Assembly (NCBI GenBank): GCA_018066125.1 | Contig: JAGHSA010000007.1 | Location: 3,308-27,307 of the forward strand | Direction of reading: 5' to 3' | From: Candidatus Cryptobacteroides onthequi | Lineage (GTDB): Bacteria > Bacteroidota > Bacteroidia > Bacteroidales > UBA932 | Length of the DNA stretch: 24,000 nt | Shown: positions 1-24,000 of the stretch, piece after piece | Numbering within the stretch: the stretch's first letter is position 1 | Layout: every line of letters begins with the position of its first letter | Program-made: the position numbers and the translations under genes | The notes under the pieces: generated by a model | The model's input: only the letters and a program-made list of their open reading frames with translations | What the model was told of the DNA's origin: nothing | Databases searched by the model: none

Positions 1-314
1 AAGTTGACCTCATTCTCTTCCAGAAAAGAACAGACCATGGTCTGGCAGTTCCTGTTCACATAATCGAAGTACAGGGCCACGCCATGCCCCTCCGGAGGGA
101 TAGAGATGTCAGCCTTCGCGTCCCTTCCGACCAGGATTATGGAAAACGGGGGAATCATGATGGTATCGCCACCCTTGGAAAAGCGCGACACCTTGGGACC
201 ATTCATATATATGAGGTTGAGGCTTTCATCTCCACATGGCAACAGAGAATGCTGGCCCGGACTCATGTACACGAAGATTTTTTCTTTTCTCAATTTGCAT
301 GTTGTGATATCCAT
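1..314 (-). CDS. Partial CDS covering the N-terminal ~104 codons and continuing past the left edge. Hypothetical protein, possibly a cupin/AraC-type ligand-binding N-terminal domain.
   Basis: I translated the minus strand by hand from the ATG at 314..312: MDITTCKLRKEKIFVYMSPGQHSLLPCGDESLNLIYMNGPKVSRFSKGGDTIMIPPFSIILVGRDAKADISIPPEGHGVALYFDYVNRNCQTMVCSFLEENEVN. It stays open to position 1. It is missing from the ORF track because it has no in-window stop. The family guess rests only on a GDxIxIPP-like cupin strand. Confidence 0.5.
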   Translation of the reverse strand, partial: MDITTCKLRKEKIFVYMSPGQHSLLPCGDESLNLIYMNGPKVSRFSKGGDTIMIPPFSIILVGRDAKADISIPPEGHGVALYFDYVNRNCQTMVCSFLEENEVN

Positions 315-364
315 AGTTATTGATTTCCATAAAAATAGATAACACAATGAAAATAATCTTTACC

Positions 365-396
365 AAAAAAGGACCGCGTTTTACCATACGCAGTCC
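365..396 (-). terminator. Intrinsic terminator downstream of the TauE/SafE gene
   Basis: The minus-strand RNA reads GGACUGCG-(10 nt loop)-CGCGGUCC followed by UUUUUU. That is an 8-bp stem with one G-U pair. It begins about 21 nt after the stop codon at 418..420. Confidence 0.6.
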
Positions 397-417
397 AGAT
401 AAAAGGCATATCAGTAT

Positions 418-1149
418 TCAGGCGAGGAGTGCCACCAGTCCGCTGAGCGCCATATAGGCATAGACCACTCTTCGGAGCACTGAAAGCGGCATGCGGTCAA
501 ACACCTTCGCACCCAGCCATATCCCTATGATGACGCCCGCGAGCCCGCAGCACCAGCCAAGGCCGACGGCTCCTGTCACGAACCCGTTTGCCGCACGGAA
601 ACCGGTCATCATCAGGTTGCCGAACATGAAGAAGGCCTGGGTGATGGCGAGATACTCTTCCTTGGTATCCGTGCATGCGATGAAGTAGAGCACAGCAGGA
701 GGACCCTGCATGGCGAAGAGGCCACCCATCAGACCGGAGGCCGTGCCCATGGTGAGCTGTACCGGCATGGTAGGGCGTACCCTTATGCGTTCGCTGATGA
801 AGAAGAAATAGATGCTCACCGCAATGAGTATCACGCCCAGGATGTGCTTGAGAAGCCTGTCATCCACTCTTGCGACCATCCTGATGGCGAAGAATGAGAC
901 CACAATGAAAGTGACAAGTATCGGGAGTAGCTTGCGCCAGGGTATGTGCTTCCACATGACAGCAGAGATGTAGCAGGAGTTGACCACCGCCAGCAGGCCT
1001 GACAATGCCGTGGCTTCCCCATAGGACGGCATGATCAGCGGCAGTATCGTCATGATGAAGATGCCGAAGCCGAAGCCCGTCACCCTCTGGATGAAACTCG
1101 CTACAGTGGATGCGAGAAAAATGACCGCTATTGTGGCACACAAGCTCAT
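418..1149 (-). CDS. TSUP-family membrane permease (TauE/SafE sulfite-exporter family)
   Basis: The 243-aa product is polytopic and hydrophobic. Its N-terminus (VASFIQRVTGFGFGIF) and Gly-rich TM repeats are typical of TauE/SafE. Confidence 0.85.
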   Translation of the reverse strand: MSLCATIAVIFLASTVASFIQRVTGFGFGIFIMTILPLIMPSYGEATALSGLLAVVNSCYISAVMWKHIPWRKLLPILVTFIVVSFFAIRMVARVDDRLLKHILGVILIAVSIYFFFISERIRVRPTMPVQLTMGTASGLMGGLFAMQGPPAVLYFIACTDTKEEYLAITQAFFMFGNLMMTGFRAANGFVTGAVGLGWCCGLAGVIIGIWLGAKVFDRMPLSVLRRVVYAYMALSGLVALLA

Positions 1150-1157
1150 TGCGGCGG

Positions 1158-1165
1158 CAAATTTA
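1158..1165 (-). promoter_or_regulatory. Bacteroidetes -7 promoter box (TAAATTTG on the minus strand) for the TauE/SafE gene
   Basis: Exact match to TAnnTTTG, 8 nt upstream of the ATG at 1149. No clear -33 TTTG. Confidence 0.35.
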
Positions 1166-1202
1166 GTAAATTATTCCTGCACTATACATCGGATGCATTT
1201 CC

Positions 1203-1210
1203 TATATTTG
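1203..1210 (+). promoter_or_regulatory. Bacteroidetes -7 promoter box (TATATTTG) for crcB
   Basis: Exact TAnnTTTG match, 5 nt upstream of the ATG at 1216. This implies a leaderless or near-leaderless mRNA, or use of Met6/Met7 as the true start. Confidence 0.35.
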
Positions 1211-1215
1211 CAGCC

Positions 1216-1581
1216 ATGATACGCAATTTCATGATGGTCGGATGCGGAGGAGCCGTGGGAGCAATGCTCAGATATGGTGCCACGCTTGCATGTACCGCTG
1301 CCGGTTCGACATCCGAGCTGGCGACATTCATCATCAATGCGGCAGGCTCGCTGCTGATGGGACTTCTTATAGGATCATGCGGACAGAGCCCCTGGTTGCT
1401 GATGCTGACGACAGGACTCTGCGGTGGTTTCACCACCTACAGCACCTTCTCCGTACAGTCTGTCACACTGATGCAGCAGGGGCGCTGGGGAAGCGCAGCC
1501 CTCTACGTGCTCGGCACCGTCATCGTCTGTCTGCTGTCTGCAGCCGCCGGCCTCTGGCTGGGCCAGAGACTGTCCCACTAG
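1216..1581 (+). CDS. crcB: Fluoride ion channel CrcB/FluC
   Basis: The 121-aa product has four TM segments. It carries GCGGAVGAMLRY near the N-terminus and the GLCGGFTTYSTF motif, both characteristic of CrcB. Confidence 0.9.
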   Translation: MIRNFMMVGCGGAVGAMLRYGATLACTAAGSTSELATFIINAAGSLLMGLLIGSCGQSPWLLMLTTGLCGGFTTYSTFSVQSVTLMQQGRWGSAALYVLGTVIVCLLSAAAGLWLGQRLSH

Positions 1582-1610
1582 ACTGATCGTCGCAGAATAA
1601 TACCTACCTG

Positions 1611-2822
1611 CTACTGGACGTCTTTGATCTTGAAGCCCTGCGATTCAAGAGCCTTGATGATAGTATCTATGTGAGCGCGGTCGCGGGTCTCCATGGATAT
1701 GCGGAGGACACATGCCTTGACATCGATATTGGTATTTGTCCTCTCATGGAGAAGAGCTGTGACATTCGCTCCAAGATCAGCGATGATCTTGCTGACCTCA
1801 AGGAGCTGTCCGGGGCTGTCCGGAAGTTCGACTGACAGAGTGCACTGGCGTCCGTTCTTCTGCAGACCTCTGTTGATGAAGCGATTAAGGAAGGTCACAT
1901 CAACATTTCCTCCACTCACTACACAAGCCACTTTCTTGCCTTCGAGAGGGAGATTGCCGAACATGGCTGCCGCTACAGACACGGCTCCCGCACCTTCGGC
2001 GATAAGCTTGTGCTTCTCCAGAAGGAGGAGGATCGCCGCACATACCTCGTCATCGGTCACGGTGATGATCTTGTCGACATATCTGCAGCAGAGCTGATAC
2101 GTCAGATCGCCCGGCTGCTTCACAGCGATACCGTCCGCGATGGTGGACACGCCGTCGAGGTGCTCGATCCGGCCGGTCTCGAGGCTCTTCACCATACTCG
2201 GTGCGCCTGCCGCCTGCACGCCGTACACCTTTATGCGGGGATTGATCTGCTTTGCAGCGTATGCGATGCCGCTGATCAGACCGCCGCCGCCGACAGGTAC
2301 GATGATGGAGTCCACTTCTGGAAGTTCATCGAGAATCTCGAGTGCGATGGTACCCTGTCCGGCGATGACAAGAGGATTGTCGAAAGGATGGACAAATGTC
2401 ATCTGCTTTTCGTCTCTGAGTTCCAGAGCCTTGTGATAGGCATCATCATACACTCCGGGCACCAGACAGATCTCCGCGCCATAGCTTCTGGTAGCCTCGA
2501 CCTTGGAAATAGGTGCTCCTGCAGGGAGGCAGATTATTGATTTGATGCCTGCTGCCTGGGCGGCGAGGGCCACTCCCTGGGCATGGTTTCCCGCCGAGCT
2601 GGCTATCACTCCCCTTGCCTTCTCCTCATCGGAGAGCTGTGATATCATATAGCTGGCTCCTCTGACCTTGAAGGATCCTGTCACCTGAAGATTCTCAGGC
2701 TTGATATATACCTCGCAGTCATTCCTGACCGCCGGAGCAGCCACGAGATGGGTAGGTCTGAGTATAGGCTTGAGCGCATGTGTGGCGCGATAGATTTCGT
2801 TAAGGGTAAGTTCTCTGTCCAT
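1611..2822 (-). CDS. ilvA: Threonine ammonia-lyase (threonine dehydratase, medium form with one C-terminal ACT-like domain)
   Basis: The PLP-lysine motif SFKVRGA, the Gly-rich loop VGGGGLISG and a C-terminal regulatory domain are present. I moved the start from 2906 to the internal ATG at 2822 (MDRELTLNEIY...). The 28-aa extension is hydrophobic and unlike the family, and a TAnnTTTG box sits inside it at 2861..2868. Confidence 0.85.
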   Translation of the reverse strand: MDRELTLNEIYRATHALKPILRPTHLVAAPAVRNDCEVYIKPENLQVTGSFKVRGASYMISQLSDEEKARGVIASSAGNHAQGVALAAQAAGIKSIICLPAGAPISKVEATRSYGAEICLVPGVYDDAYHKALELRDEKQMTFVHPFDNPLVIAGQGTIALEILDELPEVDSIIVPVGGGGLISGIAYAAKQINPRIKVYGVQAAGAPSMVKSLETGRIEHLDGVSTIADGIAVKQPGDLTYQLCCRYVDKIITVTDDEVCAAILLLLEKHKLIAEGAGAVSVAAAMFGNLPLEGKKVACVVSGGNVDVTFLNRFINRGLQKNGRQCTLSVELPDSPGQLLEVSKIIADLGANVTALLHERTNTNIDVKACVLRISMETRDRAHIDTIIKALESQGFKIKDVQ

Positions 2823-2860
2823 TTCTGCATAAGCCTTTCTCGAAATATGAGAAAAGCCGC

Positions 2861-2868
2861 CAAAATTA
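2861..2868 (-). promoter_or_regulatory. Bacteroidetes -7 promoter box (TAATTTTG on the minus strand) for ilvA
   Basis: Exact TAnnTTTG match, about 38 nt upstream of the ATG at 2822. Confidence 0.4.
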
Positions 2869-2913
2869 GCAAAAATGAGCATAAAGAGAAAGTGAGGGAG
2901 TGACAATTATTCT

Positions 2914-2921
2914 TAACTTTG
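2914..2921 (+). promoter_or_regulatory. Bacteroidetes -7 promoter box (TAACTTTG) for the DUF362 gene
   Basis: Exact TAnnTTTG match, only 4 nt upstream of the ATG at 2926. No alternative Met occurs before residue 38. Confidence 0.35.
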
Positions 2922-2925
2922 GAGA

Positions 2926-4053
2926 ATGGAAACACCAAAAGTATATTTCTCAGACTTCCGCACACATTCCGGCGGAGACAGCCTCACACGCAAACTTCAG
3001 AAGCTCATCCTCAAGGGTGGCATAGGCGACATAGACATGGACGGCAAGTTTGTTGCCATCAAGATACATTTCGGCGAGCTGGGCAACATCAGCTTCCTCC
3101 GCCCGAACTGGGCGCGCGCCGTGGTGGATATCGTGAAGAGCAAGGGCGGCAAGCCTTTCCTCACCGACTGCAACACCATGTATCCGGGTGCCAGAAAGAA
3201 CGCTCTGGACCATCTCTACTGCGCATGGGAGAACGGATTCACGCCTCTCACCGTCGGATGTCCCGTCATCATCGGTGACGGACTCAAGGGAACCGATGAC
3301 ATCGAAGTGCCTGTGGAAGGAGGAGAGTATATCAAGTCAGCCAAGATAGGCCGCGCCGTCATGGATGCCGACATCATCATCAGCCTCACTCACTTCAAGG
3401 GCCATGAGATGACAGGATTCGGCGGAGCCATCAAGAATCTCGGCATGGGCTGCGGCTCACGCGCCGGCAAGAAGGAGCAGCACAGCAGCGGCAAGCCGTC
3501 CATCGACGAGAGTCTCTGCCGCGGATGCCGCAAATGCCAGAATGAGTGTGCCAACCAGGGTCTCGTATTCAATGCCGAAACGCGCAAGATGAGTGTCGAC
3601 CACAGCCACTGCGTAGGATGCGGACGCTGCCTCGGAGCATGTAACTTCGATGCTATCCAGTTTGACAACGACAATGCCGTGGCAGACCTCAACTGCCGCA
3701 TGGCCGAATACACCAAGGCCGTAGTGAGCGGAAGGCCACAGTTCCACATCTCCCTCATCGTGGACGTTTCCCCGTTCTGCGACTGTCACGGCGAGAATGA
3801 CGCCCCTATCCTCCCGAACATCGGAATGCTCTGCTCTACAGACCCTGTGGCCATTGACCAGGCATGCGCGGACCTCTGCCTCGCAGCCACACCGTTCGAG
3901 AACAGCCTCATCGGAGACCATCTCCATCAGCCGGGCTTCTGCGACCACCACGACCACTTCATCAACAGCCAGCCTGACTCCGAATGGAAGTCCTGCCTTG
4001 AGCATGCCGAGAAGATCGGCCTCGGTTCAAGGAAGTATGAGCTTGTGAAATAA
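2926..4053 (+). CDS. DUF362 domain protein with an inserted 2x[4Fe-4S] ferredoxin module
   Basis: The N-terminus KVYFSDF...KIHFGELGN...FLTDCNTMY is typical of DUF362. Two CxxCxxCxxxC motifs are present (CRGCRKCQNEC and CVGCGRCLGAC). The biochemical function of the family is unknown. Confidence 0.8.
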   Translation: METPKVYFSDFRTHSGGDSLTRKLQKLILKGGIGDIDMDGKFVAIKIHFGELGNISFLRPNWARAVVDIVKSKGGKPFLTDCNTMYPGARKNALDHLYCAWENGFTPLTVGCPVIIGDGLKGTDDIEVPVEGGEYIKSAKIGRAVMDADIIISLTHFKGHEMTGFGGAIKNLGMGCGSRAGKKEQHSSGKPSIDESLCRGCRKCQNECANQGLVFNAETRKMSVDHSHCVGCGRCLGACNFDAIQFDNDNAVADLNCRMAEYTKAVVSGRPQFHISLIVDVSPFCDCHGENDAPILPNIGMLCSTDPVAIDQACADLCLAATPFENSLIGDHLHQPGFCDHHDHFINSQPDSEWKSCLEHAEKIGLGSRKYELVK

Positions 4054-4056
4054 TTG

Positions 4057-5088
4057 CTAAATCACCACCCTGCGGCCCTCTTCTGAAGACTTGATGGCGG
4101 CAAATACGGCGCGCATTGCAGCCAGGACACCCCTGGCATCGATCAGCGGCTCCTTGTCATTCTCGATGCAGTCGATGAAGGCATCGATGACGCCTGACTT
4201 GGTCTGGTCGTCGTTGGTCTGTATCCTGCCGAGATCGAATGTCTCCTTGGCACCGTTCTTCTTCCAGATGACGATCTGCGGAAGATCCACGCCGTAGATG
4301 GCCATGTCACCTTCGGTTCCGAATATGGTGGTGGAATTGTCCTCGACGCCGTAATAGGTCCAGCTGGCCACCATGGTACCCATCGCTCCCCCGCTCATCT
4401 CATAGATGCAGATGGCGTTGTCATCGACACTGATCGGATTGCCTTCGGCATCGACCTTGTCGATCGTGGCGAGCCTCGCGGTCACTGCCGTGACTTCCTG
4501 GCCTATGAGGTACTGGATGAGATCCGTCTTGTGGATACCGAGATCTGCCATCACACCCATGGCTGCCTGCTTCTTGTCGAAGAACCATGTATTCCTGCCG
4601 GGATCGACGCTCCATGTCTCAGGGCCAGAATGGCCGAAATAGGTGCGGAAAGTGAGCACCTTGCCTATGGCGCCGGCCCCGATGAGCATCTTCGCCATGG
4701 CATGGGCCTGCGCGAGTCTCTGGTTCTGTCCTATCATGAGCTTGCGGCCGCATTCTTCCGCTGTCTTCACCATGAGCTCACACTCTTCGATGGTGATGGC
4801 CATAGGCTTCTCGCAAAGCACATGCTTGCCTGCGCGGAGGGCCTTCACTGTCACCTCGCAATGCGCCACATTGGCCACACACACACTGACAGCATCGATT
4901 TCCGGGTCTGCGAGCAGAGCGTCAAGAGTATCATAAGCCTTGGCGCCGATCTTCTGTGCGAGCTCGGCAGCGCGCTCCATGTTGTTGTCGAACAATCCGA
5001 CGATGCGCGCGTCTGGGTTTGCAAGATATTCAGGGATGTGCCTTACCTGCGAGATCTTCCCGCAGCCGATGATTCCGATTCCAGTCAT
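4057..5088 (-). CDS. Gfo/Idh/MocA-family NAD(P)-dependent oxidoreductase (cytoplasmic)
   Basis: The N-terminal Rossmann motif GIGIIGCGKIS, the EKP motif (VLCEKPMA) and the length (343 aa) fit the family. No signal peptide. Confidence 0.85.
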   Translation of the reverse strand: MTGIGIIGCGKISQVRHIPEYLANPDARIVGLFDNNMERAAELAQKIGAKAYDTLDALLADPEIDAVSVCVANVAHCEVTVKALRAGKHVLCEKPMAITIEECELMVKTAEECGRKLMIGQNQRLAQAHAMAKMLIGAGAIGKVLTFRTYFGHSGPETWSVDPGRNTWFFDKKQAAMGVMADLGIHKTDLIQYLIGQEVTAVTARLATIDKVDAEGNPISVDDNAICIYEMSGGAMGTMVASWTYYGVEDNSTTIFGTEGDMAIYGVDLPQIVIWKKNGAKETFDLGRIQTNDDQTKSGVIDAFIDCIENDKEPLIDARGVLAAMRAVFAAIKSSEEGRRVVI

Positions 5089-5215
5089 AGTGATAGTGTG
5101 TTAGCGGATACAATATAGGCAATAATTCCCGCACAACAATGACCCCCAACGCATTTTCTTCACACAGGAGCATGTCATGACGGCATGGCACGCGTCGGGA
5201 TGCCGACGCCAACGA

Positions 5216-5833
5216 TCAGAATCTGAGCGCGAATGCGGGACCGGCGGCTCCTGAGAGCGGGTCATACATGGGAGCCAGGGAGAGCTCCGCACGGGCATTG
5301 CGGCGCTGACCGGATATGCGCCCGAGAACATTGTGCGCCGGCTCGAGAAGCCAGTACCCCACACTGGCGCTGAGGATGCCGCAGCCCGCTCCGGCCACCG
5401 TATCCCACCAGTAGTGGCGGTGATGGTACACGCGCAGCGCGGCCACACTCCCGGCCACGGCATAGGCTCCTGCACCCCATCCCCATCCATATTCGCGGCG
5501 CACTATCTCTGCGCCGAGAAATGCGGTCGCGCTGTGCCCGCTCGGGAATGAATTGCGCGCCGAGCCGTCGGGGCGCTCTTCACGCACTGTGTACTTGATG
5601 GCATTGACGAGCGCAGCTTCCGTCACGAATCCCATACCCGCCACCATCATGCGGTCCCATCCGGGATCCTGAGCCTTCACTCCGGTCCACCCGAGACCTA
5701 TGCCGGCCGCCAGGGGGACATACTGGAGGTAATAGTCGGCGACCGCATGCTCGTTGTACTGTGCATGCAGGGGATATCCGGCGAGAAGGGCCACCAGAGA
5801 AAGGAAACAGATGTACAGTCTTTTTGCGGGCAT
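5216..5833 (-). CDS. PAP2-family (type 2 phosphatidic-acid-phosphatase-like) membrane phosphatase
   Basis: All three PAP2 motifs are present: KYTVREERPDG (KxxxxxxRP), FPSGHS (PSGH) and LRVYHHRHYWWD (SRxxxxxHxxxD-like). An N-terminal signal/TM segment is present. Confidence 0.8.
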   Translation of the reverse strand: MPAKRLYICFLSLVALLAGYPLHAQYNEHAVADYYLQYVPLAAGIGLGWTGVKAQDPGWDRMMVAGMGFVTEAALVNAIKYTVREERPDGSARNSFPSGHSATAFLGAEIVRREYGWGWGAGAYAVAGSVAALRVYHHRHYWWDTVAGAGCGILSASVGYWLLEPAHNVLGRISGQRRNARAELSLAPMYDPLSGAAGPAFALRF

Positions 5834-5837
5834 GGGG

Positions 5838-5845
5838 CAAAGTTA
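5838..5845 (-). promoter_or_regulatory. Bacteroidetes -7 promoter box (TAACTTTG on the minus strand) for the PAP2 gene
   Basis: Exact TAnnTTTG match, 4 nt upstream of the ATG at 5833. Confidence 0.35.
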
Positions 5846-5916
5846 GCATTCTTTCACTTGTCTTAATCAAAGATTGTGGCTAAATTGCATGGATAAATCA
5901 TTAAAATCGGACTATC

Positions 5917-6192
5917 ATGATCAGAATCAACTGTTTCTTCAAGGCAAAAGAGGACAAGTATGCAGAGGCCCTCGAATACGCAATCGCACTCGTAGCTGAA
6001 AGCCAGCGTCAGGAAGGATGCATCGCATATGATGTATTCGAGTCAGGCACACGCGGAGACGTGTTCATGATCTGCGAGACCTGGGCAAGCCAGGAGCTCC
6101 TCGATGCACATTCAGCATCAGAGCCTTTCACACGCCTCGTCCCTCAGATCCAGGAGTGCGGAGAGCTCAAGATCGAGGTATTCAACTTCTAG
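5917..6192 (+). CDS. ABM-domain protein (antibiotic-biosynthesis-monooxygenase / quinol-monooxygenase-like ferredoxin fold)
   Basis: The 91-aa product shows the ABM pattern: QEGCIAYDVF...ICETWASQELLDAHSASEPF (EpGC-x-Y...E-x-W...aH..s.hf). Confidence 0.7.
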   Translation: MIRINCFFKAKEDKYAEALEYAIALVAESQRQEGCIAYDVFESGTRGDVFMICETWASQELLDAHSASEPFTRLVPQIQECGELKIEVFNF

Positions 6193-6205
6193 AAACAATA
6201 CCGGA

Positions 6206-7702
6206 ATGGCTGACACCATCTACGATATCGTCACCTCCGGATGCCTGACATACGAGCAGAAACTCACCTCCCTGGCACGCGCCGCGGAGAATACTCTTGA
6301 TGTCCTGGACATGCCGGAAAAGACAAGGCAGTACTTTGCCGAAGGCGTCATCTGCAACCTCAATGAGGGTGCGGCGCCGTACCGTCCGCGCTACATCATG
6401 CCGGACTACGCCAAGACGGTGAAAAACGGTGTGAAGTTCCTCGAGCTCGACCCTCCTAAGGATCTTGACGAGCTGCTGAACTTCCTCCAGATACTCTACA
6501 GGCATGTGCCGTCGATTACCACTTTCCCGGTGTATCTCGGCGCCCTTGACACCCTGATCGAGCCTTTCCTGGACGGCGTATCCGATGAAGAGGCGGAGAA
6601 GAAGATAAGGCTTTTCTTCCGCTTCCTGGACCGTACCATCACGGACAGTTTCTGCCACGCCAACCTCGGCCCGGCCGAGACCCGCGCTGGACGCATCATA
6701 CTCAAGGTGGAGCAGAGCATCGCCCAGGCAGTGCCCAACCTCACCCTCAAGTACGACCCCGAGATCACCAGCGACTCCTTTGCGGAGCTGGCACTCCAGA
6801 CCAGCCTGTACTGCGCCAACCCTGCCATCTGCAACGACCCGGGCAACAGGGATACCTATGACCATTACGGCATAAGCAGCTGCTACAACATCCTCCCGGT
6901 CGGAGGCGGTTCGTACACGCTCACGCGCATAGTGCTCCCGCGCCTCGCGCAGAAGACGGACTCGCTTGACGAGTTCCTGGAGGTCATGCTCCCCGATGCA
7001 CTCAGATGCATGGCGGACTACATGAGCGAGCGCATCAGGTTCATCGTGGAGAAGAGCAGATTCTTCGAGTCCCACTTTCTTGCGAAGGAGGGTCTCGTGG
7101 AGCGCGACCGCTTCACCGCGATGTTCGGCATGGTGGGACTCGCTGAAGCAGCGAACCATTTCGCCGAAGGCGCAAGATACGGCCACGACGCGGAGGCCGA
7201 CGACATCGCAGACAGAATCATGACGGTGATCAGCGACTTCGCGGCGGCATACGAAGCACCGTACTGCGAGATCAGCGGCCACAGGCTGCTGCTCCACGCA
7301 CAGGTGGGCATCGACACCGACCACGGCATCACCTCAGGCGTACGCATCCCTGTAGGAGAGGAGCCTGAGCGCATGTACGACCACCTCAGGCACAGTGCAA
7401 GGTTCCACCGCTTCTTCCCTACCGGCTGCAGCGACATATTCGCATTCGACATCACCGGCAGGGACAACCCTGCCGCAATGCTCGATATCGTCAAGGGCGC
7501 ATTCAGCCTAGGGCACAAGTACATGGCGTTCTACGCTGCCGACAGCGACCTCGTCCGCATCACCGGATATCTGGTGAAGCGCAGCGAGATCGAGAAGTGG
7601 GACAGCGGAGAGGCCGTGCTTCAGAACACCACACAGCTCGGAGCGCCTACCTACAAGTCAGCGCACCTTGCCGACAGGAAAGTGCGGAGCACCGAAGGAT
7701 GA
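6206..7702 (+). CDS. yjjI: YjjI-family glycine (glycyl) radical enzyme homolog (DUF3029)
   Basis: The product is about 498 aa. A C-terminal glycyl-radical-type motif DLVRITGYLV is present, with the Gly codon at 7565..7567. The stop overlaps the start of a YjjW-type activase in an ATGA, as in the E. coli yjjI-yjjW pair. I moved the start from 6104 to the ATG at 6206 (MADTIYDIV...) because the upstream extension overlaps the ABM gene. Confidence 0.7.
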   Translation: MADTIYDIVTSGCLTYEQKLTSLARAAENTLDVLDMPEKTRQYFAEGVICNLNEGAAPYRPRYIMPDYAKTVKNGVKFLELDPPKDLDELLNFLQILYRHVPSITTFPVYLGALDTLIEPFLDGVSDEEAEKKIRLFFRFLDRTITDSFCHANLGPAETRAGRIILKVEQSIAQAVPNLTLKYDPEITSDSFAELALQTSLYCANPAICNDPGNRDTYDHYGISSCYNILPVGGGSYTLTRIVLPRLAQKTDSLDEFLEVMLPDALRCMADYMSERIRFIVEKSRFFESHFLAKEGLVERDRFTAMFGMVGLAEAANHFAEGARYGHDAEADDIADRIMTVISDFAAAYEAPYCEISGHRLLLHAQVGIDTDHGITSGVRIPVGEEPERMYDHLRHSARFHRFFPTGCSDIFAFDITGRDNPAAMLDIVKGAFSLGHKYMAFYAADSDLVRITGYLVKRSEIEKWDSGEAVLQNTTQLGAPTYKSAHLADRKVRSTEG

Positions 7703-8535
7703 CGTGCGCACCGGTCAACAGGATCATACCGCTGAGCGTGGTGGACGGACCCGGGAACCGCACTGCAGTGTTCCTCCAGGGCTGCAACATCGCCTGCGCC
7801 TACTGCCACAATCCGGAGACACAGCACAGCTGCATCAGCTGCGGTGAATGTGTCGGCGGGTGCCCTTCGGGGGCCCTGGGCATTGTGGACGGTAAAGTGA
7901 GCTGGGACAGCGCCAGATGCATCATGTGCGACCGCTGCATAAAGACCTGCCCCCGCAATGCATCACCGAAGGTGAAGCAGATGAGCGTGGAAGAGGTGAT
8001 GGATGAGATCCGGCGCAATGTCCCGTTCATCCGCGGCATCACGGTCTCCGGCGGAGAGTGCATGCTCCACGCCGGCTTTGTCGAGGAGCTGTTCCGCGCC
8101 GCCAGGGCAGAGGGACTCGGCACCCTGATCGACTCCAACGGCACAGTGGACTTCTCGCGCCATCCGGGGCTCATGTCCGTCACCGACGGAGTGATGCTGG
8201 ATGTGAAGAGCTGGGATGAAGACGCATTCCGCAGGCTGACCGGAGCATCAGGAGCCATGGTGAAAAGAAACCTGCGCTACCTGGCGGAGACCGGCAGGAT
8301 AGAGGAGCTGCGCATAGTGTGCCTGGATGGCGAGGTCGATGCAGAAGCAGTCATCCGCGGCATTGCGGAGACGATACCCGGTCATTTCAGGGATATTCCC
8401 CTGAAGCTCATACGCTTCCGCCCGCACGGGGTGAGAGGCAGGCTTGAGGGGCACGCGGGACCTGATGACGGGACAATGGAAAGATACAGGGAAACTGCCA
8501 TACAAAACGGATTCAACAAAGTTATCATAAGATGA
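7699..8535 (+). CDS. yjjW: YjjW-family glycyl-radical-enzyme activating enzyme (radical SAM)
   Basis: The N-terminus SVVDGPGNRTAVFLQGCNIACAYCHNPET carries the CX3CX2C cluster (7783..7806). Two extra ferredoxin-like Cys motifs follow (CISCGECVGGCP and CIMCDRCIKTCP), then GGE (VSGGEC). I set the start at the ATG at 7699, which overlaps the yjjI stop (ATGA). Confidence 0.8.
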   Translation: MTCAPVNRIIPLSVVDGPGNRTAVFLQGCNIACAYCHNPETQHSCISCGECVGGCPSGALGIVDGKVSWDSARCIMCDRCIKTCPRNASPKVKQMSVEEVMDEIRRNVPFIRGITVSGGECMLHAGFVEELFRAARAEGLGTLIDSNGTVDFSRHPGLMSVTDGVMLDVKSWDEDAFRRLTGASGAMVKRNLRYLAETGRIEELRIVCLDGEVDAEAVIRGIAETIPGHFRDIPLKLIRFRPHGVRGRLEGHAGPDDGTMERYRETAIQNGFNKVIIR

Positions 8536-10106
8536 AAAAGACAGTACTCATCGCAATGGCCCTGCTCTCGGGAGTTGTCCTGAAGGCGCAGGACGAAGAG
8601 CATTCAGGACTGGAGTGCACAAGTATCATGGTGGGCCGCAAGGCCAGCACCGACGGATCGGTCATCACCTCACACACCTGTGACGGCACCTCCCACACAT
8701 GGGTGGAGATCGTCCCTGCAGCCGATCACCGCAAGGGTGAGATGACTCCCCTGCGCAAGGACTGGCGCAAGACAAGATACATCACCGACACCGTCGGGAT
8801 CAAGATCGTGGGCGAGATTCCTCAGGTTAAGCACACATATTCATATGTGAACACCGGATACCCTTCCCTCAACGAGAAGCAGCTCGGCATCGGTGAGACC
8901 ACATGGTCTGGACCTGACACCCTGATCAACCGCAAGTCTCCCCTCCTGATCGAGGAACTCTGCCGCCTCGCTCTCGAGCGCTGTGACAACGCCCGCGACG
9001 CCGTCCGCCTGATGGGTGAGATTTCCGAGAAATACGGCTACGGCGACGGAGGAGAGTGCCTCACCGTCGGCGACCCGAATGAAGTATGGCAGTTCGAAAT
9101 CACCGGCAACGGCAAGCATGCCACCGGTGCCATCTGGGTGGCACAGCGCATACCTGATGACCACATCGGAGTCTCAGCCAACATCCCGCGCATCGGAAAG
9201 TTCGACCGCAGCGACAAGGAGAACTTCATGGCTTCCGACAATGTGGAGCAGGTCTGCAGGGAGCACGGCCTCTGGGACGGCGAAGGTGATTTCGTATTCT
9301 GGAAAGCGATGAACTGCGACTACGCAAAGGGCAAGAACTTCCGCGAGAGGGACTTCCACGTGTTCAACATGCTCGCGCCGTCACTCGGCCTGACCTACGA
9401 CATGGATGAGATCCCATTCTCCGTGAAGCCTGACGCACAGGTGGATGTAAGGGACGTCATGAGACTCTTCAGAGACACCTACGAGGGCACAGATTTCGAC
9501 ATGTGCAAGAACTGGAACATGGAGGTACCTGCCAAGGACACCATCCCTGCACACATCGAGGTGAGTCCTCTTGCGAACCCATGGCTCACCACCAACATGC
9601 GCAATACCCTCAACACCATCGCTCCTGGCACTATCGAGTTCACCCGCACCCTTGCGGTGGCATGGTGTTCATACTCTACCGTCATCCAGCTCCGCAGCTG
9701 GCTTCCTGACGGCATCGGCGGAGTGTGCTGGTATTCAGTGGACAACCCGGCCCAGAGCCCGCGCATCCCTATCTATTGCGGAGGATCCAAGCTTCCTTCA
9801 GCATTTGAGAAGTGCGGCCAGAAGGTGTATGACCGCGACTGTGTACTCTGGCAGTTCAGACGTGCCAACAAGCTCGCGACCCTCTCATGGCAGACCACCA
9901 AGAAGGAGTTCAACGAGAACGTGATGGAGATGGAGAACCTTCTCCTCGACGGCCAGGCAGAGCTCGAGAAGAAGTATCAGAGCGCCAAGAAGGCAGACAA
10001 GGCCGGAGTGCTCGACGCCTACACCGCAGACTTCTACAAGCAGTGCGCAGAGCGCTGGGACGGCCTCGAAGTCAAGTACTGGATGATGTTCGGCCGCGGC
10101 TTCTAG
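8532..10106 (+). CDS. Peptidase family C69 dipeptidase, exported
   Basis: A signal peptide (MKKTVLIAMALLSGVVLKAQ) is followed by the C69 nucleophile region ECTSIMVGRKASTDGSVITSHTCDG. The start overlaps the yjjW stop (ATGA at 8532..8535). Confidence 0.85.
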   Translation: MKKTVLIAMALLSGVVLKAQDEEHSGLECTSIMVGRKASTDGSVITSHTCDGTSHTWVEIVPAADHRKGEMTPLRKDWRKTRYITDTVGIKIVGEIPQVKHTYSYVNTGYPSLNEKQLGIGETTWSGPDTLINRKSPLLIEELCRLALERCDNARDAVRLMGEISEKYGYGDGGECLTVGDPNEVWQFEITGNGKHATGAIWVAQRIPDDHIGVSANIPRIGKFDRSDKENFMASDNVEQVCREHGLWDGEGDFVFWKAMNCDYAKGKNFRERDFHVFNMLAPSLGLTYDMDEIPFSVKPDAQVDVRDVMRLFRDTYEGTDFDMCKNWNMEVPAKDTIPAHIEVSPLANPWLTTNMRNTLNTIAPGTIEFTRTLAVAWCSYSTVIQLRSWLPDGIGGVCWYSVDNPAQSPRIPIYCGGSKLPSAFEKCGQKVYDRDCVLWQFRRANKLATLSWQTTKKEFNENVMEMENLLLDGQAELEKKYQSAKKADKAGVLDAYTADFYKQCAERWDGLEVKYWMMFGRGF

Positions 10107-10117
10107 CACATAATTGA

Positions 10118-10190
10118 CACAAAAAAGCCTCCCTGCATGGCAAAACAGACTGACAGTCTGGGAATTGACATGCAGGGAGTGCTTTTTGTG
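10118..10190. terminator. Bidirectional intrinsic terminator: a long imperfect hairpin with a nested inner hairpin
   Basis: The left arm is CACAAAAAAGCCTCCCTGCATG (10118..10139) and the right arm is CATGCAGGGAGTGCTTTTTGTG (10169..10190). The core CTCCCTGCATG/CATGCAGGGAG pairs perfectly over 11 bp. An A-tract on the left and a T-tract on the right give a U-run in both directions. The loop contains a second palindrome, CAGACTG-A-CAGTCTG (10146..10160). The element lies between convergent genes. Confidence 0.6.
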
Positions 10191-10203
10191 TCAGATGACA
10201 GGA

Positions 10204-11349
10204 TTACTGGATATTGTCAATCTTGATGACAGGGTGCTTGTCGAGACCGTACCACATGTTCTGGACGGTGAAGCTTAGATCCTTTCCTGCAGGGAGGCTG
10301 ACCAGCACAGAGCACATGCCGTCGACCTTGATGCCGGTGACCATATCCTCAGTGATGAGATAGTATGGGAGGGATGACTTGTTGGTGACAAGGATGCTCC
10401 TCTTGCCGTTCTTCTCGGTAGAGACTGTCTTGAACTCCATGGATGCCAGGAAGAACTTCTCGAGCAGTTCCTGTCTGCCGCAGATGTCTCCGAAACCGTA
10501 CGCAAGTGTCCTCTTGGCCAGAAGGGCCTCCTTGATGGACTCTGCAGAGCTGTCCTTGGCGAGGACGAATGTCATGTTGCGGAGCTGTCCGTAGTCACCG
10601 AACTTGTGGGCTATGGTGCTGTGGATGTCGGTACCTGAGCAGACGTAGAGGTTGTTGTTGATGGCATCCTCGATGTTTATCGGGTAGAACTCGGCGTCAT
10701 TGTAGCACTCCATACCGTCAAGAAGACCTTCGCTGATGGCACTCAGAGTGGTCGAAGTGAGCTTGGCATCATGACGTGCCCACCCCGGATGGTTGTTCTG
10801 CACGATGGCACCCTGCTTCTTGGCATTGCGGATGGCCTGGAGCGGGTCTGGGTCAGGGATGAGGTTGTTGTCTGTGGTGAAGAGGGCGTTGAAGTGGCCG
10901 ACTTCCTGTGCCGAGCGGGTGATCTCGGTCGCAGGGATGAGCGTGATACCGAGCGCCTCGGCTCTCGGGCGAGCAAGGTTTACGGATTTGTTGAGATCCA
11001 CAGACTCAGGCTTGTCAGCCTTTAGGTACGCCGCAAACTTCGCATCGCTCGGACGATATTCGATGTGGTCCGAGATGACAAGCGCGTCGAGTCCGTCTCT
11101 CCAGGCTTCCTTCACACGGAACTCCGGAGATGTGTCACCGTCGGAGTAGACAGTGTGTACATGGAGGTCGGTCTTCACCACCTTGAAGCCTTCGACATCA
11201 GGGATAACGATCTCATGCCTGGTCTCTGTGCGGAGGTTTCTGAAAAGGTCTGGGTTGGATCTGTCCTGCTGCTGGCTCATCTGCTGTGCGGATGCAATGA
11301 GGCAGGAAGAAACGGCTGCGATGCAGCTGATAAGTCTTCTAGTGTTCAT
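10204..11349 (-). CDS. PHP-domain metallo-phosphoesterase (Sb-PDE-like phosphodiesterase), probable lipoprotein
   Basis: The signal peptide has a possible lipobox (AAVSSC). The PHP signature TDLHVHTVYSDGD is present, followed by ISDHIEY, NHPGW and GTDIH metal-ligand-like motifs. Confidence 0.65.
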   Translation of the reverse strand: MNTRRLISCIAAVSSCLIASAQQMSQQQDRSNPDLFRNLRTETRHEIVIPDVEGFKVVKTDLHVHTVYSDGDTSPEFRVKEAWRDGLDALVISDHIEYRPSDAKFAAYLKADKPESVDLNKSVNLARPRAEALGITLIPATEITRSAQEVGHFNALFTTDNNLIPDPDPLQAIRNAKKQGAIVQNNHPGWARHDAKLTSTTLSAISEGLLDGMECYNDAEFYPINIEDAINNNLYVCSGTDIHSTIAHKFGDYGQLRNMTFVLAKDSSAESIKEALLAKRTLAYGFGDICGRQELLEKFFLASMEFKTVSTEKNGKRSILVTNKSSLPYYLITEDMVTGIKVDGMCSVLVSLPAGKDLSFTVQNMWYGLDKHPVIKIDNIQ

Positions 11350-11366
11350 CTATATGGTTTTTGGTT

Positions 11367-11807
11367 CTACAATATCATAATCAACGTGCCGGCGAGAAGC
11401 ATGATGCAGCCCACTACTGTCTTCCATGTAAACGATTCTCCCAAGAATATCACCGCGAATATGATCGTGAGGACGAGGCTGCACTTGTCCACAGGAACTA
11501 CCTTGCTGGCGTCGCCGATCTTCAGGGCATAAAAATAGCAGAGCCACGATGCTCCTGTTGCCAACCCGGAGAGTATCAGGAAGAGCCAGCTTCGCGGGCT
11601 TATCGCTCTTATCATCTCCGTTAAAGAGCCGGCCTGAGCCTTTGTTGTCACAAAAACCAGCAGCCAGGACATCAGAAGCACGACGACGGTGCGGATTGCC
11701 GTGGCAAGATTTGAATTGACTCCATTGATTCCGACTTTGGCCAGAATGGATGTCGCAGCCGCAAACACGGCAGAAAGTATGGCAAACAACAGCCACATAC
11801 GCTTCAT
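11367..11807 (-). CDS. Single-EamA-domain (half-size DMT superfamily) membrane transporter
   Basis: The product is about 146 aa with five predicted TM helices and an EamA-like pattern (ILAKVGINGVNSNLATAIRT...LGESFTWKTVVGCIMLLAGTLIM). I set the start at the ATG at 11807 (MKRMWLLF...) because a TAnnTTTG box lies inside the longer ORF. It sits 17 nt upstream of the PHP gene, so the two are probably co-transcribed. Confidence 0.7.
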   Translation of the reverse strand: MKRMWLLFAILSAVFAAATSILAKVGINGVNSNLATAIRTVVVLLMSWLLVFVTTKAQAGSLTEMIRAISPRSWLFLILSGLATGASWLCYFYALKIGDASKVVPVDKCSLVLTIIFAVIFLGESFTWKTVVGCIMLLAGTLIMIL

Positions 11808-11845
11808 GATAAAACCGTTAATCGATATAAACAGAATGCCAGGCA

Positions 11846-11853
11846 CAAATATA
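11846..11853 (-). promoter_or_regulatory. Bacteroidetes -7 promoter box (TATATTTG on the minus strand) for the EamA-PHP gene pair
   Basis: Exact TAnnTTTG match, about 38 nt upstream of the ATG at 11807. Confidence 0.4.
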
Positions 11854-12000
11854 GACAATATTGCCTCAGTGGCAAAACCACGTGTCTGCTCAGTTGTCTC
11901 TTTCCCTGCAGGCGCATTCCTGTCAAGAAGAGCAAACCTCAAAACAATATTTTGCGTATATTAGCAAGGATAACCATACAATTCACAACCCATCTCCAGC

Positions 12001-14580
12001 ATGAAAAGAACTGTCGCAACAATAAGAAAAGCCCTTTTCACAGCTGCGCTGGCACTAGTCGCATCAGCAGCGCCCGCACAGCCGTGGCAACCGTCAGAAT
12101 GGCCTGTCCTGAAGCAATATGACAGCAGTCACCTCCGCCAGATTGCACTCCCCCTCGGAGGCATAGGCACGGGAGAGGTGTCGCTGGGAGGCAGGGGTGA
12201 GCTCCGCGACTGGGAGATCATGAACGTGCCGGCCAAGGGATTCAGCACCACGACCAAGGGCAACGACGCTCCCCTCTTCGCCATATATACGCGCCGCAAT
12301 GGCGGGGAGCCTCAATCAAAACTCCTCGCCGGTCCGCTCTACCCCGACGAATACCTCCACTATGAGGGACGCCCGGCGAACCACCACGGGTTCCCGCGCT
12401 TCGGCGAAGCCTCCTTTGATGCCGCCTACCCATTCGGGCAGGTGAACCTGTCCGACAAAGACATGCCGGTCAAGGTCCGCATCAAGGGATTCAATCCCTT
12501 CATCCCCGGCGACTCCGAAGCGAGCGGCCTGCCGGTAGCCGTGCTTTCGTATGAAGTCACCAACACCAGCGGCACGGAGGTCGAAGTGTCCGTCTGTGGC
12601 GCGATACATAACTTCATCGGCAAGGACGGGAGCAAGTTCAGGACCGACTGGAAGGGTGATTTCATACCCACAGGAGCATCCGGGAACGTGAATGAATTCC
12701 GGTCGGAATCCGGCCTGAACGCGATATATTTCTACTCGGAGGGAGTCGACTCTCTCGACACAGCGTGGGGCAACATGACGCTATCTACCGACAGCGAGGG
12801 CGACATTTCATACAGGACATTCACCACCGACAACAACTGGAGCAACTCAGCCCTCAATTTCTGGGACGATTTCAGCGACGACGGTGCCATATCGAACCCA
12901 CTCCCCAACCCACGCTGGTCCATCGGAGGTGCGGACGACCCTATGGGCGCACTCGCCGTGCGCAAGACACTTGCCCCTGGAGAAAGCCGCTGCTTCAATT
13001 TCTACCTGACATGGAACTTCCCCAACAGGAAATCTTGGTCGGAGTCCATCGTAGGAAACTGGTACAGCCAGAGATATCCGGACTCCTGGGAATCAGCGAA
13101 AGAAATCATCCCACAGATACCGTCGCTGGAGAAGCGCACGCTCACGTTTGTGAACGCGCTGCTGTCCTCATCATACCCGGAGGAAGTCAAGGAAGCAGCC
13201 CTATTCAACCTCTGCGTCCTCCGCTCACAGACAGTATTCCGCATCGCGGACGGACACATGATGGGCTGGGAAGGCATCATGGACAGATTCGGATCCTGTG
13301 CCGGAAGCTGCACGCATGTATGGAACTATGAGGTGGCCACGCCTTTCCTTTTCGGCGACCTTGCACGCACCATGAGAGATGTGGAGTTCCACTATGCACT
13401 CGGAGAGGACGGCGGGATGGACTTCCGCGCGAATCTTCCACTTGGAGCTATGCCTGACAAAAGCGTAGCGGCCGACGGGCAGATGGGATGCATCATGAAG
13501 CTCTACCGCGAATGGCAGCTCAGCGGCGACGATGACTTTCTTGCCGACTATTGGGACGCCTGCAAGAAGGCGCTCTCATTCGCATGGGCAGAGAAAGGAT
13601 GGGACGGCAACTGCGACGGAGTGATGGAAGGATCCCAGCACAACACCATGGACGTCAATTATTTCGGCCCCAATCCACAGATGGCGTTCTGGTATCTCGG
13701 TGCTCTCAGGGCCGCAGAGGAGATGGCAGTCGCTATGAAAGACAAGGCCTTTGCGGCCAAATGCCACAAACTCTTCACCGCGGGCAGCGCCTGGGTGGAC
13801 GCCAATCTCTTCAACGGAGAGTATTACGAGCACAAGATCACCGATCCCGACACATTTGAATTCCTCCCAGAGGGCTCCGACCGGGTACCGGCATTCCAGC
13901 TCGGCAAGGGCTGTCTCGTGGACCAGCTGGTGGGCCAGTACATGGCTCACATCTGCGGCCTCGGATATCTGGGCGACAGGGAGCATATACGCACTACATT
14001 GGAAAGCATCATGAGGTACAACTGGAGGGACAGCTTCGAGGGGCACTTCAACAACATGCGCTCATACGTCCTCGCGGACGAATCCGGCCTCCTCATGGCT
14101 TCATGGCCGAAAGGGAGGCTCGACGTGCCGTTCCCATATTTTCCGGAGGCAATGACTGGGTTTGAGTACTGCGCCGCTGTGGGAATGATCTATGAGGGCA
14201 TGACGGACGACGGACTGAAGTGCATCAGAGCCATACGTGACAGATTCGACGGCAGCAAGCGCAACCCTTTCAGCGAGCCGGAGTGCGGTCACCACTATGC
14301 AAGGTCCATGGCAAGCTGGGCATCAGTCATCGCGCTCAGTGACTTCCACTGGTCCGGTGTGGACGGCAGCTTCCGCATCACCGGAAAGCCAGGCACGTGG
14401 TTCTGGAGTAACGGTGCGGCATGGGGTACGGTCACAGTATCAGACACAAAAGCGGCCCTCAAGGTCATTGAGGGCCGGCTTAAGTTGAACAGCGTCCAGA
14501 TCGGAGAGAAGATCATCAAAGTCAAAAAGGGCACGATTCTCTCCGGGGATGGCGTAAATGAGCTGGTCTACGGCAACTGA
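12001..14580 (+). CDS. GH116-family glycoside hydrolase (GBA2-type beta-glucosidase / glucosylceramidase-like), exported
   Basis: A signal peptide is followed by the N-terminal domain signature LPLGGIGTGEVSLGGRGELRDWEIMN typical of GH116. The long C-terminal (alpha/alpha)6-like DUF608 region and the length (859 aa) also fit. Confidence 0.75.
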   Translation: MKRTVATIRKALFTAALALVASAAPAQPWQPSEWPVLKQYDSSHLRQIALPLGGIGTGEVSLGGRGELRDWEIMNVPAKGFSTTTKGNDAPLFAIYTRRNGGEPQSKLLAGPLYPDEYLHYEGRPANHHGFPRFGEASFDAAYPFGQVNLSDKDMPVKVRIKGFNPFIPGDSEASGLPVAVLSYEVTNTSGTEVEVSVCGAIHNFIGKDGSKFRTDWKGDFIPTGASGNVNEFRSESGLNAIYFYSEGVDSLDTAWGNMTLSTDSEGDISYRTFTTDNNWSNSALNFWDDFSDDGAISNPLPNPRWSIGGADDPMGALAVRKTLAPGESRCFNFYLTWNFPNRKSWSESIVGNWYSQRYPDSWESAKEIIPQIPSLEKRTLTFVNALLSSSYPEEVKEAALFNLCVLRSQTVFRIADGHMMGWEGIMDRFGSCAGSCTHVWNYEVATPFLFGDLARTMRDVEFHYALGEDGGMDFRANLPLGAMPDKSVAADGQMGCIMKLYREWQLSGDDDFLADYWDACKKALSFAWAEKGWDGNCDGVMEGSQHNTMDVNYFGPNPQMAFWYLGALRAAEEMAVAMKDKAFAAKCHKLFTAGSAWVDANLFNGEYYEHKITDPDTFEFLPEGSDRVPAFQLGKGCLVDQLVGQYMAHICGLGYLGDREHIRTTLESIMRYNWRDSFEGHFNNMRSYVLADESGLLMASWPKGRLDVPFPYFPEAMTGFEYCAAVGMIYEGMTDDGLKCIRAIRDRFDGSKRNPFSEPECGHHYARSMASWASVIALSDFHWSGVDGSFRITGKPGTWFWSNGAAWGTVTVSDTKAALKVIEGRLKLNSVQIGEKIIKVKKGTILSGDGVNELVYGN

Positions 14581-14589
14581 GTCTGCGAT

Positions 14590-16923
14590 TTAGAGTCTCA
14601 CTGACACAGGGACACCTGCCTTTGCCTTGACTGTCTTGACTTTGCCTCCGCAGCGGACACGCACCTTCGATGCATTGTCTGCCGTGATGGCGGCACATGT
14701 CAGCTTTCCGTCCTTCCATGCGATGTCCACGGTGTAGCCGCCGCGCGCACGGAGTCCCTTGATCTCACCGCTCGTCCATGAAGACGGAAGTGCAGGGAGG
14801 AGCACAATCTCACCGGAATGTGACTGAAGCAGCATCTCCGCAATGCCGGCACTGCCACCGAAGTTGCCGTCGATCTGGAATGGCGGATGGTTGTCGAAGA
14901 GGTTAGGGAGAGTGGACTTGGAGAGAAGCGCCTGTACATTGGATCCTGCCTCCTCACCGTCCATAAGACGGGCGTAAAAGTTGATCATCCACGCACGGCT
15001 CCATCCTGTATAAGATCCCCTGCGGGTCTCAGGATCCTCGTTGAACTTGCGGCGGCGCTCGATGGTGCGCTTTGCAGCAGTAAAGAGATCTGAGTCAGAT
15101 GATGTGATGGTGGTACCGGGATAGAGTCCGAACAGGTGGGACACATGTCTGTGACCCGGCTCTTCCTCTTCATAGTCCTCGATCCATTCCTGGATGGTGC
15201 CGTTTGCGCCTATGCGCAGAGGAGGGAGCTTGGCGTATGCAGCCTTGACCTCCTTGCAGAAATCAGCATCTACACCGAGAATGCCGGCAGCCTTGACGAT
15301 GGCGTTGAAGAGCTCCATGGTGATTTCGACATCCATGGTAGAACTGTATGTGATCCTGTATTCCTCGCCGTCAGGATGGATGTAGTGGTTCTCCGGAGAG
15401 TTGGAAGGAGCAGTCACGAGATGACCGTTCTTATCCTCTACCATGAAAGAGAGAAGGAACTCTGCAGACTCCTTCATGCAAGGGTATGCCACGTTCCTGA
15501 GGTACTCCAGATCTCCTGTGAAGAGATAGTGCTCCCACTGCTGGAGAGTGAGCCACGAGCCGGCAATAGGGAAAGTACCCCAGTCCACGGCGTCGCTGAT
15601 GGATGTATGGCCGAAGAGATCGGACACGTGGTTGACTGTCCATCCCTTGGCTCCGAAGGTCTTGGATGCGGTGACGCGTCCAGGTACACGGATGGCGTCT
15701 ATCCAGTGCGAGTATGGGAGTGCGGTCTCGGAGAGATTGCAGATCTCTGCCGGCCAATAGTTCATCTGGATATTGATGTTGGTATGGTAGTCAGAGTTCC
15801 ATGGTGCTTCCATGTCCTTGCACCATATGCCCTGGAGGTTGGCAGGAAGTCGTCCAGGAGCCCTTGAACTGCACATGAGCAGGTACCTGCCGAACTGGAA
15901 ATAGGTAGCGATGAGTGACAGGTCAGATGCACCTTCCTGCACGGCCTTGAGTCTCACGTCTGTAGCAACGTCGCTGAGATCTGAGTCTCCGAGAGTGAAT
16001 GACACGCGGTCGAACATGGACGCGAACTCCTGGAGGTGTCTGCTCTTGACAGAATCAAAGTCTCCGGCTGCGGCTATCTGGGCATTGCAGAGTGCCGCAG
16101 GGTCGATGCTGCGGTCGAAGTTGAGCTTGTCTGCATTGTAGTCGGTATTCATCGCTATGTAGAAGGTGACTTCATCTGCACCTTCGACATAGAAGCAGTT
16201 GTTTACAGCAGTCATGCTGCCACCTTTGCAGAAGCCCTTTATGAGACCGGCGAACTTCATGTGCAGGCCCGGAGGGCAATTCTTTCCGTTCGGAAGATCG
16301 ACTATCTGTCCTGAGATGGCCAGCGCATCCTTTCCTGCAGGACATGCATACGCATCCTGCTCACGGGTGTAGGTCATCTTGAAGTTCAGCCTGCCCGGCT
16401 TGTCCGCAGACATCCTTATCACGAGGATATCATCTGGAGCAGATGAGAACACCTCACGGGTGATGGTGGCGCCCCTGCTGGTGAAGACAGTCTTTGAGAC
16501 GCCTGTGGCAAGATCAAGCTCCCTGCGGTAGCTTTCCACGCCTGCACCGCCGATATGGTCGATCTTGAGGTCTCCGAATGACTGGTACGAGCGCACTCCC
16601 ATGACTTTGCCCATGAGCTTCGCCCTCGCAAGATCCCTTGCCTTCATTATCTGATCATCAAGCAGGAGCTTCTGAATCTCCGGGATCCACTTGGCAGCAT
16701 CGGCGTCACTGTCTGTCGGGCAGCCTGCCCAGAGGCTCTCCTCGTTGAGCTGAATGTCTTCATTCCAGCTGCCGCCATATACCATCGCACCTATGCGGCC
16801 GTTGCCGACCGGAAGGGCTTCATTCCAATTCCGTGCCGGCTGTGCATACCACAGGACATTCTGTGCCTGTGAAGAGACAGAAAACAATGACACGAGTATC
16901 GTCGCAAGAATAAACCTTTTCAT
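14590..16923 (-). CDS. GH95-family glycoside hydrolase (alpha-L-fucosidase / alpha-L-galactosidase type), exported
   Basis: A signal peptide is followed by the GH95 N-terminal signature [28 protein letters not shown]...[11 protein letters not shown]. The length is 777 aa. Confidence 0.9.
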
Positions 16924-16947
16924 ATCTGATAATTTATGATCTGTATT

Positions 16948-17838
16948 CTACAATCTCACCTTCGCCATCACAGGGCAGTGATCGGATACGAATCTTCCGT
17001 CCGGACTCTTCTCCGGCATGATCTCATAATACGAGCATGAGCCCTCACTTATGAAGATATAGTCGATGATGCCTGGACGCATATTCTCAGGGATGTACTT
17101 GGCCATGCTTTCAAGGCCGCCGAATCCATGGTAGCTGGCGATGCCGGTTTTCCTCTCCTTTGCGATCTCGAAGGTATGGAAGAGGCCTGAGTTCTTGACG
17201 TGCTGAATGTCTGCAGACTCCTTTCCTGAATTGAAGTCGCCGGTGATCACCATAGGGCAGTCACCGCCGATTTCCTTCGCCTTCCTGCACAGGAGGTTCA
17301 CTCCTTCGCGGCGTGCCACTCCCCCGACATGATCGAGATGGGTATTGACGAAGAAGAAGCGCTTTCCTGTAGATTTCTCCTCGAGGAATGCCCAGGTCGC
17401 GATGCGGATGCAGGCTGCATCCCATCCGAGACTAGGGACATCAGGTGTCTCACTGAGCCAGAAATTGCCGCACTGCACAGCCTTGAAACGGCTCTTGCGG
17501 TAGAAGATGGCAGAATACTCTCCGTCTTTCTTTCCGTCCTCGCGGGCAACGCCTACAGTCTTATAGCCCTTGAGGGCCTTTTTCATGTACTGGCGCTGAT
17601 AGTGGAGGCACTCCTGTGTACCGATGATGTCCGGGTCGGCTGAAAGGATTTCAGCGACAAGTGCATCCTTTCTGTTGTCCCACCTGTTGATGCCGTCCTC
17701 CGGCTCGTTGTAGCGGACATTCGATGTGATTACTGTAAGATCGAGTCCGAGTTTCTCTGTTCCGGGCTCCTGGGCTGATGCCATGAACTGTCCCGCTGAC
17801 AGGATGGCAACTGCGGCGATGATGAACTTTTTCTTCAT
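16948..17838 (-). CDS. Endonuclease/exonuclease/phosphatase (EEP) superfamily phosphoesterase, exported
   Basis: A signal peptide is present, along with the EEP motifs SNVRYN...DIIGTQE, VNTHLDH, ITGDFN and a C-terminal SDHCPV. The start lies 1 nt after the stop of the upstream GH97-GDPD gene. Confidence 0.85.
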   Translation of the reverse strand: MKKKFIIAAVAILSAGQFMASAQEPGTEKLGLDLTVITSNVRYNEPEDGINRWDNRKDALVAEILSADPDIIGTQECLHYQRQYMKKALKGYKTVGVAREDGKKDGEYSAIFYRKSRFKAVQCGNFWLSETPDVPSLGWDAACIRIATWAFLEEKSTGKRFFFVNTHLDHVGGVARREGVNLLCRKAKEIGGDCPMVITGDFNSGKESADIQHVKNSGLFHTFEIAKERKTGIASYHGFGGLESMAKYIPENMRPGIIDYIFISEGSCSYYEIMPEKSPDGRFVSDHCPVMAKVRL

Positions 17839-17839
17839 A

Positions 17840-20617
17840 TCAATATTCGTTTACTACCTTAATGAGACGGTCAGGATAGTTGGAAATGATGGCCTCGACC
17901 TTGAGGTCCAGCAAGCGGCGGATCTCGTCAGGATCGTCCACGGTCCAGGTAACGACCTTCATGCCCTTGGCATGTGCCTTCTGCATGAATTCTGCATCGA
18001 CATTGCCATGCTCAGGGCTGACCCACTGAGGGATGAAGTCCACCTGGCTCATGTTGAGATCGAAATCCGTCTCATATCCTTCCCAGAGGAATGAGAGGAT
18101 GTGGCCCGGGTATTTCTTGTTGATGTAGTTGAGCGCTCTCTCATCGAAACTCTGGATGATGAGCCTGTCACCGAGGTTGAATGATTCGAGTACCTCCATG
18201 CAGCGGTCGGTGAACTCATGGTATTCCGGCCAGAGTTCGCCCTCACCCTTCTCCGGAGAGCTCTTGACCTCGATGTTGTATTTCATCGGTGCAAGACCAT
18301 TGGCCTTTGTGTATTCCTCTACTGCCGCGATGACCTCTGAAGCAAGAGGCTTCACAGCAGGGATGCATTTCTTCTCAGGCCAGCCCGGATTGTACTTGTG
18401 GCCGACATCCCATTTCACGATTTCGGAGTATGGAAGCTGGTAGAGATATACTTTCGGGTCTTCAGATTTCACCTCGGTCCTGTCGGGACGTGTGGCATAT
18501 CTGTGATGGAAGTAAGGGTCGTGTGAAAGAACCACCTTTCCGTCCTGAGTGACGCAGAGGTCCATCTCGAGAGTGTGGACTCCGAGCCTGACTGAGTTGA
18601 GCATGGCCTCGAGCGACTCCTCTGGATAGAGTCCCATACCTCCGCGATGCGCCTGGATATCGACGATCTTCCTCTTGAGGACAGCGGCAAAGCCACCGTT
18701 TCGGGCCATGCCGACAGTAAGAGAGGATGAAGCCGTGACGTCTTCGAAATTGCGGCGGTAATCCATGGCGATCCTGTCGGCCACAGGGCCGTCGGAGAAT
18801 GACTCCATGATCCACTCGCTTCCCTCTCCGAGGAATGTGAGATCCACATCGATGCTGCGTGCCTGGGAGTTGTTGAGTCCCGCAATGTACCATACATCAC
18901 CGGCCCTCTTTGCCACAATGTAGTGCTCGCCCACCTTTCCGGAGAGAACCACGGTCTCGTCCCATTCCACAGGGACAGCAGTCATGAAGTCCCTGCAGTC
19001 CGGCCACATGTCGTAGCGGCAAGGGTTGTCTGCAAGCATCTGGAGACCAGTCTCGAATGCAACGATCTGGGCAAGCTGCGAAGCCTTGGTGCCGACAGCA
19101 GGAGTCTCAGGACGTCCGCCGCTGTACTTTTCAGGCTGCTTGCATATCATCATGCCCGGAGTGAAGTCCATAGGGCCGACGGCATTGCGGATGTATGGCT
19201 GGAACAAGGTGTTGTCCGGCCTGCAGTTGCTGCAGAATTCAAGGCCCCTGACACCCTCGAAGGTGAGGACATTCGGATAGCGGTACTCAAGTCCTCTCGG
19301 TGAGTATGCGCCATGGAAGTCCACGAAGATATGATGCTCGGCAGCAGTCTTGGCTACACGCTCATAGAAGTCGACCATCCACTGGTCCTGTCTGTTCATG
19401 AAATCGATCTTGACACCCTTGATGCCCCAACCCTCAAAGACCTCGAAGAGGTCCATGTGGTGTTCGACGGTGAGCCAAGGCAGCCAGAGGATGACTCCCA
19501 CGCCCTTTGAGGCTGCATAGCTGATGAGTTCGTGGATATGCACCTCAGGATTGGTCTTGAACGGGTCACGGGTATCAAGAGCCCAGCCTTCATCGAGAAG
19601 GATGTACTTCACCCCATTCTTCGCTGCGAAGTCAGTGAAATACTTGTAGGTTTCCAGATTGATGCCGCTCTTGAAATCGACGCCCTGGCCGTATGGAATG
19701 CCGTTGAGCCAGTCCCATGTGGTCTGTCCCCTTCTGATCCATGACAGGTCTTCAAGCTCGGTCTCAGGCGCAAGCCTCATAGGCATGCGGTTCTCGGCGA
19801 GCTTGCGGTCGTCGCTGGTGATGAGCATGTATCTCCACGGATAGCTGCGGGTGCCTGATGTCTTGGCGATCCAGTCGCTGACCTCGAGGAAGAACACATC
19901 CCTGTCGTCATCGTCCTCGGTCTTGAGCGGGCTGATAGTATGATACGCAGCGAAAGAGCTGCCGCCCACAGGCTTGAGAAACATTCCCGGATAATCCTTG
20001 AGGTCAAACTCGCTGATGAGTATCTTCTGCGCGCTGCCCTCTGCAAGTACCGGAAGCTCGCAGAGCATGCTCTCTGCTGACAATCCGGATACCGGAACCC
20101 TGGCGTAAAGCTCCTCGCAGGCGGTCTTGACGGTGTCACACTGCTGTACCACAACAGAAGATGCAGACACGACATTGAAGCCTGCCTTCTCCTTCATGAC
20201 CTCGACTTCACCTGGAAGACTGGTCTCGATGCGGTATGCAACTCCGTCATCATATACACGCCACAATACCTTGAAACCGTCCTTGAATGTAAGGGTCAGG
20301 AGATTGTAGCTGTTGTCGACCTCGGCGTACTTCAGCTTGATGACAGGCTGCACAGTCTGACGCACCTCCTGCCTCTTCACATTCTTCACGACCGGCTTCA
20401 CTCCGAGAGTCCTGTCACGGAGTGTAAGGGCGATGTCGTTGTCCTTCATGATCAGTTCGCCATGAGATGTGACATCGTAGCGGATGTCTTCCCCGACCGT
20501 GACCTTTACCGATGTCTGCCCGTCAGGAGACTGGACATCGTATGTCTTGGCCTTCTGTGCCCATGATGACATGGAGAGCACAGAGATGAAAAACGCTGAA
20601 AGAAGTATCTTTTTCAT
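17840..20617 (-). CDS. Bifunctional fusion of a GH97 glycoside hydrolase (residues ~1-650) and a glycerophosphodiester phosphodiesterase (GDPD) domain (residues ~651-925), exported
   Basis: The GH97 part shows a signal peptide, then YDVQSPDGQTSVKVTV..., GVKYILLDEGW, GIKGVKIDFMNRQDQWMVDFYERVAKTAAEHHIFVDFHGAYSPRGLEYRYPNVLTFEGVRGLE, and the typical C-terminal NGGFAAVL. With no linker it continues into the GDPD signature IVDIQAHRGG...YPEES...EMDLCVTQDGKVVLSHD (about 17843..18667). The frame is uninterrupted. Confidence 0.85.
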   Translation of the reverse strand: MKKILLSAFFISVLSMSSWAQKAKTYDVQSPDGQTSVKVTVGEDIRYDVTSHGELIMKDNDIALTLRDRTLGVKPVVKNVKRQEVRQTVQPVIKLKYAEVDNSYNLLTLTFKDGFKVLWRVYDDGVAYRIETSLPGEVEVMKEKAGFNVVSASSVVVQQCDTVKTACEELYARVPVSGLSAESMLCELPVLAEGSAQKILISEFDLKDYPGMFLKPVGGSSFAAYHTISPLKTEDDDDRDVFFLEVSDWIAKTSGTRSYPWRYMLITSDDRKLAENRMPMRLAPETELEDLSWIRRGQTTWDWLNGIPYGQGVDFKSGINLETYKYFTDFAAKNGVKYILLDEGWALDTRDPFKTNPEVHIHELISYAASKGVGVILWLPWLTVEHHMDLFEVFEGWGIKGVKIDFMNRQDQWMVDFYERVAKTAAEHHIFVDFHGAYSPRGLEYRYPNVLTFEGVRGLEFCSNCRPDNTLFQPYIRNAVGPMDFTPGMMICKQPEKYSGGRPETPAVGTKASQLAQIVAFETGLQMLADNPCRYDMWPDCRDFMTAVPVEWDETVVLSGKVGEHYIVAKRAGDVWYIAGLNNSQARSIDVDLTFLGEGSEWIMESFSDGPVADRIAMDYRRNFEDVTASSSLTVGMARNGGFAAVLKRKIVDIQAHRGGMGLYPEESLEAMLNSVRLGVHTLEMDLCVTQDGKVVLSHDPYFHHRYATRPDRTEVKSEDPKVYLYQLPYSEIVKWDVGHKYNPGWPEKKCIPAVKPLASEVIAAVEEYTKANGLAPMKYNIEVKSSPEKGEGELWPEYHEFTDRCMEVLESFNLGDRLIIQSFDERALNYINKKYPGHILSFLWEGYETDFDLNMSQVDFIPQWVSPEHGNVDAEFMQKAHAKGMKVVTWTVDDPDEIRRLLDLKVEAIISNYPDRLIKVVNEY

Positions 20618-20660
20618 AAAATATTTGGTTATCAGTAAATATCGTGAAATATTTCCGGCA

Positions 20661-24000
<3,340 letters not shown>

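What the first reader, a model, noticed from the sequence alone, without database searches (positions are those of the whole stretch)
5917..10106. Four-gene operon ABM - YjjI glycyl-radical enzyme - YjjW activase - C69 dipeptidase: genomic context for an enzyme family of unknown substrate
Seen in the sequence: four + strand genes with a 13-nt gap and two ATGA stop/start overlaps (7699..7702 and 8532..8535), ending in a strong bidirectional terminator. The YjjI homolog keeps a C-terminal glycyl-radical-like motif, VRITGY (Gly codon 7565..7567). The activase has the CX3CX2C radical-SAM cluster plus two ferredoxin-type Cys clusters. Established knowledge: YjjI/YjjW is a recognised GRE/activase pair. 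YjjI is much shorter than canonical GREs, and to my knowledge its reaction has not been established. Inference: tight coupling to a dipeptidase and an ABM-fold protein is a usable guilt-by-association clue. It points to a peptide- or amino-acid-derived substrate, by analogy with hydroxyproline dehydratase acting downstream of prolyl peptidases, or to an ABM-fold accessory subunit.
Basis: partly seen in the sequence, partly recalled or inferred. Interest (0 to 1): 0.6.

Follow-up and report, generated by a model that had tools for sequence, protein, structure and literature searches.

The report
YjjI radical enzyme pair, chance neighbours
The four genes are real and tightly packed, but the small ABM protein and the peptidase beside the orphan radical enzyme YjjI and its activator occur there only in this one species, so they say little about the enzyme's substrate; in other bacteria YjjI sits with nucleoside uptake and breakdown genes.

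Summary
ABM (5917-6192), YjjI (6206-7702), YjjW (7699-8535) and a C69 peptidase (8532-10106) lie on the + strand with a 13-nt gap and two ATGA overlaps, followed by a strong hairpin. YjjI and YjjW score above the curated NCBIfam cut-offs. Gly454 and Cys226 are invariant in 82 YjjI proteins, including E. coli YjjI.

No ABM or C69 gene lies within 6 kb of YjjI in 80 other genomes. None appears in five metagenomic contexts of the closest relatives (78-85% identity). Only same-species contigs (99% identity) repeat the arrangement. C69 and ABM have orthologues at separate loci in congeners that lack YjjI, and the C69 protein carries a signal peptide.

YjjI was found in none of about 300 other genomes sampled from the same family. 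The Bacteroidales YjjI clade nests inside Lachnospiraceae sequences, which points to horizontal acquisition.

Across Bacillota, 50 of 60 loci place yjjI-yjjW beside nucleoside importers and catabolic enzymes, and in E. coli the pair faces deoCABD. The fold is closest to the class III ribonucleotide reductase NrdD. This scan has already noted the nucleoside link many times on other genomes. Verdict: an ordinary new member of an orphan family in an uninformative context.

The parts
5834..5916 (.). 83-nt divergent intergenic region between PAP2 (minus strand) and ABM. It is the only promoter-sized gap before the string.
   Evidence: No exact TAnnTTTG box on the + strand here; the only one, at 5838-5845, is on the minus strand. 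The sigma-70-like match at 5890-5918 is no better than in shuffles.
5917..6192 (+). ABM-fold protein of 91 aa. It is a bystander, not a conserved YjjI partner.
   Evidence: PF03992 E 4.4e-14. It is the only ABM among 60 small ORFs flanking YjjI. Orthologues of 47-64% identity occur in 4 congeners without YjjI.
6206..7702 (+). YjjI-family glycyl radical enzyme, 498 aa.
   Evidence: TIGR04040 675.9 bits (cut-off 498.3) and PF11230. In the AF2 model the best PDB fold matches are NrdD. hhalign to NrdD gives probability 95%.
6881..6883 (+). Codon of Cys226 (GISSCYN), the candidate thiyl-radical cysteine.
   Evidence: It is the only Cys invariant in 82 YjjI sequences. It sits at the tip of a beta-hairpin in the model, which has low pLDDT there. 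It lies 5 residues before the block that aligns with the part of NrdD following its MGC-R Cys loop.
7565..7567 (+). Codon of Gly454 (VRITGYLVK), the glycyl-radical site.
   Evidence: Invariant in 82 of 82 sequences and aligned with E. coli Gly465. E. coli Gly465 was labelled by a radical probe in live cells. It aligns with the RITGYLV motif of NrdD.
7699..8535 (+). YjjW-family radical-SAM activase, 278 aa. Cx3Cx2C is at 7783-7806 and the ferredoxin-type clusters are at 7831-7863 and 7918-7950.
   Evidence: TIGR04041 372.6 bits (cut-off 250.2). Motifs were read from the translation. A YjjW gene lies directly downstream of YjjI in 79 of 79 loci where the contig continues.
8532..10106 (+). Exported C69-family (Ntn-hydrolase) peptidase, 524 aa. 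The signal peptide is residues 1-19 (8532-8588) and the nucleophile Cys29 codon is 8616-8618. It is a resident gene of the genus, not a YjjI partner.
   Evidence: PF03577 E 1e-55 starting at residue 29; NF033678 185.9 bits, below its cut-off of 250. Orthologues of 53-73% identity occur in 27 sampled congeners that lack YjjI.
10124..10185 (.). Long hairpin between the convergent C69 and PHP genes; a likely bidirectional terminator.
   Evidence: dG -35.2 kcal/mol, z -5.38, and 0 of 200 shuffles fold as well. An A-run precedes it and a T-run follows it.

Best explanation
The core of the stretch is a two-gene module, yjjI-yjjW, which is a self-contained and horizontally mobile unit. In this horse-gut Bacteroidales (Muribaculaceae-like) species it lies between an ABM-fold gene and an exported C69 peptidase gene. 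The four genes form a compact co-directional string that is probably one transcript, but the outer two genes are bystanders and carry no information about the substrate. Inferred mechanism, from family knowledge: YjjW, a radical-SAM enzyme with one SAM cluster and two auxiliary [4Fe-4S] clusters, cleaves S-adenosylmethionine. The 5'-deoxyadenosyl radical abstracts the hydrogen of Gly454 in YjjI. The stored glycyl radical is passed to Cys226, and the thiyl radical abstracts a hydrogen from the substrate inside an NrdD-like barrel. The substrate is most likely a nucleoside or a ribosyl or pentose-phosphate compound derived from nucleosides. It is not a peptide product and not a nucleotide destined for DNA synthesis. 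The reaction itself is unknown. A 2'-dehydration or reduction of the ribosyl moiety, in the manner of the first half-reaction of ribonucleotide reductase, is the most economical guess. Shown here: family membership, conserved radical residues, fold, species-specific neighbours, and the recurrent nucleoside context elsewhere. Inferred: co-transcription, radical relay, and substrate class.
For: Both family models score above their curated cut-offs. Gly454 and Cys226 are invariant in 82 sequences, including E. coli. yjjW follows yjjI in 79 of 79 loci. ABM or C69 appears beside YjjI in 0 of 80 genome loci (phmmer; Pfam scan of 59 flanking small ORFs) and in 0 of 5 contexts of 78-85% relatives; it appears only in 99%-identical contigs. 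YjjI was found in 0 of 60 relatives and 0 of 250 other genomes of the family, of which 146 are of high quality. The Bacteroidales YjjI clade (support 100) is nested within Lachnospiraceae rows in the tree. C69 orthologues occur in 27 sampled congeners and ABM orthologues in 4, all lacking YjjI and lying on separate contigs. For the nucleoside context, 50 of 60 Bacillota loci have a Bmp/PnrA ABC importer, NupG, cytidine deaminase, PNP, PyNP, phosphopentomutase, IU-nucleoside hydrolase or PsuG/PsuK-like genes within 6 kb. One further locus has a DeoC-family aldolase. E. coli yjjI-yjjW is divergent from deoCABD. The 35 best PDB fold matches are all NrdD (E 1e-13 to 5e-10, TM about 0.6), and the profile-profile match to NrdD has probability 95%.
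Against: The ATGA overlaps with yjjW, and the 13-nt gap after ABM, are what one expects of a functional operon, and selection may have shaped them. The sister sequence P0002 (85% identity) also sits in a tight string with peptide and amino-acid genes (M1 aminopeptidase, an S9/S15-like hydrolase, a beta-eliminating lyase-family protein). One Paludibacteraceae subclade has an OPT oligopeptide transporter right after yjjW. So peptide-related neighbours appear three times among roughly ten Bacteroidales contexts, although each time they are different genes. Only 1 of 20 loci labelled Bacteroidota has a nucleoside gene nearby, and that one (L067) groups with Hungatella. The nucleoside inference is therefore imported from other phyla. 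The model has moderate confidence (pLDDT 68) and is poor at both radical loops. There are no transcript or biochemical data.
Confidence: 0.72

Rival explanations
1. One reading: the four genes are a functional pathway. The C69 dipeptidase releases an amino acid or peptide fragment that YjjI then transforms, by analogy with hydroxyproline dehydratase acting downstream of prolyl peptidases.
For: Stop/start overlaps and a single upstream gap. The sister relative P0002 lies in a tight string with M1 and S9-like peptidases and a beta-eliminating lyase-family gene. An OPT transporter follows yjjW in four related Paludibacteraceae loci. Hydroxyproline-type dehydratases do appear among the fold matches, but at ranks 37-40.
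Against: No C69 gene was found beside any other YjjI. The three peptide-related contexts share no gene family. C69 carries a signal peptide and so acts outside the cytoplasm. C69 orthologues are common in congeners without YjjI, and this genome has three C69 paralogues. YjjI is 69-85% identical to proteins that sit in nucleoside operons, with all candidate active-site residues retained, so a change of substrate is unlikely. The fold is closest to NrdD, not to the dehydratase/lyase glycyl radical enzymes.
Confidence: 0.07
2. ABM is an accessory subunit or a protective partner of YjjI, for example a small subunit like those of 4-hydroxyphenylacetate decarboxylase or benzylsuccinate synthase, or an oxygen-consuming guard.
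For: A 13-nt gap and the same strand. Some glycyl radical enzymes do have small subunits (established knowledge).
Against: No ABM was found beside YjjI in the other 80 loci, even with the Pfam model. ABM orthologues exist in four congeners that lack YjjI. E. coli has no ABM gene between yjjV and deoC.
Confidence: 0.04
3. YjjI is a second, minimal anaerobic ribonucleotide reductase that supplies dNTPs.
For: The best fold and profile matches are NrdD, and the glycyl motif RITGYLV is identical to that of this genus's NrdD.
Against: TIGR02487 (NrdD) scores 14.8 bits against a cut-off of 326. No Cys follows or precedes the Gly motif where NrdD has its Cx2C...Cx2C zinc ribbon. Only one Cys is invariant. 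The genome has a full NrdD that scores 582 bits. The neighbours elsewhere are catabolic and uptake genes.
Confidence: 0.05
4. The module is a decaying or silent remnant of a horizontal transfer with no current function in this species.
For: Patchy distribution: 0 of 250 genomes of the family. There is no nucleoside context here.
Against: Both frames are intact and full length against their family profiles. All invariant residues are kept. Same-species contigs from other samples keep the proteins at 99% identity.
Confidence: 0.05

Closest known systems
E. coli K-12 YjjI (b4380) and YjjW (b4379); NCBIfam TIGR04040/TIGR04041; Pfam PF11230 (formerly DUF3029)
   Same: Same two-gene module in the same order. 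It is 42% identical to E. coli YjjI, with the same Gly motif (Gly454 = E. coli Gly465) and the same invariant Cys. The function is unassigned in both.
   Different: The E. coli pair faces deoCABD and lies next to yjjU and yjjV. Here the pair is flanked by ABM and an exported C69 peptidase, and no nucleoside gene is nearby.
[quoted passage not shown]
   Same: Closest fold: the 35 best PDB matches are NrdD. The C-terminal half of the barrel and the glycyl loop align with probability 95%. The RITGYLV motif is identical. Both need a radical-SAM activase.
   Different: YjjI is about 200 residues shorter. It has no zinc ribbon before the Gly loop, no ATP cone and only one invariant Cys. It fails the NrdD model (14.8 bits against a cut-off of 326). 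The genome has a separate true NrdD. The activase is of the PFL-AE/dicluster type, not NrdG-like.
Trans-4-hydroxy-L-proline dehydratase HypD and its activase
   Same: It is a glycyl radical enzyme whose substrate comes from peptide breakdown. YjjW's second-best NCBIfam hit is the HypD activase model (154.5 bits, far below its cut-off of 425).
   Different: HypD-type structures rank only 37-40 in the fold search and are about 780-aa proteins. There is no sequence-level family match and no conserved peptidase partner for YjjI.
Bacillota yjjI-yjjW nucleoside operons (Crp-type regulator, Bmp/PnrA ABC importer, cytidine deaminase, NupG, Deo and Psu genes)
   Same: YjjI is 60-76% identical, YjjW has the same length and cluster content, and the 4-nt overlap between yjjI and yjjW is the same.
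   Different: The window lacks the Crp-type regulator (present in 43 of 80 loci) and every nucleoside gene.

Membership tests
YjjI family glycine radical enzyme (TIGR04040 / PF11230) | Full-length match above the curated score cut-off | tested here: met
   675.9 bits against a cut-off of 498.3, residues 4-494 on profile positions 2-497. PF11230 E 5.7e-209.
YjjI family glycine radical enzyme (TIGR04040 / PF11230) | C-terminal glycyl-radical motif with a conserved Gly | tested here: met
   VRITG454YLVK. The Gly is invariant in 82 of 82 sequences and aligns with E. coli Gly465.
YjjI family glycine radical enzyme (TIGR04040 / PF11230) | Conserved mid-protein Cys on a finger loop (thiyl site) | tested here: met
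   Cys226 is the only Cys invariant in 82 sequences. It sits at a beta-hairpin tip in the model, though with pLDDT below 50 there.
YjjI family glycine radical enzyme (TIGR04040 / PF11230) | Dedicated YjjW activase encoded immediately downstream | tested here: met
   4-nt overlap at 7699-7702. The same order is seen in 79 of 79 loci.
YjjI family glycine radical enzyme (TIGR04040 / PF11230) | Formation of a glycyl radical | not testable with these tools
   This needs anaerobic reconstitution and EPR. The only related data are in vivo probe labelling of E. coli Gly465 in a preprint.
YjjW family activase (TIGR04041) | Score above the cut-off, a Cx3Cx2C radical-SAM cluster, and two ferredoxin-type clusters | tested here: met
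   372.6 bits against a cut-off of 250.2. C29/C33/C36, C45/48/51/55 and C74/77/80/84 are present.
Peptidase family C69 | Family model match with the N-terminal nucleophile Cys aligned | tested here: met
   PF03577 E 1e-55, starting at residue 29 (Cys29) on profile position 2.
C69 family dipeptidase (NCBIfam NF033678 equivalog) | Score above the curated cut-off | tested here: not met
   185.9 bits against a cut-off of 250. 'Dipeptidase' is therefore a family label and not an established activity.
ABM domain (PF03992) | Family model match | tested here: met
   52.8 bits against a cut-off of 23.1. There is no NCBIfam hit.
Class III ribonucleotide reductase NrdD (TIGR02487) | Score above the cut-off | tested here: not met
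   14.8 bits against a cut-off of 326.35.
Class III ribonucleotide reductase NrdD (TIGR02487) | Four-Cys zinc ribbon next to the glycyl loop | tested here: not met
   NrdD of this genus has CxDCGY...CPHCH before RITGY. YjjI has a gap there in the profile alignment and no Cys after residue 410.
Conserved functional operon ABM-YjjI-YjjW-C69 | The partners recur beside YjjI in independent lineages | tested here: not met
   0 of 80 genome loci and 0 of 5 metagenomic contexts; only same-species contigs share the arrangement.
Conserved functional operon ABM-YjjI-YjjW-C69 | A single transcript | not testable with these tools
Only spacing and the terminal hairpin argue for one transcript.

The most novel reading that the evidence does not exclude
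YjjI is an NrdD-derived radical enzyme that carries out a so far undescribed anaerobic reaction on the ribosyl part of imported nucleosides. One possibility is 2'-dehydration or reduction of a nucleoside or ribose phosphate, feeding a DeoC-type aldolase. In Bacteroidales the module was acquired from Lachnospiraceae and works detached from its nucleoside operon. This window would then show that the two-gene module is self-sufficient. A bolder and much less likely variant (about 5%) is that this lineage has re-wired it to a peptide-derived substrate with C69 and ABM.
Probability: 0.45. Interest if true: 0.7.

Novelty: new member of a known kind. Interest (0 to 1): 0.27.

Why it matters
YjjI/YjjW is one of the last glycyl-radical systems of E. 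coli without a reaction, so any reliable context clue would be valuable. This window does not provide one, because its ABM and C69 neighbours are an idiosyncrasy of one horse-gut species. A substrate screen built on peptides would probably be misdirected. The useful results are negative and comparative. First, yjjI-yjjW moves and persists as a self-sufficient two-gene module, including across phyla. Second, the conserved company it keeps elsewhere, together with its NrdD-like fold, points to nucleosides or their ribosyl products. That gives a short candidate list for anaerobic assays. This scan has already reached the second point repeatedly on other genomes.

Tried and rejected
2. The simple terminator scan found nothing in 5000-11000, because the hairpin loop exceeds the scanner's limit. 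Folding showed the hairpin.
3. A search for a + strand Bacteroidetes -7 box (TAnnTTTG) upstream of ABM or inside the string found none, so the promoter is not located.
4. A sequence search of the PDB with the YjjI profile gave no relative with a solved structure; only the fold search worked.
5. I tried to centre a genome census on E. coli to sample Gammaproteobacteria. Records from that collection have no relatives handle, so Proteobacteria are represented by E. coli K-12 alone.
6. I tried to reconstruct an 'empty site' in congeners. C69 orthologues have none of the window's other genes within 1.5 kb. ABM orthologues likewise. PHP has only homologues of 46% identity or less. None of the window's flanking genes is syntenic with any YjjI locus. 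It therefore remains open whether yjjI-yjjW was inserted between ABM and C69 or the genes were assembled in some other way.
7. The literature holds no assigned function for YjjI or DUF3029. A 2011 co-expression paper suggested 'nitrogen metabolism' from a nar/nitrate bicluster. I treated this as reflecting anaerobic regulation rather than the substrate.
8. ABM as a subunit, YjjI as a second RNR, and a silent remnant were each considered and given low odds (see the rival explanations).

Full report
**Observation.** The gene string is exactly as described.
- ORF listing and direct reading give ABM at 5917-6192, YjjI at 6206-7702, YjjW at 7699-8535 and C69 at 8532-10106, all on the + strand. There is a 13-nt gap and two ATGA stop/start overlaps.
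- A longer YjjI frame starting at 6104 is not the gene. The TIGR04040 profile aligns from residue 4 of the 6206 start, and an independent gene call on a same-species contig gives the same 498-aa product.
- After C69 there is a 62-nt hairpin (10124-10185) between the convergent C69 and PHP genes. An A-run precedes it and a T-run follows it. Its dG is -35.2 kcal/mol and z is -5.4. The consensus scanner missed it because of its long loop.

**Identity of the four products.**
- YjjI scores 675.9 bits on TIGR04040 (cut-off 498.3).
- YjjW scores 372.6 bits on TIGR04041 (cut-off 250.2).
- Pfam adds PF11230 for YjjI, a weak NRDD match, ABM (E 4.4e-14) and Peptidase_C69 (E 1e-55).
- The C69 protein does not reach the NCBIfam dipeptidase equivalog cut-off (185.9 against 250), so 'dipeptidase' is only a family label.
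- The C69 protein begins with a classical signal peptide, and its Ntn nucleophile Cys29 is aligned to the start of the family profile. It is therefore an exported enzyme, whereas YjjI and YjjW are cytoplasmic.
- YjjW has C29x3C33x2C36 and two Cx2Cx2Cx3CP clusters.

**Radical residues.**
- In an alignment of 82 YjjI proteins (the window, 80 genomes and E. coli), Gly454 and Cys226 are invariant, and Cys226 is the only invariant cysteine.
- Gly454 corresponds to E. coli Gly465. A 2026 preprint reports that this residue is labelled by a radical-trapping probe in living cells, and it still calls YjjI uncharacterized.
- An AlphaFold model built on a shallow alignment (pLDDT 68, pTM 0.72) places both residues at the tips of beta-hairpins, but both tips have low confidence.
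- The 35 best fold matches in the PDB are all class III ribonucleotide reductases (E 1e-13 to 5e-10, TM about 0.6). Other glycyl radical enzymes, including the hydroxyproline-type dehydratases, follow.
- No relative has a solved structure by sequence.
- A profile-profile comparison with the NrdD of this genus aligns YjjI 231-470 with NrdD 402-698 at 95% probability. It shows the same RITGYLV motif and a gap where NrdD has its zinc ribbon.
- The genome has a separate genuine NrdD that scores 582 bits.

**Test of the guilt-by-association idea.** That is the result.
- I fetched 80 YjjI loci with 6-kb flanks from species-representative genomes.
- YjjW follows YjjI in all 79 loci where the contig continues. 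No ORF in any locus matches the window's ABM or C69, and no other flanking gene of the window is syntenic.
- ABM domains are short and divergent, so I also scanned 59 small ORFs flanking YjjI-YjjW with Pfam. The only ABM is the window's own.
- The closest metagenomic relatives have unrelated contexts:
  - P0002 (85% identity): M1 and S9-like peptidases, two DUFs and a beta-eliminating lyase-family gene.
  - P0003 (85%): CysS, an EEP phosphatase and a PfkB kinase.
  - P0008 (81%): a xanthine-dehydrogenase-like molybdoenzyme and a NUDIX hydrolase.
  - P0011 (78%): a patatin-like gene.
  - P0009 (79%): glycerol-3-phosphate genes.
- Only contigs carrying a 99%-identical YjjI, that is the same species, repeat PAP2-ABM-YjjI-YjjW-C69-PHP.

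**Where the outer genes come from.**
- The C69 gene has orthologues of 53-73% identity in 27 of 60 sampled congeners, none of which has YjjI. No ABM or other window gene lies within 1.5 kb of them.
- ABM has orthologues of 47-64% identity in four congeners, on different contigs from their C69 genes.
- YjjI itself was found in none of 60 relatives and in none of 250 other genomes of the family, 146 of them of high quality.
- In a maximum-likelihood tree all Bacteroidales YjjI form one clade (support 100) nested inside Lachnospiraceae sequences. The window groups with labelled Muribaculaceae MAGs and two metagenomic proteins (support 99).
- The tree was rooted at the midpoint on a very long E. 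coli branch, so the direction of transfer is an inference.
- The simplest history is a horizontally acquired two-gene module that came to lie next to unrelated genes.
- I could not reconstruct an empty site, because the region has no synteny with the sampled congeners.

**What YjjI keeps company with elsewhere.** I clustered all flank genes of the 80 loci and annotated the recurrent clusters. The counts are:
- a Crp/Fnr-type regulator in 43 loci, usually directly upstream;
- a Bmp/PnrA nucleoside ABC importer (binding protein in 36 loci, ATPase in 27, permeases in 28);
- cytidine deaminase in 11 loci, with more copies among the small ORFs;
- a PfkB-HTH kinase in 8 loci, with a PsuG-like glycosidase in 6;
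- NupG in 6, phosphopentomutase in 6 and purine nucleoside phosphorylase in 6;
- IU-nucleoside hydrolase in 4, pyrimidine nucleoside phosphorylase in 2;
- single cases of nucleoside deoxyribosyltransferase and a DeoC-family aldolase.

Fifty of 60 loci not labelled Bacteroidota have at least one such gene within 6 kb, against 1 of 20 loci labelled Bacteroidota. That one (L067) is probably a mis-binned Hungatella-like contig. In E. coli K-12, yjjW-yjjI is transcribed divergently from deoCABD. The loci are not phylogenetically independent, so these counts describe a pattern rather than test it. The pattern does span Lachnospiraceae, Oscillospiraceae, Tissierellia, Bacillaceae and Enterobacteriaceae, and it involves three unrelated kinds of nucleoside importer or catabolic route.

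**A fair hearing for the peptide idea.** Peptide-related genes appear next to YjjI three times among roughly ten distinct Bacteroidales contexts:
- C69 in this window;
- M1 and S9-like peptidases plus a beta-eliminating lyase-family gene beside the sister sequence P0002;
- an OPT oligopeptide transporter after yjjW in one Paludibacteraceae subclade.

The three cases share no gene family. Peptidases are abundant in these genomes; this one has three C69 paralogues. Co-directional strings of unrelated genes are common in Bacteroidales (my own knowledge). I therefore treat this as weak evidence and give the peptide reading about 7%.

**Mechanism.**
- Shown: the module has everything a glycyl radical system needs.
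- Inferred from family knowledge: YjjW generates the Gly454 radical from SAM, the radical passes to Cys226, and the thiyl radical starts substrate chemistry in an NrdD-like barrel.
- With only one invariant cysteine and no zinc ribbon, a thiol-pair reduction of the NrdD type is unlikely. A formate-dependent reduction or a redox-neutral elimination at a ribosyl 2',3'-diol fits better, but this is a guess.
- The literature held here assigns no function. A 2011 co-expression study linked yjjI to nitrate-respiration genes, which fits anaerobic regulation.

**Earlier notes of this scan.** After making my own census I looked up earlier findings. The scan holds 235 notes in at least 157 genomes that link YjjI/YjjW to nucleoside loci. 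None links it to a dipeptidase. Notes on this genome call it a horse-gut Bacteroidales bacterium. These notes agree with what I tested independently and are not used as evidence.

**Verdict.** This is a new member of a known orphan family in an atypical, species-specific setting. Interest is low to moderate. The value lies in steering substrate screens away from peptides and in showing that the two-gene module is mobile and self-contained.

Noticed in passing
L019-L030, L097, L141 versus the window 7699-8535: YjjW comes in two sizes. The version of about 235-240 aa in Paludibacteraceae-type loci and beside P0002 and P0011 shows only Fer4_12 and Radical_SAM hits. The 274-279-aa version here, in Muribaculaceae MAGs and in Bacillota carries the two ferredoxin-type clusters. 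The auxiliary clusters therefore seem dispensable or lost in one Bacteroidales subclade.
   Followed up: partly
L067 (labelled Bacteroides thetaiotaomicron MAG) and L076 (Hungatella hathewayi): The YjjI of L067 groups with Hungatella (support 99) and shares its neighbours (transketolase, IU-nucleoside hydrolase, ribulose-phosphate epimerase). This is either a mis-binned contig or a very recent transfer.
   Followed up: no
L040 and L073 (Hungatella hathewayi DSM 13479); L046 and L074 (H. effluvii): Each of these genomes has two YjjI-YjjW copies, about 62% and 70% identical to the window. Each copy has its own Bmp-type nucleoside ABC importer, and the two copies fall in different clades of the tree.
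   Followed up: no
L141/L142 4141-5004 and E. coli L096 8412-9485: A patatin-like gene overlaps the start of yjjI in a Bacteroidales metagenomic contig. E. coli also has a patatin-like gene (yjjU) two genes from yjjW. This is a second, weak, recurrent neighbour.
   Followed up: no
L139/L140: The 81%-identical relative P0008 sits directly after a three-subunit xanthine-dehydrogenase-like molybdoenzyme and before a NUDIX hydrolase. This is a purine and nucleotide-flavoured context inside the Bacteroidales clade.
   Followed up: no
L002 and other NrdD loci (L004-L014): The glycyl-radical heptad RITGYLV of this genus's NrdD is identical to that of YjjI, although the proteins are otherwise only about 13% identical in fold alignments.
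   Followed up: partly
window 5838-5845 (minus strand), 2914-2921, 1203-1210, 1158-1165: Exact TAnnTTTG boxes lie 4-8 nt from start codons of neighbouring genes (8 in the window against 3.5 expected). None lies on the + strand before ABM or inside the four-gene string.
   Followed up: partly
window 6001-9000: G+C is slightly higher (0.58-0.61) over yjjI-yjjW than in most of the window (0.50-0.57). This is compatible with foreign origin but too small to argue from.
   Followed up: no
window 10124-10185: The terminator-like hairpin contains a second, inner hairpin in its loop (6-bp stem).
   Followed up: no

What the first reader, a model, noticed from the sequence alone, without database searches (positions are those of the whole stretch)
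17840..20617. Direct in-frame fusion of a GH97 glycosidase to a GDPD glycerophosphodiesterase in one 925-aa exported protein
Seen in the sequence: the normal GH97 C-terminus (...ARNGGFAAVLKR) runs with no linker or stop into a complete GDPD domain (K-IVDIQAHRGG...EMD...LSHD..., junction near 18667). The frame stays open for another 275 codons, so this is not a trivial read-through. Established knowledge: characterised GH97 enzymes are alpha-glucosidases or alpha-galactosidases and are normally stand-alone proteins of about 650-730 aa. GlpQ-type GDPDs act on glycerophosphodiesters, and the B. subtilis GlpQ teichoicase is reported to be blocked by glycosyl decoration. Inference: tethering an alpha-glycosidase to a GDPD fits a substrate where an alpha-linked hexose sits on or beside a glycerol-phosphate diester. 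Examples are alpha-Glc/alpha-Gal-decorated poly(GroP) teichoic acid, kojibiosyl/galactosyl-glycerol LTA anchors, or glycosyl-glycerophospho head groups. The GDPD motif reads PEES rather than the usual PEN(T/S), a small deviation at a metal-site neighbour.
Basis: partly seen in the sequence, partly recalled or inferred. Interest (0 to 1): 0.65.

Follow-up and report, generated by a model that had tools for sequence, protein, structure and literature searches.

The report
Rare GH97–GDPD gene fusion in phosphoglycan PUL
A gut Bacteroidales bacterium really does make one exported protein that joins an alpha-galactosidase-type sugar-cutting enzyme to a phosphodiester-cutting enzyme, but this is a young, single-lineage fusion of two genes that relatives keep separate in the same phosphate-rich sugar-harvesting gene cluster.

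Summary
Window 17840..20617 (-) is one 925-aa ORF: signal peptide, a complete GH97, then a complete GDPD from residue 651, with no linker. The GH97 carries the retaining-type motifs (KIDF, HG). It is not an artefact: 11 distinct full-length variants lie on separate contigs, and both halves are under purifying selection (dN/dS 0.07 and 0.06).

The fusion is rare. I found no other in the 120 best hits of two searches of 5.8 billion proteins, in 200 genomes of the genus, in 400 of the order, or among close relatives in GTDB species genomes.

It is also young. The GDPD nests among stand-alone lipoprotein GDPDs. The GH97 groups with a GH13-adjacent GH97 whose site is empty in this genome.

Context is a 14-gene SusC/D locus rich in phosphoesterases, with three other glycosidase families (GH92, GH2, GH95). 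Relatives keep GH97 and GDPD as separate genes in the same locus. 'PEES' is a clade-wide signature, not a deviation.

The likely role is periplasmic trimming of alpha-Gal caps and phosphodiester substituents on an imported mannose-containing phosphoglycan. The teichoic-acid reading is not excluded but is not favoured by context. Earlier scan notes describe this locus type in other genomes. Interest is modest.

The parts
17840..20617 (-). GH97-GDPD fusion gene (925 aa plus stop)
   Evidence: ORF; Pfam domains; 11 variants in its cluster
20555..20617 (-). Signal peptide, residues 1-21 (MKKILLSAFFISVLSMSSWAQ); no lipobox Cys
   Evidence: Sequence, judged by eye. This is the fastest-diverging part compared with L001.
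18674..20536 (-). GH97 module: GH97_N 28-283, catalytic barrel 290-549, GH97_C 551-648. Retaining-type motifs are KIDF (D405 nucleophile), FHGA (G436 at the SusB E508 column) and TFEGVRGLE (E454, E460).
   Evidence: motif rule from Gloster 2008, PMC2670981
18665..18670 (-). Fusion junction: K650 (last GH97 residue) joined to I651 (first residue of the GDPD module)
   Evidence: P0121 ends ...AAVLKRK*; G194's GDPD reads C-APKDEY-VVDVQAHRGG
17843..18667 (-). GDPD module, residues 651-925: H657 R658, PEES 665-668, E684/D686, H699, E783/K785
   Evidence: Pfam; 3ch0 alignment at 1e-48; motif positions
16948..17838 (-). EEP-fold phosphatase gene (296 aa) with its own signal peptide. It starts one base after the fusion's stop codon and is present here but absent at this position in L001 and L066.
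   Evidence: (3g6s 4e-55; 4c1r/BT3783 2e-45)
14590..16923 (-). GH95 gene, last gene of the operon
   Evidence: 77% identical to G194's GH95
20661..23288 (-). GH2 (LacZ-type) gene immediately upstream of the fusion
   Evidence: 81% identical to G194's GH2
23285..24000 (-). PI-PLC-like lipoprotein gene (306 aa). It runs to coordinate 24205, beyond the window.
   Evidence: Reconstructed; PDB 1gym 3e-17; no Pfam hit
12001..14580 (+). GH116 gene convergent on GH95. The same adjacency occurs in another fusion-bearing contig (L066).

Best explanation
This is a genuine, recently formed gene fusion. It encodes a soluble exported enzyme with two activities: a retaining-type GH97 glycosidase (most likely an alpha-galactosidase) joined directly to a GDPD phosphodiesterase. 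It belongs to a 14-gene SusC/SusD polysaccharide-utilisation locus that carries six or seven phosphoesterase domains plus GH92, GH2 and GH95.

Shown: relatives encode the same GDPD as a stand-alone lipoprotein, and encode a GH97 as a separate gene of the same locus.

Inferred origin: in this lineage a GH97 gene from a GH13-adjacent locus was relocated to sit directly upstream of the GDPD gene. The GH97 stop codon, the spacer and the GDPD's roughly 26-codon lipoprotein signal were lost.

Inferred mechanism: in the periplasm the GDPD half removes a phosphodiester-linked substituent (a glycerol-phosphate-type or other alcohol-phosphate cap) from imported oligosaccharides or glycolipid head groups. 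The GH97 half removes terminal alpha-galactosyl caps. The neighbouring BT3783-like EEP and the other phosphatases clear phosphomonoesters. GH92, GH2 and GH95 then trim the exposed mannose, beta-galactose and fucose.

The tether itself is best read as a tolerated or mildly useful by-product of operon shuffling. It delivers both activities in 1:1 amounts through one signal peptide. It is not evidence that the two scissile bonds are adjacent.
For: One open frame with complete domains. Retaining motifs KIDF and HG plus conserved E454 and E460. The GDPD H-R / E-x-D / H-D / E-x-K set aligns to 3ch0 at 1e-48. dN/dS against L001 is 0.073 for GH97 and 0.055 for GDPD. Eleven variants lie on separate contigs. 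In the GDPD tree the fused pair (100/100) nests in a 99/99 clade of stand-alone lipoprotein GDPDs. In the GH97 tree the fused pair plus GH13-adjacent P0121 form a 100/100 clade, sister to the clade of PUL-tail GH97s. The GH13 locus on G000 contig C61 is an empty site. G194 has the unfused order GH2-GDPD-GH95-GH92-EEP-GH109-GH97, with 66-81% identical orthologues and the same upstream PUL. The EEP matches 4c1r/BT3783, a sugar phosphatase that works with a GH92 (PMC4978465).
Against: No activity, expression or localisation data exist. The NCBIfam equivalog for retaining alpha-galactosidase is missed (567 bits against an 800-bit cut-off), so the GH97 specificity could differ, for example beta-L-arabinopyranosidase. 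The GDPD's substrate and leaving group are unknown. The PUL's target polymer is unidentified, and the BACON/beta-helix surface protein has no solved relative. The direction of the GH97 relocation rests on a single GH13-adjacent comparator. Inter-domain geometry is untested because the AF2 run was spoiled by a misalignment.
Confidence: 0.7

Rival explanations
1. The tether is adaptive and reports on the substrate: the two active sites cooperate on an alpha-hexosyl residue sitting on or next to a glycerol-phosphate diester. Candidate substrates are alpha-Gal/alpha-Glc-decorated poly(GroP) teichoic acid, or LTA built of galactosyl-glycerol-phosphate repeats.
For: The zero-length linker suggests a fixed geometry. 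Both halves are conserved since the fusion. GDPD relatives include teichoic-acid-active enzymes in the PDB list (5t91; phage GP-PDE proteins 9euf), but only at E-values of about 1e-10 to 1e-12. From memory, type II and III LTAs alternate alpha-Gal and GroP, which would suit an enzyme with both activities.
Against: This is a single young fusion within a family that otherwise keeps the genes separate. In this GDPD clade the fusion partners are phosphatases, not glycosidases. The PUL context is dominated by GH92 mannosidases, a PI-PLC, a BT3783-like EEP and an AlkP, and none of these is expected for teichoic acid. The GDPD is not a GlpQ equivalog.
Confidence: 0.15
2. The locus is chiefly an organophosphate-scavenging system, a Bacteroidota 'Pus'-type SusCD system. 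On this reading the fusion serves phosphate harvest from glycosylated phosphodiesters such as lipid head groups, rather than carbon catabolism of a polysaccharide.
For: The conserved core is SusC/D, a beta-helix lipoprotein and a 648-aa AlkP with a GDPD_2-like N-terminal part. This has the same architecture as F. johnsoniae PUSII: PusCD2, PhoA1 (pf00245+pf13653) and FI/FII polygalacturonase-like lipoproteins, all induced by phosphate starvation (PMC8115612). Six or seven phosphoesterase domains sit in one locus.
Against: The locus also holds five or six glycoside hydrolases and a ROK sugar kinase, which fits sugar catabolism. Regulation was not tested. This reading complements the best explanation more than it excludes it.
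Confidence: 0.25
3. The single ORF is an artefact (assembly chimera or sequencing frameshift), or a decaying fusion with one dead half.
For: The genome is a MAG of 85% completeness in 75 contigs. Raw reads could not be inspected.
Against: Eleven distinct full-length variants come from independent assemblies. The junction is identical in L001 at 92% nt identity. dN/dS is about 0.06-0.07 in both halves. The catalytic motifs are intact.
Confidence: 0.02

Closest known systems
BT1871 / BtGH97b, retaining alpha-galactosidase of Bacteroides thetaiotaomicron (PDB 3A24, 5E1Q)
   Same: Full-length three-domain match at E = 1e-120. Shares the retaining motifs (K/M)(I/V)DF and HG and the conserved Ca/acid glutamates.
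   Different: About 650 residues of homology, followed here by a 275-residue GDPD. Scores below the NCBIfam equivalog cut-off (567 against 800 bits), so identical specificity is not established.
Stand-alone lipoprotein GDPDs of gut and rumen Bacteroidales (for example G194 = Horse_feces75 MAG075, P0240); nearest solved structure 3CH0
   Same: 74-80% identical over the whole module. Same PEES signature and catalytic residues. In G194 the gene occupies the same PUL position, after GH2 and before GH95.
   Different: These proteins have their own lipoprotein signal with a 5-8-residue tether. Here GH97 replaces that signal, so the module is predicted to be soluble rather than membrane-tethered.
EEP-GDPD (~575 aa) and Metallophos-GDPD (~745 aa) fusion proteins of Bacteroidales
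   Same: The same GDPD family appears as a C-terminal module that starts at VVDV(E/Q)AHRGG, directly after a carrier domain that supplies the signal peptide. They occur in the same PUL type: GH92-PA14, AlkP, ROK, SusC/D.
   Different: The partner is a phosphoesterase, not a glycosidase. These are separate clades in the GDPD tree and are uncharacterised.
B. thetaiotaomicron yeast-mannan PULs with GH92 BT2629 and EEP phosphatase BT3783 (Cuskin 2015, PMC4978465)
   Same: SusC/D locus that combines GH92 with a BT3783-like EEP sugar phosphatase to deal with phosphorylated mannose glycans.
   Different: No GH76, GH125, GH99 or GH38 was seen here. This locus adds GDPD, PI-PLC, AlkP, NPP, Metallophos, GH97, GH2 and GH95.
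Flavobacterium johnsoniae PUSII phosphate-utilisation system (Lidbury 2020, PMC8115612)
   Same: SusCD-like pair, an AlkP carrying a GDPD_2 signature, and a beta-helix lipoprotein.
   Different: PUSII contains no CAZymes. Phosphate regulation is unknown for this locus.
B. subtilis GlpQ teichoicase / E. coli GlpQ and UgpQ
   Same: GDPD fold and catalytic motif set.
   Different: Only distant similarity (5t91 at 6e-12; PRK09454 65 bits against a 264-bit cut-off). The motif is PEES rather than PEN(T/S). The genomic context is different.

Membership tests
GH97 (CAZy), retaining subgroup | Three-domain architecture: GH97_N, (beta/alpha)8 catalytic domain, GH97_C | tested here: met
   Pfam PF14508, PF10566 and PF14509 are all above cut-off. 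Full-length alignment to 3A24.
GH97 (CAZy), retaining subgroup | (K/M)(I/V)DF motif carrying the Asp nucleophile, where inverting members have K(T/S)GY | tested here: met
   K403-I-D405-F. It aligns with the Asp that is mutated to Gly in 5E1Q. Rule from PMC2670981.
GH97 (CAZy), retaining subgroup | HG instead of HE at the SusB Glu508 column | tested here: met
   F434-H-G436-A
GH97 (CAZy), retaining subgroup | Conserved equivalents of SusB Glu526 and Glu532 (Ca ligand and acid/base) | tested here: met
   E454 and E460 in TFEGVRGLE
Retaining alpha-galactosidase equivalog (NCBIfam NF053844, BT1871 type) | Score at or above the curated 800-bit cut-off | tested here: not met
   567 bits. Same subfamily, but not an equivalog.
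Retaining alpha-galactosidase equivalog (NCBIfam NF053844, BT1871 type) | Alpha-galactosidase activity | not testable with these tools
   Needs an enzyme assay.
GDPD (PF03009) | Full-length domain match above the gathering score | tested here: met
   121 bits against a 23.6-bit cut-off, profile positions 1-243 of 244
GDPD (PF03009) | Catalytic and metal residues: HR, E-x-D, HD, E-x-K | tested here: met
   H657/R658, E684/D686, H699/D700 and E783/K785, aligned to 3CH0. The assignment of roles is from memory of GDPD structures.
GlpQ/UgpQ glycerophosphodiesterase equivalogs (NF006989, NF008354) | Score at or above the curated cut-off | tested here: not met
   65 bits against 264, and 24 bits against 254
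Polysaccharide utilisation locus (PUL) | Adjacent SusC-like and SusD-like genes, co-oriented with CAZyme genes | tested here: met
   SusC is at L033 16197-19325 and SusD at 14337-16181, on the same strand as the fusion with short intergenic gaps
BT3783-type EEP sugar phosphatase (applies to the neighbouring gene 16948-17838) | EEP fold with close similarity to BT3783 (4C1R/3MPR) | tested here: inconclusive
   4c1r scores 1.8e-45 but over residues 34-211 only. The best full-length match is the uncharacterised 3g6s.
Pus-type phosphate utilisation system (F. johnsoniae PUSII) | Induction by phosphate starvation | not testable with these tools
   Only the architectural similarity is shown.

The most novel reading that the evidence does not exclude
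The fusion marks a dedicated gut pathway for a substrate class with no described bacterial catabolic route. The candidates are alpha-galactosylated, mannose-containing glycosyl-inositol-phospho-lipid head groups (plant or fungal GIPC, or GPI-type) and galactosyl-glycerol-phosphate polymers. In this reading the rigidly joined GH97 and GDPD act in alternation on neighbouring glycosidic and phosphodiester bonds, which would make it the first natural glycosidase-phosphodiesterase tandem enzyme.
Probability: 0.12. Interest if true: 0.65.

Novelty: new variant of a known kind. Interest (0 to 1): 0.38.

Why it matters
The fusion works as a natural 'Rosetta stone'. It links a retaining GH97 to an uncharacterised clade of GDPD phosphodiesterases with a PEE(S/T) signature. 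That clade is widespread in herbivore-gut Bacteroidales and always sits in phosphoesterase-rich SusC/D loci. It gives a convenient single protein for testing what these loci degrade: phosphodiester-decorated mannose, galactose and fucose glycans or glycolipid head groups. It is also a cleanly documented case of how PUL genes are shuffled, replaced by paralogues and fused. The fusion itself is a one-lineage event built from known domains, so on its own it does not change understanding of either family.

Tried and rejected
I relied instead on 11 independent variants and on L001.

2. AF2 model of the full-length protein: pTM was 0.57 and residues 455-649 had pLDDT below 50. Inspection showed that MAFFT had slid the C-terminal ~120 residues of the stand-alone GH97 rows under the GDPD columns, which left residues 553-650 without depth. 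The model says nothing about inter-domain geometry. The tool returns no coordinates in any case, so I did not spend the second job.

3. Literature searches for GH97 with glycerophosphodiester, for PUL with GDPD and GH92, and for Bacteroid* GIPC/PLC degradation found nothing relevant.

4. The BACON/beta-helix surface protein next to SusD has no solved relative, so it gave no clue to the target polymer.

5. I considered that EEP-GDPD fusions might be the direct ancestor of the module. The GDPD tree places them in a separate clade, and the window's EEP is only 39% identical to their EEP half, so I rejected this.

6. I considered that G194's PUL-tail GH97 might be the direct ancestor of the fused GH97. 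The GH97 tree rejects this.

7. I considered an assembly or frameshift artefact and rejected it.
Full report
OBSERVATION

Window 17840..20617 on the minus strand is a single 925-aa ORF. Pfam finds GH97_N (residues 28-283), the GH97 catalytic domain (290-549), GH97_C (551-648) and a full-length GDPD domain (657-916). All four are far above their cut-offs. The DNA at the junction reads straight through...GGFAAVLKRK(650)-I(651)VDIQAHRGG, with codon 651 starting at nt 18667. The closest stand-alone GH97 (P0121, 78% identical) ends ...GGFAAVLKRK followed by its stop codon. The closest stand-alone GDPD (G194) begins MKALKILASASLAFLLVTAC-APKDEY-VVDVQAHRGG. The fusion therefore joins the very last GH97 residue to the first beta-strand of the GDPD. 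What has been lost is the GH97 stop codon, an intergenic spacer and about 26 codons of lipoprotein signal.

NOT AN ARTEFACT, NOT DECAYING

The protein's 90%-identity cluster contains 11 distinct 925-928-aa sequences on separate contigs from NCBI, ENA and Logan assemblies. Contig L001 is 92% identical in DNA and has the same junction.

Nei-Gojobori dN/dS between the window and L001 is 0.073 for the GH97 part and 0.055 for the GDPD part. Both halves have therefore been under purifying selection since the fusion.

WHAT THE TWO HALVES ARE

The GH97 half matches BT1871/BtGH97b (3A24, 5E1Q) at 1e-120 over its whole length. Gloster et al. 2008 (PMC2670981) give the diagnostic motifs. Retaining members have (K/M)(I/V)DF and HG, while inverting members have K(T/S)GY and HE. 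This protein has K403-I-D405-F and H435-G436, plus the universally conserved glutamates E454 and E460. It is the retaining, alpha-galactosidase-type subgroup. It still scores below NCBI's equivalog cut-off (567 against 800 bits), so the exact specificity is open.

The GDPD half keeps H657/R658, E684/D686, H699 and E783/K785. It is most like the structural-genomics GDPD 3CH0 (1e-48) and only distantly like GlpQ (5t91, 6e-12).

'PEES' is not a private deviation. PEE(S/T) occurs in 81 of 81 EEP-fused and 80 stand-alone relatives. PEN(T/S) characterises the more distant metallophosphoesterase-fused forms and some stand-alone forms.

HOW RARE IS THE ARCHITECTURE

Two searches of about 5.8 billion clustered proteins were run, one scored on the GDPD part and one on the full length. 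Each listed a single GH97+GDPD protein among its 120 best hits, namely P0001, which represents the window protein's own cluster.

- In 200 genomes of the same genus, only the window's genome matches across residues 1-925.
- A junction-spanning query against 400 genomes of the order (236 genera) found only one-sided matches.
- All 12 close relatives among the GTDB species genomes cover residues 1-~650 only.

Distant, independent fusions cannot be excluded by these top-hit lists. The titles of related records point to uncultured Bacteroidales from horse faeces and rumen, Candidatus Cryptobacteroides-like.

WHERE IT CAME FROM

The GDPD module occurs in four architectures:
- a stand-alone lipoprotein of about 300 aa (the most numerous, and the closest at 74-80% identity);
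- EEP-GDPD of about 575 aa;
- Metallophos-GDPD of about 745 aa;
- this GH97-GDPD.

In a maximum-likelihood tree of 58 modules, the two fused sequences form a 100/100 pair. That pair nests inside a 99/99 clade of stand-alone GDPDs that includes G194. The EEP-fused and Metallophos-fused modules form separate clades.

G194 (Horse_feces75 MAG075) carries the unfused state. On one strand it has ROK, SusC, SusD, BACON/beta-helix, GH92-PA14, NPP-PA14, AlkP, PI-PLC, GH2, GDPD, GH95, GH92, EEP, GH109 and GH97. Its orthologues are 62-81% identical to the window's. Two further species have GDPD-GH95-GH97 (L047) or GH95-GH97 (L048).

The fused GH97 is not derived from that 'PUL-tail' GH97. In a GH97 tree it groups 100/100 with P0121, and this pair is sister to the 100/99 clade containing all PUL-tail copies. 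P0121 lies between a GH13 gene and a sigma-factor-like gene on contig L032. The window's genome has the collinear locus on contig C61, at 81% and 75% nt identity on the two sides. There the GH97 is missing, leaving only about 26 nt and a hairpin. L032's GH97 DNA matches the fusion on C1 instead.

The most economical reading, which is an inference, is as follows. The PUL-tail GH97 was lost together with GH92 and GH109. A GH97 from the GH13 locus was relocated directly in front of the GDPD, and the two genes fused.

Shuffling inside the PUL continues within the fusion-bearing lineage. The EEP gene follows the fusion in the window. At that position it is absent in L001 and L066, where GH95 follows directly. 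In L066 the EEP sits between GH92-PA14 and NPP instead.

CONTEXT AND LIKELY FUNCTION

Extending the contig shows one co-directional locus: SusC, SusD, BACON/beta-helix, ROK, GH92-PA14, GH92, NPP-type phosphodiesterase-PA14, a 648-aa protein with an AlkP domain and a GDPD_2-like N-terminal part, Metallophos-PA14, a PI-PLC homologue (1gym, 3e-17), GH2, GH97-GDPD, EEP and GH95. A convergent GH116 follows.

The EEP resembles 3g6s and BT3783 (4C1R). BT3783 is the Mg-dependent sugar phosphatase that works with GH92 BT2629 on phosphorylated high-mannose glycans (PMC4978465).

More distant species keep a core of SusC/D, the beta-helix protein, GH92-PA14, AlkP, ROK and EEP-GDPD. GH97, GH2, GH95, PI-PLC and NPP are additions of the G000/G194 clade. 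The core architecture also resembles the phosphate-starvation-induced PUSII of F. johnsoniae (PMC8115612).

I therefore read the fusion as a periplasmic trimming enzyme with two activities. The GDPD removes a phosphodiester-linked substituent. The GH97 removes alpha-galactosyl caps from imported mannose-containing phosphoglycan or glycolipid head-group fragments. The phosphatases and exo-glycosidases then complete the job.

The domains, motifs, selection, origin and context are shown. The substrate, the order of steps and any cooperation between the two sites are inferred.

It gets no support from a context dominated by mannosidases, a PI-PLC and a Man-6-P-phosphatase-like EEP.

WHAT FAILED

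The AF2 model (pTM 0.57) was compromised by a misalignment of residues 553-650, so it cannot address whether the two active sites face each other.

No paper links GH97 with GDPD or describes this PUL type.

Earlier notes of this scan describe the same PUL type in other genomes. I used them only as leads.

VERDICT

This is a real, intact and selected GH97-GDPD fusion. It is a new domain architecture built from known families. It is confined to one young lineage and is explained by operon shuffling within a conserved, uncharacterised phosphoesterase-rich PUL. Interest is modest for the fusion itself; the PUL type is the more interesting object.

Noticed in passing
window 17840-20617 compared with L001 278-3058: Divergence along the fusion gene is mosaic. 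Nucleotide identity is 74-89% in the first 600 nt, 97-99% from nt 900 to 1950, then drops to about 90-92% right after the domain junction (nt 1951); the downstream GH95 is 96% identical. Synonymous divergence (dS) is 0.27 for the GH97 part and 0.53 for the GDPD part. This suggests recombination among strains, with one breakpoint at or near the junction.
   Followed up: partly
window 16868-17852; L001 3043-3123; L066 289-1185: The EEP gene is a presence/absence and position polymorphism within the fusion-bearing lineage. It follows the fusion in the window. At that position it is absent in L001 and L066. In L066 it sits between GH92-PA14 and NPP.
   Followed up: partly
G000 contig C61 ~21673-21700 (L060): This looks like an empty site. 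Between the GH13 gene and a sigma-factor-like gene, a relative (L032) carries the GH97 closest to the fused one. This genome has only about 26 nt there, with a GC-rich hairpin (AAAGGGTGGCTCCGAAGCCACCCTTT).
   Followed up: yes
window 23285-24000, continuing to 24205 on the contig: A 306-aa lipoprotein with no Pfam hit is a homologue of Bacillus PI-PLC (1gym, 3e-17). Its stop overlaps the GH2 start codon (ATGA). It is conserved in G194 (69% identity), L064 and L066.
   Followed up: partly
L033 1643-3589 (contig C1, upstream of the window): A 648-aa protein has an AlkP domain at residues 320-647 and an N-terminal ~300 residues with only a GDPD_2 signature. This is the same pf00245+pf13653 architecture as F. 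johnsoniae PhoA1 (Fjoh_3249). It is conserved across all PULs of this type that I examined.
   Followed up: partly
P0285, P0289, P0317, P0326-P0340 (hits): A further set of GDPD relatives of about 380-396 aa carries an extra ~90 residues of unknown nature. This may be another carrier architecture for the same module.
   Followed up: no
G014:C10:11700-12512 (L014): A same-genus GDPD relative (54% identity) contains an in-frame TAA inside the match. It may be a pseudogene or a split gene.
   Followed up: no
window 12001-14580 and L066 15167-17737: The convergent GH116 gene abutting GH95 is conserved in another fusion-bearing contig. The adjacency is therefore stable in this lineage, although G194 lacks it at that position.
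   Followed up: partly
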